From an uncultured Candidatus Saccharibacteria bacterium (GTDB lineage Bacteria; Patescibacteriota; Minisyncoccia; Phycocordibacterales; PALSA-1337): a stretch of 64,000 bases of DNA. The translations under genes and the position numbers were made by a program. Where the stretch lies: positions 149,334 through 213,333 of the forward strand of contig CAYPPJ010000001.1 of the NCBI GenBank assembly GCA_964412585.1, written 5' to 3'. Below, one piece after another: positions 1-64,000 of the stretch (the first letter of the stretch is position 1; each line of letters opens with the position of its first letter). The notes beneath the pieces were generated by a model. It did no database searches. It had not been told where the DNA came from and saw nothing but the letters and a program-made list of their open reading frames with translations.

Positions 1-653
1 CAGCTGCTGATCATATCGTGGGCAATCCAAATGCGGCCATACGCATTGTTGAATTTTCGGATCCGTCATGCCCATTTTGCAAGACATTTCATCCGACAAT
101 GAAAAAGATCATCGATGAATACGGCCCGACTGGAAAGGTTGCATGGGTCTATCGCTCTTTTCCTCTCGATAAACCTGATGCACAGGGACGTATTCTTCAT
201 CCAAATGCAGGACATGAGTCACAGGCATTTGAATGTGCAGCATCACTTGGGGGCAATGAGGTATTTTGGAAGTTTGCTAACCGTCTCTACGAGATCACCC
301 CTTCAGACAAAGGGCAGAGTCTCGACCAAAAAGAACTTCCCGTTATTGCAAAATTTGCTGGGCTTGATCCAGTTTCATTCAACGAATGTTTGACAAGCGG
401 ACGATTCGCAGAAAAAGTTGAGAAGCAATATCTTGATGGTGTAAACGCGGGCGTAGCCGGAACTCCAACAAATATTTTTGTTCTCTCAAATCCAGCTTCT
501 AAAAATATGGATGTGGTAATATCTGATTTGGCGGTTCAGCTTCAAGTACCGATTGCTATTTCCACTGACCGTATGCGCATCTTGATGAGTGGAGCGTTGC
601 CTGAAACGGCTATAAAGGCAGTGTTGGAGCCGTTGCTGATGGAAGTGAAGTAG
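1..653 (+). CDS. DsbA-like thiol:disulfide oxidoreductase (thioredoxin fold, CPFC active site); 5' end outside window
   Basis: The frame is open from nt 3 (AADHIVGNPNAAIRIVEFSDPSCPFC...). The CxxC motif in DsbA-type context is seen in the translation. The ORF track's GTG start at 18 is probably internal. Confidence 0.7.
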   Translation, partial: AADHIVGNPNAAIRIVEFSDPSCPFCKTFHPTMKKIIDEYGPTGKVAWVYRSFPLDKPDAQGRILHPNAGHESQAFECAASLGGNEVFWKFANRLYEITPSDKGQSLDQKELPVIAKFAGLDPVSFNECLTSGRFAEKVEKQYLDGVNAGVAGTPTNIFVLSNPASKNMDVVISDLAVQLQVPIAISTDRMRILMSGALPETAIKAVLEPLLMEVK

Positions 654-666
654 GATGTTTGACTCT

Positions 667-3597
667 CTACACTCCCCTCACCCCACACCACTCACACTTC
701 ATATCATCACATTTCGTACGCGCAATTTCTCCACTCCAAACTGAGTCAACAAGTGATTGAATCTCTTTTTTAACACGATCAATGTCAGTTTGCTCAATTG
801 GTAACGTGACAGTCGGACACCTTCCCTTGTCATCAGGAGACACGAAGACGAGTGCTGGAATGATTGACTTCGAACGCCAACGAACATCTGCACTCAACAG
901 CATCTTATAAAAAATAAGCTGACGGAAATAGTTGCCGCTGGAATCACTCTTGGTCTCCCCTTTTATAGCATTCACTGACATGGCCTGCTTTGTTTTGTAG
1001 TCAAACACATAGACCGTTGTTCCTGTATCTACAATCGCATCCAACTTTCCATGAAGTGGAATACGAATGGATTGTCCATTAAAGATTCCCGCGAATTCTG
1101 TTTCGACCCATGTCTCGGTATATACCTGCGCTTTTTCTCCTTGAATGAAATGAGACTCAAGTGCTGTAGCAACTGCAGGTGCGTCAGCAAGTAACTCTTT
1201 CAACGCTGAAACTTTCTCAGTGCTAGGCAAGAATGATGTTTCGAAATATTCTTTAATTTTTTCGATGAGAAGGTTTTCAATTTCCATGGCAGTTCGAGCT
1301 TTCGCATTCCAGATAGCATCAAAAGCCACGTGCATAGCTGTTCCCTTTTCCGCTGCAACAGAAGGAGCTTGTGGCAGTTTCAATATACTTTGATACAGAA
1401 ACGTGTTTGGGCATTCGAGGAAGTGATTGAGTGCTGTTACCGATAGTCCTTTTTTAAGAAGTGTGTTTTTGGTGATATCGATCAGCTTCGCGCCAATCAT
1501 ATCAGCCTCCGAGTGTTTGGAATTAGTACCACTTTGCACATGCACCTGATCTACCCCGACACGCGGTAATTCAACTCGTGTTACATGCTTCTCCTCCAAT
1601 TCATCAATGAATCGAAGTGGCTCCAACATTTTCCCATCTGACTCTTCCTTGGCAGTGAGGACTGTGACATGCTTTCGTCCACGAGTAAGGGCGACATAAA
1701 AGAGTCGGCGCACATCACGAATATCACTATCAGCCGTTCTCTTTTTTGGTAAGACAAATGATGCTCCTTTTGGACGACCTACCCATGATTCTTCGGTTGC
1801 ATACGGGATAAATACATAATCAAATTCTAACCCCTTACTTCCATGTGCCGTCATAGCTTGGATAGGAACATCTGGGGCGCCCACTGAAACCTTCACCGTA
1901 CGAGTTTCCGCAGATGTCCTATATGCCAACATATTCTTGATGAGTTCAGCTGGGTCTCGAAGGTCTCCTTCACGAGTAAGGGATTCTGCCAAAGAAATAA
2001 TGCCACGCCAGACATGGATATATGAGGGATTTCGTGCGATCAACGTCGTAAACCCTGATTCTTCAGCTGCATGGATAAGAAAGCCAATCGCACCATCATT
2101 GAGCATAGATCGCTGAATTTTGAGTAGGTTGCCGATCTCGACCGGCTGACCACTTCGCAACGATTTCACCACTTCTGTTCCTTTTTCAAATGGAATACTC
2201 CACATGCCAGCAATAACCGTACGTGCCAATGCGTCAGTCTTTGATGAATCAATAAGATATTCAATCAAATCAAAGAAAAGTCGACCAACGGGGTGACTGA
2301 ATATGTCCACGCTTCTTTCTGATGAAACAGGTATGTGGTGAGATTCAAGTAAGCGGATTACCCTATCCAAATCACGATTACGTCTGACGATAATAGCTAC
2401 TGTGGCCTTGGGTTCTTTTTCGATAAGCGCACGCAACTCATTCACGAGGTGTAATTCGATAGCCGACACATTTTCTCCAATAACAACCTCAACAGGACGC
2501 TGTTCGTCATCACTTCCAGATTTTAATTTTATTCGTAAATCTGTATGCTCACCTTCCTCGTAATTTTTTTCAATCATCCCAAAACTAGCATCGAGGATAC
2601 TTTGGTGCGAACGATAGTTGGTGTCCAGCGAGATAATCTTCATAGCGGGCCATTTCTTTTGCAATAAAAGGAAATTCTCCACTGATGCACCTTGGAAACG
2701 ATATATAGCCTGTTTTTCATCACCCACAATAAAAATATTTGGGGTGTCAAAGAATTCTGCGATCAATCCCACAATGAAGTTCTGGGCGTCATTGGTATCC
2801 TGATGTTCATCAACATGTAAATACAAGTAACGTTCTTGGATGAGACGCAAAAGTAATTCATCTTTACGTAAGGCCAAGAGTAATTCAATAATAAGATCAT
2901 TGAAATCCATCTTTTTGGCTTCAAGTTTCTTGGCCTCATACAATCGGTACACATCTGCAAATAACTTGGTGCGTTCACATTTCTCAATAGCTTCTTTTGC
3001 ATCCGCCTTCAACTGACCCTTTGTGGCACCGCGTGACGAAATTGAATTTTCGTCTGACTTAATTCGCGCAATTTCATCATCAGCAAACTGGCGAACCATC
3101 TCCGGCGTCAGCGCTTCTCTTTTTGAGTCATCAATACCTCGAATAATTCCCATCACATAGGCATCAGGTTTTCCCGCAGGTCTAATATCTGAAAATTTTG
3201 GATCAGAGATAATGGTACGAATAAGCGACTCCTGTTCAATATCAGTCATCTGTTTCAAATCACTCAAATGCAAGAAGTGATCCGGGTATTCAGCAATAAC
3301 CGAAGAAGCAAATCCATGGAATGTGCTGATACGAACATCGTGCGCTCGGTCGCCGATAATGCCTTGTAATTTCTGACGCATAGCTTTGACCCCTGCATCT
3401 GTGTAGGTGATTGCCAAAATACCATTTGCGGGCGTATCGGTGCGTTTGAGGATATTTGCTATGCGCAGCGTAAGGATTGTGGTTTTACCCGTTCCAGGGC
3501 CTGCAATGACCATAACAGGACCTTCGATAGCATCGACGGCCTCTTTTTGGGCCATATTGAGACGTTTGTATTGGAGATTGAAGACTGCGTCAGACAT
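667..3597 (-). CDS. UvrD/PcrA-family ATP-dependent DNA helicase fused to a C-terminal PD-(D/E)xK (Cas4/RecB-like, Cys-cluster) nuclease domain
   Basis: 976 aa. Walker A GPGTGKTT near the N-terminus with UvrD-like motifs. The C-terminus has a DYK nuclease motif plus C...CxxC cysteines (LECPNTF...CDDMKCEWCG). Confidence 0.8.
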   Translation of the reverse strand: MSDAVFNLQYKRLNMAQKEAVDAIEGPVMVIAGPGTGKTTILTLRIANILKRTDTPANGILAITYTDAGVKAMRQKLQGIIGDRAHDVRISTFHGFASSVIAEYPDHFLHLSDLKQMTDIEQESLIRTIISDPKFSDIRPAGKPDAYVMGIIRGIDDSKREALTPEMVRQFADDEIARIKSDENSISSRGATKGQLKADAKEAIEKCERTKLFADVYRLYEAKKLEAKKMDFNDLIIELLLALRKDELLLRLIQERYLYLHVDEHQDTNDAQNFIVGLIAEFFDTPNIFIVGDEKQAIYRFQGASVENFLLLQKKWPAMKIISLDTNYRSHQSILDASFGMIEKNYEEGEHTDLRIKLKSGSDDEQRPVEVVIGENVSAIELHLVNELRALIEKEPKATVAIIVRRNRDLDRVIRLLESHHIPVSSERSVDIFSHPVGRLFFDLIEYLIDSSKTDALARTVIAGMWSIPFEKGTEVVKSLRSGQPVEIGNLLKIQRSMLNDGAIGFLIHAAEESGFTTLIARNPSYIHVWRGIISLAESLTREGDLRDPAELIKNMLAYRTSAETRTVKVSVGAPDVPIQAMTAHGSKGLEFDYVFIPYATEESWVGRPKGASFVLPKKRTADSDIRDVRRLFYVALTRGRKHVTVLTAKEESDGKMLEPLRFIDELEEKHVTRVELPRVGVDQVHVQSGTNSKHSEADMIGAKLIDITKNTLLKKGLSVTALNHFLECPNTFLYQSILKLPQAPSVAAEKGTAMHVAFDAIWNAKARTAMEIENLLIEKIKEYFETSFLPSTEKVSALKELLADAPAVATALESHFIQGEKAQVYTETWVETEFAGIFNGQSIRIPLHGKLDAIVDTGTTVYVFDYKTKQAMSVNAIKGETKSDSSGNYFRQLIFYKMLLSADVRWRSKSIIPALVFVSPDDKGRCPTVTLPIEQTDIDRVKKEIQSLVDSVWSGEIARTKCDDMKCEWCGVRGV

Positions 3598-3716
3598 AAG
3601 TTGATTATACCTTACTGGGGCAATTTTTATATAAAAAAATCCCCCCTGATCCGTGCGGACCAGGAGGTACCCGATTTGTTGAGCGAAATACAGGGCGCAT
3701 CACTGCCCTGGTGACG

Positions 3717-4484
3717 TTAGGCCGTCACCGCTTGAATTTTCTTTCGAAAAACGACGAGGCCAAGCGAAGCAAGGCCGAGCGAGGCAAGGTTTGAGCCGTT
3801 GTCAGGGACGGAAGAGCTCTTCAGCCCGACGTTGATGTTATCAAATTCTTGAACGAAGCTCTCGCCCTTATTGTACGCCTGAGCGAACACTGTGCGGAAT
3901 TGGGAAGTTAAGGGTCCCAGCGTCGTGTCACTGTAAACCGAATTCCCATTCAGAACGTAGTCAACCGAGCTACCGTTGTAGCTGATATCAATGTCGTATT
4001 GCCCCGCAACTGCAGAGCCACCAAGATTGACCCAGCCAATGTCACTGTCCCAGACACGCAGCGTCGAGCCAATATAGCCGAGGATAAAATAATCAGCTCC
4101 GACTTCGGTCCCAACATTCCCAGTGCTGCCCCAAAGGTCCGAACGTTGTCCCCCGCTAATCTGGTCGGACGTCACAAAGAGTTGGCCGGTAAGTTGCCAA
4201 TTGCCGTTAACCAGCGCCTGATGTTGCCGCCCTTGAGTGTTGTAAAACGTACTATTGTACGCCGGCGGACGATTGGCCTGGCTATCCGCGCTGGAGATGG
4301 TAATCTGCAGACGCCCTCCGACAGAATTGAAGCCCGCAGGCTCATACCGATCAGTCACCCAACCAGCAGACGGTGGACCTGTGAAGGTGTCCGTAAACGG
4401 GACGGCAAAGGAGGAATTTGAAGGGTTAATAACCGCCACAGCAAGTGCCATGGCGCCGATAATACCGACGTTAACGTGTTTCAT
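3717..4484 (-). CDS. secreted protein with PEP-CTERM-like (VPDSG-type) C-terminal sorting signal
   Basis: N-terminal signal peptide. The C-terminus is ...SSSVPDNGSNLASLGLASLGLVVFRKK, i.e. a VPDxG motif, a hydrophobic helix and a basic tail. It is GC-rich relative to its neighbours. Confidence 0.6.
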   Translation of the reverse strand: MKHVNVGIIGAMALAVAVINPSNSSFAVPFTDTFTGPPSAGWVTDRYEPAGFNSVGGRLQITISSADSQANRPPAYNSTFYNTQGRQHQALVNGNWQLTGQLFVTSDQISGGQRSDLWGSTGNVGTEVGADYFILGYIGSTLRVWDSDIGWVNLGGSAVAGQYDIDISYNGSSVDYVLNGNSVYSDTTLGPLTSQFRTVFAQAYNKGESFVQEFDNINVGLKSSSVPDNGSNLASLGLASLGLVVFRKKIQAVTA

Positions 4485-4538
4485 TCAACTATTGGGTTTT
4501 GTTACTTACTGCACCTCTCTGGCGCAGATTCGCGACAA

Positions 4539-4567
4539 AATATAGCACGAAGTTATAAAATTGGCAA
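4539..4567 (-). promoter_or_regulatory. sigma70-like promoter (TTGCCA-N17-TATATT) for 3717..4484 gene
   Basis: Hexamers read on the minus strand, 55 nt upstream of the ATG. Confidence 0.35.
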
Positions 4568-4591
4568 GAATAAAGCCGCAATGGAGCGGCT
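4562..4591 (-). terminator. rho-independent terminator after rpoD
   Basis: AGCCGC-aatgga-GCGGCT hairpin followed by TTATTCTT on the minus strand, immediately downstream of the rpoD stop. Confidence 0.45.
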
Positions 4592-4626
4592 GTATTCAAT
4601 ATCTGCAACAAATGCACTAAATAACG

Positions 4627-5874
4627 TTAGTAGTTCTTGAGTCGATTGATCTTCTCGTGCTGACGAATCTTCTCATGAGCCTTGGCCTCAATCTGACGAA
4701 TACGTTCACGAGTAACACCAAACTCCTTCCCTACTTCTTCGAGCGTATGAGTAATGCCATCCATGAGCCCATGACGCATCTCAAGAATCTTGCGCTCCTT
4801 TTCTGAAAGATCATTGAGGATCATGTTGACCTGGTCACGAAGAATACGGCGTGAGGACTCCTGGTCTGGTGGAAGTATCTTGTCATCAGGGATAAAGTCC
4901 TGGAGAGTCGATTTACCATCATCACTATCATCACCAACGGGATTTTCGAGTGAGACGACATCCTGTTCGATCTTTTCAATCTGGTAAATCTTGTCGACAT
5001 CCATACCCATCTCAGTAGCGATCTCATCTGGCAATGGCTCACGTCCCAAATCATGTGAAAGACGGCGAACTACCTGTTTGTATTTTGCAATAGTTTCAAC
5101 CATGTGAACTGGAACACGAATAGTACGTGACTGATCGGCAAGCGCACGGGTAATAGCCTGACGAATCCACCACGTGGCATATGTCGAAAACTTGTATCCC
5201 TTGGTCCAGTCAAACTTATCTACGGCACGAAAAAGACCAAGGTTTCCTTCTTGGATAAGATCGAGAAGTGTGAGATCGGGACTGCGTCCAACATACTTCT
5301 TCGCAATAGAAACAACGAGACGGAGGTTGGCCTTTGCAAGAAGATTCTTTGCCTCGATATCTCCTGCCTGAATACGCTTTGCCAAATCTTTTTCGTCCGA
5401 AGCAGTAATAAGTGGGTACTGACCAATCTCTTTGAGGTACATCTGGATAGAATCGTACGCGGAGTCAGATGAGCTCGTACGAGAATAGTGGGTTGAAGGT
5501 TTCTTTGGAGTAAGATCCTCGATCTCGAGCAAACCTCCACCTTCAAGAACATCGACGTTTGCTGCGCCAAATTTGCTGTACAACTCATCGAGAAACATAA
5601 TGTCGTTCTCGATCTGTGGGAACTCCTTCATGATCTCATCATAGGTAATGAAACCGCGGTCACGACCCTTGTTGATGAGCTTATTGGCACGTACCTCAAA
5701 ATCCTTGGCCTTGTCTACTTTTGACATCGGCTTGCCTGATTTACCTACACTTTTACCTTTTGCTGCTGGTTTCGAAGTCTTGCCAGCTTTTGACTTAACA
5801 CGAAAAACCGCACGCTTTACTGGACGTCGGCTGGCTTTACCGGACTTTTTTGCCCCTTTTTTTGTTTTTCCCAT
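4627..5874 (-). CDS. rpoD: RNA polymerase sigma factor RpoD (primary sigma-70)
   Basis: Region 2 to 4 motifs are present ([51 protein letters not shown]). The N-terminus is Lys-rich. Confidence 0.9.
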
Positions 5875-5967
5875 ATGAGAGATTGGAGAAAAGGTTAATT
5901 GATACCTAATATAACCTAGAGATTGTAAGATATTTATTGATAACGCGCAAGTAGGCCGGTTTACGGT

Positions 5968-7797
5968 TTACAGCCTCTTTTTATGAGCAACCTCCGCTTT
6001 ACGTAAGGACAACACCTGGCATTTCTTTGCCAATTCAGTTACGCCCGCCATATTCCCTGCTTTCTCAGCCTGTTTAAGTTCTGACATGGTAGAAATAAGT
6101 TCGACACTAATCATGTCTTCTTCAAAATTGACAATAAGTTCCTTCATGTGCCTGTCCCATTCTTTCGCATCACTCCCAAAGACTGCTTCAGCCTCAAAAG
6201 CGAGGTCATTGATCATGGCTTCGACTTGAGCATGTAGTGCGGTATATGAATCACCGGCAATCTTTTGAATTTCGGCTCGGTAATTCTTTCCTTGATCTGG
6301 TGATGATTTTTCAATATGAAATAGAAGGCCAAAGAGACGACGTGAAATGAGGTCGAGTTGAATGGGGACTCCTCCGACAGCACTACCTCCCCCGGACACG
6401 CCGTCGACCTCTGCTGAGGTCGCGGCTGGTTCTCGGCCGCCTTCGCGGCCTCCGAAGCGTCCGGTTGAGGTAGTGCCTGCCGGAGTCGCCCCTCCAACTT
6501 GAGCCGCCTCAACTTTAACTTTCTTCAAGTCATCCCATACTGCCGCCTCAGATATATTCGTCTTGTCCGAAATCATTTTCACAAAATGTGCCTGATCCAT
6601 ACGACTATCAATGCGCGCCAAAAATGGAAATACACGCTCTCGAAGTCCACGGCCAATCTTTCGTGGATCTGGAATATCACGCATGACATTGCCAAGCTCA
6701 AATTCGATAATTGGTTTTGCCGCCCTCAACGCTTGTTTCCAATCTTCGGGATTGTGGAGCACCAAATCAGCTGGATCCTTGCCACCGACCAGGTCTGCAA
6801 TCTTCACATCCATACCCATCGAAAGCGCGATACCGGCGGCGCGCATCGCAGCTTTTCTACCCGCACTGTCGGAATCAAACGCGATAATGACATTGGGCGA
6901 CAGACGACGCACAAGACCGAGATTGCTGACTGCCCCACTTTCGCTAAAAGACTCATCGGTCAGTGCGGTACCTGAAGATGCAACAGTATTCTTGATACCC
7001 GCTTGATGTGACATGACCAAGTCCATTTGCCCTTCGACCATGATAGTGTAATTCATGCGACGAATGTCACTCTTTGCTTTATCGAGTCCATAGAGCACGA
7101 GAGATTTGTCATACAATGGAGTATCCGGGCTATTCAAGTATTTTGCTGATTTTCCGTCGTCTTTTAGTATGCGGCCTGAAAATGCAATAACACGGCCACT
7201 CGAATCTGATATGGGAAACATCACACGACCACGAAAACGATCGTAAAACTTACCATCATCTGTCTTCTTGCCCAGCCCCGCCTTTTCAATAAGCATGTCA
7301 GAGTATTTCTTGACTCTCAGATGATCAATGAGCGATTGCCACCCTTCGGGAGCCCAGCCAATGCGGAACTCTTGGCGTGTTGCATCATTAATGCCGCGTT
7401 TCTTCACATATTCTTTTACCTCCTTATTCTTCGTAAATTGATCCTCAAAAAAAAGTGCTGCGGCTTCCATGATCTCAAAAAGCCTATCTCGCTCGCCGTC
7501 CGCTTTTTTATCAAAAGTTAGTTGCACTCCCGCTCGTTCTGCCAACACTTTTAACGCTCCACGAAAATCAAGCCCCTCAAACTGCTCGACGAAAGTGAAA
7601 ATATCACCTTTCGCATTGCAGCCAAAACAGTAGTACCCACCACGATCCGGAGACACGAAAAAAGAAGGCGTCTTTTCATTATGGAAAGGACACTTGGCCT
7701 TGAAGGCATTGCCAGATTTTTCCAGCTTGAGATACTGACCAATCACTTCATTGACTGGTAGACGCTCTTTGATTTGTTCGACAATAGTCCTATTCAT
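5968..7797 (-). CDS. dnaG: DNA primase DnaG
   Basis: Zinc finger CPFHNEKTPSFFV...CFGC, TOPRIM region, and a C-terminal domain. It lies immediately upstream of rpoD in the classic operon order. Confidence 0.9.
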   Translation of the reverse strand: MNRTIVEQIKERLPVNEVIGQYLKLEKSGNAFKAKCPFHNEKTPSFFVSPDRGGYYCFGCNAKGDIFTFVEQFEGLDFRGALKVLAERAGVQLTFDKKADGERDRLFEIMEAAALFFEDQFTKNKEVKEYVKKRGINDATRQEFRIGWAPEGWQSLIDHLRVKKYSDMLIEKAGLGKKTDDGKFYDRFRGRVMFPISDSSGRVIAFSGRILKDDGKSAKYLNSPDTPLYDKSLVLYGLDKAKSDIRRMNYTIMVEGQMDLVMSHQAGIKNTVASSGTALTDESFSESGAVSNLGLVRRLSPNVIIAFDSDSAGRKAAMRAAGIALSMGMDVKIADLVGGKDPADLVLHNPEDWKQALRAAKPIIEFELGNVMRDIPDPRKIGRGLRERVFPFLARIDSRMDQAHFVKMISDKTNISEAAVWDDLKKVKVEAAQVGGATPAGTTSTGRFGGREGGREPAATSAEVDGVSGGGSAVGGVPIQLDLISRRLFGLLFHIEKSSPDQGKNYRAEIQKIAGDSYTALHAQVEAMINDLAFEAEAVFGSDAKEWDRHMKELIVNFEEDMISVELISTMSELKQAEKAGNMAGVTELAKKCQVLSLRKAEVAHKKRL

Positions 7798-7830
7798 AGG
7801 TGTATTATAGAGTATAGGCCCCTGGAAACA

Positions 7831-10524
7831 CTATTGACTCAAAAGTGAGTTTATGACTTGTATAGTTTTTGTATCCACAACACCAGTCCCCTGTGACACA
7901 CCTAACGGAACGAGTAGCTGCACTGGATGCGCCTCTTGAAAACGAATGACTGCAGCACGTGTTGCTGGACCAAAAAAATCTGTTTCATTACCAGAAGATC
8001 CGGGCCCTGAAAGGGCAACAAGAAAATTGTTACGATTCAAGAATTTTTGCAATACAAGTACATCTGGATGGCGAGAGCCTAGTGAAAGAAATGTCGAAAG
8101 TCGAACTTGTTGAATCGCGCCGGCTGGGCTTGTCGAACCTACTGTTGCACCTAAAATTGGCGTACAAATCATGTTAGCAGGACATCCTACAGCAACTACC
8201 GGTGAACGGAGCATATCAGCACGATAACGTGCAAGTGCAGCAGCTGTAATTGGCCCAAAATATCCTGTCGTATGATCAAAATCCATATACCCCTTTCCTG
8301 CAAGATACGTTTGCAATGCCAACACTTCTGAACCCCTCATGCCAACTCCTAATGCTGAATACTGATACGTAAAGCTCGTATTTAGTGATGGAACAATTGT
8401 GATTGGTATGCCTGGTACTGAGGCTGCCTTGAGAGATGTGGCAACATCAGCAGCATATTTCTTGACCGCAGCATCGGTAATAGGTCCAAAGTACCCCGTA
8501 ATACGGTCTGCACTCATGTATCCCTGTGACAGTAAAAATTTTTGAAGTCCCAGAACCGCGTCGTTCCTTGTACCAACCACCAAATGTGCATACGATGCTG
8601 GAATTTGAGGAAGTATTTTTCGAGGTTGAACAGTCGGCATTACTACTGTTGGTATCTGTACCGCTACGACTGGACTTGCCGCAGCCCCAGCACCACCACC
8701 CCCTCCGCCGCCTCCCCCGCCACCACCTCCGCCGCCAGAATTTGAAACTGAGGATGTTACCGCGTAGATAATGCTTGTCTGTGATGTGTTGCCAGCGTCG
8801 TCATAGGCAACGATCATATACCCATAGGTTGTAGCAGCTGCTAATCCCACGTGACTATAGGAAAGATCTGAAGGTGTCGTACTCAACAGATCCGACGGTA
8901 CGCATGATGCACCATTACATCCATACACTCGATATCCTGCGACACCACGTGAGTCAGTCGACGCTTCCCACGAAAGTCGTATATTACTACTTGAAAACGT
9001 ATTTGCTGAAAAGTTTTGAGGAACTGATGGCGCTGTAAGATCAAGTACCGCAACATTTGAGAGTGGAGATGAGTTTCCAGCAGCATCTCGAGAGATCAGA
9101 GCAAAATAATAAGTCTGAGTAAGCGCTGGTAAATTTATATTGTATACCTCAGGACTGCCTGAGACATACGGAACAGGTTGTAGTTGATTTGGCCCGTACC
9201 CTTCCAAAGGATTGGGCATGACCGTTATCAGCTTATCGCTCGAAAAAGTCAGGCTCGTAATTTCGGTTGATGTCGAATATCTGATTTCATATGCAGTTGA
9301 TGTCCCATAACTTCCATTATTGCCAGGTGCCGTCCATACCAGTGTCGTAGTACCTATATCTGAAAGCTGCGTCACTGACAAATCTGCAATTGTCGATGGT
9401 TTGGTGAGATCAACGAGTTCGATCGGAGTACTACTGTATGTCAGCTTGTATATCCCCGCATCTCCTACCGCGTACACTACTCCTGAATCATATGGGTCTG
9501 TCACAACTTTTTTTATTGCCACATCAGATAGATCTTTTTGGATGGGCAACCATTGGGGAATCTGTGGATCAGCATCAAGAATAGCCTCATTCGTCGTACG
9601 ATACACACCGCTTCCATAGACTGCAGCATAGGCGACATTTGAGTCAGTATAATCACTGGCAACAGTACGCACGGATCCTGATGGCAAGCCGGTACTCGAT
9701 GACGCAAAGTGTACACCACTATCATTACTCTTATATATTCCCTTGTCTGTTGCGATCCAGGCCAGGTTGCCAGACGCATGCAATACGCTGACATCATTGG
9801 TTGTAGTACCATTGGCGCTAAAAATGCGTGACCAGTTTTCATATGTACCTGAAGAAGACCTGAGCGCACTCGAGTACACATCATTGCCATTTGTTAGGGC
9901 AAAAATCTCGGCACTACCAAATGCAGTGGTGAGCTTCTTTGCGTATCCCGAAAGTCCAGTATTATCAGCTCTCCAATATGAACCAGTGGTAGTACTTATG
10001 AATACACCACTCGGTGTCGCTGCATATAGTGTGTTAAAACTGCCCTGGGTTGCTTGATATTGATCAATTGTAATGTCCAAAATAGAATTGTCACTCAAAC
10101 CGGTGCTCGTGGCAATCCATACGGGATCACTCAAGGTACTGGCGAAAATCCCGCCATCCGAAGTACCTGCAAATATATATGTCGAAGATGTGGTGGCATA
10201 CCGATCAGTGCCTGAATCATAGATCCATCCTATCGCAAGTGATGTCACATCTACATGCGGACCGAGGCCAGTGTTTACCTGGGTCCAGGATTGGCCACCA
10301 TTGATGCTTTTGAATACCCCGTGATCCGTTGCAAGATACAGAAATGAGCCGATGCCAGCAATTGTATTAAATTGATACCCTGATGCACCTGGTGGAGTGA
10401 TTGTCTCCCACTGATCGGTTGCCGCGCATACTGGCATGGCGGCTATGCACAATGCCCATAGTATGAGCATCGCAATGTAAGGGTTCGGATACCGAAAATA
10501 AGTCATGATGGATAATACAGACAC
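7831..10524 (-). CDS. large secreted surface protein: BNR/Asp-box-like repeats, FN3 domains, Gly15 linker, three C-terminal peptidoglycan-binding (PG_binding_1-like) repeats
   Basis: Signal peptide. Motifs seen in the translation: SINGGQSW, YKSNDSGVHF. FN3-like segments, then a Gly15 run, then three LxxxLxxxGY....G.FGP.T..A...YQ repeats. Confidence 0.7.
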   Translation of the reverse strand: MSVLSIMTYFRYPNPYIAMLILWALCIAAMPVCAATDQWETITPPGASGYQFNTIAGIGSFLYLATDHGVFKSINGGQSWTQVNTGLGPHVDVTSLAIGWIYDSGTDRYATTSSTYIFAGTSDGGIFASTLSDPVWIATSTGLSDNSILDITIDQYQATQGSFNTLYAATPSGVFISTTTGSYWRADNTGLSGYAKKLTTAFGSAEIFALTNGNDVYSSALRSSSGTYENWSRIFSANGTTTNDVSVLHASGNLAWIATDKGIYKSNDSGVHFASSSTGLPSGSVRTVASDYTDSNVAYAAVYGSGVYRTTNEAILDADPQIPQWLPIQKDLSDVAIKKVVTDPYDSGVVYAVGDAGIYKLTYSSTPIELVDLTKPSTIADLSVTQLSDIGTTTLVWTAPGNNGSYGTSTAYEIRYSTSTEITSLTFSSDKLITVMPNPLEGYGPNQLQPVPYVSGSPEVYNINLPALTQTYYFALISRDAAGNSSPLSNVAVLDLTAPSVPQNFSANTFSSSNIRLSWEASTDSRGVAGYRVYGCNGASCVPSDLLSTTPSDLSYSHVGLAAATTYGYMIVAYDDAGNTSQTSIIYAVTSSVSNSGGGGGGGGGGGGGGGAGAAASPVVAVQIPTVVMPTVQPRKILPQIPASYAHLVVGTRNDAVLGLQKFLLSQGYMSADRITGYFGPITDAAVKKYAADVATSLKAASVPGIPITIVPSLNTSFTYQYSALGVGMRGSEVLALQTYLAGKGYMDFDHTTGYFGPITAAALARYRADMLRSPVVAVGCPANMICTPILGATVGSTSPAGAIQQVRLSTFLSLGSRHPDVLVLQKFLNRNNFLVALSGPGSSGNETDFFGPATRAAVIRFQEAHPVQLLVPLGVSQGTGVVDTKTIQVINSLLSQ

Positions 10525-10595
10525 TATACTACAGAATAATAAAAAAGGCCCTCCTCATGCACTGGGCAGAATTGGGCCGCGAAAATGTACAGCCG

Positions 10596-11210
10596 CTATG
10601 GCCGACTGTACCGAATTTCGTTTGCGTAAACACTCTGGACGCCATTCGTAACAGCAGCCGTGGCAGTATAGTAGTACACCACCCCCCATTCAAGTCCAGC
10701 AATCGAGCAAGAAGTCGTATTGCCGACGTCAATCGAATCGCTATATGAACGCGATTCAGTGCCCTTAAATATGTAATACTTCACAACTGCCGCATCCGGA
10801 GACGGGGTCCACGCAAGGTTGACCGTGTAGGTCGAGTCACCTGTCGTTGAAAAGGTCATGCTCGACATCGTACTCCATTGACCATTCGAATCCTGCACTC
10901 GAATCGAAAAGTAGTAATTAGTGTTTGGCGCTAGGCCGGTGACGATGGCCGTTTGAGTCATCCCCGGCAAGCCGGGGTCAGTAAGCCACTCAACTCTCGA
11001 CCGATGATTCCAGCTCAATATGTTGAATGGGCTGGTGTCATACCTAATGTCAAGATTGGTTAACGTCGCCACAGAACTAGGTGCCGTCCATGTCAGAATA
11101 ACACCGCCGTTGGTTTGACGGGCCAGCAAATCGGTCACGCGCGCTGGTGCCCCCAACAGTGCCAAAGACAGTAGGCAAAATCCACAGACAAAGAGCGAAA
11201 TTTTTTTCAT
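10596..11210 (-). CDS. secreted fibronectin type III domain protein
   Basis: Signal peptide (MKKISLFVCGFCLLSLALLGA) with FN3-like beta-sandwich motifs. Directly downstream of the 897-aa surface protein gene. Confidence 0.5.
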   Translation of the reverse strand: MKKISLFVCGFCLLSLALLGAPARVTDLLARQTNGGVILTWTAPSSVATLTNLDIRYDTSPFNILSWNHRSRVEWLTDPGLPGMTQTAIVTGLAPNTNYYFSIRVQDSNGQWSTMSSMTFSTTGDSTYTVNLAWTPSPDAAVVKYYIFKGTESRSYSDSIDVGNTTSCSIAGLEWGVVYYYTATAAVTNGVQSVYANEIRYSRP

Positions 11211-11402
11211 TCAGTACACTTTCAAAAAACCGATTTGCTCACAACGTACAACGTGAGTTCGTATTAATACTAGCGCGCTCGGACCAAATATTCAACACAT
11301 GTGATCTAAAAAGACCAGCGAGTGAGAGCTAGTATTTTCATGATAAATAATGTAATAATGACAATGGATTTAGCTTGAAAAACAACGTGTGGAAAGAATC
11401 TT

Positions 11403-12296
11403 ATGAGAAAAATCTGTTTGTCTGCAGGTGCGGCCCTGTGCCTAGCACTCTGCAACTTGTGTACGGACGTGCATGGCGGTGTGCCAACGCGTATTCCCAC
11501 TCGGGATGAACTCCTTGATTGGGCGGCCACTAACACTCCCAGTTCAACAAAAATCGTACTGCAAGAAAGTGCGAATCTGGGAAGTCTCAACACCTGTGGC
11601 ATGTCGAGCAACAATATGTGTTTCAAATCCTTCGCCGACTATCAATCGTTTGTGGCCAGCCAAGGCTTGAGATTGTTCAACTTTCTCGGCTGCATCGGAA
11701 CTGCGCACGAGATACGACTTAAGGTCGTCACCACGTTCAATACCATACATGACGAAGGCGGACTGTTTGGTGTGTCCATGCGATTCATTACCGATGTCAA
11801 TCTCGGTACATGGTCACAAGTCACCCCAAACTCGTTTTATGTCATGCCCACAGTGGTTCAACCGCTTGTGATACCAGTCTCCGGATTGACTGGCGCGACT
11901 ATCAGACACGGCGACAATTCACCCGTCTCTTTGTCGACAACAAGCGATGGCAACCTTGTCTTCAATGACACTCTTTCTTCCTCGAATGGAAGAGTCCGGG
12001 TATCGCTTACTTTTACCAATGGTGAAACAGCGACATACACCCAGAGAGGCCAGCAATTGGTGCCTCCGGAATTGATGTTAATTATCAATCCACCAGACCC
12101 ATATGACCAGCCTTCGCTTACGCTCAACGTGCGAGCGACACTCGGTGCAGACACGATCATTGAGAGCGCGACGAGCCTCGACGGTACTTGGACACCAATC
12201 GGCAGCATTTCTTGGGACGCGGACACGCAAGATTTTTGGCTCTACGTTCCGACCGAGACGAGTACTATGCAGTTATTTCGCGCGCACTCGTATTGA
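11403..12296 (+). CDS. secreted hypothetical protein carrying C-terminal shared 'ESATSL..W...FR' module
   Basis: Signal peptide with a Cys-rich N-terminus. A C-terminal module is shared with four other secreted proteins in this window. Confidence 0.5.
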   Translation: MRKICLSAGAALCLALCNLCTDVHGGVPTRIPTRDELLDWAATNTPSSTKIVLQESANLGSLNTCGMSSNNMCFKSFADYQSFVASQGLRLFNFLGCIGTAHEIRLKVVTTFNTIHDEGGLFGVSMRFITDVNLGTWSQVTPNSFYVMPTVVQPLVIPVSGLTGATIRHGDNSPVSLSTTSDGNLVFNDTLSSSNGRVRVSLTFTNGETATYTQRGQQLVPPELMLIINPPDPYDQPSLTLNVRATLGADTIIESATSLDGTWTPIGSISWDADTQDFWLYVPTETSTMQLFRAHSY

Positions 12297-12389
12297 TAAT
12301 GCGCAAAACGCCGGCCCCATAGCTACACTGGTAGGGGGGCTTTTTTATTATTACAAATGCCTTTACCTATAAATGATCTACTGACTACA

Positions 12390-12465
12390 TGGTGCCAAGG
12401 ACCAGGATCGAACTGGTGACCCTTCCCTCTTCAGGGGAATGCTCTACCAACTGAGCTACCTTGGC
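12390..12465 (-). tRNA. tRNA-Phe (GAA), CCA encoded
   Basis: Hand-folded cloverleaf: acceptor GCCAAGG/CCTTGGC, D arm GCTC-AGTTGGTA-GAGC, anticodon loop CTGAAGA, T loop TTCGATC. 76 nt. Confidence 0.85.
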
Positions 12466-12470
12466 AAACC

Positions 12471-12818
12471 CTAAGGTAAATAACTTTTGAATGTATCTAT
12501 CGTGTTCTGCGCACTGTTGATCTTTTGTTCAACACCATTGATACTTCCTGAAAGCTGACTATACGCATCCATCGTTGCGTTTATATACGGCTGGATAAGA
12601 TAGTAAGCTCCAAAACTCAAACCAATGATCGCAACCCAATAAAGTATGCGCATAACCGTCGAGAACCTGTTGGCTCGGCGCATAGCACGCAATATCTCAT
12701 TGTTCTCCTCAGCGAGCTTGTATGTCCGCTCGAGCAAGGAGCGCTCTTCATCGGTCATAAAAACACTATAACAGAAAATATCATTGTCCGCAAAATATGC
12801 TATAGTTTTCTCGTTCAA
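12471..12818 (-). CDS. hypothetical small membrane protein
   Basis: 115-aa ORF with one predicted TM helix (ILYWVAIIGLSFGAYYLI). No recognisable family. Confidence 0.4.
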   Translation of the reverse strand: MNEKTIAYFADNDIFCYSVFMTDEERSLLERTYKLAEENNEILRAMRRANRFSTVMRILYWVAIIGLSFGAYYLIQPYINATMDAYSQLSGSINGVEQKINSAQNTIDTFKSYLP

Positions 12819-12834
12819 CTATATAGCGAGTCCT

Positions 12835-12909
12835 GCCCCCGTAGTTCAATGGATAGAACAGTTCCGTCCTAAGGAATAGATGTAGGTTCGATTCCTACCG
12901 AGGGCACCA
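12835..12909 (+). tRNA. tRNA-Arg (CCT), CCA encoded
   Basis: Cloverleaf: acceptor GCCCCCG/CGAGGGC with one C-A mismatch, D arm GTTC-AATGGATA-GAAC, anticodon loop GTCCTAA, T arm GTAGG-TTCGATT-CCTAC. Confidence 0.7.
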
Positions 12910-14138
12910 TGAATACTCGAAGAAATGTTTTCCTGTGGGCATTGTATGATTTTGCCAACTCGATCATCTCTATCGTCTTTTTCCTGTACTTCTCACAATG
13001 GCTGGTTGTTGAAAAGGGTTTGTCGGATACCTGGTTCAACCTAACCTTCCCTGTATCATCAGTACTCCTCCTTTTTACGGTGCCCATCACTGGATTTTTG
13101 CTAGACAAATATGCCCGCCGCATTACCGGACTCCGCTACACCAGTATCGCGACCGCCATTCTTTATACTGCATGCGCACTCTCGACGATTTCAAACTACG
13201 AAATCCTAGCATTGGTATTTTTTATCATGGGAACCTATGTGTACCTTCTGACATTCACCTTTTATACACCTCTCATCAACGATATCGCCCCTGTCGAAAA
13301 AAGAGGTCGTATCTCCGGCTGGGGTATTGCTGCCAATTATCTGGGTCAATTTACTGGTCTCTTGTTCGTACTACCTTTTTCGAGCGGAGCGTGGAGTATC
13401 TTCCACGCATCGCCACGCGCAGAGACATTATTACCTGCTGTTATCTTGTTCACGATACTAATGCTCCCCATGCTCCTCTTTTTCAAAGAACCACTCCGTC
13501 CCACACACTCGTACCATATACGCAATGACCTCAAGGAACTATTTGCTAAAAGTAAGGAAGTATTCCTTTATCCTGGCGTTGCATTGTTCATACTTGCGTA
13601 TTTCTTGTTCAACGATGCGATTCTAACTTCTTCAAACAATTTCTCAATATTCCTTCAACAAGTGTGGGGTGTTTCGGACACAATCAAAACCTACATCCTC
13701 ATGGGTATCGTCATCACATCAGCAATTGGCGGACTTGTTTCAGGGCCACTTGCAGATAAGTTTGGGCACAAGAGAACATTAGTCTGGGTTCTGACTGGAT
13801 GGGTCTTTATTCTGCCGCTTGTCGCTTTTCTCACAAACTTTACGGTATTCATTATTGTGACAGTGATCATGGGCCTGTGGTTCGGTGCAAATTGGACGGT
13901 CTCACGATCAGTGATGTCCTATCTAGCTCCTCCACATGCGCACAATCTAACTTTCGCCTACTTTGGTCTTGTTGAACGAGCGTCTTCCTTTGTTGGACCA
14001 ATTGTCTGGAGTATAGTTCTTTTTTCAACTGCGCACGCAGGTAGTGATAAGTATCGATACGCGACACTTGCGGTGAGCCTATTTATTATTATCGGACTTT
14101 TTGTGTTGAGAAAAGTAAAAAGTGATCGAAACAACTAG
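12909..14138 (+). CDS. MFS transporter (UMF1/Atg22-like family)
   Basis: About 12 TM helices. N-terminal WALYDFANS signature. The ATG overlaps the tRNA CCA by 1 nt, so the start is uncertain. Confidence 0.7.
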   Translation: MNTRRNVFLWALYDFANSIISIVFFLYFSQWLVVEKGLSDTWFNLTFPVSSVLLLFTVPITGFLLDKYARRITGLRYTSIATAILYTACALSTISNYEILALVFFIMGTYVYLLTFTFYTPLINDIAPVEKRGRISGWGIAANYLGQFTGLLFVLPFSSGAWSIFHASPRAETLLPAVILFTILMLPMLLFFKEPLRPTHSYHIRNDLKELFAKSKEVFLYPGVALFILAYFLFNDAILTSSNNFSIFLQQVWGVSDTIKTYILMGIVITSAIGGLVSGPLADKFGHKRTLVWVLTGWVFILPLVAFLTNFTVFIIVTVIMGLWFGANWTVSRSVMSYLAPPHAHNLTFAYFGLVERASSFVGPIVWSIVLFSTAHAGSDKYRYATLAVSLFIIIGLFVLRKVKSDRNN

Positions 14139-14140
14139 TA

Positions 14141-15118
14141 TTATTCCTCCTCACTATCACCCACCTTCCCTGTCTTTTCAAACTCTTTGAGCGCGTCAGT
14201 GATAGGGTCAAATTTACCCGCGAGAATAGCTGGCAGATTGTGCCATGACTCTTTGATACGATGATCCGTCACACGATCCTGAGGGAAATTGTATGTACGA
14301 ATCTTTTCTGAACGGCTTCCTGTACCAATCTGACCTTTGCGATCTGCGGCAAATTTTTGCGCAGCTTTTTCTTCTTCGAGAGCCTCAAGCTTGGCAGTAA
14401 GTATCTGCATTGCCAATTCTTTGTTCGCACCCTGAGATCGTTCAGCCGTCGAACGCACATCGATACCTGTCGGTTTATGAATGAGACGAACCGCAGATTC
14501 AACTTTATTGACGTTTTGACCCCCTTTGCCGCCAGCACGCGAAAACTCCATCTCAAGATCCGCAGGATTGATCACAAACTTGGACTTCTTGCGAATAGGC
14601 ATGATAGCCACGGTCACGGTTGATGTATGGACACGCCCCATCTTTTCAGTTTCTGGCACACGCTGGACACGATGAACGCCAGTCTCCCAACGCAGTGTTT
14701 CAAAAGCATCTTTTCCACGGAATTCGAGCGATGCTTCTTTGTAACCACCCAAATCATTTTTTGATTCATCAATAATCTTCATCGTCCACCCCTTGCTCTC
14801 GCCATAGCGCTTGTACATGTCCATGAGCTCTGCGGCAAAGAGCGCTGCCTCATCACCACCGGCTCCTGCGCGAATTTCGAGAATCATTTCCTTTGGTTTC
14901 TCTTCTTCGACAACATCGGCAGCAATAATAGCCGCCATCTCTGTTTCCAGCGACTTCTTTTGTTCCACAATGGATGCGAGTTCATGCTCGGCCATGTCCT
15001 TCATGGAAGGGTCAGCTTCGATCATGCCACGAACCTCTGCTTCGTCCTTCATGAGCTTTTCATACAACCCAGCCATAAATGCGGTCTTAGGATTTGATTT
15101 GTAGGTATCAAGATTCAT
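14141..15118 (-). CDS. prfA: peptide chain release factor 1
   Basis: [10 protein letters not shown]...RVHTS (PxT-type recognition region) and a GGQ motif ([20 protein letters not shown]). Confidence 0.9.
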
Positions 15119-15212
15119 AGAAATGAATAAAAGGGATTAGGAATTGTGAATTAAGAATAACACAAAAGGAACAGCCTTGGGTGCGGCTATTCTAATCTCT
15201 AATTACTAATCT

Positions 15213-15476
15213 CTAATCTCTATTTTTTGTAGCTTTTGCCTGGCGGTTCTTGAACTTTTCGACGCGGCCCGCAGTGTCGATGGTCTTTTCCTGATTTGTG
15301 TAGAAAGGATGAGAAGCACTTGAGATTTCGACATAGTGCACCGGATATTCCTTGCCATCAGTCCACTTGGCGTTTTCCTTGGTAGCAATAGTTGAGGCAA
15401 TCAAAAACTTCGCGCCGCTTGAGTTGTCGGCGAAAATAACAGGGCGATAGTTGGCTGGGTGAATGTCTTTTTTCAT
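15213..15476 (-). CDS. rpmE: 50S ribosomal protein L31 type B
   Basis: [15 protein letters not shown]...HPFYT. The start was moved to the internal ATG at 15476, because the ORF-track extension to 15566 has no homology. Confidence 0.85.
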
Positions 15477-15502
15477 GGGTGATAATGTAACACGTTCAGG
15501 AC

Positions 15503-16711
15503 ATGAGCGCAAGCGCGGCCGACCCATGCTATAATAACGCCGACATGAATAGCGTTCCTCGTTCACACACCATCTACACTATTGCCGTCATCGGTTTCAT
15601 CTATACCCTGCACATGGTATTGCCGATGTACTCGAACTCTAGTTTTCTTTCATTATTCGCAGACGAACAGACGGTCGGCTTCATCTACATGGCAAGTGCC
15701 GCAGTCTCGATTTTTTTCTTTCTCTTTGCCTCCTCTATTATCCGCCGCTTTGGTAATTACGCTACCTCCATCACTCTCGTCTGCATTCAGATTGTCCTTT
15801 TCTATGGACTAGTTACCGCACAATCAACAACCACAATTGCCATTTTATTCATCTTGCAATCAGCGGTTGTATCACTCATCAGCCTTACTCTTGATATTTT
15901 TCTCGAAAAATACACTGACGGAGGCCATGCGGGCACCATTCGCGGTCTCTATACGACAACACTCAACGCATCCTGGCTCATTGGTCCCATGATCGGCAGT
16001 ATGCTCATCAATGGCATGGATAATTACCGTAATACCTACATCGCAGCACTTGCGATGCTCTTTCCTTTGCTCTATCTGATTCACAAGAACTTTCCTCGTT
16101 TCAAGGATCCAAACTACATCCACCTGTCACCATGGCAGCTCATCAAACATATTTCATCAAACAAAAACTGGAGTTGTCTCTTTTTTGCCAATATCATCCT
16201 CCAAACATTCTACGCGTGGATGGTCATCTATAGCCCGATCTACCTCAACACCGTTATCGGCTTCGGCTGGAGTGATATCGCCATTATCCTGACCATCATG
16301 CTCATTCCTTTTGTGATAGTGCAGTATCCTCTCGGCAAGCTCGCCGACCGAAAATATGGAGAAAAGGAAATCATGATTATTGGCTTTGTTATCATGGCTA
16401 TTGCAACGATGGTTCTACCGTTTATTACTTCAACAAATGTAGCCATCTGGGGTATCGCTCTCTTCATGACACGCGTCGGTGCAGCAGCGGCAGAAATAAT
16501 GATGGAAACGTATTTTTTCAAAACTGTCTCTTCACGCGATACGGCCGTGCTCGGCTTATTCCGCATTACTCGACCGCTCTCAAACTTCATAGCACCTCTC
16601 GTCACTGGTTTTGGGCTGATCTTCATGTCACACAATTATCTGTTCATCCTGATTGGCATAATCTCACTTGTTGGCATTATTCCGGCGATGATGATAAAGG
16701 ATACAAAATAG
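15503..16711 (+). CDS. MFS transporter
   Basis: 402-aa ORF with 12 predicted TM helices. The start may be the ATG at 15545. Divergent from rpmE. Confidence 0.7.
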
Positions 16712-16718
16712 TCAAAAA

Positions 16719-16743
16719 GAGCCCTGAATAGAGGGCTTTTTTG
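16719..16743 (+). terminator. rho-independent terminator
   Basis: AGCCCT-gaatag-AGGGCT followed by TTTTTT. Confidence 0.6.
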
Positions 16744-16756
16744 TGGGAACCAATAT

Positions 16757-16785
16757 TTGACAACTAGTCTTATTTATGCTAAAAT
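16757..16785 (+). promoter_or_regulatory. consensus sigma70 promoter TTGACA-N17-TAAAAT
   Basis: Near-perfect hexamers 59 nt upstream of the 16844 ATG. Confidence 0.5.
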
Positions 16786-16843
16786 AGTTTCGAACCTTTA
16801 ACTTCCCCAAAACGGGGATATTCAGATACGGAAAGACAGAACT

Positions 16844-18019
16844 ATGAAAATGAAATCAATCGTTGTAGCAATCCTGGCGTTGTCGCTTTTCAGCGCAGTC
16901 GCCCAAACACCCGTCAACATTACGCTAGCCAAAAAGGCGGCGTATATTGTCAGCTTCCCAGCGGAGGCTGGGGTCGAATACACCATCCAGTCCTCGACGA
17001 ACATGTCGGATTGGATGAACGTCACCTCAATGCAAACGACAGGAGGCACAGTCTCCTACACGGATGTCGTTGACGATCATGGGCAAGGGTTTTACCGCGT
17101 GATAGCTTCGGCGACTACCGGTAGTATCCTTGTGAAACTGGATACGGCGCTTTCGCCGCCAGCTCAGATCGTGCACATATCAACCACCTCAGAAACGGAC
17201 CTGGTTCCCCTGGCGGTGTTTGATGTAAAGTCAGTTGGGAAAAATGGCACGTTAAGCACGATGAATATACAAGTCGCAACCACCGGCACGAATGTGATCA
17301 ACATGTTTACCGACATCAAGATCAAGGCCGGCGGGTCAACATATTCCGCAGACCTAATCGTCGGGAGTATTGCCCACTTTGCGAATTTGGTAATCCCCCT
17401 GCCACAAGATCAATTCCTTCCGATCACTGTGTACGGTCGAGTGGCACGAAATGTCGGCAACATGCTCGAAGGTGCGACTGCACAGGTCTCACTCGTGGCA
17501 TCCGCTGACCTCCACAATCCATATGTCATGGATGCGCAATTCAATACTATGCCGGTCAATAATTCAGTCAGTGTCGGCGCAGTAATGACCTTTGCGTCTC
17601 AAGCTGCTATTACTAGCAACTTGACGACCTCGAGCATTCCGCTCGTGAACGTGTCCAACGTGCTGTCGTACGCCGTAGGCTTCGGATATACACTGACCGC
17701 AGCAGACTCAACTCTGTACGTCAGCAAAAATCCGACTGATGCTGCAACATTCTCAGTTGGAGTCGCATCGGTGCTCGGCGGATGGTCAGGCATGGTGACG
17801 ACACCAAACGTACTTGCTGGTGACACGGTGGATTATTTCGTAGTCCCAGCTGGAAGCAGCCGATCGTTCGTGATCGCTGCCAACCTGAGTCACGTTGGCA
17901 ACGGCATAGGTTCGGCGCAAATCAACGCGCTTAACTTCGGCCTGTCATCAGGAAATCTCACTGGGTACTCCGTCACCTACGGGCTCAGCACCCTCAATGT
18001 GACCCAGGTGTTTCCGTAA
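16844..18019 (+). CDS. secreted hypothetical protein (N-terminal shared 'SSTNMSDW...FYRV' module)
   Basis: Signal peptide (MKMKSIVVAILALSLFSAVAQT). The shared module sits right after the signal peptide. Confidence 0.55.
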   Translation: MKMKSIVVAILALSLFSAVAQTPVNITLAKKAAYIVSFPAEAGVEYTIQSSTNMSDWMNVTSMQTTGGTVSYTDVVDDHGQGFYRVIASATTGSILVKLDTALSPPAQIVHISTTSETDLVPLAVFDVKSVGKNGTLSTMNIQVATTGTNVINMFTDIKIKAGGSTYSADLIVGSIAHFANLVIPLPQDQFLPITVYGRVARNVGNMLEGATAQVSLVASADLHNPYVMDAQFNTMPVNNSVSVGAVMTFASQAAITSNLTTSSIPLVNVSNVLSYAVGFGYTLTAADSTLYVSKNPTDAATFSVGVASVLGGWSGMVTTPNVLAGDTVDYFVVPAGSSRSFVIAANLSHVGNGIGSAQINALNFGLSSGNLTGYSVTYGLSTLNVTQVFP

Positions 18020-18039
18020 CAGCTCCTTCTGTTTCAACC

Positions 18040-18078
18040 AAACCCCGTGCAGTTCGCTGCCGGGGTTTGACTTTTTAT
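18040..18078 (+). terminator. rho-independent terminator (UUCG tetraloop)
   Basis: AAACCCCGtGCAG-ttcg-CTGCCGGGGTTT followed by gaCTTTTTat. Confidence 0.55.
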
Positions 18079-18530
18079 AGCTCGACTCTTTTGACGTATG
18101 TTGTCAGGTATTTATGAACATGCCCTTGAAGTTTCTGGATAGCATTATCAAGTGAGACGAATTCCGATGGAGTCATGAGTGTGTAGCCCAGCCCTTCATT
18201 ACCGAACACAATATCTTTTTCAGTCAGTGGCAGATGTCTTGTCGCAAAGAAATAACCAAAATCATTTGGCTTGGAAATACTCTCGTATTGATGAGCGTAT
18301 ACAATGTCGGCCTTTTCAATATGAATACCAATCTCCTCAAACACCTCCCTCTTGAATGTTTCAAATGGAGATTCCCCTTCCTCTCTCATGCCACCTGGCA
18401 GGTCCATCATCAGAGGAAACAGTTTTGCTTTGTCGTCTCTCTGATTCACTACCATTTTGTCGCCAATAAAAACTATACCCTTTGATCCGACAAACTGTAT
18501 ATCGTTACGAAAAATATGTTGATCAATCAT
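18075..18530 (-). CDS. NUDIX hydrolase
   Basis: Nudix box GGMREEGESPFETFKREVFEEIGI. Confidence 0.8.
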   Translation of the reverse strand: MIDQHIFRNDIQFVGSKGIVFIGDKMVVNQRDDKAKLFPLMMDLPGGMREEGESPFETFKREVFEEIGIHIEKADIVYAHQYESISKPNDFGYFFATRHLPLTEKDIVFGNEGLGYTLMTPSEFVSLDNAIQKLQGHVHKYLTTYVKRVEL

Positions 18531-18535
18531 AGTGT

Positions 18536-19324
18536 TTATTTTTTTGCTTCAACACACAAAAACATCGGAATCTCTTTCCTCATCCTATCTTCTTCCTCGG
18601 CACGCGGCCCAGGCTGACTTTTTTTGTGGGAAATCCATTCTTCAAGACGCACGACCGAGAGCCCTGCTTTAGTGAGTGCCTTAAAATACGACTGCAACGG
18701 GCGATGAAATGAAACTGTGAATTTTTTCTTCTTGGCATCTTTTTCTCCGGGAGTCATATCTATCTTGGTACGGTTATCTGACATATATGAATCGAGGCGA
18801 CGGGATTGGACCGATTTGTTTTCATCCCAGACCCACTCAGACCCGCCCGGAATACGAAATGCAGGGTGATTGATGACAAATATGAGGCGGCCGCCGGACT
18901 TGAGAGCACGAGATGCCTCGGCAATGGCTCCAGCGAGATTTTCTATATTTTGAAGTGCCAAGGTGATGGTTGCCACATCTACTGATCCATTTTCGATAAA
19001 TGAAAGGTTATCGGCCGGCGCAACATAATATTCAACATCTCCACCCGCCACTTTTTGTACTTGAGCTTTCTCGATGAGTTCAATGGAAATATCACAGCCT
19101 ATCACTTTTGCTCCGGCCGCTGCATACGCGCGAGAAAAATAACCCTGGCCGCAGGCTATATCAAGAATGGTCATTCCCTTCTTTGGTTCGATGAGACGAA
19201 GAATATTCGGCATGATCACATTCTTTTGATACGAATCAGCACTCTGTTCGAGGAGATTGTCGTACCATTCGGCCACACTGCCCCATGAGGTTGAAGTAGG
19301 TTTCATGCGGATAAAATAGCACAT
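18536..19324 (-). CDS. class I SAM-dependent methyltransferase (type 11)
   Basis: Motif I ILDIACGQGYFS and a post-I acidic residue (GCDIS). Confidence 0.8.
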   Translation of the reverse strand: MCYFIRMKPTSTSWGSVAEWYDNLLEQSADSYQKNVIMPNILRLIEPKKGMTILDIACGQGYFSRAYAAAGAKVIGCDISIELIEKAQVQKVAGGDVEYYVAPADNLSFIENGSVDVATITLALQNIENLAGAIAEASRALKSGGRLIFVINHPAFRIPGGSEWVWDENKSVQSRRLDSYMSDNRTKIDMTPGEKDAKKKKFTVSFHRPLQSYFKALTKAGLSVVRLEEWISHKKSQPGPRAEEEDRMRKEIPMFLCVEAKK

Positions 19325-19363
19325 ATTGCCTCGGATTCATACCTATGTTACAATCTTCTACCT

Positions 19364-19612
19364 ATGATAAATGCAGAAGTAACCCGCAATCCGAACGAAA
19401 ACGCCCTGGGCGTTATTCGACGTTTTACTAGAAAGGTCCAAGGATCAGGCATCATCCAGCGCAAGCGCAGCATCCGTTTTGCCACTCGCGTCCAATCTTC
19501 ATACAAAGTCAAGCAGCGTGCCCTCAAGCTCATGAAGCGCCGCAGCGATCTCGCAGAGCTCGTGAAGCTCGGCAAGGCTCCAGTCAAGCCAGAGCGTGGT
19601 GCCAAGAAATAA
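19364..19612 (+). CDS. rpsU: 30S ribosomal protein S21
   Basis: 82 aa, basic. GVIRRFTRKV...RKRSIRFATR pattern typical of S21. Confidence 0.8.
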   Translation: MINAEVTRNPNENALGVIRRFTRKVQGSGIIQRKRSIRFATRVQSSYKVKQRALKLMKRRSDLAELVKLGKAPVKPERGAKK

Positions 19613-19616
19613 AGCG

Positions 19617-20009
19617 GTGAAGAAAGGTTCTGCAACATTCTCTCTCATCAACGAAACCGACAGTCACATTCCGGCTGTCGATTTTGTTGCCATCAAAGAT
19701 GCCGCGCTGGGCACATCATATACGCTTAACCTTATTTTCACTGATTCAGCAAAAATAAAAAAACTCAACACTATATATAGAGATAAAGAATGTGCCACTG
19801 ATATTTTGAGTTTCCCTCTTTCAGACACTGAAGGTGAGATCTATATTTCCGAAAAAGAAGCACGAAAGGAGGCGCAAAAATTTGATCGCGAATACGATAA
19901 TTTTATCGCATTTCTATTCATCCATGGTTGTACCCATTTGAAAGGACATGACCATGGGGATATAATGGAGGGCATAGAACTCACACTTCGCACGAAGTTC
20001 GGAGTCTAG
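19617..20009 (+). CDS. ybeY: endoribonuclease YbeY (rRNA maturation)
   Basis: HGCTHLKGHDHGD metal-binding motif. The N-terminal homology starts near the GTG at 19617. The ORF-track start at 19596 overlaps rpsU. Confidence 0.8.
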   Translation: MKKGSATFSLINETDSHIPAVDFVAIKDAALGTSYTLNLIFTDSAKIKKLNTIYRDKECATDILSFPLSDTEGEIYISEKEARKEAQKFDREYDNFIAFLFIHGCTHLKGHDHGDIMEGIELTLRTKFGV

Positions 20010-20018
20010 CTTCTCTTC

Positions 20019-21200
20019 ATGGCCCGAAACATTATTACCGGAATCGACGTCGGCACATACCATGTCAAAGTGGTTATTGCGAGCACCAAAGAAAAGACGG
20101 AGCGCGGCCAACCAAAGATCATTGGCGTGGGTATCGCCGAGTCTCGTGGTATTCGCCATGGATACGTAACCAATGTGCGCGATGTAGCTGACAGTATCCG
20201 CTCTGCAGTCAGGATTGCCGAGGAAAAATCTGGTCTCAAGATTAGGAAAGCCTTCGTGGGCGTCGGTGGTATCGGACTCAGCGCCACTGCAGTCAATAGT
20301 TCTATCATTACCTCACGAGCCGATGCAGAGATTACCGAGCTCGACATTGCCAAGCTGCGTGAACAGTGCGAAAAAGACATGCCTCAAAATGCCAAGGCCA
20401 ACCGTCGTATTATCTACGAAATACCCGTCCAGTATAAGATTGACAATTTTCCTTCGCTTGGTGCACCTATCGGCATGACCGCAAACAAGATCGAACTCAA
20501 AACTCTCTATATCACCTGTCTTGAACACCATGTCGCCGATCTTATTGCTGCTGTCAATGAAGCGGGTATAGAAGTTGAGGATATTATGGCAGCACCGATC
20601 GCGGCTGCTTTTGTCACGTTGACCAAAGCACAAAAAATAGCCGGGTGTGTACTCGCAAACATTGGAGCCGAGACGGTGTCTATTGTAGTATTTGAAAACA
20701 GCATCCCTGCTTCGCTTGAAGTATTCCCTATTGGATCTACTGATATTACCAATGATATTGCCCTTGGACTCAAAGTTCCTCTCGAAGAGGCAGAGCAGAT
20801 CAAGATTGGAGCCATCACCGGTTCATCATATCCTCGCAAAAAACTTGAGGAGATAGTGAGCGCTCGCTTATATGATATTTTTGAACTGATTGAAGCTCAT
20901 CTCAAAAAAATGGGTCGTAACGGACTTCTACCAGCAGGTATCATTATCACTGGTGGTGGATCAGCACTCAACTCCATCGATGATCTAGCCAAAGCCGCAC
21001 TCAAACTACCGTCACGCATTGGTTCTATAGGCCTTATCGATGGTAAGTCTTCATTCAAGGACAATCCACTTTCCGTTGCGTATGGTCTCTGTATTTGGGG
21101 TGCACACGCTGATGATAGTTCAGAGATAGATACTTCTGGTATTATCTTGAAAAATATATGGAAACGCATCCAGCGCACCATGAAGCAGTTTTTGCCATAA
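20019..21200 (+). CDS. ftsA: cell division protein FtsA
   Basis: Actin-fold motifs GIDVGT...K, GAETVSIVVFENS, IITGGGSAL. Confidence 0.9.
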   Translation: MARNIITGIDVGTYHVKVVIASTKEKTERGQPKIIGVGIAESRGIRHGYVTNVRDVADSIRSAVRIAEEKSGLKIRKAFVGVGGIGLSATAVNSSIITSRADAEITELDIAKLREQCEKDMPQNAKANRRIIYEIPVQYKIDNFPSLGAPIGMTANKIELKTLYITCLEHHVADLIAAVNEAGIEVEDIMAAPIAAAFVTLTKAQKIAGCVLANIGAETVSIVVFENSIPASLEVFPIGSTDITNDIALGLKVPLEEAEQIKIGAITGSSYPRKKLEEIVSARLYDIFELIEAHLKKMGRNGLLPAGIIITGGGSALNSIDDLAKAALKLPSRIGSIGLIDGKSSFKDNPLSVAYGLCIWGAHADDSSEIDTSGIILKNIWKRIQRTMKQFLP

Positions 21201-21243
21201 ATTTCTACCTTCATTACAATAGAAAATAATACACCCCGCAGCG

Positions 21244-21272
21244 GCGACGCTGCGGGGTTTTTGGATCATGAG
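21244..21272. terminator. bidirectional rho-independent terminator
   Basis: CCCCGCAGC-ggcgac-GCTGCGGGG followed by TTTTT on the plus strand and A/T-rich on the minus strand. Lies between convergent ftsA and the 21279 gene. Confidence 0.6.
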
Positions 21273-21278
21273 ATCCTG

Positions 21279-22661
21279 TTACTTCTTCAACGCCTCAATG
21301 AGGAGCTTCGCAGCGTCCACCATCTCAGGCAGATTCTGCAGCTGGCCTTTGAGACTGATTCCCACACGCCCGATGACCGCGTACAACTGCTCTTCGGTCA
21401 TGTGAGTTGCCTTGGCAAGTGCGGCAGCCTTCTGCGGCGTGAAGTCATCCATGTTGGAGATCACGAAGATGGTCATGTCGCGATAGGCATTGACGATCGT
21501 GCCCATCACAGCCAACGAGGGTTTTGCTTCGGCCCGTTCAGGCTTGGGAGGTTTTTCACCTTTTGGTGTACGAGGCTTGTAGGGCCCGCGACTGGCTTTG
21601 CGGGAACCACTTTTCTCCGACGCGGTGCCAGCTTCATCCTTTGATTCGCCTGGCTTTTCCCCTGGCACGAATTCGTCCGGAATGGCCTTCGCCACAGCAT
21701 CAACCATGCGACCAAACTCGTTTTTGCCAGTGGCGTAACGAGCTTCAGCGCGCTTGAACACCGTCATGGCGTTACTTGCACTGGGCATGCCCTTTCCGAC
21801 CGCAATGTCGGCCCAAGGAACATCGAATTTCCGTGCCACGAAGACCACAGCTTCCTTGACCCGCGAATTGATGTCGCCAGATCCACGGACGCCGGTTGCA
21901 AAAACATCCGGATCCGCCTTGAGTGACTCGCAGAATGCGAGAATGAGGAACTCGATCAACGACCGAGGTTTCTTGGTTGCCATAGAATCACCGTTTCTTT
22001 CTTGGGGTTGTGCTGGGGCACTGACTGCGCCCCCAGCGTTTGTTGTTGCTTCGACAGGTTGCCGCCTCACCACCGTTTCCTCTGCCTTCTTATCGTCGGC
22101 CGGGGCTTCAGGTTTTGTTGGAGGCTTTTGGGCCACCACAGGAGGACGTAGTGGATCCGAAGGCTCCGGAGGAGCAGGCGACTCCACGAGCCGTGATGGA
22201 GGTGCTAGCCTCGGTGGAGCGATAACGCTACTGCCACCATTGAGACGAGCCTGAGACTTGTCCACAGGAAGGCAACTAAAGTGCCATTTCATGGGATGAG
22301 TCTTGCTCCGACATTCGAAGTCGAGCATTCCGTCGTCATTGACAGACTCAGGTGCGATGAAGATATCACCGTCATCAACCATGTTCATGGGTTTGTCTTC
22401 TTCGCCCATAAACCGAAAATCCCGTATCTGCCCTTTGCGATGCTGACCGAGGACGAGGAGATAGAGGTCATCTCCACTAAACGAAGCCGCTGCCCCCGCC
22501 TTATCTGTGGGGAAAAAGCTGTGGCGAATGCCGGCTTTGTGTAAAAAGTGAGCTGCCTTTGAATCCCGGCCAAGCTCAGCACCGTCGGAGACAAGGCGAA
22601 CCGTGTCTACCACCAAAACAATCTGACTAAGCGGAACCAACTCTGTCTGTTGTGAGCTCAT
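21279..22661 (-). CDS. hypothetical protein, GC-rich, with Pro-rich linker (possible degenerate metallophosphoesterase-like N-domain)
   Basis: 460 aa. N-terminus has GDDLYLLVLGQHR. The middle is PPRLAPPSRLVESPAPPEPSDPLRPPVVAQKPPTKPEAP. The C-terminus is alpha-helical. GC is clearly above flanking ftsA/ftsZ. Opposite-strand ORFs here look like antisense shadows. Confidence 0.55.
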   Translation of the reverse strand: MSSQQTELVPLSQIVLVVDTVRLVSDGAELGRDSKAAHFLHKAGIRHSFFPTDKAGAAASFSGDDLYLLVLGQHRKGQIRDFRFMGEEDKPMNMVDDGDIFIAPESVNDDGMLDFECRSKTHPMKWHFSCLPVDKSQARLNGGSSVIAPPRLAPPSRLVESPAPPEPSDPLRPPVVAQKPPTKPEAPADDKKAEETVVRRQPVEATTNAGGAVSAPAQPQERNGDSMATKKPRSLIEFLILAFCESLKADPDVFATGVRGSGDINSRVKEAVVFVARKFDVPWADIAVGKGMPSASNAMTVFKRAEARYATGKNEFGRMVDAVAKAIPDEFVPGEKPGESKDEAGTASEKSGSRKASRGPYKPRTPKGEKPPKPERAEAKPSLAVMGTIVNAYRDMTIFVISNMDDFTPQKAAALAKATHMTEEQLYAVIGRVGISLKGQLQNLPEMVDAAKLLIEALKK

Positions 22662-22812
22662 GGCTTGGGCCTTTCATTTTCATGGAGCCCCGAAATTGAG
22701 GATCCGATACGTCTGCGCAAAAACTACCACGCTCAACAACGGCTGGCAATAGTGTCAATAAATTTACAAAAAATATATCTGTGTCCTAATAACATATTCT
22801 TCCCCAGCCTCC

Positions 22813-22840
22813 TTGCACCCTTTTCATAACTTGATATGAT
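22813..22840 (+). promoter_or_regulatory. candidate ftsZ promoter TTGCAC-N16-TATGAT
   Basis: Hexamers about 130 nt upstream of ftsZ. Weak. Confidence 0.25.
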
Positions 22841-22967
22841 AGAGAACGTAATATCTATCACGACGTCACAGACGACCTCGGAGTTTGCACCCTGAATACC
22901 ACTGTCCGTAAGCAATCATCCGTCGGTCGCTTTTCTTTTCCCCTGATAATCAATTTAATTACCCATC

Positions 22968-24170
22968 ATGCCCAACATTACTCCCGATATCGAAGCATTT
23001 GCACGCATCAAAGTACTTGGCGTTGGTGGTTCTGGTGGCAATGCAGTCAACCACATGATCTCCTCGAAAGTTCGCGGCGTTGATTTTATTGCGATCAATA
23101 CCGACTCACAGGATCTCCATCGCTCTCTCGCAAAGAAACGCGTTCATATTGGAAAAAATATCACCCGCGGACTCGGTACTGGCATGAATCCAGACCTTGG
23201 ACGACGTGCCGTCGAAGAGACTCGCGACGAGATCCAAGAAGTTGTTAAAGGCGCCGACATGGTGTTCGTAACCTGCGGACTCGGAGGCGGTACAGGCAGC
23301 GGCGCAAGCCCTATGGTCGCACGTGTTGCCAAGGAGCTCGGCTGTCTCACGGTCGGCGTTGTCACCAAGCCATTCTTCTTCGAAGGTCGCCAGCGTTCGC
23401 GCATTGCAGAAGCCGCTCTTGAGGATCTTCGCAAAGAAGTAGACGCCATCATTGTTATTCCGAACGATCGACTGCTTTCAGCTATCAGCAAGGAAACCAG
23501 CGTCAAAAATGCGTTTGCTATGTGTGATGAGATTTTGCGCCAAGCAGTCGAAGGCATCTCTGACCTCATTACCACACCAGGTCTCATCAACATCGACTTT
23601 GCCGACATTCGTACTGTTATGGAAAATGCCGGCTCTGCCCTCATGGGTATCGGTAATGCTTCAGGGGAAAACCGCGCTATCGAAGCAGCAAAGGCAGCCA
23701 TTAACTCACCACTTCTCGATGTGTCTATTACAGGCTCAAAGGGCGTCCTCTTCTCTATTGCTGGTGGTGAAGATCTCACTATGTTCGAAATCCAAGATGC
23801 CGCAAAGGTTATTACCGAGTCTATTGACCCTGAGGCCAAAATCATCTTCGGTACTGTCCGCGATGACAAGCTCAAGAAAAATGAAATCAAGATCACTGTT
23901 ATTGCGACTGGTTTTCCTGAGAGCAACACCGCTTCACCACGCACATCTTCACCTGTTTCGGCTGAGCCAACGATCGCTTCGATCATGAAGAGTGCCGCCG
24001 AAAAGGGTGACCGCGGCGAACGACCAGAACGAGGCAAGATTTTCAATACCATGTCTGACGTCAAACGAGACGCGGTTCCAGAAAAAAAGGTTGAAAAAGA
24101 AGAGAAGAAAGATGACGATGATGATTGGGGTGCGATACCGGCGTTTCTCCGAAGAAGTAAGCTTAAATAG
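22968..24170 (+). CDS. ftsZ: cell division GTPase FtsZ
   Basis: Tubulin signature GGGTGSG and GVGGSGGNAVNHM. Acidic/basic C-terminal tail. Confidence 0.95.
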   Translation: MPNITPDIEAFARIKVLGVGGSGGNAVNHMISSKVRGVDFIAINTDSQDLHRSLAKKRVHIGKNITRGLGTGMNPDLGRRAVEETRDEIQEVVKGADMVFVTCGLGGGTGSGASPMVARVAKELGCLTVGVVTKPFFFEGRQRSRIAEAALEDLRKEVDAIIVIPNDRLLSAISKETSVKNAFAMCDEILRQAVEGISDLITTPGLINIDFADIRTVMENAGSALMGIGNASGENRAIEAAKAAINSPLLDVSITGSKGVLFSIAGGEDLTMFEIQDAAKVITESIDPEAKIIFGTVRDDKLKKNEIKITVIATGFPESNTASPRTSSPVSAEPTIASIMKSAAEKGDRGERPERGKIFNTMSDVKRDAVPEKKVEKEEKKDDDDDWGAIPAFLRRSKLK

Positions 24171-24176
24171 AAGAAA

Positions 24177-24200
24177 ATCTCCCCGCGCGGGAGATTTTTT
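24177..24200 (+). terminator. rho-independent terminator
   Basis: ATCTCCC-cgcgc-GGGAGAT followed by TTTTTT. Confidence 0.6.
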
Positions 24201-24227
24201 GTATAAATATGCTACAATAACCCGACT

Positions 24228-25148
24228 ATGACCTACGACCTCGCAATCATCGGTGGTGGACCAGCTGGAGCAGCTGCGGCTGTCTATGCGGCCCGAAAGC
24301 GATTACGCTCAGTTTTCATCACCAAGGACTGGCTTGGTCAGAGTAATGTATCGGAAAAAATTGAGAACTGGGTGGGCACTATTGCTATTTCTGGCCTCGA
24401 CCTTTCGGAGAGTCTAAAAAAACACGCCAAGGCTTACGCAGATGGCGTCATTGATTTCAAAGAGAATGAACTGGCCACACTCATTACCAAAAATGACAAA
24501 TTTTTCACTATTACTACAACCAAAGGAAGTTACGAGGCGAAAACTGTCCTCATCGTTTCTGGAAGCAGTCGCCGAAAATTAACTGTTCCCGGTGCAGATA
24601 CCTACGAACATAAGGGGCTCACCTACTGTGCTTCATGCGATGGACCTCTGTATGCAGACCAAGACGTTGTTGTCGTCGGTGGAGGTAATGCAGGTTTTGA
24701 GAGCGCTGCCCAACTTCTTGCTTATTGTAAGAGTGTCACTCTCCTCTCTCGTAGCGAGTTCAAAGCTGATCCAGGCACAGTCGAGAAAGTCCTTAAGAAC
24801 CCAAAAATGAAAGCTATCGAGTACGCTTCACCAAAAGAGATCAAAGGTGGTCAATTTGTTACTTCCCTTTTATATACCGAAACAAAATCAGGAAAAGACA
24901 CCGAAATTCCTGTTACCGGCATCTTCGCAGAAGTTGGATCGGTGCCAAATACGAGTTTTGTAAAAGACCTCATCAAACTCGACAAGATTAATCGTGTCGT
25001 TACTGACCCAAAGAATCAGCGTACATCAGTCGAAGGTATCTGGGCCGCTGGAGATTGTACTGACGGACTCTATCAGCAGAATAATATTGCCGCAGGTGAT
25101 GCTGTGAAAGCGGTCGAGGATATTTATTTGTTTGTGCACGCGAAATAA
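24228..25148 (+). CDS. trxB: thioredoxin-disulfide reductase
   Basis: FAD motif IIGGGPAGAAAA and redox-active CASCDG. Confidence 0.85.
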   Translation: MTYDLAIIGGGPAGAAAAVYAARKRLRSVFITKDWLGQSNVSEKIENWVGTIAISGLDLSESLKKHAKAYADGVIDFKENELATLITKNDKFFTITTTKGSYEAKTVLIVSGSSRRKLTVPGADTYEHKGLTYCASCDGPLYADQDVVVVGGGNAGFESAAQLLAYCKSVTLLSRSEFKADPGTVEKVLKNPKMKAIEYASPKEIKGGQFVTSLLYTETKSGKDTEIPVTGIFAEVGSVPNTSFVKDLIKLDKINRVVTDPKNQRTSVEGIWAAGDCTDGLYQQNNIAAGDAVKAVEDIYLFVHAK

Positions 25149-25150
25149 GG

Positions 25151-25178
25151 TTGACACGGAATAACTTTTTGTTATAAT
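25151..25178 (+). promoter_or_regulatory. consensus sigma70 promoter TTGACA-N16-TATAAT
   Basis: Perfect hexamers 3 nt after the trxB stop. No plus-strand ORF follows. Transcription would run convergent into the mazF-like 3' end. Confidence 0.55.
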
Positions 25179-25185
25179 TCAAATA

Positions 25186-25300
25186 CAAATCGCCCGTTCG
25201 TGGGCAGCGCCATTCGAAAGAAAGGAGAAAAGTACCTTCGGGCCCACTCCGTGAAAACGGAGGCACAGAGACAGAAAATCCGTCAAAGTAAATCTTTGGC
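25186..25300 (+). ncRNA. candidate small structured RNA (unclassified)
   Basis: No ATG anywhere in the segment. Contains a GCCCG-UUCG-UGGGC tetraloop hairpin, a CUCCG-ugaaaa-CGGAG hairpin and a terminal 14-bp hairpin (GAAAATCCGTCAAAG/CTTTGGCGGATTTTC). The GTGGGC/GCCCAC pairing is mutually exclusive with the first hairpin. Confidence 0.35.
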
Positions 25301-25675
25301 GGATTTTCTCACTAGCTCAAACAGACTCGTCTCTAAGTAGCATATTCTTTTAGTTAGTCTTTTCGTATCAATAACTTTCAATTGAGTAATAACCGCTGTC
25401 GCTGTTTTTCCGTTTACTATTCCTATTTGGATACGAAAATGGTGCCTGAGCTGAGAGGAAGTCAGGGGCACGACGAGACACGTCGTAGCACTTAATCCTT
25501 TTAGAATTAGAACTGGCCGTCTATATTCACTACTTTTACCGTCATACTCGTCACCAAGATTAACACCAAGAGTACACCACCAAATCTCCCTCTCGTGATA
25601 ATATCCATGAGTTTTACTGTCGTAATGAAGCCGCTTTTTTTGTGTATCCCACCCATCAAAATCTTTTACTATCAT
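25283..25675 (-). CDS. MazF/PemK-family endoribonuclease toxin
   Basis: EIWWCTLGVNLGDEYDGKSSEYRRPVLIL...LVVPLTSS and IDTKRLTKRICYL align to MazF/EndoA by eye. Confidence 0.8.
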   Translation of the reverse strand: MIVKDFDGWDTQKKRLHYDSKTHGYYHEREIWWCTLGVNLGDEYDGKSSEYRRPVLILKGLSATTCLVVPLTSSQLRHHFRIQIGIVNGKTATAVITQLKVIDTKRLTKRICYLETSLFELVRKSAKDLL

Positions 25676-26226
25676 AGAGATTTTGATGTCTTGTAATCAG
25701 GCCCCACGCACGCACCCCACAATCCTTTTTTGTTCTTTTTTGCCTCTTTCTCAATTTCTCTAAACTCTCGCTGATGCTGATATGGTGTACCAAACGTATA
25801 TTCGCGCGCATATCCTTCCTTGAGTAGTTGCTCATTCACAAACACATCTCCTAGAAATACATACGCCAAATAGCGCCCGTATTTATCCTTTTCCTCTCTA
25901 TCTGGATTTAGTTTCAGTCTGACTGATTGTTCAGTGAGTAAATGCTTGGTTTCATCTGATGCTGCTTTACCATAACACTGGATCGGTTTGCGGGGATCGA
26001 CGGTCTCAGGCGTATCTATGCCGAGCATGCGAACCGTTTCAACATGACGTCCAATTTTGACATTGAATGTATCACCATCTTTGACCTCTGTGACCTGATA
26101 AAGTTCATTCTCATCTATAGACGGACCAGTAAACGCGCGAACAATTACATACCCAGTAAACACACACGTGCACACAATAAGCACGGTAACGACGACGAGA
26201 AACGTCGTGATTTTCTTGTATTCCAT
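25672..26226 (-). CDS. membrane-anchored thermonuclease (staphylococcal nuclease/SNase-like)
   Basis: Start set at the internal ATG at 26226 (MEYKKITTFLVVV TM anchor), because the longer ORF overruns tRNA-Glu. SNase motifs GDTFNV, VRMLGIDTPE, YGRYLAYVF. Its stop overlaps the mazF-like start by 4 nt. Confidence 0.8.
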   Translation of the reverse strand: MEYKKITTFLVVVTVLIVCTCVFTGYVIVRAFTGPSIDENELYQVTEVKDGDTFNVKIGRHVETVRMLGIDTPETVDPRKPIQCYGKAASDETKHLLTEQSVRLKLNPDREEKDKYGRYLAYVFLGDVFVNEQLLKEGYAREYTFGTPYQHQREFREIEKEAKKNKKGLWGACVGPDYKTSKSL

Positions 26227-26261
26227 TTTTCGTAATGATGACGTTGCAGGCGTCTTCCCAG

Positions 26262-26333
26262 TAGCCCTACGGGGAATCGAACCCCGATTACCGCCTTGAA
26301 AAGGCGATGTCCTAACCGTTAGACGATAGGGCC
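26262..26333 (-). tRNA. tRNA-Glu (TTC), CCA not encoded
   Basis: Acceptor GGCCCTA/TAGGGCT, D arm GTCT-AACGGTTA-GGAC, anticodon loop TTTTCAA, T arm CGGGG-TTCGATT-CCCCG. 72 nt. Confidence 0.85.
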
Positions 26334-26415
26334 AAACGTGTGTCAGTATCCTACCATTTTTTGAAAAAATGGCAAAAAATGCTAAGGTATAGCGGTTCAT
26401 CACCGCAACTACCTT

Positions 26416-26502
26416 GGAGAGGTGGCAGAGTGGTCGAATGCACCGCTTTCGAAAAGCGGCAGGGGCGCAAGCTCCTCGGGAGTTCGAATCTCCCCCTCTC
26501 CG
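26416..26502 (+). tRNA. tRNA-Ser (CGA), long variable arm
   Basis: Acceptor GGAGAGG/CCTCTCC, anticodon stem CCGCT/AGCGG with loop TTCGAAA, a roughly 20-nt variable arm, T arm GGGAG-TTCGAAT-CTCCC. 87 nt. Confidence 0.85.
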
Positions 26503-26545
26503 CTTTTATTATTGACTTTACCAATACACACGACTAGACTTCACG

Positions 26546-27406
26546 GTGGTTGTGCTTAGGAATCCGTTCCGAACACAAATAACTGCCCTTAACAAAGTAA
26601 ACGAAAGTGAGCTGAAAATGGATACGTCCAGCAGCATCGTTGCAACAAACAGAAGAATCACACCGAGAGAATACCTCCTTGACCGATCAACAATCACCAC
26701 TACCGAGGTTCCTGCGAGTGAATGGGTCAGTATCATCAGGGGAATTCTCGAGAAGTGCAAACCTCAACTGAAGTACTTTGATGGCTTCAAGCCAATCAAG
26801 GATCTGTTCCCTGCGTTCCACACCTCGATTGTGTTGTGGCATCAGCAAACTATGCGCTTTATGTTTCCTGAGCACATGGACCGGATGGACTGGGATACTA
26901 AGATTTGCCACTTGAGTATTTCTGGAGACTGCACATTCTCGGGTTGGGTAAACGAATTCCCCCTACCAAGCGGGGCCATCGTCAACGGACAAAACGATCT
27001 GTGGCGATTGGGGCTCACGGGTGGACAAGTTTTTGTGAGACAAAGTCTGTATATGTCAAACAAGGGTGACCTCCTTGTAGCATCCTTTTTTCACTACGCT
27101 GCAGGCGATGAGGACAGCCTCGTAGACCTGTCAGTAGCCAGCGACAAGGTGCTCCAAGAAATGATTCTCCGATCCCATGGCACCATTATAGACATACTCA
27201 CCTCTCTCAGGAAGATGTTGTCTGAGGGTAATGAGCGTCGTGCCCGCCAGCTAGCGGACCATCGGACTTTGCTTGATTACCTTGAGAATGTCAGCACCCA
27301 CATCAATGTCCTTGTTCATTGTCAGAGGTGTGGTGGCTCAAAAGAACGCTGGCGTGATTGCCCTCACTGTGAAATACAAGGCACATTTTCGTTTATGAAA
27401 AAGTGA
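26546..27406 (+). CDS. hypothetical protein with C-terminal zinc ribbon (CxxC-x11-CxxC)
   Basis: 286-aa ORF ending ...HCQRCGGSKERWRDCPHCE. No recognisable catalytic motif. The start may be the internal MDTSSS. Confidence 0.5.
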   Translation: MVVLRNPFRTQITALNKVNESELKMDTSSSIVATNRRITPREYLLDRSTITTTEVPASEWVSIIRGILEKCKPQLKYFDGFKPIKDLFPAFHTSIVLWHQQTMRFMFPEHMDRMDWDTKICHLSISGDCTFSGWVNEFPLPSGAIVNGQNDLWRLGLTGGQVFVRQSLYMSNKGDLLVASFFHYAAGDEDSLVDLSVASDKVLQEMILRSHGTIIDILTSLRKMLSEGNERRARQLADHRTLLDYLENVSTHINVLVHCQRCGGSKERWRDCPHCEIQGTFSFMKK

Positions 27407-27418
27407 CTCCAGTCCTCG

Positions 27419-27449
27419 CGGCAAGGCTTCGGCCTTGCCGTTTTTATTT
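27419..27449 (+). terminator. rho-independent terminator (UUCG tetraloop)
   Basis: CGGCAAGGC-ttcg-GCCTTGCCG followed by TTTTTATTT. Confidence 0.7.
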
Positions 27450-27489
27450 CCCCACTTCCCTTCACAGATAAAAAGAGTATTATAGAAAT

Positions 27490-28542
27490 ATGAAAAAAAT
27501 AATTGCTGTCAGTATCATTGTAATACTCATTATTGTTGTACTCGTTTTTCGTAGTAAAGAAATCCCCAATGACACCATCGCCACAAATACCATAGGGGCC
27601 ATCATGCCTCTTTCAGGACCTGCAGGTAGCCTCGGTGAAGGTCTGAAACGTGCTCTCGATATGGCAGTTCTCAAAAACACAAAGCTTGTGTATGCAGATG
27701 ACGAATGTAATACCGCCAAAGCTATTAGTGCGTACAATAGTCTCAAAGCACAGCAAGTCAAAATCTACTTTGTCGCCTGCAGCGGCAGCGTCATGGCTTT
27801 AGCGCCTCTTGCAAAAGCTGACAATAATCTGGTCATTACCGGCTACGCAGGGTCATCAGAAATTCGTACAACAGGTGATGAAGTTATCCGTTTTGATCCG
27901 GACGCAGTTTCTATTGTAAACGCACTCGTCAAAGAGCTGACAGCACCAGAATGGACAACCAAGAAATTTGCCATTCTTCACGAAAAACAAGACTACGCGC
28001 AGTCAGCTGTCGATGCGCTCAAAAGCAGATTTGGCGATCAGATCGTCATGACAGAATCATATCAGGCGGCTGACATCTCAATGAAAACTCAGATTACCAA
28101 GATTAAAGGCAGCGGTGCTGAGGCAATTATATTTGTACCGGTAAGTGACAAGGCGTCAGATATTGTTCTCAAAGAAATGAGGGATCTTGGTATTTCGATT
28201 CCTGTTGTAGGAGAAGTAAATCTTTGCGGCTTTACCGCACAACCATCAAACTTTGGACTCCATGGCTTTTGTCTCAATCAAAAAATCGATACCGAAGGTG
28301 CGCGAACTTTTGAAGCTGATTACCTAAAAACATACGGTATCGCTAGCCAATATCCCGTCAATGACAGTGTCTCATATGATTCAGTACAGATAACGGATAA
28401 CCTCATCGGTCAAGGCATACAGACTATTTCTGGGCTTAAAAAGGCTCTTCTCAAGGGAGTCCAGGGCAATATCATGGACTACGAGTTCGAACCAAATGGC
28501 GAGGTATTGGACAGAGGATATTTCGTCAAGGAAACATACTAA
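27490..28542 (+). CDS. periplasmic substrate-binding protein (type 1, LivJ/branched-chain amino acid-binding-like), orphan
   Basis: N-terminal TM/signal. IGAIMPLSGPAGSLGEGLKRALDMAV and the downstream fold pattern fit Peripla_BP_6. No permease or ATPase genes are adjacent. Confidence 0.7.
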   Translation: MKKIIAVSIIVILIIVVLVFRSKEIPNDTIATNTIGAIMPLSGPAGSLGEGLKRALDMAVLKNTKLVYADDECNTAKAISAYNSLKAQQVKIYFVACSGSVMALAPLAKADNNLVITGYAGSSEIRTTGDEVIRFDPDAVSIVNALVKELTAPEWTTKKFAILHEKQDYAQSAVDALKSRFGDQIVMTESYQAADISMKTQITKIKGSGAEAIIFVPVSDKASDIVLKEMRDLGISIPVVGEVNLCGFTAQPSNFGLHGFCLNQKIDTEGARTFEADYLKTYGIASQYPVNDSVSYDSVQITDNLIGQGIQTISGLKKALLKGVQGNIMDYEFEPNGEVLDRGYFVKETY

Positions 28543-28587
28543 AAAGTGAAGTTTGTTTTACAGCCACAAAGGTGAAATAATGAATCC

Positions 28588-29226
28588 ATGAAAGTCACCA
28601 AACTCGGTCATTGCTGTCTCCTCATAGAAATCCGCGGTATCCGCTTCCTTACGGATCCTGGTAGTTATACGACTGAACAGAACACTGTCACCGGTATTCA
28701 TTATATCGTGATTAGCCATGAACATACTGACCACCTTCATATCGATTCACTCAAGACAGTGCTCAAGAATAATCCTGATGCAAAAGTGATTTGTAATAAC
28801 GGTGTTGGCGCGAAATTAACAGCCGAATCAATACCATTCACTCTTATTGAAGACGGCGTTGAATTGGAACTCAGTGGTGTAACTCTTACAGGGCATGGTA
28901 CAAAACACGCGCCCATTTATAAAGAGTATGAACAAGTCGAGAATACGGGCATTATGTATGATGGAAAATTATTCAATCCTGGTGACTCATTTCACAATCC
29001 TAATATTCCTGTAGATATTTTGGCGCTTCCTGTTACGGGACCTTGGTGCACCATAGCTCACGCAGTCAATTACGCCCTTGAAATAAAACCTCGCGTCGCA
29101 TTCCCTGTTCATGATGGAAATCTCAAACGTCAAAATGGTATCACTGTGCGCTTGCCGGGCATTGAGTTGCCAAAGGCAGGTATCAATTTTGTTGCCATAG
29201 AATTAGGTAAAGAAACAGAATTTTGA
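28588..29226 (+). CDS. MBL-fold metallo-hydrolase
   Basis: HxHxDH motif (ISHEHTDHLH) with downstream His/Asp ligands. Confidence 0.8.
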   Translation: MKVTKLGHCCLLIEIRGIRFLTDPGSYTTEQNTVTGIHYIVISHEHTDHLHIDSLKTVLKNNPDAKVICNNGVGAKLTAESIPFTLIEDGVELELSGVTLTGHGTKHAPIYKEYEQVENTGIMYDGKLFNPGDSFHNPNIPVDILALPVTGPWCTIAHAVNYALEIKPRVAFPVHDGNLKRQNGITVRLPGIELPKAGINFVAIELGKETEF

Positions 29227-29238
29227 TAGCGTATTCAT

Positions 29239-30330
29239 ATGAAGAAGCATAGCCCTTTGAGCATCGTCATGACCACCCTTCTAGTGGTTGCTTTTGGTTG
29301 GGGGACAACATATCTCATTGCGAGCGGTATCAAGGCACTCGGACCAAAAACTATTCTTGTTGAATCAGTGCCCCAAAAGGCTGCGATGCTGGAGGCCACG
29401 GTCGTCAATCCAACGGTCCCCGAACCAAAAAAATCGATATCTTCGATTACGATTATGATGGGAGGTGACATTATGATGGATCGAAATATTCGTGCGTTGG
29501 GTGAAAAAAATGGCTACGAGACACTCTTTGACGAGCCTGTCGCCACGTTATTCAAACAAGCAGATATCGCGGTGGCAAATCTTGAGGGACCAATCACTTC
29601 CAACCCATCAAAAAATCTTATCAACGGCAAACCAATAGAAGTTCTTCAGTTCACCTTTTCACCAAAATCACGGGCAGCTCTAACGGCTGCTGGATTCGAT
29701 ATTGTCAGTCTCGCAAATAATCATACAGACAACTTTGGCCTACTCGGATTCAAGGAAACTCAGGATTGGCTCACTGATTCGCAACTATCTTGGTTTGGAA
29801 ATCCGTGGAACAGCACCTCATCATCGATTATGCGCGACACGCCAAGTGATGATAAATCCCCTATTACCACTGTCGTAACAAAAAACGGCATTACAGTAGC
29901 CTTTATCGGGTATCATTCATTCCAAAAAGGCGTCGATAAAGTCATGAGTGAAATCAGGCGTGTTTCAGGCCCCCAAGTATTTACCATTGTGATGCCTCAC
30001 TGGGGTGAAGAGTACGTAGCAACTTCTTCGGAAAAAATGAAAGGACTTGCGACCGCATTCATCAACGCAGGAGCAGATGCAGTTATCGGTGCTCATCCCC
30101 ACGTCATCATGAACCAAGATTGGATCGATGGTGTTCCCGTCCTATATTCACTCGGAAATCTGTTGTTTGATCAATATTTCTCACCAGAGGTTTCAAAAGG
30201 TATGATTGCCGAACTTTATATCGTGAAAGATTCTTCAAGTGTTCATCTTGAGAAACTCTCCACTCACATTATTCGTCTTGTCCGCGGACAAGGCACCGTG
30301 CTTGAGGACGGTACGACGAGTATGAGATAA
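29239..30330 (+). CDS. CapA/PgsA-family metallophosphatase-like protein (poly-gamma-glutamate capsule synthesis family)
   Basis: N-terminal TM. Motifs GGDIMMDR, VANLEGPIT, SLANNHTDNFG, MPHWGEEY, GAHPHV. Confidence 0.8.
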   Translation: MKKHSPLSIVMTTLLVVAFGWGTTYLIASGIKALGPKTILVESVPQKAAMLEATVVNPTVPEPKKSISSITIMMGGDIMMDRNIRALGEKNGYETLFDEPVATLFKQADIAVANLEGPITSNPSKNLINGKPIEVLQFTFSPKSRAALTAAGFDIVSLANNHTDNFGLLGFKETQDWLTDSQLSWFGNPWNSTSSSIMRDTPSDDKSPITTVVTKNGITVAFIGYHSFQKGVDKVMSEIRRVSGPQVFTIVMPHWGEEYVATSSEKMKGLATAFINAGADAVIGAHPHVIMNQDWIDGVPVLYSLGNLLFDQYFSPEVSKGMIAELYIVKDSSSVHLEKLSTHIIRLVRGQGTVLEDGTTSMR

Positions 30331-30356
30331 TATCTTTATAATTAATCACAAGTATT

Positions 30357-30659
30357 ATGAAAGGATTTATTCAATTCATTCGAACACAAGGTGTCGTTGG
30401 CCTCGCTGTTGGTTTTATCCTCGGCAAAGCCGTCTCTGATGTTGTAGGGTCCATTGTTACCGATATTATCAACCCCATCATTGGTATCGCCCTTCACAAT
30501 TTTGGTGACCTCTCCGCACTATCACTTCATGTGCTTTCCGCCAACATTACTTACGGAAAATTCATCAGTATTTTGATTAATTTCGTGATCGTAGCACTCG
30601 TGGTCTATTACGGCGTCAAAAAACTCAAGCTTGACCGCCTTGATACGCCAAAACAATAA
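30357..30659 (+). CDS. mscL: large-conductance mechanosensitive channel MscL
   Basis: MKGFIQFIRTQGVVGLAVGFILGKA...IINPIIG. Two TM helices, about 100 aa. Confidence 0.8.
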   Translation: MKGFIQFIRTQGVVGLAVGFILGKAVSDVVGSIVTDIINPIIGIALHNFGDLSALSLHVLSANITYGKFISILINFVIVALVVYYGVKKLKLDRLDTPKQ

Positions 30660-30794
30660 GAGTGGCTGCGGAGGTTTAAAAACTGGATTTTTTCGTTATT
30701 TTTGCTATAGTTTGGGTGTTGCAGGAAATGTGATGGTTAAATGAAAATTTTGCACGAAAATTTTCCACGGCTTACGCCGTAGAAAATCTTTCGA

Positions 30795-30825
30795 CGCGAA
30801 TTTTCTTAGGAAATGAAAATTCGCG
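30795..30825 (+). promoter_or_regulatory. 11-bp perfect inverted repeat (CGCGAATTTTC-N9-GAAAATTCGCG) abutting and overlapping tRNA-Val 5' end
   Basis: Seen directly in the sequence. Palindromic GAAAATTTTC-like motifs also lie upstream (30741-30770). Confidence 0.3.
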
Positions 30826-30895
30826 CGGTTAGCTCAGTTGGTAGAGCATCCCCTTGACGTGGGGAGGGTCACAGGTTCGAATCCTGTATCGCGCA
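30823..30895 (+). tRNA. tRNA-Val (GAC), CCA not encoded
   Basis: Acceptor GCGCGGT/ATCGCGC, D arm GCTC-AGTTGGTA-GAGC, anticodon loop TTGACGT, T arm ACAGG-TTCGAAT-CCTGT. 73 nt. Confidence 0.85.
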
Positions 30896-30925
30896 CAGTC
30901 TATAGATACTTAAACTTTCATATTA

Positions 30926-31258
30926 ATGAATCAGCGAAGTGACATTTTGACCCGTATAGCTATCGCTCTTATTGTTTTAGCAATTTTTACTTTTATAAAT
31001 TACCAGTTCTTTTTTAGCAATTACCTCGACAGGGACGGGCTAACCATATACATGACACCACTCATCCTTCCTATGATGCTTTGTATTATCTACCCCAAAA
31101 AAGAACATAGGAATCTATTATTTATTGCACTTTCTATTCCGGCGATTGTGGTAACAGCAATGGCAACGCGTTTTCCAGATACTGGAGGACTTGTTCTCAT
31201 ACCATACACCTTAGTCCTATTTGTCATTTTTCTGATACTTGGACGTTTTTTAAAATAA
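30926..31258 (+). CDS. hypothetical membrane protein (3-4 TM)
   Basis: 110-aa hydrophobic ORF. No recognisable family. Confidence 0.45.
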   Translation: MNQRSDILTRIAIALIVLAIFTFINYQFFFSNYLDRDGLTIYMTPLILPMMLCIIYPKKEHRNLLFIALSIPAIVVTAMATRFPDTGGLVLIPYTLVLFVIFLILGRFLK

Positions 31259-31275
31259 TTTAATAGCTGAGCACT

Positions 31276-31890
31276 ATGACTAATGTGCGCATGAGTTTGA
31301 ATAGGGCCATCCGAACCATCGGCGTTGACTTCGACGATGTTCTACATGATTTTAACAATTCACTTCACCAATATCACAACAAAAAATATGGCACAACAGT
31401 CAAGCGTGAGGATATAGTTACGTATGACATTGAAAAAATATGGAGCTGTACTCGTGATGAAGCAGTCGAAAAGGTGCACACTTTTTACCGCACACCAGAG
31501 CATGATGAAACTATGCCGCTTGAAGGTTCGCAGGAAGTAATAGGACTTTTGGCGCAAAAATATGATTTGCATATTATTACTTCACGCATTGATGAAATAA
31601 AAGAGCTTACACTAAAATGGCTCGAGCAACATTTTCCTGGCGCATTCACTTCAGTTGAATTTATTAACCACTTCGGATCTTCGTCAGGAACTAAAAGAAC
31701 TAAAGCCGATGTCTGTACCCAATTATCAGTGGACTTGATGATTGAGGACTCACTGGAGCATGCGCACGCTATTTCTGCATGCGGTATACCAGTGATCCTC
31801 ATTGATTGCCCTTGGAATCAAGGTGTTCTACCTTCGAACGTATACCGAGTAAAATCATGGAAAGATATCAGTGAAATGTTGCTTGGCTAA
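31276..31890 (+). CDS. HAD-superfamily 5'(3')-deoxyribonucleotidase-like hydrolase
   Basis: N-terminal DxD motif in IGVDFDDVLHDF, with downstream HAD motifs. Confidence 0.6.
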   Translation: MTNVRMSLNRAIRTIGVDFDDVLHDFNNSLHQYHNKKYGTTVKREDIVTYDIEKIWSCTRDEAVEKVHTFYRTPEHDETMPLEGSQEVIGLLAQKYDLHIITSRIDEIKELTLKWLEQHFPGAFTSVEFINHFGSSSGTKRTKADVCTQLSVDLMIEDSLEHAHAISACGIPVILIDCPWNQGVLPSNVYRVKSWKDISEMLLG

Positions 31891-31912
31891 CCGAGCATGA
31901 TATAGTGGCTCC

Positions 31913-33061
31913 ATGTATATATTAGGCATCGAGACATCCTGCGATGAAACCGCCCTGGCTCTGATTGAGACGCGCGGCTCTGGTGACACTTTCGAGTGTC
32001 GTGTCCTTTCTTCGCTCATACACTCTCAAGCCGAACTCCATAGTCCGTATGGTGGTGTATTTCCTACGCTTGCAAAGCGCGAGCATGAAAAGAACTTGCC
32101 GATACTATTAAAAGAATTGATGGCCACCACCTCCAGTGTAAAAATTGACGCGATCGCCGTTACTGAAGGACCTGGCCTCGAACCGGCATTGTGGACTGGT
32201 ATCGTTTTTGCTGAACAATTGGCCAAGGAATGGAATGTACCGATTATTCCAGTCAATCATATGGAAGGACATGTGATCGGATCACTGTTGAAGTCAGATG
32301 CTCCACAAGGAGAATGGCAATCGTTACTTCCCCTCAATATGCCTGCGTTGGCATTACTCATCAGTGGTGGGCATACAGAGCTGGTAACCATTGAGCGTGG
32401 AGAGGAACGGATGGAGCACACATCCTCTCCGAGCTTGCGGGCGCTTCGCTGGTCGCATTCCTCAGCTCTTCGAGGACGTGTGCTCCACCCGTTCCGATAC
32501 ACTATTATAGGTCAAACCAAAGACGATGCTGTCGGTGAAGCATTCGATAAGACTGCGCGGCTTCTCGGTATCCCATATCCAGGTGGACCACGTCTATCTG
32601 CACTCGCGCAAGAAGCACGATCAGAAAAAATAGAATCACCGGTCAAACTCCCCCGCCCCATGATTTCTAGTAAGGATTTGGATTTTTCATTTTCAGGACT
32701 CAAAACTGCTGTCTTGTATGCTGTTCGCGATGCAGAGTCCACAGGCACCTTTACTGACACGTTCAAAAAAGGGCTGGCTCGAGAGTTTGAAGATGCGGTC
32801 GTTGAGACACTAAGCGTAAAACTGCGCAAAGCTATAGACCAGGTTGGGGCTCAAACAGTCATTATTGGGGGTGGCGTGAGCGCAAATATGGCACTACGGA
32901 CTCAATTTGAGGCTATTGCAGCAGAATATGGCATACCGCTCTATCAACCCTCCCGACACATTTCAGGTGACAATGCGCTCATGATTGCGCTTGCTGGCGC
33001 ATTCAATATACCTACAGATCGTGCACTCAAGGCACATGGGACGAAACGGCTTGGAAACTAA
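31913..33061 (+). CDS. tsaD: tRNA N6-adenosine threonylcarbamoyltransferase TsaD, with ~31-aa in-frame insertion
   Basis: MYILGIETSCDET, HMEGHV, SGGHTEL...DDAVGEAFDKTARLLG. Extra segment RGEERMEHTSSPSLRALRWSHSSALRGRVLHPF lies between GGHTEL and the conserved GxT.DDA motif. Confidence 0.85.
   Translation: MYILGIETSCDETALALIETRGSGDTFECRVLSSLIHSQAELHSPYGGVFPTLAKREHEKNLPILLKELMATTSSVKIDAIAVTEGPGLEPALWTGIVFAEQLAKEWNVPIIPVNHMEGHVIGSLLKSDAPQGEWQSLLPLNMPALALLISGGHTELVTIERGEERMEHTSSPSLRALRWSHSSALRGRVLHPFRYTIIGQTKDDAVGEAFDKTARLLGIPYPGGPRLSALAQEARSEKIESPVKLPRPMISSKDLDFSFSGLKTAVLYAVRDAESTGTFTDTFKKGLAREFEDAVVETLSVKLRKAIDQVGAQTVIIGGGVSANMALRTQFEAIAAEYGIPLYQPSRHISGDNALMIALAGAFNIPTDRALKAHGTKRLGN
32404..32495. 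repeat. 92-bp element bounded by 18-bp inverted repeats (GGAACGGATGGAGCACAC / GTGTGCTCCACCCGTTCC, 17/18) inserted in-frame in tsaD
   Basis: Inverted repeats read directly from the sequence. Coincides with the non-homologous protein insert. Confidence 0.5.
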
Positions 33062-33084
33062 ATACTCCACGTATTTCTATACGC

Positions 33085-33113
33085 AAAAATCACGCCATGG
33101 TGGCGTGATTTTT
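33085..33113. terminator. bidirectional rho-independent terminator
   Basis: AAAAATCACGCCA-tgg-TGGCGTGATTTTT. Lies between convergent tsaD and the 33137 gene. Confidence 0.65.
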
Positions 33114-33136
33114 GTGAGAGGTTCAAGTAGTGATTA

Positions 33137-34054
33137 TTACTGGAAGAGTTCTTTGATGAAATTCCAGAAGCGAGAGAGGACTGATGTTCTGCCGACTGCA
33201 GCAACGTTGTCATTGTCCTGAGTCTCAGTAGTACCAACTTCCAACGTACCCGTGGTAGAAGCGGTAGTTGAGTCGGTTTGTCCGATCTCAGTAGACTGTT
33301 CAGATGAATTATCACGGCGCTTTTTGTATGCGTCAATAATAGCTTGTTCATCAGCCGTCAATGTAAATCGTGAAGTACATGCAATCTCATTGATTACCTT
33401 GATCGTGGTGATGTAGGCGAAACCTGATGGCTGAGAAGCCTCCCAAGGTCCGAGAATCAATTCTGCATATCTCTGTTGGAAAGCCATAACTGCGGCTTCG
33501 GTCTTTTTGTCAAAAGTACCATTTACATCTACGTCAAGCTTCTCAACATTCTTGAGGAATGCCTGGAGCTTACTGACCTGAATCTGGTTGTTTGCACCGC
33601 CAAATTTGAGGTAGTCGGTAATAAGTGGGCATGAAGCAGGAGCTACTGTAGTAGCAGGCAAAGTAGTAGTCGACGCAACTGACAAAACAGTTACTGTGCT
33701 ACCATTTGAACCTGAAGGAACAAAACCTCCTCCGCCTGTTGTACCACCGGTGTTACCACCAGTATTGTCTCCGCCGCCAGTGTCTACTGGCGTCTGAGGT
33801 GTTGGAGCATCATCTTCACCATTTGATGATGAAGGTGTTGTATTTCCGCCAGTCTGCTCGTTCTGGGCTGGAGGGGTGACCGCATCATCACTACCGTTAT
33901 CGACGGTAGGATTTGTTGTCTCTGAAGGGGTGGTGATAACAGGTGTTACCGCATCATCACTGCCATTGGTCGTATCTGCTGAAACAGAAGAAACTCCTGC
34001 AACAAATACGAGGAGAAAGGCCGCAAAAGCTATTAATGTAAGGTTATTTTTCAT
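33137..34054 (-). CDS. secreted protein with NGSDDAVTP repeats, Gly/Thr-rich linker and peptidoglycan-binding-like domain
   Basis: Signal peptide. Repeated DNGSDDAVTP. GGNTGGTTGGGG linker. VSKLQAFLKNV...NGTFDKKTEAAVMAFQQRY resembles PG_binding_1. Confidence 0.6.
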   Translation of the reverse strand: MKNNLTLIAFAAFLLVFVAGVSSVSADTTNGSDDAVTPVITTPSETTNPTVDNGSDDAVTPPAQNEQTGGNTTPSSSNGEDDAPTPQTPVDTGGGDNTGGNTGGTTGGGGFVPSGSNGSTVTVLSVASTTTLPATTVAPASCPLITDYLKFGGANNQIQVSKLQAFLKNVEKLDVDVNGTFDKKTEAAVMAFQQRYAELILGPWEASQPSGFAYITTIKVINEIACTSRFTLTADEQAIIDAYKKRRDNSSEQSTEIGQTDSTTASTTGTLEVGTTETQDNDNVAAVGRTSVLSRFWNFIKELFQ

Positions 34055-34120
34055 ATGGATACGCTATCATTCTTACTACTTGGTAATGAAGAGAAGCTAT
34101 CATATATATGGTATTTTGTC

Positions 34121-34156
34121 AATGAAAAAGGCCTTCCCGCCGAAGCAAGGAAGGCC
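34121..34156 (-). terminator. rho-independent terminator
   Basis: GGCCTTCC-N11-GGAAGGCC followed by TTTTTCATT on the minus strand. Confidence 0.5.
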
Positions 34157-34175
34157 CTGAAAAAGAACGATGCGA

Positions 34176-35297
34176 TCAGAGGTCGGGAGGTGGTGCTGAC
34201 CACGTCCGACGCGCTTTGAGGCGGAAATACCGTTCCGAATTGACGCTCGGGTAGTCACGGTAGCCCTGACTCCCCAGTTGGAGCGACTCGCCAATGATTT
34301 TGAGCCATGGAGCTCCTGTAAGGTTCTCCGCCGACTCGATGTCGTAGGAGAAGCTATACTGGCCACCGATCATGACGACCCGCGCCATGGTGGGCGTATA
34401 GCGGTATGCAAGCAATGATGGCACTGCAGCAACCGCGAGCTCACTGGCGACCGTGGCGTCATTGCTGACCAGTTCAGCATGTACCCAGGGCACCGGCGTC
34501 GTCGCGAATTGATCCATCACATCAGTGAAGTCACCCGGCTGGTTTCCAGTAATATAAACGCTGGAGCCAAACCGAGTAAAGTAATCGATGTGCACCTGGT
34601 GTGCATATACAGGTGACGGCTGACTGCCGTCGTACACGGTATCATCACCGCCAGCCACCACTTTTCCGAGGGAAGAATTCCACGCACTGTCGAGTACACC
34701 ATTTGGGCCATAATCGACGCCAATATAGGTGAAACTGAACTGAAGTGGAGTGCCGTCCGCCGAATTGGTGCTGACCGAGAAATAACTGGGTGCAATATTG
34801 GTGATGGAAGTGGTGAGCCGAACGAAGAAATCATTCGGGTTACCTTTCCCCGCCACCGAAATGACCCAGCGGTGACCATGTTCGTCACTGGCAACATTGT
34901 TCGTGGGAGCCGGAGCGCCCATAAAACTTTTTGCCAGCGTGACAGTCCCATCAAACCATTGAAGCCCATAATTCGGCCCCCACGTTTGTGGAACGCGGTA
35001 CCATGCGGCCGGCGTTATCATCCGGTCCGTCGGCACATCGCCACCCCACATGCCCTTCACTGTATTGACACGACTTTGCGTCAGATGAGGAGATGAGAGG
35101 CTGCACATCGAGGCGATATAGATCGCACTCTCCCCAAGAGGAGCTCGCGGTGCAGGTTGGAGTTCAAGCCGGATAGGCTTGTTGACCGATTTGGGATAGG
35201 GGACGTTGTCATCCCCTCCGTTCACGACCACCAAGGTGGCCGCGTGAGTCGCCAAGGCGCATAAAAGCGCTAGTGTGACCAGCAGGTTTGTTTTCAT
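34176..35297 (-). CDS. secreted hypothetical protein (C-terminal shared module), GC-rich
   Basis: Start set at MKTNLLVTLALLCALATHA (signal peptide). C-terminus is ...IESAENLTGAPWLKIIG...ERYFRLKA. Confidence 0.55.
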   Translation of the reverse strand: MKTNLLVTLALLCALATHAATLVVVNGGDDNVPYPKSVNKPIRLELQPAPRAPLGESAIYIASMCSLSSPHLTQSRVNTVKGMWGGDVPTDRMITPAAWYRVPQTWGPNYGLQWFDGTVTLAKSFMGAPAPTNNVASDEHGHRWVISVAGKGNPNDFFVRLTTSITNIAPSYFSVSTNSADGTPLQFSFTYIGVDYGPNGVLDSAWNSSLGKVVAGGDDTVYDGSQPSPVYAHQVHIDYFTRFGSSVYITGNQPGDFTDVMDQFATTPVPWVHAELVSNDATVASELAVAAVPSLLAYRYTPTMARVVMIGGQYSFSYDIESAENLTGAPWLKIIGESLQLGSQGYRDYPSVNSERYFRLKARRTWSAPPPDL

Positions 35298-35497
35298 TTG
35301 TAGGTGCTCCACCTCACAGTATACGTATGCGCCCATTCGGGGCGCATCAAGCATGGTGTTCAAGCTCCGTAGACCGAAATTTGTGATGAGGTGGTTCCCT
35401 TGCTTTCTAGCAAAGAATTACCTTCTTGTCAAGGTCCTCTCATAGTGAACTGGGCTATGAACAGGCGCCTTGCAGGACGATTTGGTATAATGATTTC

Positions 35498-36187
35498 ATG
35501 TCCGCAACTGCTCTTCTGTACGCTATTCTTTCAGGTGTCCTCCCCTCTTTTATTTGGCTCTTCTTTTGGCTTCGTGAGGACCGACAACATCCTGAACCAC
35601 GGTCCTTACTCGTAGCATGTTTCTTCGGTGGTATCCTTGCCGTTGGCGCCGCCGCATTCTCAGAACAATACGTTGCTGATATATACAGCGATTCGACTAC
35701 GCGCTATATATTATGGGCAGCAATCGAAGAAATTCTAAAGTTTATCGCCATCGCAGCAATCGGTCTTCGATCATTATCAAATGACGAACCAATAGATGCC
35801 ATGATTTACTGTATCGTTGTCGCCATTGGGTTTGCGGCTCTTGAAAACACTCTCTTTATTATGGACCCCTTGGCTGGTGGAGAGATCGCACGAAGCATTG
35901 TGACTGGTAATATGCGTTTTATGGGCGCAACACTCCTTCACATCGTGAGTTCTGCCACTATCGGATTCTGTATCGGTTATTTCTTTTATCATGGCCGTAT
36001 TGCAAAGATTATTGCTGCCGTGGTCGGTATCGCAATTGCCATTACTATCCATGCCGCCTTCAACCTATCCATTGTGGAAGCAAGTGCAAGTGACACTCTG
36101 AAGACATTTTCCTGGATTTGGGGCGCAGTTGTGATTATGATCATCTTGTTTGAAGAAATAAAGGTTGTGCGCCCCAAACTGTGGTGA
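35498..36187 (+). CDS. PrsW-family intramembrane metalloprotease
   Basis: Multi-TM. Motifs EEILKF (EExxK), GFAALEN, LLHIVSS. Start set at the ATG at 35498. The ORF track starts at 35426. Confidence 0.65.
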   Translation: MSATALLYAILSGVLPSFIWLFFWLREDRQHPEPRSLLVACFFGGILAVGAAAFSEQYVADIYSDSTTRYILWAAIEEILKFIAIAAIGLRSLSNDEPIDAMIYCIVVAIGFAALENTLFIMDPLAGGEIARSIVTGNMRFMGATLLHIVSSATIGFCIGYFFYHGRIAKIIAAVVGIAIAITIHAAFNLSIVEASASDTLKTFSWIWGAVVIMIILFEEIKVVRPKLW

Positions 36188-36230
36188 TATAATTATCAGG
36201 AATTTTACTAAGTAGGAATTTACCATCATC

Positions 36231-36692
36231 ATGTCAAAAGAAAAGAGATCATTCTTCGAAAGGCTCACCGGCACTGTCCGCATGGAAGACGAGGCGGAAG
36301 TAAAAACGACCAAAAAAGCCGCGGTTCCCGAGCAAAATGCTTGGATCGAAGAAGAAGACAAGGATGCCGAACTCACTGTGGACGTCTACCAGACGCCCGA
36401 CATGATTGTGGTCAAATCTATGATTGCCGGCGTTCGTCCGGAAGATCTCGATGTATCTATTACTCGTGATCAAGTCACTATTCGTGGCACTCGTGAAGAA
36501 GAAAAGGTTGCTCGCGATGAAGACTTTTTTGCCCGCGAACTCTTTTGGGGTTCATTTTCACGTACCATTCAGCTTCCTGAGGAGGTTGATGTTGACGAGG
36601 CCGAGGCTGTAGAGAAACATGGACTTTTGATATTGAAATTGCCAAAGCTCGACAAAAGGAGGCAGTCGAAGTTGAAGGTTAAGACGGCGTAA
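36231..36692 (+). CDS. Hsp20/alpha-crystallin family small heat shock protein
   Basis: Alpha-crystallin domain: LTVDVYQTPDMIVVKSMIAGVRPEDLDVSI...GSFSRTIQLPEEVD...AVEKHGLLILKLPK. Confidence 0.85.
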   Translation: MSKEKRSFFERLTGTVRMEDEAEVKTTKKAAVPEQNAWIEEEDKDAELTVDVYQTPDMIVVKSMIAGVRPEDLDVSITRDQVTIRGTREEEKVARDEDFFARELFWGSFSRTIQLPEEVDVDEAEAVEKHGLLILKLPKLDKRRQSKLKVKTA

Positions 36693-36713
36693 CACATAGA
36701 ATTCAAATGAAAA

Positions 36714-36747
36714 AACGGCAGGGACTTCCCTGCCGTTGTGTGTTTTG
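36714..36747. terminator. bidirectional rho-independent terminator
   Basis: AACGGCAGG-gacttc-CCTGCCGTT followed by gtgtgTTTTg. Lies between convergent genes. Confidence 0.65.
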
Positions 36748-36765
36748 AAAGTGACTACTTTTTTG

Positions 36766-37422
36766 TCACTTTCTTTTCGCCTTTTGATATGCGTCCCAAT
36801 ACGGCAGCCACTGCTCCTTGAACAGACTAAGTATCACTTCATCATGATACTCCCCTTCAATGAAGCGCTGGCGAATCAGCCGGCCTTCTTCGACGTAACC
36901 GCAGTGCTTGCTGTAGGCTATGCTACGTTCGTTAAACGCATACACGTGTGATGAAAGCTTGCGCAGACCGAGTGTATTGAAGGCATAGTCGATAAGTACC
37001 ATCTTTGCATCCGTCCCATACCCTTTGCCCCAATACTGCTTTTCGCCAATGAACGCACCTGTGTTTGCTGTGCGGTCTTTCCAGTTGATCCTGTGGATTC
37101 CCATCATGCCAATGTGGGTGCCCTTCAAATCTAGTACAAGGACCACATCAGTGTCTGAGCGTTTTAGCAAACTCTGGATCCATTCCGCCTCCCCATGAAG
37201 GGTCATAGGAAATGGGCGCTTGATAAAACGTCGGAGTTCAGGATCATTGACCCATCGAGTCAACGTTGGAACATCTTCAAGCGACGGCGGGCGGAGAGTA
37301 ATTCCACGCTTGCCTTGCAAGAATACGATAGCAGATGATGCGGAGGTATTAGTCTGTTTTTTCATATGCTGTATCTTTCTACTGTTTTGTGGTTTACCAA
37401 TGTACTGAACTTCTGGAAACAC
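36766..37422 (-). CDS. GNAT-family N-acetyltransferase (RimJ/RimL-like)
   Basis: Acetyl-CoA binding region QYWGKGYGTDA. Overall RimL-like layout. The start may be the ATG at 37365. Confidence 0.75.
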   Translation of the reverse strand: MFPEVQYIGKPQNSRKIQHMKKQTNTSASSAIVFLQGKRGITLRPPSLEDVPTLTRWVNDPELRRFIKRPFPMTLHGEAEWIQSLLKRSDTDVVLVLDLKGTHIGMMGIHRINWKDRTANTGAFIGEKQYWGKGYGTDAKMVLIDYAFNTLGLRKLSSHVYAFNERSIAYSKHCGYVEEGRLIRQRFIEGEYHDEVILSLFKEQWLPYWDAYQKAKRK

Positions 37423-37444
37423 CCAGAAGGCTGAGAGAGTTCTC

Positions 37445-37479
37445 GGGAAACAAAATCCCGGCTTTCATGCAGCCGGGAT
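37445..37479 (-). terminator. hairpin plus U-tract (terminator-like) upstream of GNAT gene
   Basis: ATCCCGGCT-ttcatgc-AGCCGGGAT followed by TTTGTTTCCC on the minus strand. Confidence 0.35.
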
Positions 37480-37639
37480 ATGTCTAGAAAATAGGAGTAG
37501 ATGGACCTTAGACAACTCTGGGCTGAAGAAAAGTATGCGACTGTGCGCGCATATCAAGACCGGCAATGAAGGCATTACCGTAGTTCTTCGAGCATGAGTT
37601 GTATGTCCAATGTGACATGACATTTTTATACCACGTATA

Positions 37640-37671
37640 ATAAAAAACGCAACCCAGTCAACAGGTTGCGT
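37640..37671 (-). terminator. rho-independent terminator ending gyrB operon
   Basis: ACGCAACC-N9-GGTTGCGT followed by TTTTTTATTAT on the minus strand. Confidence 0.6.
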
Positions 37672-37724
37672 ATTGCGAATACTGACACACCAGGTGTTAA
37701 TGTGTCTATACAGAGTTGAGGTAC

Positions 37725-38066
37725 TCATCTTTCCCCCTTCGTATTATAGTGATGGTTTGCACAGCAAAATATCAGAAGGAGTAAGACTCCGCCAGCAACT
37801 ACGAGGAAACGATGTGCCGGAGAGGGTACTGCATAAGGTCCATGTCTCAGCATCTCCATGATTCCCGTGGTTGCAACAACAGCGAGGTAACCGAGGAAAA
37901 GGAGTGTGATTACGGTGTAAACTGCACTCATTTCGGTCTTCTTGGATAAACCAAGATATGGATTCTTGTGAATCCAGCGAAAGATTTTTTCCATACCTAA
38001 AGATCCTTTCTTAAGAAGAATACCTCTTATTTCTAGAATAGACCAGTAAAATCGACCCCGTGACAT
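37725..38066 (-). CDS. hypothetical small membrane protein downstream of gyrB
   Basis: 113-aa ORF with 2 TM helices. Likely start is the internal MEKIFRW. Confidence 0.4.
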   Translation of the reverse strand: MSRGRFYWSILEIRGILLKKGSLGMEKIFRWIHKNPYLGLSKKTEMSAVYTVITLLFLGYLAVVATTGIMEMLRHGPYAVPSPAHRFLVVAGGVLLLLIFCCANHHYNTKGER

Positions 38067-38069
38067 TCG

Positions 38070-40229
<2,160 letters not shown>

Positions 40230-40403
40230 CTAATGACACAAAAAATGAGTCAGATGAAAGAGTCAAAATATGGCTTAAAATATGCTTATTTTGCTCCTTT
40301 AATCTGCTTCTTTTACGCCTCTAATTATAGCAGATTTGAGGGCACAAAGAAAGCGGGTTTTTGACCCTAAAATTGAGAAATCTGGGGATAAAATAAAGCC
40401 GAT

Positions 40404-42362
40404 TTACCTCACTTCCCACCCCTTCACTTTTCGTATTTCGGTGTAGACTGACTCCATGATTGTGTTAGCTTCCTCGTCAGTCAATGTGCGATCAGGTGCT
40501 TGGAATACCAATCTGAATGCAAATGAAATTTTGCCGTCTTTTTTGAATGTATCGAATAATGCGTAGCGCACCAACAACTCAGTTCCACCAGCCTGCTGAA
40601 CCCCATTCATAATAACTGACCACAGTGATGGTGGACCTCCCGCATCAGAAATCTCGGAAGCATCGATAGTGTTATCAGGTACAAAAACAGCGATATCGCG
40701 AACAATGAACGGAAAGAGTGAGAATTTCTTGTAGACAATCGATGACGCTTTTCCAAAACCAAGATCGTCGTATGAAGTCGGATCAAGTAATGTCGCAACC
40801 AAAGCCGGCATACTGATTTCTACCACATATCCTCCTGGAATCTTTTTACTGTGTGTAGGTGAAACTACGGGTACGCCGAGCGCATCGGCAACCTTCTTCA
40901 AAACGTCATTAACTTCTTGTTCCGGCGAATACCCCTTTACCTTTTTTACTTGTTGCGCACCGATAGCCAGTGATGTATATTCTCCCTCCGCAGAAAAGAC
41001 CGTGCCCACTTCAAATATGTGTATGCGATCAAGTCCGAGAAGTGGCGCATTTTTTGCATTATAATCGAGCGCTTTAACCAAGCCATCCGAAAGGTTAGTC
41101 CTCAAATGATTTTTGTCTGCCGCCAACGGTTTTTCAATTTCCCATACACCCGAGGCAACCAAACTGTATGTATACACTTCAGAAAAACCAGCCTCCACGA
41201 GTACATTCTTCATTTTTTCCCCGTAGTAAAAGGTCTTCTCAACGCGAGACTGTGCAGATGAAATAACCGGCGTAGAGGCCTTTATATTGGCATACCCATA
41301 CAAACGACCTACTTCCTCAGGAATATCGCGCCAATCGCGAATATCGAGCCTATTAGAGGGTACGGAAATCGTTAGAGTATCCCCTTCTTGAGTGACTTTC
41401 ATATTGAGTCGCTCAAGTATCGAAACAATGTCCGACTCTGAAATTTCAATGCCAAGTACTGCCACAATGTCTGATATGTTCGCGGTAATAATCTTTGGCG
41501 ACACTGGGTGAGGATATGCATCCGCCAATGCACCATATGAAGCATTCTTATTGAGGTCGAGAATCAACTTCGTTGCATGATCGACAGCTTCTGACTGGAG
41601 TTCTATAGAAAGACCATTCTCAAAACGTTTTGATGCATCTGAACGAATGCCGATCTTGAGAGATGTCTTGCGCACACTCGAACTATTAAATACGCCTCCA
41701 ACCAATATTATGTTCTTTGTCTCTGCTGAAATTTCTGCGCGCTTTCCCCCCTTGATGCCTGCGATGGCAAGTGGCCCTTCGTCATCAGCCTCAAGAAGCA
41801 TTGTTTCATCGAGCGCGATTTCCCTACCATCCAAAATCGTAATTTTTTCACCTGCTTTGGCACGTCGAAGCACCAGTGTTCCCTTCACTTTATCGGCATC
41901 AAATGCGTGGAGTGGTTGACCTATATCAAAAAGGACGAAATTGGTGACATCCACGATGGTATTGATCGAACGTTGGCCAACCGTCTCAAGTGGTTTCTTG
42001 AGCCATTCGGGCGAATCTGATACTGCAACATTGTGTATGAGACGCGCACAGTAACGGGTACACAATGTCTCATCCTCGATACGAATCTGTGCCGTATCAA
42101 GCTGTGCTGATGATAGACTAACGTTCTCTAGTTTCTTAGGCTTCAGATTGAAAATCGCTGCAACTTCACCAGCAACACCACGGTGAGATAGCGCGTACGG
42201 CGCACGATCAGGGAGAACATTCACGTCTATGACAGAATCGTCTCCAACCTGCTCAACACCCTCAACTTCACACATGTGGAATGTAATCTTATGCGACAAA
42301 TCAGCAGTCGAAGGAAGTGTGTCAGCAATATGTGTTTGAAGCCAGTTGTAGGAAATTTTCAT
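40404..42362 (-). CDS. pheT: phenylalanine--tRNA ligase beta subunit (short form)
   Basis: MKISYNWLQTHI N-terminus, B3/B4 and B5 regions. 652 aa. Confidence 0.9.
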   Translation of the reverse strand: MKISYNWLQTHIADTLPSTADLSHKITFHMCEVEGVEQVGDDSVIDVNVLPDRAPYALSHRGVAGEVAAIFNLKPKKLENVSLSSAQLDTAQIRIEDETLCTRYCARLIHNVAVSDSPEWLKKPLETVGQRSINTIVDVTNFVLFDIGQPLHAFDADKVKGTLVLRRAKAGEKITILDGREIALDETMLLEADDEGPLAIAGIKGGKRAEISAETKNIILVGGVFNSSSVRKTSLKIGIRSDASKRFENGLSIELQSEAVDHATKLILDLNKNASYGALADAYPHPVSPKIITANISDIVAVLGIEISESDIVSILERLNMKVTQEGDTLTISVPSNRLDIRDWRDIPEEVGRLYGYANIKASTPVISSAQSRVEKTFYYGEKMKNVLVEAGFSEVYTYSLVASGVWEIEKPLAADKNHLRTNLSDGLVKALDYNAKNAPLLGLDRIHIFEVGTVFSAEGEYTSLAIGAQQVKKVKGYSPEQEVNDVLKKVADALGVPVVSPTHSKKIPGGYVVEISMPALVATLLDPTSYDDLGFGKASSIVYKKFSLFPFIVRDIAVFVPDNTIDASEISDAGGPPSLWSVIMNGVQQAGGTELLVRYALFDTFKKDGKISFAFRLVFQAPDRTLTDEEANTIMESVYTEIRKVKGWEVR

Positions 42363-42388
42363 TGTGGTTTATTGAGGGTTGAACCTGA

Positions 42389-42907
42389 TCACTTCTCCGA
42401 AGAAGGTCGTAAAATCGTAATGTATCCATCGTTTGAAGCTATATGCTCAAACATTCCTGAAATCCCAACACCAATAACATAATGATCGCTTTGATTGGCC
42501 TCTTCGGGAATACTCCAAACAAAACTGCCGTTGTTAGGTACCTGATCAATCACTTTGTAATATAATTCCCCTGCACATACAAGTGTGCCATCAGAGCACT
42601 GTTCTTGGATAAATATCTGAACGTAGTCCTCTTTCCAATCAGTCGTCTCCCAAGCTATCTTGATATTGTCGCCAACTTTATACGATTCTCCACCTTTTGG
42701 CGTAATAAGACGAATTTGAGCAATAGGTTCCTTTTCGCTATAAGGAGACGTCTCCTTTTTAATTTCTTTTGAAATATCAGTATCCGATTTATTTACATCA
42801 CCTTGCTTCCCCACACCCAAATAATGCAGCCCCGCCGCAATCGCAACTAAAATAATCAGTGTAATGATCATCATAGGCACACTCATTTTTACTTTCATAT
42901 CAGGCAT
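42389..42907 (-). CDS. hypothetical membrane-anchored protein
   Basis: N-terminal TM (MSVPMMIITLIILVAIAAG), then a soluble domain. Confidence 0.45.
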   Translation of the reverse strand: MPDMKVKMSVPMMIITLIILVAIAAGLHYLGVGKQGDVNKSDTDISKEIKKETSPYSEKEPIAQIRLITPKGGESYKVGDNIKIAWETTDWKEDYVQIFIQEQCSDGTLVCAGELYYKVIDQVPNNGSFVWSIPEEANQSDHYVIGVGISGMFEHIASNDGYITILRPSSEK

Positions 42908-42913
42908 ACTCGT

Positions 42914-43138
42914 TTAATTGTTAGTCGACATAAATACGAACCTCGGCACCTTCTTCCCCTCAACTTCAACTACATCTTCAAACATAGAAACGGGACGGAC
43001 CCATAGTTTCGAAACAGGATTTTCATACTGAGCTTCGTAGACTACCATCGGCTCCAGCGTTTCCGAATGCGCAGCAGTCCCGATGACGCGATAGAGCGTT
43101 CCTTTTTTCGAATGTTTGTAAATGCCGAGCTTGATCAT
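42914..43138 (-). CDS. DUF1653-like small protein
   Basis: GIYKHSKKGTLYRVIGTAAHSETLEPMVVYEAQYEN...LWVRPVSMFED pattern. Confidence 0.6.
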   Translation of the reverse strand: MIKLGIYKHSKKGTLYRVIGTAAHSETLEPMVVYEAQYENPVSKLWVRPVSMFEDVVEVEGKKVPRFVFMSTNN

Positions 43139-43139
43139 G

Positions 43140-43859
43140 TTAAAACTGATTGACGAACCTCAAATCCCCCGAATACAACGAGCGAATATCATCGACACCA
43201 TATTTGATCATCAACAATCGATCGAGTCCGCCACCAAAGGCAAAGCCACACCACTCATCTGGATCAACGCCAGCTTCTTTCAGCACATTTTGGTGCAACA
43301 TACCTGAGCCCATAACTTCGAGCCAGCGGTCCTTGAATTTGACCCAGACCTCAGCGGAAGGTTCGGTAAATGAAAAGTAGCTTGGGCGAAACTGAATTTC
43401 GACATCATCACCAAGAATTTTTCGATAATAATACAGCAGTGTCGACTTGAGGTCGGCGAGCGACACCTTCCCTTTTTTGTCTACATAGACACCATCGAGC
43501 TGATAAAACTGTGCTTCATGTGTTGCGTCAGTAGCTTCGTTTCGAAACACTTTCCCTGGAAATATTTTGCGAATGGGAAACTCATTTTTGCACTGTGCGA
43601 GAGCACGTGCAGTCGCTGAAGTATTGTGCGTACGCAATACCGGACGTTCTTTTGAACCCTTTTGAGGCTTTATCCAGAATGTGTCCTGCATATCACGAGC
43701 TGGGTGATCTGAGGGTATATTGAGCGCATCAAAGTTGAAATGCTCAGTCTCAAGTTCGGGGCCAGATGCAACCTCAAAACCAAGATCTTGGAAGATGGTC
43801 TGAGTCTCCCGAATGAGCTGGGTCATCGGGTGTAGGTGGCCTTTAGGGCTAGGATTCAT
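43140..43859 (-). CDS. pheS: phenylalanine--tRNA ligase alpha subunit (short form)
   Basis: Class II motifs (FNFDALNIPSDHPARDMQDTFWI, GFAFGGGLDRLLMI). 239 aa, lacking the N-terminal extension. Confidence 0.9.
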   Translation of the reverse strand: MNPSPKGHLHPMTQLIRETQTIFQDLGFEVASGPELETEHFNFDALNIPSDHPARDMQDTFWIKPQKGSKERPVLRTHNTSATARALAQCKNEFPIRKIFPGKVFRNEATDATHEAQFYQLDGVYVDKKGKVSLADLKSTLLYYYRKILGDDVEIQFRPSYFSFTEPSAEVWVKFKDRWLEVMGSGMLHQNVLKEAGVDPDEWCGFAFGGGLDRLLMIKYGVDDIRSLYSGDLRFVNQF

Positions 43860-43958
43860 GGACTATACTGTAGCAAGAAAACGTCTTTTTTTCTATTGAA
43901 AAAGCCCGGCCATTCGACCGAGCTTACCTGAATGATTGAAGTGTCAGGATTTTGTTGG

Positions 43959-44771
43959 TTAGGGCACCCACAGCTTTTTCATGCGGAAAAATGCCCGTTC
44001 GTGATATTTCTCACCAATAACACCCACCTGTTCTTTGAGGACCTCACTATCACCCGGACTATTGGCGATGCCGACTTCTTCCCAATTTAGCAGATTCGTT
44101 GATGCCTCGACGGAATATGACGTATTAGGTTCCATGAAACCGTTCAGTACCAATCCTTTGCTTGTCGAATTTGGAATGGGTTGCAGGATCAAGCGACTGA
44201 TCTGAGCGAAGTCAGCTGAAACAAGCGGCGCACGAGCAACTACGCCAGTAAATTTCTCACCTGACACATTTGGAACGGCCACGAGTGTACTGTTTACCTG
44301 ATCAACAAGTCTAACCGTGCGACTATCGCCATGCTGATACGTCACCGATATCTCTGATCCGATCTCGAAGCCACCGACGAAGTCGGCGACGACGCGAATC
44401 GTGCGAAATCCATTGGTCGGAATGACAAGATTGGTAATCGTGTCAAAGATGACTCTGCCGTTGTCACAGTCGCAGACGATCGGAGTGCTCCAGACTCGTT
44501 TTGGATCCGTCAACACCACGCCGTTTTCATCAAACAAACGAACGTTGATGACTTGGTGATAGATCCAGGACGGCACAGTGACGCCGAAAGCAATCTGGGT
44601 AAGTTGAAGTTCTTGATCCTCGTCGCCAGTGACAATAAATCGTGCCAACGTCGAGTTGGTCGTGATGCGCACATGGGCAGGAGTGGCTGCCGTTGCCTGG
44701 AGACTACCCGCCCAGACCGAGGCTTGCAATAATGTTGATACGGCAAGTGCGAGAATAACTAACAGTTTCAT
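43959..44771 (-). CDS. secreted hypothetical protein (C-terminal shared module)
   Basis: Signal peptide. C-terminus is YSVEASTNLLNWEEVGIAN...RAFFRMKKL. Confidence 0.5.
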   Translation of the reverse strand: MKLLVILALAVSTLLQASVWAGSLQATAATPAHVRITTNSTLARFIVTGDEDQELQLTQIAFGVTVPSWIYHQVINVRLFDENGVVLTDPKRVWSTPIVCDCDNGRVIFDTITNLVIPTNGFRTIRVVADFVGGFEIGSEISVTYQHGDSRTVRLVDQVNSTLVAVPNVSGEKFTGVVARAPLVSADFAQISRLILQPIPNSTSKGLVLNGFMEPNTSYSVEASTNLLNWEEVGIANSPGDSEVLKEQVGVIGEKYHERAFFRMKKLWVP

Positions 44772-44908
44772 GATGTCGATTCCATTTCTTTTTCTGTGGG
44801 TTTATATTGATTTCAAAAGATTTGTGACAGAAACACAAATCAGTACAAAACGGCCTACAGTATACCACATATATAGTGGTAATGTCAATAGGTTATTAAA
44901 CAGTCTTC

Positions 44909-45823
44909 TTACAACCTTACGTAGAACACATCCTTACCCTCTTTCACATAGAGTGCTCCGGCCCAAATACGATACTCTATTTTTGGGCCAAGAAAAATCG
45001 GGACGGCTGGCTTCCGTGGTCCAGCATCTGTCTCAAGAGCAAAAAGCCCTTTGTGCGTCAGGATAATGGCCACATCCTTGCGTCCTGGGAAAAAATCAAC
45101 AGACAAAACGGTGGTAGCAACTGGAACATGAACCTGTGTTACACAGACATTTTCTTGCTCAATAACAGAACAGAAAAATCGAGGAATGCGAGACATGCTT
45201 CCCTGCCACTCAAACACGACAATATGATTGCGCTCAGTCCACAGGGCTACCGATGAATTGATCCGCGCAGTAGATGTTGAGGTAGCAACAGGGGTTGTTG
45301 AAGCAGGATTGAATAACGCATGAATGTGCTCGTATTGATCCATCGGCACACGTGCAATCAATGCCTCAGTCGAGGTTGAAAGAGTGCTCACACTCGAAGT
45401 TGCTTCCAATTCTGGTAGAACTTTTCGAACGGGAATCGGGTCGGGCAAAATGAGTGCCGACGCAAGTGCAACGTATCGAGGTAGAACAGTAACATCCTTG
45501 TGCCACGGCGTAGTACCAGTCGCACTAATATCGACAGCATGCAACCCAGGGCTCATGCCATCAATAAATAATGTTTCAGAGAAAAAGTTTGGTGTTTCAG
45601 TGCTGTACACTCCGTCGATATATACAGACGAGCCAGGAACCAGTGTATCGAGCACAATCGCACCCGTCGAAGTAACAGAGGTCTGACCCTTGGTATCTGT
45701 GAAGGTCAAACGATATCCGTTCACATATGATACGACGAGCGGTACAAGGATGATGAATGCAACAAATGCCCCAAGGGCAAGGGCACGGCGAGAACGGACC
45801 GACATCGGTCGCATGACTTCCAT
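44909..45823 (-). CDS. membrane-anchored hypothetical protein (PEGA-like domain)
   Basis: N-terminal TM. GAIVLDTLVPGSSVYIDGVYSTETP resembles a PEGA motif. Confidence 0.45.
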   Translation of the reverse strand: MEVMRPMSVRSRRALALGAFVAFIILVPLVVSYVNGYRLTFTDTKGQTSVTSTGAIVLDTLVPGSSVYIDGVYSTETPNFFSETLFIDGMSPGLHAVDISATGTTPWHKDVTVLPRYVALASALILPDPIPVRKVLPELEATSSVSTLSTSTEALIARVPMDQYEHIHALFNPASTTPVATSTSTARINSSVALWTERNHIVVFEWQGSMSRIPRFFCSVIEQENVCVTQVHVPVATTVLSVDFFPGRKDVAIILTHKGLFALETDAGPRKPAVPIFLGPKIEYRIWAGALYVKEGKDVFYVRL

Positions 45824-45865
45824 ATGGAGGCGATTGTAGCACAGAACGACACGCCAAACACGCTC

Positions 45866-47401
45866 TCACGGGCGGTGTTTTGGAGTAACCCAAAATCCCA
45901 GGTATTTACCCACGAACAACCTCGTTTGCGCCTCAAGCGCTGGAATTGCACCAAATATCACTATAGTGAGGGGCACCAAGATCCACTGGATGACCATCCA
46001 CAATGACTGACGCGCAGGTATATGTTTTGGACGTGGTGGCAATAGTGACATGGCCATGTACGCTGACACGATGAGGCCAAACATGGTCACAAACATGATG
46101 TCACGGGTAATAATCGGCAAATTGTATGAAATAACCAACGTCGAAAAATCCCCTCTCCCAATAATAGTTGGCAACCAGCCAAGCAAAAATATCAACAAAG
46201 GGTTGGTTGCCAATGACCAAAAGCCCTCGAGTTGAACCCATGACATTTTGACTTTTTTACCTTTTGGAATTTCTTTTCGTTTCAAGAAATTGAACAGAAT
46301 ATAGGGAACATTTTCAACACCCCATGACCAGCGTCGTTGCTGTAAATATATATTTTTGAGCGTCCCCCAGAATGTTGGAGCGAGATTGGCATCCATTGAA
46401 ACAGGATATGCGATCGGTACGACTTCATAATCACTACCAAAATGCATGTAGCAATTCCAAAAGATGCGCGAGTCCTCTGAGACCATATTTGTCTGCCAAT
46501 AGCCCACGCGACGCAACGTTTCAAACAACACCGCATGCGACGAGAATGTAGCAAGCCGTTCTGGACGCTCTTGTTGAACCATTTGCCAAAAAGTCCCGGA
46601 AAAGGCCACGACGCGCGAGAGGGCTGGCGCATCCCAGATATTGTTGTTATAGAGCGGTACAGGTTGAAATGAAGCGTAGAGTGGTCGAGGGTGATTGAGC
46701 ACGTGCCATGATAAGCATGCGAAATAATCTGGATAGACTACCGTATCAATATCAAAAGCAGAAACAATAACGTGTGTGTATGCAATCCCCTTTTTGTCCA
46801 AGACTTCCGTACGTACCTGTTCGGCCGCATATGAAATGTTAGAACCTTTTCCCGGCATTTCTCCTTCAACATCTGATGGATGAAATGAAACAAAAAAAGT
46901 CCCGAACAGTGAACCATATTCGCGCTGGGCGCGTTCTGCTTTCTCCCGTGCAGATTGACCTGCACGTTCTTCGGCGGCCAACACGACAATGAGACGCTCA
47001 GGAGAAATATGGGCACCCAGAAGTGACTCCAAACTTTTCGCTATCACGCCATAATCTTCTTTATAAAAGGGCAAGATAACAAGGTGATGGAGATGTTCAT
47101 GAGAAAACTGCTTCAATAATTGTCGCCAATCGGTCGCCAACGCTTTCTTGGTACGCCTCCAATTTGTACGCAAATGAATCGAAAGAAAAATCGTTTTGAG
47201 AAACCAATAAATATCAAACGCTATAATAAATATAGCTGCGTATAACGGCACCCAGTACGATGCCGCTATTGCACCGAGAATAGTACCCCATGACAGTATC
47301 GCAGGAATCATTTCAAACAAGCGATATATCTTGCGGTCAGCACCACGAAGCTCGGTTGCCCTACCGATTTTGTAGTGAGTTGAGATGCGTGCGGTTTCCA
47401 T
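45866..47401 (-). CDS. family 2 glycosyltransferase, integral membrane processive synthase type (QxxRW)
   Basis: DxD-type region and QQRRWSWG. Multiple TM helices. Start set at the ATG at 47401 to avoid overrunning tRNA-Thr. Confidence 0.75.
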   Translation of the reverse strand: METARISTHYKIGRATELRGADRKIYRLFEMIPAILSWGTILGAIAASYWVPLYAAIFIIAFDIYWFLKTIFLSIHLRTNWRRTKKALATDWRQLLKQFSHEHLHHLVILPFYKEDYGVIAKSLESLLGAHISPERLIVVLAAEERAGQSAREKAERAQREYGSLFGTFFVSFHPSDVEGEMPGKGSNISYAAEQVRTEVLDKKGIAYTHVIVSAFDIDTVVYPDYFACLSWHVLNHPRPLYASFQPVPLYNNNIWDAPALSRVVAFSGTFWQMVQQERPERLATFSSHAVLFETLRRVGYWQTNMVSEDSRIFWNCYMHFGSDYEVVPIAYPVSMDANLAPTFWGTLKNIYLQQRRWSWGVENVPYILFNFLKRKEIPKGKKVKMSWVQLEGFWSLATNPLLIFLLGWLPTIIGRGDFSTLVISYNLPIITRDIMFVTMFGLIVSAYMAMSLLPPRPKHIPARQSLWMVIQWILVPLTIVIFGAIPALEAQTRLFVGKYLGFWVTPKHRP

Positions 47402-47425
47402 AGTGTTCGCTGTGACGCGTCGCGG

Positions 47426-47498
47426 AGCCACCTCCCAGGCTTGAACTGGGGACCTTCGCTTTACAAAAGCGTTGCTCTACCAACTGAGCTAAGGTGGC
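47426..47498 (-). tRNA. tRNA-Thr (TGT), CCA not encoded
   Basis: Acceptor GCCACCT/AGGTGGC, D arm GCTC-AGTTGGTA-GAGC, anticodon loop TTTGTAA, T arm CCCAG-TTCAAGC-CTGGG. 73 nt. Confidence 0.8.
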
Positions 47499-47568
47499 GT
47501 GCAGGAAACTGTACCAATTTTTTGACCTTTTCGCAAGAAAAAACACCTACCGGAACACCTTGCAGGTT

Positions 47569-47979
47569 TTATTTATCAGAAATCCTGCGCAGATAGAACG
47601 AGGCGCCATGATCTTTGACTTCCCCGCGACCACGCACCGCATCGAGCATTTTCTTTCCTTGGGGCATCGCAAGGAATGATGCCTTGATCTCTACATATAC
47701 TTTTCGAACACGGACAAGAATATGGAAAGCAATCCAGTGGCCGAGAGCGACAAAAGTATGCTTGTTGAGATACGAAGCTGCATTTCCTACGGCACTAAAA
47801 ATCGTATGGAAAAATTGATCACTTCCTCGTCCGAGGCGCGAAATGATGCTTGGATGACCAGACTTTACCTCTGCACGCTTGAGGAGAATCATCACAATGA
47901 TGAGTATGAGTGAGAAGTAGAATATGCCGATAGTAGTATACATAAGAAGGAGATTAGAGATTGGAACATCCCAAAACAC
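47569..47979 (-). CDS. hypothetical membrane protein
   Basis: 136-aa ORF with an N-terminal TM. No recognisable family. Confidence 0.35.
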   Translation of the reverse strand: MFWDVPISNLLLMYTTIGIFYFSLILIIVMILLKRAEVKSGHPSIISRLGRGSDQFFHTIFSAVGNAASYLNKHTFVALGHWIAFHILVRVRKVYVEIKASFLAMPQGKKMLDAVRGRGEVKDHGASFYLRRISDK

Positions 47980-47991
47980 AAACTATACCTA

Positions 47992-48585
47992 CTAGTTCTC
48001 GAGTACCTTGAAACGCTTGAATCGCGCAATCGCCGTCTTTTCACCGAACTTTTGTACTGCTGCATCAACAAGTCCCTGGATGGTGACTTCTGGATTCTTG
48101 ATGAATGGCTGATTTGAGAGAACCATCTCAGCAAAATAGGTATCAAGCTTGCCCTGAAGAATCTTGTCTTTCATAGCAGCTGGCTTGTCTTTGACTTCAG
48201 CCTCAAATACTTCACGAGCAACCTTCATGTCTGATTCCTGAATATCTTCCTTGCGAAGGAATTTCGGATTGGTAGCTGTAATATGCATAGCAATGTCACG
48301 AGCGAGAGCCTTGAACTCGTCGTTATTGGCGACGAAGTCGGTCTCACAGTTGAGTTCGACAATAGCTCCTACCGTACCTGTCGCGTGGATGTATGCCTGA
48401 ACTGTGCCAGCGCCAAAGGTACGATCTCCTTTCTTTGCGGCCAATTCGCCACTCTTTTTGCGAAGAATCACCATGGCCTTCTCCATATCACCTCCAGCTT
48501 CCTCGAGGGCTTTGCGGCACTGCATAACGGAAATGCCGGTCTGATCACGGAGTGTTTTGACTTGTTCTGTAGTGATGGATGACAT
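47992..48585 (-). CDS. tsf: elongation factor Ts
   Basis: TEQVKTLRDQTGISVMQCRKALEEAGGDMEKA UBA-like N-terminus. Start set at MSSITTEQV, because the ORF-track extension has no homology. Confidence 0.85.
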   Translation of the reverse strand: MSSITTEQVKTLRDQTGISVMQCRKALEEAGGDMEKAMVILRKKSGELAAKKGDRTFGAGTVQAYIHATGTVGAIVELNCETDFVANNDEFKALARDIAMHITATNPKFLRKEDIQESDMKVAREVFEAEVKDKPAAMKDKILQGKLDTYFAEMVLSNQPFIKNPEVTIQGLVDAAVQKFGEKTAIARFKRFKVLEN

Positions 48586-48736
48586 GGGAGTAATATTAGA
48601 CGATGCTGATACTGAAAATTGTTTTGATAAGCGTTCCTTTTGTTCCTTGAGTGAACCAGCCGGCGGAACAGACGAATCAACGGGAGTATCTTTCTTTTTT
48701 GTCCACAACAGGAATGGGCTAAGCATGGCCTACACC

Positions 48737-49435
48737 TTAGATCTTTTTGCCGGCTTGATATGCCTTGGCAACTTCATCAAGAAAATATGCAATGCTTGCT
48801 TTTGATGCATCATTGCCGAGAATTGGGTATTTGACCTCGCGAATATCACAGTCTGATCCTGCGAGTGCGATAACAGGGACATTCATACCCTGAGCTTCTT
48901 TGACCGCGATCTTTTCTCGGCGTGGGTCAATGACAAACAATGCGTCAGGAATCTTTTTGAGAGAAACAATGCCAAAAAACATCTTTTCGAGAGAGGCGAT
49001 CTCCTTGTCGATCAACATACGTTCGCGCTTGGTATACTTTGCGAGTTCGCCCTTTTCGCGATCTGAGACGAGTTTTTCAAATCGATCAATACGCTTCCTG
49101 ATCTGTCCAAAGTTACTGAGGGTTCCTCCGATCCAGCGTCCATCGACGTAGGGCATGTTGAGTGACAATGCTGCAAGCTTGACCGCAGCAGAGGCTTCTT
49201 TTTTGCCGCCAACAAAGAGGATGGTCTTCCCTTCTTTTGCATAAGCGGTGATAGCCGCTTGTGCCGCCTGAAGTGTATCAGCAGTCTTTTCGAGATCAAA
49301 TATATCTGTGGAGTTCTTGGTACCGAAGATAAATGGGGTCGTCGTTGGGTGGCGGCGTGAGCGTCCAAGGCCAAAATGCGCGCCAGCGGCGAACATTGAT
49401 TCTATACCCTTCTTGTTGCTGTTCTTGGTATCCAT
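48737..49435 (-). CDS. rpsB: 30S ribosomal protein S2
   Basis: MFAAGAHFGLGRSRRHP...FIFG...DIFDLEKT. Start trimmed to the ATG at 49435. Confidence 0.85.
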   Translation of the reverse strand: MDTKNSNKKGIESMFAAGAHFGLGRSRRHPTTTPFIFGTKNSTDIFDLEKTADTLQAAQAAITAYAKEGKTILFVGGKKEASAAVKLAALSLNMPYVDGRWIGGTLSNFGQIRKRIDRFEKLVSDREKGELAKYTKRERMLIDKEIASLEKMFFGIVSLKKIPDALFVIDPRREKIAVKEAQGMNVPVIALAGSDCDIREVKYPILGNDASKASIAYFLDEVAKAYQAGKKI

Positions 49436-49475
49436 AGTGTGTGTTAACGTATCAAAATAATTACGAAAAGTCAAT

Positions 49476-50747
49476 TTAGTACTCTCTCATCGACACCTGA
49501 GCGTCGACTTTTTTCAGCAAATCAAGGACTACTGAGACCACGATGAGAAGCGCGGTACCGCCAATAGCAAGAGATTTGTTTGCGGTAAATGCCTGCATGA
49601 CGAGCGGTAATACAGCCACTACACCGAGGAAAATCGCGCCAACCAACGTAATGCGAGTCACGATGGAAGCAAGATGATCACGGGTGTGCTCGCCTGGACG
49701 AACCCCAGGAATAAATGCGCCTGAACGCTGGAGGTTTTCAGAAATCTGTTTTGGATCGAAGGTGACGGCTGTATAGAAGTAGGTGAAAGCAACGACAAGT
49801 ATAAAGTAGAAAATGCCGTAGACCCATGGATTATTGAAGAATGACGTAAACGAGGTTGCGTAGCTTGCAATAGTCGCGTTTTTTACATGAGAGAGGAAAT
49901 TCGAAATAATCTGAGGGAATAACAAGATAGAGAGAGCAAAGATGATCGGAATAACACCTGCCTGATTGAGGCGCAATGGAAGATACGTCGAAGCTCCACC
50001 GTAGACTTTGTTTCCCCTCACCTGTTTTGCATACGTGACTGGAACTGAACGTTCAGCTTCGGTGACATATACCACGCCAGCAATGACAACAAGGGCAACA
50101 ACGAGACCAGTGATATAGATAGGCATGTCAGCGACATTGTATCCGGCAATAAACTGGGTGACGCGGTCAGGCAATACTGAGACGATACCAGCAAAGATAA
50201 TGAGAGAAACGCCGTTGCCAATACCAAACTCAGAGATAAGTTCACCGACCCACATAAGCAGAACTGAACCAGCGGTGATGACAACGATATTGACGATATA
50301 CGCATAAGTGCCGAGCGCCGGCAATACATTTTGCGACTGAAGCAATGTCATAAAACCGACAGCCGAGAGAACTGCGAGCGGAACTGACAACAGACGTGAG
50401 TAATGAGAAAGTTTGAGACGTCCAGCCTCACCCTCATCATGCATGAGCGCCTTCCATTTTGGGAACATCATAGTGAGGAGCTGAATGACGATAGACGCGG
50501 TAATGAATGGTCCAACACCAAGCATCACGATAGACAAATTTGAAAGTCCTCCACCGGAAAAAATGTTAAGGAAACCAAAAAATTGGCTCGAATTGAGGAG
50601 TGTGCTCAAGTTTGCGGCATTGACCCCCGGAATAGGAATTGTGGCCAACAGACGGAATAACACAAGTGCCAAAATGGTAAAGCCGACCCTCTTGCGGAGA
50701 ATCGGATCTTTGAGTGCCGTTGCTATCTTTTGCCAGATGTTATTCAT
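49476..50747 (-). CDS. secY: preprotein translocase subunit SecY
   Basis: 10 TM helices. Conserved ILALVLFRLLATIPIPG N-terminus. Confidence 0.9.
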   Translation of the reverse strand: MNNIWQKIATALKDPILRKRVGFTILALVLFRLLATIPIPGVNAANLSTLLNSSQFFGFLNIFSGGGLSNLSIVMLGVGPFITASIVIQLLTMMFPKWKALMHDEGEAGRLKLSHYSRLLSVPLAVLSAVGFMTLLQSQNVLPALGTYAYIVNIVVITAGSVLLMWVGELISEFGIGNGVSLIIFAGIVSVLPDRVTQFIAGYNVADMPIYITGLVVALVVIAGVVYVTEAERSVPVTYAKQVRGNKVYGGASTYLPLRLNQAGVIPIIFALSILLFPQIISNFLSHVKNATIASYATSFTSFFNNPWVYGIFYFILVVAFTYFYTAVTFDPKQISENLQRSGAFIPGVRPGEHTRDHLASIVTRITLVGAIFLGVVAVLPLVMQAFTANKSLAIGGTALLIVVSVVLDLLKKVDAQVSMREY

Positions 50748-50763
50748 GAGGTAAGTATATCAC

Positions 50764-51393
50764 TTATGACTTCTTTTCAACCTTTGCTGCCTTGGGAGCT
50801 TTTTCCTCCTTTTGTTCAGCGGTTGCCTTCTCTTTTTTCACTGGCTTTGCTTCTTTCTTTTCCTTTACTACCTTCTCCTTCTTTTCAACTGGAGCAGCCT
50901 TGTCGCTGTCATGATATGGACCCTTGTTCTTTGGGACAGCGCGTGAAGCGAGAGCTATGATGGATCCACCTGCTTTCTCAATCTTTTCTTTTGCTGAACC
51001 TGAAATAGCACATCCTGATACTTTGAATGCCTTGGTAACATCACCGTCACCAAGAATCTTTATAAATGGAATAGTGCCTGAAATCGTCGAAACAATACCC
51101 TTTTCAATAAGAGTCGTCGGGGTAACTGCTTCGTTTGCTGAAAAATGAGCCTCGAGTGCAGCGGTGTTGATGACAACTGATACATCACTGACTGGCTTGT
51201 TCTGGTTGACGCCACGGCCACGCAACTTTGGGAGCTTCTTGATGATATCTCTCCACTCTGGACGGCGCTTGTTACCGGCGCGAGCTGACTGACCCTTGCC
51301 TCCACGACCAGAAGTCTTGCCACGCTTGCCACCACGCGCAACGATCATACGCTTCGTGTTTGGGACATTTCGTTGTACTTGATGGAATTGCAT
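50764..51393 (-). CDS. rplO: 50S ribosomal protein L15 with Lys-rich C-terminal extension
   Basis: GGKRGKTSGRGGKGQ...PKLRGRG. C-terminal KEKK repeats. Confidence 0.85.
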   Translation of the reverse strand: MQFHQVQRNVPNTKRMIVARGGKRGKTSGRGGKGQSARAGNKRRPEWRDIIKKLPKLRGRGVNQNKPVSDVSVVINTAALEAHFSANEAVTPTTLIEKGIVSTISGTIPFIKILGDGDVTKAFKVSGCAISGSAKEKIEKAGGSIIALASRAVPKNKGPYHDSDKAAPVEKKEKVVKEKKEAKPVKKEKATAEQKEEKAPKAAKVEKKS

Positions 51394-51416
51394 AATAGTA
51401 AATTAAAATATTCGTA

Positions 51417-52121
51417 TTATTTCTTTGCGACCAATGAGGCGCGGCTGACTTTGCTGAGCTTCTTCAATGCCTCGATAGCTACCTTCGCATTGTTGAGACG
51501 GTTCTTGCTGCCTGAGAGGAACTTTGCACAGACGTCCTTGATACCTGCAAGCTCAATAACTGCACGTGCTGAGCTGCCAGCGACAATACCGCGTCCCCGA
51601 GCGGGGAAAATCATCACGCGTGCACTCGCATACTTTGCTTCGACGGCGTGCGGAATAGTCATCTGCGCCGACAAAGGAACTTTGATGAGGTTCTTCTTGG
51701 CGTCTCGGGTAGCCTTTTCGACTGCTGAAGCAGTATCAATACTCTTGCCCAAGCCGACTCCAACACGACCCTTGTGATCACCAGCAACGACGGCAACACT
51801 GAAGTTCATACGGCGACCTCCTGAGGTCACACGGGTAACGCGGCGAATATCGATGATCTTGCTGTCAAACTCCGGTTTGACACGCTCACGAGGCTCACCA
51901 CGATTGCCACCGCGCGGACCACCGCGGCCTTGAGGACCACTCGATCCGCCACGACGTGCAGTGTCACCACGCATCTTTCGTCCTGGAGTAATCTTGTTAG
52001 CAACTGCTGGTACACCTTCGACCGCAGTCTCAGGAGCAGCAACAAGAGAAGCATCGATACCCGTTGAAGGAATCTTTACTTCTGCTACATCTGGAGTTGT
52101 TTTGATATCTTTGGCTGTCAT
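51417..52121 (-). CDS. rpsE: 30S ribosomal protein S5 (N-terminal extension)
   Basis: IIDIRRVTRVTSGGRRMNFSVAVVAGDHKGRVGVGLGKS. Confidence 0.85.
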   Translation of the reverse strand: MTAKDIKTTPDVAEVKIPSTGIDASLVAAPETAVEGVPAVANKITPGRKMRGDTARRGGSSGPQGRGGPRGGNRGEPRERVKPEFDSKIIDIRRVTRVTSGGRRMNFSVAVVAGDHKGRVGVGLGKSIDTASAVEKATRDAKKNLIKVPLSAQMTIPHAVEAKYASARVMIFPARGRGIVAGSSARAVIELAGIKDVCAKFLSGSKNRLNNAKVAIEALKKLSKVSRASLVAKK

Positions 52122-52135
52122 GGTAGATAATAAAA

Positions 52136-52486
52136 TTAAAATTCGAGTCCGCCTGCACGCGCTGCATCAGCGACCATCTTGATCTTGCCGGTGTAGATAT
52201 ATCCTCCGCGATCAAAAACAACCTTCGTGATCTTTGCCGCCTTGGCCTTCTTTGCAATCTCTACGCCAACCTCTTGCGCTCGCTCGACCGGTGTCTTGCC
52301 TTTTGACATCTTTGAATCAAATGCGGCGAGCGTATGACCCTTGGTATCATCGATGACTTGCGCATAGATATATTTGTGTGACTTGAAAATAGCCAAACGA
52401 GGACGTTCTGCGGTACCAAAAATCTTGGCGCGGATGCGGGTCTTCCTGCGTGCGAATATTGCTTGTTTTTTCTGGAGGGTATTCAT
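52136..52486 (-). CDS. rplR: 50S ribosomal protein L18
   Basis: RLAIFKSHKYIYAQVIDD...FDRGGYIYTGKIKMVADAAR. Confidence 0.85.
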   Translation of the reverse strand: MNTLQKKQAIFARRKTRIRAKIFGTAERPRLAIFKSHKYIYAQVIDDTKGHTLAAFDSKMSKGKTPVERAQEVGVEIAKKAKAAKITKVVFDRGGYIYTGKIKMVADAARAGGLEF

Positions 52487-52500
52487 GATAGGAAATGTGA

Positions 52501-53034
52501 TTATGCTGCCTTCTTACCCTGCTTGCGGCGGATGACTTCGTCAATATAACGAATACCCTTGCCGAGATATGGTTCAGGCTTCTTTGTAGCACGGACAACT
52601 GCCGCAAACTGACCAACTGACTCGCAATCAATGCCTGACACAATCACCGTGTTCTTGTCGGTTGTAACTTTGAGATCTTTTGGAATAGGCAACGTGACAG
52701 GATGAGAAAAGCCGACAGCAAGTACGAGATTGGTCCCTTTGACGTCCGCCTTGTAACCAATACCTTCGACAATCAAACGCTTTTCGTATGCCTTGTTGAC
52801 GCCAGCAATCATGTTCTTGATATGAGAAGCGTACGTACCCCAGAGTGCACGTGCCTGAAGTGTATTGCTATTCAGGGTGAGTGTAATAGCACCATTTTCG
52901 ACTACAACATTGACGTAAGGACGAAATGTCTTGCTCAAAGAACCCAACGGGCCCTTGATGGTCATAACACCGCCAGAAAACGAAGCTTCTGTTTTCGCTG
53001 GGATCATTATTGGTTTCTTTGCAATGCGTGACAT
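52501..53034 (-). CDS. rplF: 50S ribosomal protein L6
   Basis: MSRIAKKPIMIPAKTEASF...GPLGSLS. Two L6 repeats. Confidence 0.9.
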   Translation of the reverse strand: MSRIAKKPIMIPAKTEASFSGGVMTIKGPLGSLSKTFRPYVNVVVENGAITLTLNSNTLQARALWGTYASHIKNMIAGVNKAYEKRLIVEGIGYKADVKGTNLVLAVGFSHPVTLPIPKDLKVTTDKNTVIVSGIDCESVGQFAAVVRATKKPEPYLGKGIRYIDEVIRRKQGKKAA

Positions 53035-53049
53035 GATAGTTATATGAAA

Positions 53050-53436
53050 TTACCAAATACGGAACAATACTTCCCCGCCAACCTTGAGCTTCTTTGCGTC
53101 CATATCAGCCAAAATGCCTTTTGGTGTTGAAAGGAAGGTGGTACCGAAGCCGCTGCGGAATACGCGGATATCACTGGCCTTTTGATACATGCGACGTGAT
53201 GTTTTTGAAATACGCTCAACACCATTGATACGAGCGACACCGTCAACGTAGACAATGCCGAGGAGCAGTTCACGAGTATCTTTGTTCTTTTCGACGCTGG
53301 TCAAGTAGCCACTTTTCTTGAGGGCATGAGCAATGTTTTCCACAAGCTTTGTTGCAGGAACAGCAACAGATGCCTTGCTTGCGTCGCTTGCATTCTTGAT
53401 GCGAATGATGAGGTTTGAAATAGGGTCGGTTACCAT
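53050..53436 (-). CDS. rpsH: 30S ribosomal protein S8
   Basis: DPISNLIIRIKNA...YVDGV...FLSTPKGI. Confidence 0.9.
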   Translation of the reverse strand: MVTDPISNLIIRIKNASDASKASVAVPATKLVENIAHALKKSGYLTSVEKNKDTRELLLGIVYVDGVARINGVERISKTSRRMYQKASDIRVFRSGFGTTFLSTPKGILADMDAKKLKVGGEVLFRIW

Positions 53437-53615
53437 GATGATTTCTTTATACCAGGGATAACGCCTTCGTTGGCGAATTCACGGAAACAAATACGGCAGA
53501 GATCAAAATCTCGCATATAGCCATGCTTGCGACCGCAGCGGAAACAACGTCGAACGACGCGCGACTTGAATTTCGGCTTCTTTTGGGATCGTACGATGAC
53601 TGATGTTTTTGCCAT
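53430..53615 (-). CDS. rpsZ: 30S ribosomal protein S14 type Z (zinc-binding)
   Basis: 61 aa. CFRCGRKHGYMRDFDLCRIC. Confidence 0.9.
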   Translation of the reverse strand: MAKTSVIVRSQKKPKFKSRVVRRCFRCGRKHGYMRDFDLCRICFREFANEGVIPGIKKSSW

Positions 53616-53731
53616 ATCTTGGGTGGGCGGTACTTTTTCTCAAAAAAATGAGGACTGGTTAGCTATTTCCTTACGGAATGTGCTTCCAATCGATATTTTG
53701 TATGAAAACCTCTATGAAATAAGGTAGAGCT

Positions 53732-53760
53732 ACTATAGCAAATGGCCTATAGGAAGTCAA
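53732..53760 (-). promoter_or_regulatory. sigma70-like promoter TTGACT-N17-TATAGT for rpsZ-rpsH-rplF-rplR-rpsE-rplO-secY
   Basis: Hexamers on the minus strand, about 115 nt upstream of the rpsZ ATG. Confidence 0.45.
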
Positions 53761-53770
53761 CTATACCTAA

Positions 53771-53798
53771 TTGACACAAATCCCTATAAACGTATAGT
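53771..53798 (+). promoter_or_regulatory. sigma70-like promoter TTGACA-N16-TATAGT for 53891 gene
   Basis: Hexamers on the plus strand, about 90 nt upstream of the ATG. Divergent from the preceding promoter. Confidence 0.45.
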
Positions 53799-53890
53799 AA
53801 TCCCAGCTTTTCCCTGATCCTTGATTCATACCCACCTCGAGAAATGGAACAGCTACTCTAACCCCTAACCCGACCGAAAGGAACCTGTTT

Positions 53891-54835
53891 ATGTTCGACA
53901 ACCTTCTCATACATGGTTTGGCACTTGGTGCACAACCAATGTTGGCTGACGAAATTGCTCGCATGACCGAGCGTGCCCTCAACCTCGGCGCCTGTGGCAT
54001 CGAATTGGTGTACTGGCCTGGGCCTGGCAACATTCCCGCGAAAGATGCGGCAAAGGCAATCACCAAGGCCGGCGGCACGCGCGCTTCATTGTGCGCCTTC
54101 CACCCCAAAGGTGATCAGTTTGGTGACCCATTGAGTCCTGACCCGATGACGAAAGATTTAGCCCTTGAGCACCTCAAGGCCGCCATTCGCTATGCTGACA
54201 CCATGCGTCACAACGGCCTCCGCATCTCAACAGTTGATGGTCCACTTGGTTTTGTTCTTGGTGAACAAGGCTATGGCAGTTGTGCCCAAGATCGCCTTGT
54301 GGCGTTCATGCAGGAAGCGGCGGAAACCGCATCCTTGCACGGTATCAACCTGGCGCTTGAGCGGCTGCAAAAATCTGAGGATGGCGTCATCCAAACTGCC
54401 TCAGCGCTGGCACATCTTCTCGACCGTATCAACTGCCCCCACGTCGGAGCGCACGACGACAGCTTCCACGCTGAAAAGAACGGCACCAGCGCAGACGAGT
54501 CAATCCGTACCTTGGGTAAGCACCTCAAGCATTATCATGCCAACGGACTGGGCGAAGATAAATTCAATGACGGCCGTATCCCCTGCGGCTGCCACGAATA
54601 TCGTCTTGAGGATCGGGCGGTCAACGACCGGATCAATTGGCGGAAGGTATCACTGGCATTGGCCGAGTTGCGTCAGCCGGCTGATTCGATATTGATTTGC
54701 CTTGAACCTTTCTGCGAAGCAGCCTGTGTCGCTATCCCTGATCTCCGCACTGGCGTGGTTCCCGTGACCAGTGATGAACAGATTCGTGACTCGATCCGTC
54801 ACTTGATGGAAGTTGGCATGCTCAGACGGGCATAA
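53891..54835 (+). CDS. sugar phosphate isomerase/epimerase (xylose isomerase-like TIM barrel) family protein, GC-rich
   Basis: 314 aa. The pattern of conserved His/Glu/Asp (INLALERL, HYHANGLGED, ICLEP) resembles an AP endonuclease 2/XylA-like TIM barrel. GC is about 58%. Confidence 0.55.
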   Translation: MFDNLLIHGLALGAQPMLADEIARMTERALNLGACGIELVYWPGPGNIPAKDAAKAITKAGGTRASLCAFHPKGDQFGDPLSPDPMTKDLALEHLKAAIRYADTMRHNGLRISTVDGPLGFVLGEQGYGSCAQDRLVAFMQEAAETASLHGINLALERLQKSEDGVIQTASALAHLLDRINCPHVGAHDDSFHAEKNGTSADESIRTLGKHLKHYHANGLGEDKFNDGRIPCGCHEYRLEDRAVNDRINWRKVSLALAELRQPADSILICLEPFCEAACVAIPDLRTGVVPVTSDEQIRDSIRHLMEVGMLRRA

Positions 54836-54886
54836 CCAGCGGACGGTATCGAGACAGTATGCCCGGAGAGCGATCTCCGGGCATGT

Positions 54887-56176
54887 TTATTTACGTTTAT
54901 TTATTTTTTGTATCTCCTGCGTTCGCACATCTTTATTCAAGCGTGTATTGGCCTTGATAAGGAGCGTTGCCTCCTTGGCCTGACGCTCAGAATCTACCAG
55001 TGCTGAATATGACTGATCGGCTTCACCATTTTGATCATGAGCATCTGCATCATTGAGCGAATCCTGTGCGCGTTGCAATGACATCTGTGCCTCTTCTGCA
55101 ATACTCTGCTGGATACGTGATGATGTTGCGGTATTTGTTGATGAAGCAATCACCTCATGTACTTGTTTGATGAGCGACTGCAAGCGAGCCTTTTTCTTGA
55201 GATACTCTGGGTTCACCGAAATAGTTCGCTGTCGTGATTTTGTCGAAGCCACAGGAGCCAGCACTGACTCATGGGTATCGGATTTTTGTGTGGTTTCAAC
55301 AGTGACAGTAGAAGCTGTCCATCCTGCCGGTGTTGGTGTCGCCGTGGTAAGTGACGCGCCTGCCATAACTGGTGCCGCAGGTGCTGACATCATTGTTGCA
55401 GACTGAGGTGTGGAAACCACTGGCACAGATGGTGGTTGAACTTTTGTTGCGCGTGCGACAATGACAACATCCTTCGAAGGGTTATTTTTTGCTCGCTCAC
55501 CATTTGAATCTTTTTGAGTATCCTGTTTTTTGGTAGATACGGCAAGGGTTTTTTCAGTGCGGAATTGACCACGATTGATCGCCAATACACTCAGGACACG
55601 TTCATGAGTACTAATACTTGCATCAACGGTAGTATTTATATCTTGCGCTTTGTCAGGTTGGGTTTTCTGAATCTCGGCGACATTGATAGCAAGCTGTGTC
55701 TTTTGAACTTCGACACTCTGCTCAATCTGCCGTTCCTGTGCTTCGGTCAATGTACCACGCGCTGCCAACGTCTCAGCTTCCTGCAAACGCTTTTGCACCA
55801 ACTCAGCATGAATCTCAGCTTTGGCGACCGGTGTCGAGGCAAGTGCAACGCGGACAGGCTCAACAACATTCACCTTGAGCGAATACAATGAGTCGCCCGG
55901 AAGCGCATCACTTGAGGCGCGTACTGCTGAATTCCCCGCCAAAAGTACAATGACAATCACCGCGACTACTGAAACCCAGCGATGCTGTTGAATCCAGATA
56001 TTAAATGAATACACCGTCCACGGGCTTTTTATGCGAACTTTTTTCTCGCCCTTCGTATGTATTGCTGGTGCAACCTGCGAATCCAAGACACGCTTCAGGA
56101 CCATCTGCTTTTCGGTAGATGTCATAGATATCTTTTTGATATCCTGTATTGCTTTGTTGAATCGGGTGTCTTTCAT
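54887..56176 (-). CDS. anti-sigma factor (single TM, extracytoplasmic coiled-coil/Ala-Thr-Pro-rich domain)
   Basis: 4-nt start overlap with the upstream ECF sigma gene. Short cytoplasmic N-terminus, a TM helix (WVSVVAVIVIVLLAG), then a long extracellular domain. Confidence 0.6.
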   Translation of the reverse strand: MKDTRFNKAIQDIKKISMTSTEKQMVLKRVLDSQVAPAIHTKGEKKVRIKSPWTVYSFNIWIQQHRWVSVVAVIVIVLLAGNSAVRASSDALPGDSLYSLKVNVVEPVRVALASTPVAKAEIHAELVQKRLQEAETLAARGTLTEAQERQIEQSVEVQKTQLAINVAEIQKTQPDKAQDINTTVDASISTHERVLSVLAINRGQFRTEKTLAVSTKKQDTQKDSNGERAKNNPSKDVVIVARATKVQPPSVPVVSTPQSATMMSAPAAPVMAGASLTTATPTPAGWTASTVTVETTQKSDTHESVLAPVASTKSRQRTISVNPEYLKKKARLQSLIKQVHEVIASSTNTATSSRIQQSIAEEAQMSLQRAQDSLNDADAHDQNGEADQSYSALVDSERQAKEATLLIKANTRLNKDVRTQEIQKINKRK

Positions 56177-56715
56177 TGGGTTGTATCCAGTTCGATGTCG
56201 TATCCAGTTACTTTTCGCAGTTCTTCAATTCCTCTATTTATTCTGACTGACGCTGCATTCGTTGAAATCTTGAGTATCTTGGCAATATCGGGTGGCGATA
56301 ATCCTTCGACGAACCGCAAATACACGGCATCTTTATGTCCTGGACTCAACTGGTTTATCTTGTCGACAAGAAACCGACCCTCACCTTCAAGCCTACTATC
56401 CATGACAGCGGAATCTGAAAGTGGCTCATATGGCTCACCTATCTCCTCACTTTCCATCGCCTCCAGCGAAACTGCCTTCTTTTTGCGATACCAGTCAATA
56501 ATGGCATTTCGTGCAACAGTAAAAATAAATGCGCGCGGATACTCTATGCCCGTGCCTGCCTGGTTCATGGATTGCCACAAGCGAGTAAAAACTTCCTGCG
56601 ACAAATCGAGAGCCTGCTCCCGATCACTCACCCTGAGGTAGCAAAAACGAAAGATGGCATCAGCCTCCTTTGTGTATATATCGGTAAATGTGCCTTGAAT
56701 GTCAGGTTTCGCCAT
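56173..56715 (-). CDS. ECF-family RNA polymerase sigma factor (sigma-24 type)
   Basis: Region 2 (DLSQEVFTRLWQ...ARNAIIDWYRKK) and region 4 HTH (LSPPDIAKILKISTNAASVRINRGIEEL). Confidence 0.85.
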   Translation of the reverse strand: MAKPDIQGTFTDIYTKEADAIFRFCYLRVSDREQALDLSQEVFTRLWQSMNQAGTGIEYPRAFIFTVARNAIIDWYRKKKAVSLEAMESEEIGEPYEPLSDSAVMDSRLEGEGRFLVDKINQLSPGHKDAVYLRFVEGLSPPDIAKILKISTNAASVRINRGIEELRKVTGYDIELDTTQ

Positions 56716-56895
56716 AGAGTAAGACGGAGAAATAGAGGTATTCTTTCTGAACTTCGGGATCCTCTAACATATAGAATATACAACGTATCTGATGCTCTGT
56801 CGATGTAAGCTCCGCGAGAACAGGCCGTCTATACCTAGGCAGGACCTATGAACCTGTACCATCATATCCGTTTACCATTTAATCAATTTATTACT

Positions 56896-57834
56896 ATGAA
56901 AACATCACTTAAACACATCGTTATGACAGCGCTTGCGGTGACTTTGGTCGCAAGCCCGTTTGTCAGCTTTGCCAAGGAGAACGAAAAAAGCCAAAAGAAT
57001 GAGAAAAGTAACAAAGTAGAACGTGTCAAAAAACAAGGAGATGGGAATAGAAACGAGCACAGCGACTCGTCCCGTCTAACTAAAGTAAATACTTCATGTC
57101 TCAAGGCTTACGGTCACTTGATTGCCCCAGGCTGGCTCAAGAAGAATTGGACAAATACTGTTGATGCGAACTGCTGGTTGCCATTTGGCATCGCCAAAAA
57201 GTTTTGCGGCAACAATGCCTCAACTACTCCAGATGTGACCGCACCAGTTATCAGTAATCTCGCGTTCAATCCTGCACTCAAGCAAGCTGAGGTACGCTGG
57301 AGCACTGATGAAAATTCAAACAGCGTTGTCTTCTGGAGTCTTACTTCGACTATTGATACCTCCGACGCCGCAACGAATCGCATTACCAAAGCTGATTACA
57401 CAAAGAACCATCGTGTCATCCTGAGGAATCTTACACCAGATACAACCTATTATGTTATCGTCAAATCAAAGGATGTATCTGGTAACAGTTCCCACTCAAG
57501 TGTAGGTTCATTCAAAACAAAAACACCTACAGCTGATACTCAGGTTCCCGTCATCAGCAACGTGGTTACTCTCATCGGCACCTCTACGATACAGGTAGGT
57601 TGGAAGACACATGAGAACACTACTGATCGCATCTATTATTCAACCATTCTTCCCGTCACGTTGAATGCAAGCACTACGTCGTACGTATCGAATACGACTG
57701 GAGCACAGAACCATGCGCTGACAATATCAAGTCTTTCACCTAACACAACATACTATCTTGTCATCGAATCAACTGATGGCGCAGGTAATGTGACGACATC
57801 AGCAACATTCTCTGCGACAACAGCAGGTATCTAG
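56896..57834 (+). CDS. secreted protein with two fibronectin type III domains
   Basis: Start set at MKTSLKHIVMTALAV (signal peptide). Two PAP-N/FN3-like modules (VRWSTDENSNSVVFWS...TTYYV and VGWKTHENTTDRIYYS...TTYYL). Confidence 0.6.
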   Translation: MKTSLKHIVMTALAVTLVASPFVSFAKENEKSQKNEKSNKVERVKKQGDGNRNEHSDSSRLTKVNTSCLKAYGHLIAPGWLKKNWTNTVDANCWLPFGIAKKFCGNNASTTPDVTAPVISNLAFNPALKQAEVRWSTDENSNSVVFWSLTSTIDTSDAATNRITKADYTKNHRVILRNLTPDTTYYVIVKSKDVSGNSSHSSVGSFKTKTPTADTQVPVISNVVTLIGTSTIQVGWKTHENTTDRIYYSTILPVTLNASTTSYVSNTTGAQNHALTISSLSPNTTYYLVIESTDGAGNVTTSATFSATTAGI

Positions 57835-57976
57835 TGCCAGACCGAGTACTTCTACAAAAAACGTCCTATTACGGGCGTTTTTTGTATATTGACTAAGTGC
57901 TATAATATGTGGTATAATATACAGGTAGTGATGGATTTTTTACAGTCAAATCAACAACAAACCTGGAGAGAAAACA

Positions 57977-59224
57977 ATGAAAAGAATGATCATCGTGGTA
58001 GCACTCATGTTGAGTGTTACCTCCCAAGCAGCCCAGTTGTACCAGCTCGTCGTGCTTGACGACGGCACCAACGAAAGCTGCGCCTACGGCGTAAACAACT
58101 TCGGTTTCAGCGTCGGCTACAAGAAAGTGGCTGGCGTAATGAAGCCCTGTTTGTGGACACCAGCACGTGGGTACCTGGAACTACCGAGAGCCGTGCAGGC
58201 AACAGATCCGCACGGAATTGCTTACGCAATCAATGACAAGTTCAGTGTCGTCGGTACGTACGGTGCCACCAATGTCTCATCCCACCGAATCGACGTGGGA
58301 GCAGTCGTTGGTTGGAATTGGGATGGAGAGATGGGTCAGTTCAGCACCAAAGCTCTTGCCGACGGAATGATTGGCAACTCCCGAGACATCAATTCCAACG
58401 GAGATGCCGCCTGCACAAGGTACGGATACGCGTGGTGTGCGTGTATTGATAACATGTACACCGATGCGGTCCAGTATTCGTGTGCGTTCTCTGGCTCTGC
58501 GTGCTACGGCATCAATGAGCAAGGAAATGCTGTTGGACAGCGGTATTCGTACTACGCCAATGCAAACGTTCCGATTTACTACCGGAAAAATTCCGATGGA
58601 TCCTATGCATCAACCTCGAGTGACGGAATGTTTCTAGACATAGGCAACAGCGCCTGCTATGACATCAACTCGAATAACGTTGCTGTAGGCTCATCGGATC
58701 AGGCTGGCTTCTATTGGGAACCGGACAAATACTCATTGAACATGTTCCCCATTTCTACGCGTTGTTACTCCATAAATAACGCCAGCACGATCGTCGGTAG
58801 TAGCAATGGAGTTGCTTGTATGTGGGAAAAAGGGACAAACGGCTCGTACAAGTGCACCGACTTGAACAAGTTGGCGACGAGTACTATACCAGGAATCGTG
58901 ATGCGGAAGGCGTTCCGGATCAGTGACGCTGGCCAAATCGTCGGCCAGTGCGTAAACACAAACACGGGCGTTCAAAGCGCCTTCATGCTGACGCCCGCCG
59001 TACGTGCACCACGATGCCTCAAGAAGGCCCCGAACAACCAGCTCGAATTCAATTGGCTGGTAACCGAAGGACACACTTATGCGTTTCGTTTCAGCGAAGA
59101 CCTCAAGTCGTGGGTGTCCTATCCCGACTTGTACTACGCCGACACGAGCACAGATGTAAGTGTCTTTTTCTCCATCGATGACATGCCTAAAGCGTTCATC
59201 GACATCGTGGATACGACCCCGTAA
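57977..59224 (+). CDS. secreted HAF-family extracellular repeat protein
   Basis: Signal peptide, then about 7 repeats of the A.GIN..G..VG type (YGVNNFGFSVGY, AYAINDKFSVVGTY, CYGINEQGNAVGQRY, CYDINSNNVAVGSS, CYSINNASTIVGSS, AFRISDAGQIVGQ). Confidence 0.65.
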   Translation: MKRMIIVVALMLSVTSQAAQLYQLVVLDDGTNESCAYGVNNFGFSVGYKKVAGVMKPCLWTPARGYLELPRAVQATDPHGIAYAINDKFSVVGTYGATNVSSHRIDVGAVVGWNWDGEMGQFSTKALADGMIGNSRDINSNGDAACTRYGYAWCACIDNMYTDAVQYSCAFSGSACYGINEQGNAVGQRYSYYANANVPIYYRKNSDGSYASTSSDGMFLDIGNSACYDINSNNVAVGSSDQAGFYWEPDKYSLNMFPISTRCYSINNASTIVGSSNGVACMWEKGTNGSYKCTDLNKLATSTIPGIVMRKAFRISDAGQIVGQCVNTNTGVQSAFMLTPAVRAPRCLKKAPNNQLEFNWLVTEGHTYAFRFSEDLKSWVSYPDLYYADTSTDVSVFFSIDDMPKAFIDIVDTTP

Positions 59225-59285
59225 GGTCATTCACGATAGTTCACTCACAAACCCGCCGATGGCTATCGCATCGGCGGCGTTTCTT

Positions 59286-60806
59286 TTATAACGACTTAAA
59301 TGAGCTCACAAATGAGTCATATTCAGACTGCTTGAATCCTTTTATGCTTGTATCGACAAGAAAGACAACAACATTTGATGAATCGAGCACAAAAATTTTT
59401 CCTGTCAGGCGTTCTTCGCGGTTATGTATAACATAATCAAGTGACATGTGGCCCTGGAATGTGCCATAGCCTGAACTCTGTAATACACTTTTGGTATCCG
59501 CTTCGGTCATTCCATCTAATATTGACTTCAATGCCCCTTTCGCATCTTCATCAGAAGTGATGATCGGGATAGAATATATAATTTTCATGACTGTGTATGA
59601 TGAATCAATCGTCTTTGAATCATACTGATTTGCATCCATTGTTATGGTAGAAAAACTACGTCTCTTTGTACTAAATATAGGTACTGCTGGCAGGAGCACT
59701 GAGAACCTATCCTTCTCGGACACGAACGTCTGCCAATTGGCCGCAACTGGCGGTGTCAACATGGAACTCGTTTGCGGTAAATCCACCCGCTCACAATGTG
59801 GGCCATTCGTATCACTGACTGCAACACCAGTCCCTCCGTATCCGCTCGCATCTATGCAAAATGACTCCTTGACTGAGACGAGTTGCGCGGAGACTGCATA
59901 CTCATTTTTTGAGGCAAAACATACTGGCTGATACATATTGATTGCGGATATAGATAGAGCAATCCCCGCAGTCGCAAAGACACCCTGATAGCAAGTGTTT
60001 GCCGTCGCCTTTGGTGATGTGCTATCCGCATTATACATCTCAATCATCGGACGAATAGAAGTAAGTGTGCTCCTAATTGTTGCATCCTTTCCTTTACCTC
60101 GTGCAGAATTGAGTGAGACAAGTACAACTGATGAGAGAATACCTATCACAGCTATAACTACAAGAATCGCCACGACGACAATAACTACAGTTAGGGCAGT
60201 ATTCTTTCCAGTACCCTTGAGCGATGCTGCATCAATTTTTTTCACATCCTCAGGTGTGTATGAGCTTGGCACCACCATTGTTTTAGACAGGCTATCATGC
60301 CAACCAACGGGATTGGCACCAAATAGGAATGAAAATTGATCGAAAGGTATGAGGCGAGCAAACGACCTTCCAATAATATTTTTGAGCGGTGGTTTGCTCC
60401 CATCCCGCATCACAACCTTTGTCTTGGTGATATATTTTGCGGGAGTTTTTTGAAGTATTCCTTCGAAAATCACAAAATACAGGACATTAAGTAACAAGGC
60501 AACAATACTAGATACTAGTGAATAGCCCACAGATTCGGTGTTTGCCCATCGAGCGAAAGCCGGAATAAGTAATGCGAGCAGAAAAAATAGAAGAAAAGTA
60601 ATAATCCATATGCCAATATGATCAACAATATAATTGACCAGTCTTTTCCAGATAATAGTTGGTGCAAACTCTGGCTTTATCGGTGCGGGTGCTATAGTTA
60701 TTTGAGAAGGATTGGTTGCCGTGACTGGAGCTGAAACCGGATGCGCACACGAGGCGCAAAATTTGGCATCTGACGGCAACTGGGCACCACAATGAGTACA
60801 ATTCAT
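59286..60806 (-). CDS. zinc-ribbon + RDD-domain membrane protein with large extracytoplasmic C-terminal domain
   Basis: MNCTHCGAQLPSDAKFCASCAHP zinc ribbon. RDD-like region (KRLVNYIVDHI...GWHDSLSKTMVV). A second TM follows, then a roughly 280-aa domain. Confidence 0.65.
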   Translation of the reverse strand: MNCTHCGAQLPSDAKFCASCAHPVSAPVTATNPSQITIAPAPIKPEFAPTIIWKRLVNYIVDHIGIWIITFLLFFLLALLIPAFARWANTESVGYSLVSSIVALLLNVLYFVIFEGILQKTPAKYITKTKVVMRDGSKPPLKNIIGRSFARLIPFDQFSFLFGANPVGWHDSLSKTMVVPSSYTPEDVKKIDAASLKGTGKNTALTVVIVVVAILVVIAVIGILSSVVLVSLNSARGKGKDATIRSTLTSIRPMIEMYNADSTSPKATANTCYQGVFATAGIALSISAINMYQPVCFASKNEYAVSAQLVSVKESFCIDASGYGGTGVAVSDTNGPHCERVDLPQTSSMLTPPVAANWQTFVSEKDRFSVLLPAVPIFSTKRRSFSTITMDANQYDSKTIDSSYTVMKIIYSIPIITSDEDAKGALKSILDGMTEADTKSVLQSSGYGTFQGHMSLDYVIHNREERLTGKIFVLDSSNVVVFLVDTSIKGFKQSEYDSFVSSFKSL

Positions 60807-60882
60807 AGAAATATGTTAGTTGTTTATATACACAGTGTAGGTTACATGGCCTCGAATATCAAGGTATACTATAAACACCTAC

Positions 60883-61134
60883 ATGAGCCCTGAGATTATC
60901 AATATAGGAAACGTCATCATCGAAATTATTATTGCTCTCTTGGTGTTACTCACGCCGATCGGGATCGTTGCGGGCATAATTGTCATAGTGACCGGAAATA
61001 GAAAAGAGCCGAAGAAAAAACATCTTCATACTGTTTTGGGTATTGTTGCAATAGTCGCTCCTATCGTCCTTTTGTTTGTTATCCTGAGTATTTGGGGACT
61101 TGTGAGGATACTAACAAACACAGTCGGGGCCTAA
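60883..61134 (+). CDS. hypothetical small membrane protein (2 TM)
   Basis: 83-aa hydrophobic ORF. Confidence 0.4.
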   Translation: MSPEIINIGNVIIEIIIALLVLLTPIGIVAGIIVIVTGNRKEPKKKHLHTVLGIVAIVAPIVLLFVILSIWGLVRILTNTVGA

Positions 61135-61156
61135 CCATCGATATTAGTTTGGCCCA

Positions 61157-61190
61157 TAAAAAATCACCAGATTTCTCTGGTGATTTTTTA
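61157..61190. terminator. bidirectional rho-independent terminator (A-tract/stem/T-tract)
   Basis: AAAAAATCACCAGA-tttc-TCTGGTGATTTTTT. It terminates the 60883 gene on the plus strand and rpsC...rplE on the minus strand. Confidence 0.65.
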
Positions 61191-61197
61191 TTTGAAT

Positions 61198-61776
61198 TTA
61201 TTTCTTTTTACTCTCCTCCTCTCTCTTGAGCGGCATGCCAATATGTTCGAGAAATGCGAGAGTTGCCTTTTTGTCACGAGATGTGGTGACAAGAGTGATA
61301 GCAAATCCAAATACGTCCTTCAAATCTTCATCTGATGTTTCAGGGAAAATAGTGTGCTCCTTGATACCCATGGTGTAGTTACCCATCGCATCTACTGAGG
61401 TACGTGAGAGACCACGGAAGTCCTTGGTACGAGGAAGTGCAATGTGGATGAGACGATCCATAAACTGGAACATGCGTGGACCGCGGAGAGTCACCTGGTA
61501 TCCAACAGCATCACCCTGGCGCGTCTTGAAGGTAGCAATAGCTTTCTTTGTTGCACGAACTGCTGGCTTTTGACCAGTGATCTTTGCGAGACGATCTGCA
61601 ATAAGCTCAATCTTCTTTTTGTCTTTGACTGAACCGAAACCGTTGGAAATAACAGCCTTGAGGAGTCGTGGTGCTTGCATAGGATTTTTGAGTCCAAGCT
61701 TTTCCTTGAGTGCGGCGTATGATTCTTTATTGAGTTCTGCGACTGTTTTGTATTTCATGGTAATGGAAAATATCAT
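61198..61776 (-). CDS. rplE: 50S ribosomal protein L5
   Basis: NPMQAPRLLKAVISNGFG...ITGQKPAVRATKKAIATFKTRQG. Confidence 0.9.
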   Translation of the reverse strand: MIFSITMKYKTVAELNKESYAALKEKLGLKNPMQAPRLLKAVISNGFGSVKDKKKIELIADRLAKITGQKPAVRATKKAIATFKTRQGDAVGYQVTLRGPRMFQFMDRLIHIALPRTKDFRGLSRTSVDAMGNYTMGIKEHTIFPETSDEDLKDVFGFAITLVTTSRDKKATLAFLEHIGMPLKREEESKKK

Positions 61777-61994
61777 TAGGCCTTCTTGGCAACCTTTGAC
61801 GCATGCATCGGCATAGCAACATCTACTACCTGACCCTTCTGACCCTGCTTGGTCGGACGCTGATGTTTGCGAACTGTGTTCATGCCTTCAACAACAATCT
61901 TGCCGAGAGCGGGGAAAGCTTTAACAACCTTGCCCGTCTTGCCTCGGTCATCGCCTGAAAGTATGGTTACTGTGTCTCCTTTCTTGATATGCAT
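61776..61994 (-). CDS. rplX: 50S ribosomal protein L24
   Basis: MHIKKGDTVTILSGDDRGKTGKV KOW motif. Confidence 0.85.
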   Translation of the reverse strand: MHIKKGDTVTILSGDDRGKTGKVVKAFPALGKIVVEGMNTVRKHQRPTKQGQKGQVVDVAMPMHASKVAKKA

Positions 61995-62015
61995 GGTAGT
62001 AAAGTTAATGAAAAG

Positions 62016-62387
62016 TTACACAATCTCGGGTGCTTTTGAAGCAATAGTCTTGAATCCCGCCTCACCAATCTCGCGAGGAATAGGACCAAAGATACGACCA
62101 GCAATCGGCTCTTTCTTGGTCTTTTCAATAATAACTACTGCATTCTCGTCAAAACGAATATACGAACCGTCTTTGCGACGTGTTGGCTTGATCTGGCGAA
62201 CTACCACGGCGTGGAGAACGTCCTTTTTCTTGATAGCCTTGCGTGGCTCTGCCTTCTGAACTGAGAGGACCACAACTTCGCCAAGCTCAGCATAGCGCTT
62301 GTGAGAAGCTCCGAGAACTTTGAAAATACGTCCAATCTTTGCACCGGAGTTGTCTGCTATTTTAACTATTGAACGTGGCTGTATCAT
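62016..62387 (-). CDS. rplN: 50S ribosomal protein L14
   Basis: MIQPRSIVKIADNSGAK... Confidence 0.9.
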   Translation of the reverse strand: MIQPRSIVKIADNSGAKIGRIFKVLGASHKRYAELGEVVVLSVQKAEPRKAIKKKDVLHAVVVRQIKPTRRKDGSYIRFDENAVVIIEKTKKEPIAGRIFGPIPREIGEAGFKTIASKAPEIV

Positions 62388-62401
62388 GGAAGTAAATGGG
62401 G

Positions 62402-62662
62402 TTATGCGATGACTTTGAATGACTTATTTTTTGAAATAGGACGGCATGCCTCGATAGTAGCGGTATCGCCAATCTTCTTTGTATTGCCAACATCGTGGGC
62501 CATGAGCTTGGTCTTCTTGGTCATGAATTTGTGATATTTGGCATGCTTGACGTAGCGCTCAATAACAACAACCGTCGTGTCCTTCATCTTGTCAGAAACA
62601 ACCACGCCAGTAAATATTTGGCGCTGGGTTTCCTTCTTTGGCTGTGTTGTGGTGGCTGACAT
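62402..62662 (-). CDS. rpsQ: 30S ribosomal protein S17
   Basis: FTGVVVSDKMKDTTVVVIERYVKHAKYHK. Confidence 0.85.
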   Translation of the reverse strand: MSATTTQPKKETQRQIFTGVVVSDKMKDTTVVVIERYVKHAKYHKFMTKKTKLMAHDVGNTKKIGDTATIEACRPISKNKSFKVIA

Positions 62663-62705
62663 GTGAATGGTGATATTACTTTAAAATGCTTGATTTGTCT
62701 AGCTT

Positions 62706-62894
62706 TTAGCTCTTTTTTGCACTCAAGACGGTGAGCATGCGGGCAATATCTTTGCGAATCTCCCTACCCTGTTTGACGTTCTTTGTTTTTGCGCCTGCAC
62801 CACCAAAACGAAATACGCGCAACTCTTCACGCTTTGCCGCAACGAGCTTGGCAATATCTGCTGGTGTCTTGGTTGAAATGTCTTTGATATCCAT
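62706..62894 (-). CDS. rpmC: 50S ribosomal protein L29
   Basis: 62 aa. [10 protein letters not shown] coiled pattern. Conserved position between L16 and S17. Confidence 0.8.
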
Positions 62895-62899
62895 GGTAG

Positions 62900-63325
62900 T
62901 TATATACGCGCTACGATCTTGGTTTTGACTGGAAGCTTGGTTCCTGCTTTGCGGAGAGCCTCAGCGGCAACAGTGTTCTCGACGCCGTCAATCTCAAACA
63001 TGATGCGGCCTGGACGAACCTCAGCAACGAAGCCGACTGGGTCACCCTTGCCCTTTCCCATTTTTACTTCGGCAGGCTTCTGGGTAAATGGCATATCGGG
63101 GAAAATGCGAATCCATACTTTGCCAGACTTTGTCGCATAACGAGCCATAACTTTACGAGCGGATTCGATCTGGTTTGAAGTCACGCGACCATAGGTCATA
63201 GCCTTGAGACCAAATGAACCGAACGCGACAGAGACGCCACGGGTCTCGTGTTTGGTAGCTTCCTTCGCAGCGTTCTTGCGCTTAACGAAATGCTTGCGGT
63301 GTTTTACTTTCTTCGGGAATAACAT
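62900..63325 (-). CDS. rplP: 50S ribosomal protein L16
   Basis: [11 protein letters not shown]...[23 protein letters not shown]. Confidence 0.9.
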
Positions 63326-63334
63326 GGTAGTTTA

Positions 63335-64000
63335 TTATTTCTGGTCTTTCTTGAAAATCTCACCCTTGTAAATCCAGACCTTGATACCAATGTCTCCATA
63401 GGTCATGTGCGCCTTTTCGCGGGCAAAATCAATATCTGCACGAAGTGTCTGAAGTGGTACGCGACCTTTCTTGAGCTCTTCGCTGCGTGCGATCTCAGCG
63501 CCACCAAGGCGACCCCCGAGACGGATACGAATACCCTGCACGTCCTTGTTTGCCATGACCTTTTCGATAGTCTGTTTCATGACACGGCGGAATGGCAGAC
63601 GCTTTTCGAGAGACTCGGCAATCATCATGCCAGCAATAGCGGCGTTTGATTCTGGATTGCGGACTTCTTCAATATCAACCTTGAGTTCTTGACCTTTTAC
63701 TTCTGCCTTTGCGTCACGAATAATCTTTGCAATCTTTTCGCGAAGCTTGACGACACCGTCACCCGCTTTGCCGATGAGCATGCCTGGGCGTGAGGTCTTG
63801 ATGACAACTCGAAGCACCTTTTGGTTTCGTTCGATATCAATACCGCCAATATAATTTGAACGGAGTTCTTTTTGGAGGAATTCACGGACACTCAAATCTG
63901 CCTTGAGAGCAGTGCGATATCCCTTGTCCACGCCGAACCAACGGCTCTTCCAGTCGCGGATAACTCCAAGGCGGTGTGAATACGGGTGTACGGTGTGGGA
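63335..64000 (-). CDS. rpsC: 30S ribosomal protein S3 (N-terminal few residues beyond window end)
   Basis: The frame continues past the ORF-track start: ...VHPYSHRLGVIRDWKSRWFGVDKGYR is S3 N-terminal homology. KH domain GGIDIERNQK, C-terminal GAEIARSE. Confidence 0.9.
   Translation of the reverse strand, partial: SHTVHPYSHRLGVIRDWKSRWFGVDKGYRTALKADLSVREFLQKELRSNYIGGIDIERNQKVLRVVIKTSRPGMLIGKAGDGVVKLREKIAKIIRDAKAEVKGQELKVDIEEVRNPESNAAIAGMMIAESLEKRLPFRRVMKQTIEKVMANKDVQGIRIRLGGRLGGAEIARSEELKKGRVPLQTLRADIDFAREKAHMTYGDIGIKVWIYKGEIFKKDQK

Follow-up and report, generated by a model that had tools for sequence, protein, structure and literature searches.

A MazF-family toxin gene in the 64,000-nt stretch of DNA analysed here (the window) faces a convergent, predicted small RNA that is probably the antitoxin of the MazF-like RNase, to judge from comparative sequence evidence. 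Together they form a compact two-gene cassette of ~530 bp (25149-25675) between genes for a staphylococcal-nuclease-family (SNase) protein and a trxB-like (thioredoxin-reductase-like) protein. The first-pass annotation had suggested that the MazF-like protein might be held in check by an RNA, and this suggestion is supported by the linkage of the two elements (84/84), by covariation and by orphan copies of the RNA; the convergent RNA gene itself (25151-25312) had been missed. The features are, from left to right in the window:

25151..25178, + strand: small-RNA promoter TTGACA, 16 nt, TG-n-TATAAT (12/12 consensus matches)
~25185..25312, + strand: predicted small RNA of ~128 nt, candidate RNA antitoxin (covariance model, fold, covariation)
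25185-25232, + strand: RNA module 1, with leader ACAAAUC, UUCG hairpin and GAAA hairpin, then AGAAAAG
25233-25273, + strand: RNA module 2, with a degenerate two-pair UUCG hairpin (ACC/GGC, A-C mismatch), then a CUCCG-UGAAAA-CGGAG hairpin
25274..25308, both strands: bidirectional intrinsic terminator hairpin of 15 bp, + strand loop UAAAU (sequence)
25283..25675, - strand: MazF/PemK-family endoribonuclease toxin, 130 aa (PF02452 profile and predicted fold)
25672..26226, - strand: membrane-anchored staphylococcal-nuclease-family thermonuclease, 184 aa (Pfam SNase)
26261..26333, - strand: tRNA-Glu (UUC) (ARAGORN; Rfam tRNA, 63.6 bits)
26348..26375, - strand: promoter-like site TTGCCA-16-TG-TAGGAT upstream of tRNA-Glu (consensus scan, 9/12)

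The identification of the 130-aa protein as MazF/EndoA-like, made in the first-pass annotation, was borne out by profile and structure comparisons. PemK_toxin (PF02452) was the only Pfam domain found, spanning residues 29-127 (E=9.8e-12; 45.5 bits against a cutoff of 23.1), and the top 50 PDB matches of the AlphaFold2 model (pLDDT 78.7) in Foldseek were all MazF, MoxT or EndoA structures (TM 0.56-0.75, E ~4e-6). By this model, the protein is a member of the MazF/Kid SH3-like barrel fold. The catalytic Arg and Thr, which had been left to a proper alignment, are present as R53 and T72; they correspond to R25 and T48 of B. subtilis MazF (hhalign, 96% probability) and are invariant across 109 relatives. 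A helical N-terminal extension of ~28 residues with conserved K4, F6, W9 and K13 lies outside the Pfam domain and is a trait of the subfamily. Based on these similarities, the protein is a putative sequence-specific endoribonuclease and growth-inhibiting toxin.

The gene upstream encodes, as described before, a thermonuclease of the SNase family with an N-terminal TM anchor: Pfam SNase (PF00565) matched with E=3.9e-28, and residues 6-29 are hydrophobic. The NCBIfam NucI model gave 1.3e-37, yet remained under its cutoff. With the motifs DGDT, RMLGIDTPE and KYGRYLAY visible in the translation, both the profile and the Ca-binding/catalytic motifs place the predicted protein in this family, which has more than 1000 homologues in Patescibacteria. 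Extending the ORF (to 26403, GTG start) would take it through tRNA-Glu, which lies 34 nt ahead of the SNase start, and this longer version is spurious. The promoter-like site in front of the tRNA is the likely start of a tRNA-Glu/SNase/MazF-like transcription unit. The MazF-like gene of the window has neither a promoter of its own nor an obvious ribosome-binding site of its own, and its start overlaps the SNase stop in the ATGA at 25672-25675, an overlap already noted and read directly in the sequence. Expression of the toxin would accordingly ride on the tRNA-Glu/SNase transcript and on this stop-start overlap.

The same arrangement had led to the proposal that RNase and thermonuclease work as a functional pair, i.e., a co-expressed defence or competition module in which translational coupling sets the ratio of the two proteins. 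The ATGA overlap is indeed retained in a relative (loci L012-L015 and L017) whose MazF-like protein is 64% and whose SNase is 66.7% identical, and the SNase of the window fits a PADLOC SNase-domain candidate model. However, a comparison of neighbourhoods, as advised at the time, found the SNase next to the MazF-like gene in only 1 of 80 species-level related loci, confined to the small clade of the window itself. Elsewhere the genes upstream of the toxin are unrelated, ranging from ribosomal proteins up to surface proteins of 1300 aa, some with the same -4 overlap. SNase relatives at 90% and 85% identity stand in identical synteny without a MazF gene, and beside a relative at 73% identity the MazF-like gene is reduced to a 52-aa deletion remnant. 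The two proteins would also work in different compartments (SNase extracytoplasmic, MazF cytoplasmic), and the MazF-like protein itself had no match in PADLOC. A nuclease pair is therefore highly improbable and already largely refuted. These comparisons indicate that the pairing is incidental and the SNase a positional neighbour outside the module, an ordinary extracellular nuclease of Patescibacteria at whose 3′ end the cassette sits by chance.

No protein antitoxin was found. The earlier statement that a MazE/PemI-like gene is missing upstream holds, as the upstream gene is the SNase and the 34 nt between its start and tRNA-Glu are empty of ORFs of that kind. The suggested check for short ORFs downstream was run as well: 25149-25282 contains only mechanical ORFs (35, 46 and 88 aa), none in a reading frame conserved in relatives. 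Ten small ORFs elsewhere in the window had no antitoxin-type Pfam domain. We also compared every ORF of at least 30 aa within 1 kb of 77 toxin genes by all-against-all BLAST. The neighbouring genes were unrelated from locus to locus, and no protein neighbour was conserved across the 77 loci; the only "families" to recur came from translating the conserved DNA downstream of the toxin in either direction, and it was from this pattern that an RNA gene was recognised. A small protein encoded in the RNA region was considered and rejected, since region lengths of 60-69 nt do not respect any frame and no frame did better than being open at 54 of 82 loci. Thus, the adjacent co-transcribed protein antitoxin gene that defines type II systems appears to be lacking. 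The toxin could still be an orphan type II toxin, neutralised by a protein encoded elsewhere in the genome or by an unrecognised tiny ORF, since MazE-type antitoxins are small, diverse and able to escape profile searches, and the portion of the genome searched was 64 kb. Against this stand the ten small window ORFs and the 77 loci just described, as well as a downstream region whose length differs by non-multiples of three, with no frame open in more than 66% of the loci; we consider an orphan toxin very unlikely.

The candidate RNA gene starts from a promoter matching the consensus at all 12 scored positions. An equivalent promoter at a fixed distance was found in 64 of 83 relatives (77%; score at least 9/12) compared to 5% of shuffles, with elements such as TTGACA/T and TATACT. 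The RNA is predicted, as are its ends and its abundance, with the 5′ end placed by promoter spacing. In relatives, the RNA typically consists of a cUUCGg hairpin, a GNRA hairpin and the terminator hairpin, a form from which the window copy deviates. Here, the covariance model (R1) matched 25226-25312 with 58.8 bits (E=1.2e-10), a score of which part comes free because one terminator arm lies within conserved coding sequence; palindrome echoes on the opposite strand reached 17-36 bits. The fold of the window RNA has a z-score of -5.3. Rfam 15 was searched with the window and with 14 related loci, and no family matched at E<=1.

The structure is supported by covariation among 83 relatives, in which 97.4% of cells were paired and double changes occurred at 20 of 23 pairs (208 cells); none of 500 shuffles equalled the observed value, and slid controls were only 36-59% paired. 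Read on the MazF coding strand, the terminator has the R-K-S-A-K-D codons in one arm; its other arm contains the stop codon (25283-25285), preceded by the final Leu codon and followed by 3′ UTR. Compensatory changes were present at 13 of its 15 pairs in the relatives, and 103 G-U cells were tolerated on the + (antisense) strand only. Over the whole structure, 112 G-U cells on the antisense strand compare with 17 A-C cells. The loop of hairpin A is UUCG in 75 of 83 sequences and the loops of hairpin B are GNRA or UUCG. These loops and G-U pairs fit only one strand as the structured one, namely that antisense to MazF. Leader and hairpin A are moreover conserved in sequence among species whose proteins are ~50% identical. 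True tandem RNA modules occur in few loci, and most loci have a single module.

RNA and toxin are strictly linked. All 84 family genes with downstream sequence (79/79 GTDB species loci and 5 others, including a tandem paralogue) had an antisense R1 match of 52-97 bits at the 3′ end of the toxin gene, and no free-standing RNA copies were detected in the 638 kb searched. A search starting from the RNA, using a 20-mer taken from it, led to 95 toxin-bearing loci and to 12 unique orphans of the RNA. Of the toxin gene, these orphan loci keep the last 8-15 codons only, the rest being deleted, and promoter, hairpins and terminator are retained. Toxin without RNA (0/84) versus RNA without toxin (12) yields a Fisher p=0.0013 for two differently ascertained samples. 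Loss of the toxin with retention of the RNA is the asymmetry that a toxin-antitoxin pair would predict.

The family is patchily distributed, with 422 matches among 185,579 species genomes. The subfamily comprises hundreds of species-level members and ~1,700 clusters at E<=1e-10, with relatives on Campylobacter and Helicobacter plasmids and in Campylobacter prophages. Homologues at 30-38% identity and the homologues from Campylobacterota plasmids and prophages have the same convergent promoter and hairpins. IMG/VR contigs searched with the family patterns contained no relatives. Matches on Firmicutes and Fusobacterium plasmids (L101-L103) covered the core domain only.

Could the hairpins simply be a bidirectional terminator and mRNA stabiliser, serving the toxin or the neighbouring operon, with no separate RNA? 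The last hairpin is shaped as an intrinsic terminator in both directions, and the ftsZ/trxB-like transcript on the + strand of the window would stop there as well. However, a plain 3′ UTR accounts poorly for a near-consensus antisense promoter at a fixed distance in most loci, for cUUCGg and GNRA loops and G-U pairs confined to the antisense strand, for the sequence conservation of leader and hairpin A, or for orphans in which the toxin is deleted but promoter, hairpins and terminator persist. This explanation appears distinctly improbable. Alternatively, the small RNA could have the MazF-like protein as a dedicated partner for its processing or binding, or the roles could be reversed, within a ribonucleoprotein with a regulatory or housekeeping job. 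With a mean column identity of 67% over 109 sequences, the protein shows more conservation than is usual in a toxin, its hosts have very small genomes in which the gene often lies beside core genes, and the sequence conservation of the RNA suggests recognition by a protein. Against a cellular job speak the patchy distribution, the unrelated genomic contexts, the existence of tandem paralogues and of plasmid and prophage homologues, the deletions that hit the toxin and spare the RNA, and the absence or decay of the cassette in close relatives, which makes it dispensable. We regard such a role as improbable, if somewhat less so than a mere terminator.

If the RNA is the antitoxin, a short structured RNA would be made from the near-consensus promoter on the strand opposite the toxin, and its terminator hairpin would double as the terminator of the toxin mRNA, covering the last codons and the stop codon. 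Two routes to neutralisation are conceivable, which may operate jointly. In a type III-like route, the conserved 5′ leader and the hairpins would bind and block the MazF dimer, possibly via the subfamily-specific N-terminal helix; this is a credible, if tentative, possibility. In a type I-like route, the perfect 3′ complementarity of 35-40 nt, present by construction, would allow pairing with the toxin mRNA. Cleavage by RNase III would then strip the mRNA of its stop codon and protective hairpin. This second route is rather doubtful. On both RNAs the complementary region is buried in stable hairpins with 5-nt loops, a poor start for antisense pairing. Pairing in trans with the translation start of the toxin was rejected, as cognate RNAs paired no better than non-cognate duplexes (p=0.56). 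A repeat-type antitoxin was likewise rejected, given the few loci with true tandem modules. The more specific version, a canonical MazF-family toxin neutralised at the protein level by a convergent single-module RNA with a shared terminator, the N-terminal helix acting as an RNA clamp, is proposed here with reserve. Such a system would combine the architecture of type I with the action of type III.

The proposed system shares with type III systems (ToxIN, CptIN, TenpIN) an endoribonuclease toxin, the neutralising RNA proposed here and the lack of a protein antitoxin gene, and ToxN has a Kid/MazF-like fold. The toxin here, in contrast, is a true PF02452 member by profile, ToxN and CptN are absent from the Foldseek top 50, and by sequence and model it seems to fall outside the ToxN/AbiQ, CptN and TenpN families. 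Type III antitoxins are upstream direct-repeat arrays on the same transcript; the predicted RNA here is downstream, convergent, under its own promoter and usually a single module, and the rarity of tandem modules therefore makes for a weak analogy with the repeat-type antitoxins. The conserved leader and hairpin A, together with the subfamily-specific N-terminal helix, are hints of a direct RNA-toxin complex. Among type I systems, txpA/RatA and bsrG/SR4 of B. subtilis have convergent antisense RNAs overlapping at the 3′ end. They resemble the present cassette in the convergent RNA gene with its own strong promoter, the 3′ overlap with the toxin mRNA and the common terminator region, and a cis-encoded antisense RNA of this kind is what the predictions indicate here. 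Their toxins are small hydrophobic membrane peptides, as is typical of type I but not universal, whereas the modelled toxin here is a soluble RNase of 130 aa. The overlap here is just ~35-40 nt and buried in hairpins, and outside it the 5′ portion of the RNA has a conserved sequence, which pure cis-antisense action does not need.

With type II MazEF, PemIK and Kis-Kid, the cassette shares the toxin family, the fold and the catalytic Arg/Thr; it differs in the missing upstream MazE/PemI gene (window and 77 related loci compared), in the ~28-residue N-terminal helix extension and in a longer beta1-beta2 loop. SymE of E. coli has an AbrB-type fold, and SymR overlaps its 5′ end and translation start. 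The likeness to SymE/SymR lies in a nuclease-type toxin without protein antitoxin and under the control of a cis-encoded antisense RNA (a control proposed in our case), but the RNA here overlaps the 3′ end and not the 5′ end of the toxin gene. SymE is, as summarised in PMC1891008, related to the antitoxin MazE and not to MazF.

A homologue of the subfamily is encoded on pVir of Campylobacter jejuni (NC_005012 30630-31034; 29% identity) and has the same N-terminal FDxWNxxKK motif; a convergent TTGATT-17-TG-TATAAT promoter lies ~85 nt beyond its stop codon, followed by hairpins. For the same plasmid, PMC10470494 and PMC7826846 list cjrA/cjpT (Shen et al. 2016, Mol Microbiol 101:909) among type I systems, the antitoxin being an antisense RNA. 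We treat this likeness as a lead rather than a match and do not equate CjpT with the pVir PemK-like homologue. The RNA sequences of the Campylobacterota loci are not alignable with those described here (R1 at most 12.5 bits, E ~0.3). An association between an RNA and PemK genes is already on record in Rfam, where the pemK RNA motif RF02913 (Weinberg et al. 2017) is entered as a conserved RNA structure near pemK genes. Compared by covariance model only, RF02913 was unmatched in the window, in 14 Patescibacteria loci and in 7 plasmid/phage loci at E up to 1-10. Looking for published work on cjpT, on the pemK motif or on MazF in Patescibacteria yielded nothing usable.

The protein and its relatives carry the database label "type II PemK/MazF family toxin" despite the lack of an adjacent protein antitoxin in the window and at 77 loci, and the evidence points instead to a conserved RNA partner unmatched by Rfam 15. 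For annotation pipelines this yields a rule, namely to inspect the opposite strand just past the toxin stop codon, and the ~530-bp cassette is compact enough for direct study in E. coli. The family would also give the Patescibacteria, whose small-RNA biology has been little described, a well-supported structured RNA. Confirmation of the RNA would place MazF among the toxin families open to RNA control, and if neutralisation does take place at the protein level, ~1,700-2,900 subfamily clusters now annotated as type II would represent a separate class with RNA antitoxins.

Both genes of the pair described in the first-pass annotation, a MazF-like RNase coupled to a membrane-anchored thermonuclease of the staphylococcal nuclease family (SNase), were recovered with Pfam, and the TGA of SNase is overlapped by the ATG of the MazF-like (toxin) gene (ATGA, 25672-25675):

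26226 to 25672, minus strand: SNase gene, 184 aa (Pfam SNase, 3.9e-28)
25675 to 25283, minus strand: MazF-like gene, 130 aa (Pfam PemK_toxin, 45.5 bits, cutoff 23.1)
26261-26333: tRNA-Glu, within a longer, GTG-started SNase ORF

This longer ORF was rejected as spurious because it reads through the tRNA. In the SNase protein the N-terminal segment is hydrophobic and the DGDT, R..DTPE and KYGR motifs are intact; the protein matched a NucI-like model at 1.3e-37, under the cutoff of that model. For the MazF-like protein, an AlphaFold2 model built from 109 relatives (pLDDT 78.7) predicts an N-terminal helix (6-19), the MazF barrel and a C-terminal helix; all of its best 50 PDB matches are canonical MazF toxins. 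R53 and T72, both invariant throughout the toxin family, are the counterparts of catalytic residues R25 and T48 in B. subtilis MazF (hhalign, 96%); this answers the earlier concern that catalytic residues might be lacking on proper alignment. Elsewhere in the window, ftsA and ftsZ flank a 460-aa ORF whose middle is proline-rich (21279-22661, minus strand; no Pfam match recorded in the identical locus L006). Directly beyond a divergent tRNA-Ser, a 286-aa ORF (26546-27406, plus strand) ends in a CxxC...CPHC motif; it is called as 262 aa without recorded Pfam match in identical loci. An Rfam sX4 match at 26402-26555 (plus strand; 33 bits vs a cutoff of 70) was merely the tRNA-Ser gene via another model.

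When all ORFs surrounding 77 toxin genes were clustered, no conserved neighbouring protein emerged. Two of the resulting "families" were translations of one conserved DNA stretch just past the toxin stop, and this element recurs beyond the stop at essentially all loci. On the antisense strand its consensus reads TTGACA/T, 16-17 nt, TATACT, ~6 nt, ACAAGU, hairpin A (GCC-UUCG-GGC), UCG, hairpin B (5-8 pairs, loop mostly GNRA), an A-rich linker and a terminator, i.e., a 15-bp hairpin followed by UUUUCUUAU. One arm of the terminator complements toxin codons R-K-A-x-K-D, the other the last Leu codon, the stop codon and ~12 nt of the 3' UTR. No conserved reading frame was found in this region across relatives, nor did a canonical antitoxin turn up in a short ORF beside the toxin gene of the window. 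The predicted small RNA matches no family in Rfam 15, including the pemK motif (RF02913), nor was it found in the literature searched; the MazF subfamily to which it is coupled is databased as type II. The copy in the window comprises:

25151-25178, plus strand: perfect promoter, TTGACA-16-TG-TATAAT, starting two bases past the trxB-like stop
~25185 to ~25312, plus strand: predicted small RNA (whole-RNA fold z = -5.3)
25185-25232 and 25233-25273, plus strand: two leader/hairpin modules (having two is atypical), both preceding the terminator
25274-25308: terminator

In the second module the UUCG hairpin is degenerate, with two pairs and an A-C mismatch. The covariance model of the small RNA, R1, matched 25226-25312 (58.8 bits, E=1.2e-10), and no second copy was found within the 64-kb window. 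Genes ftsZ and trxB-like share the strand of the small-RNA gene and lead into it (22968-25312, plus strand); their operon, too, is probably terminated by the shared hairpin at 25274-25308, and read-through from it could feed the small-RNA pool.

With a plain MAFFT alignment as input, RNAalifold recovered both hairpin A and the terminator, and 13 of the 16 pairs carry compensatory changes. R1, seeded with 24 sequences of uniform geometry, was used to realign 83 true instances; 97.4% of cells are paired and 20 of 23 pairs show both-side changes (208 cells), in an alignment fitted to the model and with helices A and B among the seed selection criteria. The terminator was not such a criterion, and the MAFFT-based result concurs with it. 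None of 500 shuffles equalled any pairing or covariation measure, and pairing fell to 36-59% when partners were slid by 1-3 columns. The loop of hairpin A is UUCG with a C-G closing pair in 75 of the 83 sequences, and hairpin B carries GCAA, GAAA, GUAA, GCGA or UUCG. The antisense strand has 112 G-U cells vs just 17 A-C; the MazF strand would carry C-A mismatches in place of the G-U pairs, and its loops would read CGAA or UUGC. At 64 of 83 loci vs 5% of shuffled upstream sequences, a promoter with a score of 9/12 or more ends 4 nt ahead of R1 position 1, which places the small-RNA start at the A of ACAAGU.

The same comparison that supports the existence, structure, strand and promoter of the small RNA also supports its linkage to the toxin. 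It is present at all 79 species loci having sequence downstream of the toxin (L075, which ends before this region, was left out of the count), at loci L001, L003, L012 and L016, and at the second, tandem paralogue of L005/L024, where two complete toxin plus RNA cassettes stand head to tail (3353-4444). Free-standing copies were absent from the 638 kb searched. An RNA-first search with an exact 20-mer over leader and hairpin A returned at least 120 metagenome loci. Among the matches listed, 95 are followed at 20-80 nt by a convergent MazF-like gene, 15 (12 unique) are orphan RNAs, four are too short for judging toxin presence, and six were dismissed as chance matches inside unrelated GC-rich genes, without a model match. 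The best eight orphans (71-98 bits) keep promoter, both hairpins and terminator intact, with the toxin ORF deleted to its last 8-15 codons, the part forming the terminator. At orphan locus L199 (9867-9947 plus flank) an in-frame 16-codon mini-ORF joins the first 6 toxin codons (MKKDFD) to the last 10 (DIRKTVKDML); orphans with promoter and hairpins intact and only the last 8-15 toxin codons left also occur at L136, L150, L155, L163, L181 and L206. Locus L145 (1231-1494) carries two successive small-RNA copies (39 and 83 bits) ahead of a single toxin gene. Toxins without RNA number 0 of 84 vs ~11% RNAs without toxin among the matches listed (Fisher p=0.0013, comparing two differently ascertained samples). 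Such an asymmetry, the RNA outlasting the toxin but the reverse not seen at these loci, would be expected of a protein that does harm when its RNA is missing.

The first-pass finding is real, with its emphasis misplaced: the unusual feature is the conserved small RNA, not the nuclease pairing. Indexed relatives of the MazF-like protein number 190, almost all of them 128 aa long and from Patescibacteria, and a pattern search across single genomes per species gave 422 matches. SNase adjoins the toxin gene in only one of 80 fetched loci, that of the window's nearest relative (L017; MazF-like proteins 64% identical). What lies upstream at the others is a ribosomal protein operon, RadC, a 1300-aa protein, or no gene on that strand, and stop-start overlaps or few-base gaps to it are common. 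Two loci with SNase proteins 90% (L108) and 85% (L104) identical share the SNase / convergent trxB-like / ftsZ synteny; the MazF gene is wholly absent and the SNase and trxB-like stop codons almost touch. A decayed cassette lies in the metagenome genome GCA_036170235.1 (L106:3052-3240; SNase 73% identical): the ATGA overlap is kept, and the toxin is cut to a 52-aa remnant, its first ~42 codons deletion-fused to part of the downstream element, namely the small RNA's 5' module and promoter. SNase is only a neighbour; as an accessory insertion, the cassette comes, goes and decays irrespective of the nuclease.

Because a protein antitoxin is lacking, the catalytic site is intact and loss is asymmetric, the small RNA is likely to be the antitoxin, whether by toxin binding or as antisense. 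Direct binding to the toxin protein is a possibility that we hold tentatively. The leader and hairpin A show sequence conservation, something that cis-antisense pairing would not require, and the subfamily has a conserved basic/aromatic N-terminal helix that MazE-partnered MazFs lack; the leader UACAAGU is similar to sites recognised by MazF-type toxins, for instance UACAU. A repeat array is missing, which counts against this route, and the complex with the toxin is hypothetical. That the small RNA instead pairs with the 3' end of the toxin mRNA seems rather doubtful: the convergent overlap is universal and takes in the stop codon, with precedents among type I systems, but stable hairpins with 5-nt loops sequester the complementary 35-40 nt of either RNA, and no extra pairing with the toxin start region was found. 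In one relative (L072:3483-3872, minus strand) a tmRNA gene lies ~130 nt upstream of the toxin gene, of interest because antisense-directed cleavage losing the stop codon would call on tmRNA; this proximity is probably a coincidence.

A subfamily profile picked up 2,927 cluster representatives out of 1.84 billion at E<=1e-3, a number that falls to 1,679 at E<=1e-10; most of the best 150 listed are full length with the N-terminal extension. Divergent paralogues (30-38% identity) follow the same plan of TTGACA-17-TATACT, small hairpin and GC-rich hairpin beside the stop, most with a UACA-type leader. Homologues 29-33% identical that keep the FDxWNxxKK N-terminus occur on Campylobacter, Helicobacter and Nitratiruptor plasmids and in CJIE4 prophages, annotated as type II toxins. 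Four were inspected: every one carries GC-rich hairpins at its stop, and in three a site resembling a promoter is clear on the opposite strand, 80-110 nt off (L098 has a weak candidate only). In one of the four, on C. jejuni 81-176 pVir (L097:1480-2000; NC_005012 30630-31150), a convergent TTGATT-17-TG-TATAAT promoter and hairpins accompany the PemK-like homologue, within an 865-bp stretch free of annotated genes. Shen et al. (2016), as cited in PMC10470494 and PMC7826846, described a pVir RNA antitoxin, cjrA, for the protein toxin cjpT. The pVir locus may be this published pair, and the RNA-antitoxin arrangement of the MazF subfamily was possibly anticipated by that one Campylobacter study. 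Judged across the loci compared, the small RNA and its MazF subfamily appear to be a new variant of RNA-antitoxin systems.

Follow-up and report, generated by a model that had tools for sequence, protein, structure and literature searches.

A hairpin in frame within tsaD as a probable copy of a dispersed palindromic repeat family of Patescibacteria

What kind of sequence is the long palindrome that lies in frame within tsaD in this stretch of DNA, and how could such an insert persist inside an essential gene? The host gene (31913-33061, plus strand, stop codon included; 382 aa) comes from the ORF list and was recognized as tsaD by its homologues, in which Pfam PF00814 is present and whose names are TsaD or N6-L-threonylcarbamoyladenine synthase, and by its similarity to E. 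coli TsaD in the PDB (4wq5, E 2.6e-67). An identical protein has been recorded on 11 contigs of three sources, and an assembly artefact is therefore unlikely. The palindrome is a 92-nt hairpin at 32404-32495 of the window, by which we mean the whole 64-kb stretch analysed. An earlier note on this DNA had reported it as bounded by an 18-bp inverted repeat, and its coordinates, sequence and 17/18 match are as described there: GGAACGGATGGAGCACAC (32404-32421) pairs with GTGTGCTCCACCCGTTCC (32478-32495), and at up to three mismatches the 18-mer occurs in only these two places in the window (0.05 expected by chance). That match is real, although the arms themselves are longer than the note supposed, spanning 32397-32435 and 32464-32502 (39 nt, 79% complementarity).

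The predicted RNA fold has an energy of -59.6 kcal/mol (z -6.9), with none of 200 shuffles as good, and the DNA fold one of -33.3 kcal/mol (z -6.3). Among 4260 overlapping 110-nt segments of the window (mean -23.5, sd 6.8) the element ranks second in stability, and a chance palindrome is excluded. The element is also richer in G+C (63%) than the rest of tsaD (48%) or the window (46.5%). It matches the family covariance model R1, described below, over its full length (cmsearch, 66.5 bits, E 5e-21), while the next best match in the window scores 11 bits, leaving one copy in 64 kb. The first-ranked fold is a palindrome in dnaG, which we considered as a second copy and rejected because the covariance model has no match there. 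Searched against Rfam 15 at the gathering threshold, the window yields six tRNAs only; permissive searches with the window copy and a second copy (L121) return only sub-threshold matches to microRNA precursors and leaders, that is, to generic hairpins. No described RNA family, self-cleaving ribozymes included, comes near its gathering score, and a reading of the core as a Shine-Dalgarno and start-codon signal was rejected on sequence.

The covariance model places the complete element at 32404-32495, its core-sense strand being the plus strand and thus that of tsaD. The left arm of the long stem P1 (32404-32427, including the 18-mer) faces the right arm at 32472-32495; these columns covary across 26 copies. 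Towards the apex, TCC (32428-32430) and TTC (32469-32471) form a pyrimidine-rich 3x3 internal loop in the fold and in alignment A2, where TCC, TAC or TTC stands opposite TAC, TCT or TTC in most copies, so that a similar unpaired loop recurs. Above it the helix P2 joins GAGCT (32431-32435) to AGCTC (32464-32468), seen in the fold, in covariation and in alignment columns 29-32 with 64-67; this 5-bp helix is what the earlier note had called an internal palindromic segment. The stem and internal-loop parts are strandless features; the apical core TGCGGGCGCTTCGCTGGTCGCATTCCTC (32436-32463, plus strand) is the conserved signature of the family in the seven tsaD copies and in those from the genome scan, and holds a possible small inner hairpin, P3, of variable loop size. 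The right arm ends on the codons CCG TTC, which place Pro-Phe ahead of the conserved YTIIG strand.

At the protein level, residues 161-194 (34 aa, ...IERGEERMEHTSSPSLRALRWSHSSALRGRVLHPF, codons 32393-32494, plus strand) replace a 4-residue turn of E. coli TsaD (4wq5), a surplus of about 30 residues. In the phmmer alignment the break falls between query residues 160 and 195, facing chain residues 145 and 150, and the AF2 model shows a coil between strands 155-162 and 194-202, with pLDDT below 50 for residues 167-189. The extra residues, by this model, sit at a disordered surface beta-hairpin turn. Thus the surface loop and the frame-preserving palindromic insertion proposed earlier are both borne out, with the small correction that the peptide then quoted as 31 residues has 33.

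The element is not peculiar to this locus. The family is recognized by a 28-31-nt apical core, TGCGGGCGCT-N1-3-CGCTGG-N5-8-TCCTC, which beyond tsaD is present at no fewer than 25 other places, distributed over 13 or more Patescibacteria genomes. Scanning GTDB genomes with the pattern yielded at least 119 loci, and the invariance of the core among these is partly built into the search pattern; the seven tsaD copies were found by protein homology alone, without that pattern. The covariance model divides the scan loci cleanly into Patescibacteria copies, which score 45-86 bits over their full length, and high-GC matches, which reach at most 29 bits and match in the core alone. The single match on a viral contig (72% G+C) fails the model and is a chance match, and a phage origin was accordingly set aside. 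One genome (JBAZRG01) holds at least five pattern-matched copies and a sixth, L057:492-602, detected by the model only, and five other genomes hold two or three copies each, as lower bounds. In one genome, L058 and L057:492-602, on different contigs, are 96% identical over arms and core; such copies at different loci of one genome show that the family spreads duplicatively. The dispersed, multi-copy character suspected in the earlier note is therefore real, its 18-bp inverted repeat less apt as a family signature, the arms varying by copy and the central loop being what is conserved.

Copies are non-coding and 65-163 nt long, and their P1 arms, of 18-68 nt, have a different sequence in each. 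Two copies that are 96% identical nonetheless carry different, locus-specific palindromic extensions. Copies lie in frame within genes for DnaE (two genomes), SMC, Tgt, GyrB and ArgRS, and dnaG is probably a further in-frame host. Every intragenic copy examined (tsaD, seven; dnaE, two; smc, tgt, gyrB and argS) keeps the frame and lacks a stop codon. Among the intergenic copies listed, 13 of 18 start between -18 and +29 nt from a stop codon. At L002:14815 and L057:492 the core is decayed or interrupted and the arms are intact. No transposase or other partner gene adjoins the copies in 8-kb neighbourhoods, and when the ORFs around 25 copies were compared all against all, and the genes between paired copies were searched with Pfam, only housekeeping genes emerged. 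No target-site duplication is evident in 26 flank pairs, nor do the copies share a terminal sequence: palindrome ends differ in every copy and arms are shared only by recent duplicates. A chimeric query of the core-encoded peptides had no match in the protein database. The literature searched contains no account of such elements from Patescibacteria, and the family, whose host genomes belong to the candidate phyla radiation (CPR) and are of the Paceibacteria type, is apparently undescribed.

Both stems are maintained across this diversity. Over 26 copies P1 and P2 show covariation at a score that none of 500 shuffles attained, and 86.9% of paired cells are complementary as against 33-48% with slid partners. 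P2 is 98% paired and all four of its pairs have changed on both sides; P3 never varies among copies and is thus neither supported nor refuted. On the core-sense strand, P1 mismatches are G.U in 21 cases and A.C in 20. A DNA palindrome would give the same covariation signal on both strands. At orthologous loci the core is conserved (identity 0.70-0.98 in tsaD, 41/43 in dnaE, 42/43 in an intergenic pair), whereas in the same comparisons the identity of the arms is 0.52-0.70 and that of synonymous third positions 0.25-0.46. This is far better conservation than a decaying passenger should show, and points either to a role at the locus itself or to a core that has been replaced repeatedly.

The history of the tsaD copy can be read in part from its relatives. 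The core occupies the same tsaD site, in either orientation, in six other Patescibacteria at 57-87% protein identity, which counts against the recent hit that the earlier note had entertained. It is absent from 109 of 116 TsaD relatives, which bears out that note in that relatives without the insertion exist; neither of the findings the note named as fatal, orthologues whose segment has no inverted repeats or the lack of any further copy, has materialized. Carriers are scattered on the TsaD tree among empty sister sequences, filled and empty genes pair up at 96.8% and 87% identity, and near-identical genes differ by a clean 90-nt indel. The closer of these pairs, L210 (empty) and L003 (filled), reads GATGGT-ATCA-ACTACACC in the former and GATGGT-TCTG, an 88-nt palindrome, then GC-ACTACACC in the latter. 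These junctions have no direct repeat and no target-site duplication, and the indel is the whole palindrome, both arms included. The idea that the distal arms are host flank made palindromic, suggested by a right arm that always ends on the host Pro-Phe codons, is unsupported at this pair. The arms of L003 are only about 83% complementary despite its 96.8% identical empty sister, and L208 keeps arm-like remnants with the core missing. Arm termini of the form RAACGG...CCGTTY are common to tsaD copies and missing from those elsewhere, and only the P0004/P0006/P0010 clade has core subtype B. Cores have also turned around in place: between L005 and L007 the core, P2 and the internal loop are inverted between homologous arms, and the same in-place inversion separates the window from L001 and L073 from L092. 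Fast flipping was rejected, since the four sequences of the P0024 cluster show a single orientation, as do all 11 P0001 contigs. A metagenome scan for TsaD loci recovered only distant relatives (at most 48% identity), none with the core.

We consider it probable that the segment is a copy of a dispersed, non-coding, hairpin-forming repeat of Patescibacteria, and that the tsaD copy is old and passively translated. It may have entered an ancestor of this TsaD clade, been inherited vertically and been cleanly lost several times; the same site filled at 57-87% identity, the filled and empty pairs and the scattered carriers argue for age with losses. Exchange between the arms could have inverted the centre in place, and compensatory change, whether by selection or by hairpin-templated repair, would keep the arms paired. 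The tsaD copy would be translated through as a tolerated passenger, an interpretation we prefer to a functional peptide because the core is read four ways, the AF2 model leaves the loop disordered and what the loop replaces is a 4-residue turn. A putative trans-acting enzyme would recognize the folded apex, which would explain why the apex rather than the termini is conserved. Several observations sit uneasily with this account: no transposase or partner gene adjoins the copies, target-site duplications and shared termini are lacking, conservation of the core at orthologous loci exceeds what a decaying passenger would show, and the window and its closest relative L001 carry different core subtypes (GGTCGCA and GGCTCCG) although their proteins are 87% identical, a poor fit to simple vertical descent.

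Alternatively, the folded apex may be a working nucleic-acid signal under selection at each locus, the tsaD copy persisting through its function; it could, for instance, be a hairpin bound by a protein, in mRNA or in single-stranded DNA, by which transcripts are terminated or stabilized, an RNase III-type processing site, or a signal in replication or recombination. At three independent orthologous loci with saturated synonymous sites the core hardly differs, the unpaired internal loop and the geometry of P2 return from copy to copy without being 'repaired' into a perfect palindrome, the stems covary, and most listed intergenic copies abut stop codons. Yet at one and the same locus the core can run with the host gene in one species and against it in another, so that a strand-specific RNA role in tsaD mRNA is hard to maintain; G.U and A.C mismatches in P1 are equally frequent, decayed or interrupted cores persist between intact arms, the element is missing from most TsaD relatives and Rfam holds no matching family. 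We regard this reading as a minority possibility, which overlaps the passenger interpretation rather than excluding it. Also put forward tentatively is the proposal that the conserved apex, together with P2 and the fixed internal loop, is a protein-recognized signal selected per locus, with a hairpin-binding enzyme as partner. It is unlikely, in our judgement, that the tsaD copies are non-orthologous and the turn a hot spot for independent, fairly recent hits by a currently active element. A mobile family, the scattered carriers with empty sisters, arms and core that are both more alike than synonymous sites, and the incongruent subtypes of the window and L001 would all suit such a history; arm termini found only in tsaD copies, a clade-restricted subtype B, the remnants in L208 and the imperfect arms of L003, which resembles an old copy whose counterpart was recently lost, would not.

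The remaining explanations fare worse. An invertible switch, by which core flips would alternate the peptide displayed on TsaD or a regulatory state, could draw on the two orientations at one site with the frame kept in both, and we judge it very improbable: flips are seen only between species, the P0024 and P0001 sequences show one orientation each, no invertase gene lies nearby, and the loop, which is read in four frames, is disordered. Highly improbable, too, is an intron-like process in which the hairpin is cut from the mRNA and the ends religated, giving a protein without the loop; the long perfect stem could be a substrate for a double-strand RNase, yet all intragenic copies examined are in frame and without stops, as expected only if they are translated. 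That the loop is a lineage-specific TsaD adaptation with incidentally palindromic DNA, or the palindrome a product of chance, is scarcely credible. The turn is indeed variable in length (15-55 residues between the two TsaD motifs across relatives), but fold statistics exclude chance, the same DNA core lies in unrelated genes and intergenic DNA, and the peptide is wholly different between core orientations; the genome-scan copies and the covariance model have already refuted this reading. Domestication at the protein level, raised in the earlier note, is likewise unlikely, given that the TsaD copies translate the core in four combinations of frame and orientation.

Among known elements, REP/REPIN sequences, mobilized by RAYT transposases, are dispersed hairpins at gene 3' ends in which an enzyme recognizes the folded DNA hairpin and not a terminal repeat. 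The Patescibacteria element resembles them in its hairpins at gene 3' ends, and folded-hairpin recognition is the mechanism suggested here. In REPINs, however, it is the arms that are conserved, as REP units bearing a GTAG motif, and the loop that varies, the reverse of the present arrangement of variable arms and conserved loop; here GTAG is limited to core subtype B, where it lies on the reverse strand, and a REP/GTAG assignment was rejected on sequence. Integron attC sites are imperfect hairpins of 57-141 nt, conserved more in structure than in sequence, with unpaired spacers and bulges, and are recognized in a folded single-stranded form. Their outer R''/R' boxes are conserved and their apex variable, whereas here the apex is conserved, the outer ends lack RYYYAAC/GTTRRRY by eye and there is no integron context; an attC assignment was rejected for want of the boxes. 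In chloroplast DNA, small hairpin loops with short flanking inverted repeats flip between close relatives, and in bacteria templated repair of quasi-palindromes keeps arms complementary. These match the flipped cores and co-evolving arms, but are generic processes without a conserved-core repeat family.

The closest likeness is to the Rickettsia palindromic elements (RPE; Ogata et al. 2000, reviewed in PMC2229807), which have terminal inverted repeats of about 12 bp (Table 1 therein). Both are hairpin repeats of about 100-150 bp found between genes and, tolerated, in frame within conserved housekeeping proteins (PMC2229807), and both occupy small, reduced genomes; an RPE-bearing guanylate kinase is translated and active (PMC2229807). 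In-frame fusion at tolerant sites, typical of RPE, recurs here in TsaD, where the beta-turn loop is disordered, and in DnaE, SMC, Tgt, GyrB and ArgRS. The host phylum is nonetheless unrelated, and the likeness is one of behaviour by description, not of sequence membership: the apical loop is conserved and the stems are copy-specific, where RPE have terminal inverted repeats, and in-place core inversion and clean recurrent loss are documented here. ERIC, Correia/NEMIS, RUP and YPAL elements are also small, give long stem-loop transcripts, lie next to gene ends, are occasionally fused in frame and may affect mRNA through the hairpin (PMC2229807). They have conserved termini and mostly TA target duplications (PMC2229807), neither of which we find. 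Like classical MITEs the element is small, non-coding and present in several copies per genome, but it lacks shared terminal inverted repeats and target-site duplications, and no related insertion sequence or transposase lies in the copy neighbourhoods, so that the MITE membership suggested in the earlier note is not established.

CPR bacteria have tiny, gene-dense genomes that are usually regarded as repeat-poor, and here is a family that inserts without breaking essential genes of replication and translation. It would represent a second, independent case, after Rickettsia, of 'selfish DNA in protein-coding genes'. Such inserts account for unusual length differences and loops of low confidence in CPR proteins, and further copies can be annotated with the core pattern and the covariance model. 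A conserved loop on freely varying stems, near-identical cores at saturated sites and in-place inversions make this a tractable system in which to ask how a hairpin element is recognized and moved, how a palindrome is kept up or cleanly deleted, and whether such elements take on functions for the host at gene 3' ends. If the apex is indeed a recognized signal, the family would be a new class of structured genomic element in CPR bacteria, recognized by a folded loop rather than by its ends, located at the 3' ends of genes and tolerated within essential ones, and its partner would be a lineage-specific hairpin-binding enzyme, whether a transposase, a recombinase or an RNA-processing factor.

The 92-nt element at 32404-32495 lies in frame within a 382-aa ORF (31913-33061) identified as TsaD, and its sequence is as the earlier note gave it, with 18-nt arms matched at 17/18 positions. 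Allowing up to three mismatches, the arm 18-mer occurs at two places in the window, both of them arms of the element (0.05 expected by chance), and the extended inverted repeat has 39-nt arms (32397-32435 / 32464-32502) of 79% complementarity. The element is richer in G+C than the window (63% vs 46.5%) and folds stably as RNA (-59.6 kcal/mol, z -6.9) and as DNA (-33.3 kcal/mol, z -6.3), ranking second among 4260 overlapping 110-nt windows, surpassed by a palindrome in dnaG. In the protein, residues 161-194 stand in place of the 4-residue turn 146-149 of E. coli TsaD (4wq5). Strands 155-162 and 194-202 flank this loop in an AlphaFold2 model (mean pLDDT 84.3), and because residues 167-189 have pLDDT <50 the model indicates a disordered surface loop, a turn at which the segment sits in frame. 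The original description of a palindromic, frame-preserving element in a surface loop is upheld. Three sources have yielded 11 contigs that encode exactly this TsaD protein.

Among 30 close TsaDs that we aligned, every one from a Patescibacteria/Parcubacteria-type genome, the length of the turn separating GGHTELV.I from F.YTIIGQTKDDAVGEAF varies widely. Comparison of tsaD DNA from six long-loop relatives revealed a hairpin at the same place in all six (-49 to -64 kcal/mol); the one in a seventh relative, L001, is decayed. The tsaD copies have in common a central core, TGCGGGCGCT-(1-3 nt)-CGCTGG-(5-8 nt)-TCCTC, but not their arms. Contrary to the earlier note's reading, the element is not defined by its inverted repeats. 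Core orientation is as in the window in loci L002 and L007 and opposite in L001, L003, L005 and L006, and the encoded peptides are therefore wholly unlike (LRALRWS, PAGADRWLPILG, PRMGSQRLAPAG or RGLEPAKRPQA). That the core is read in four combinations of frame and orientation (in 7 of the 116 TsaD homologues having both flanking motifs) makes selection on the encoded peptide unlikely. Between L005 and L007, a block comprising core, P2 helix and internal loop is inverted within homologous arms. Outside the window, a subclade of homologues (P0015, P0017, P0021-P0025, P0028, P0030, P0031; alignment A1 columns 97-155) has a second TsaD insertion of ~40-55 residues just before IDAIAVTEGPG; it is conserved as protein (...F[RK]xE[FY]xxQNxDL...FL...) and looks like a true protein-level insertion, not a palindrome.

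We searched GTDB, at one genome per species, for the core pattern, and found at least 119 matching loci. In ~25 of the matches listed, all in low-GC Patescibacteria assemblies, the core tips a long near-perfect hairpin, and the arm sequence is unlike in every one. When 26 copies were used to build a covariance model, it divided the matches into clearly separate groups, with full-length scores of 45-86 bits for Patescibacteria copies and at most 29 bits, confined to the core, for those from Actinomycetota and similar high-GC genomes. The model fails to match the one pattern hit on a viral contig, and it adds degenerate copies missed by the pattern (L035:181, L057:492, L002:14815 and L023:3797). 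Several genomes hold at least 2-6 copies; the window holds exactly one. Carrier assemblies are labelled Paceibacterota, Paceibacteria, Taylorbacteria or 'uncultured bacterium', and a few MAGs (loci L028, L031, L104 and L121) 'Candidatus Saccharibacteria'. The last label, an automated one, may be wrong for the L031 MAG, because its tsaD region exactly matches that of another genome, and the TsaD of the latter falls among Paceibacteria-type sequences.

From the outside inwards, each copy consists of a long stem, P1 (18-68 nt per arm, copy-specific), an internal loop of ~3x3 nt that is pyrimidine-rich and recurs instead of being 'repaired', a short helix, P2 (4-6 bp), and an apex of 28-31 nt. Pairing holds in 86.9% of cells, compared with 33-48% when partners are slid. 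P1 and P2 covary to a degree reached in none of 500 shuffles, with all four P2 pairs alternating among CG, AU, GC and UA; the arms co-evolve. A candidate inner hairpin, P3, is closed by an apical loop whose size differs between copies; its stem never varies and so has no covariation support.

Intragenic copies are in frame and stop-free in DnaE (two genomes), SMC, Tgt, GyrB, ArgRS and TsaD, and no frame-breaking copy was found among those examined, the expected outcome of selection if copies are translated. The core can point with or against its host gene. Thirteen of the 18 intergenic copies start -18 to +29 nt from a stop codon, and at L073 and L092 the upstream gene terminates within the element. 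Adjoining genes are ordinary housekeeping ones (MurB, RuvB, RuvC, YebC, PilB-like and TPR proteins), with neither a recurrent gene family nor a transposase found near copies. The linker of P0148, a DnaG homologue from another genome, has ARGLVASDQRPQGDE, like one reverse-strand core translation, IRGWVASDQRPQD; by eye, its peptide RGLVASDQRPQ is similar to a core translation, and its dnaG probably contains an in-frame copy.

The dnaG palindrome of the window itself, the second such structure in an essential gene, is a different family, since it has no match to the tsaD-element model. G+C-rich (~70%) and in frame at 6364-6490 of the minus-strand ORF 5968-7797 (DnaG primase), it is the window's most stable fold (DNA fold -47.3 kcal/mol, z -7.5), with an outer stem (6380-6397 / 6459-6476) around two small hairpins. 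It encodes GTTSTGRFGGREGGREPAATSAEVDGVSGGGSA in a hypervariable DnaG linker, and is common only to the closest relatives (78-83% identity), being absent at 75-77% identity. After the dnaG and tsaD palindromes, the window's most stable local folds are two further intragenic ones, 58396-58520 (inside the 430-aa ORF 57932-59221) and 34381-34505 (inside the 413-aa minus-strand ORF 34179-35417), each -53 kcal/mol over 125 nt; both are likewise unmatched by the element model.

Two copies on different contigs of one genome, L058 and L057:492-602, are 96% identical in arms and core, one core having an extra 26-nt insertion, and L056 and L057 are 88% identical. By these comparisons the family spreads duplicatively, and the tsaD segment belongs to a mobile or formerly mobile family of hairpin repeats. 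Despite their 96% identity, the L058 and L057 copies (L058:5050-5172 and L057:487-607) have different, locus-specific palindromic extensions beyond the shared 33-nt arms (AACCAAAG/CTTTGGTT vs CGTAGA/TCTACG), which may mean either that the element lands in the middle of dyads already present or that the palindrome grows outward once inserted. At tsaD, the filled L003 and empty L210 are 96.8% identical with one 90-nt indel, which is the entire palindrome, and no target duplication was seen there. We read this pair as recent loss of an old copy, because the L003 arms are only ~83% complementary. Filled L005 and empty L207 are 87% identical, L208 retains arm-like remnants only, and carriers are scattered among empty sisters in the TsaD tree. 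Loss is thus clean, and the apex inverts: tsaD and the intergenic L073/L092 locus both show in-place inversion, with no orientation polymorphism within the cluster of TsaD homologue P0024. We infer that the element is old at the tsaD site, and the recent insertion first proposed was not borne out.

At orthologous loci the core is far more conserved than its surroundings. Among tsaD pairs, core identity is 0.70-0.98 (42/43 for L005 vs L007), that of the arms 0.52-0.70, and that of synonymous third positions 0.25-0.46, which is saturated. The dnaE copies L028 and L111 agree at 41/43 core positions (arms ~60%, synonymous third positions 0.41), and the intergenic L073 and L092 at 42/43 (arms ~60%, third positions of flanking genes 0.29-0.41). 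It is important to note that core invariance in genome-scan copies is partly imposed by the search pattern, and that the unbiased evidence comes from the tsaD copies, located via the protein; core positions outside the pattern are nevertheless near-identical in L028/L111 and L073/L092. A purely decaying passenger should not keep its core to this degree. Either selection maintains the apex where it sits, or the apex is restored again and again, through re-insertion or through conversion from copies elsewhere. Three things speak against a universal in-place function: the absence of the element from most TsaDs, the window core subtype (GGTCGCA), which is unlike that of the 87%-identical relative L001 (GGCTCCG), and copies with intact arms and a decayed or interrupted core. 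Of the last kind, both with near-perfect 30-nt arms, are L002:14815-14907 of the P0003 genome, a copy ~4 kb downstream of its tsaD with a decayed core (CTCAAAGCGCT...CATTTTCGG), and L057:492-602, its core interrupted by 26 nt. The arms have thus stayed paired longer than the core has lasted, a sign that some core-independent process may keep them complementary.

We hypothesize that ribosomes read through the element and that the protein tolerates the resulting loop, as experiments established for a Rickettsia enzyme with a Rickettsia palindromic element (RPE) in it (PMC2229807). Arm complementarity would be upheld by selection or hairpin-templated repair, and the apex may flip via exchange or template switching between arms. 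Movement would need a trans-acting enzyme reading the folded apex, which would account for a conserved loop with non-conserved termini. The position at stop codons may reflect local tolerance, a role in terminating or stabilising transcripts, or a tendency to settle at hairpins that are already there.

Nearest in behaviour are RPEs and other bacterial MITE-like repeats, which form hairpins and occur both intergenically and as in-frame fusions (PMC2229807). Classical MITE membership is not supported, as neither shared terminal repeats nor target duplication was found, and the conservation patterns of REP/REPIN and of attC are opposite to that of this family. No Rfam family matches the element, and the literature searched yielded no account of elements like this from Patescibacteria; as that coverage is incomplete, novelty is provisional. 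The interest of the element exceeds that of one isolated MITE hit, since it leads to an apparently undescribed repeat family of the candidate phyla radiation with an unusual architecture.
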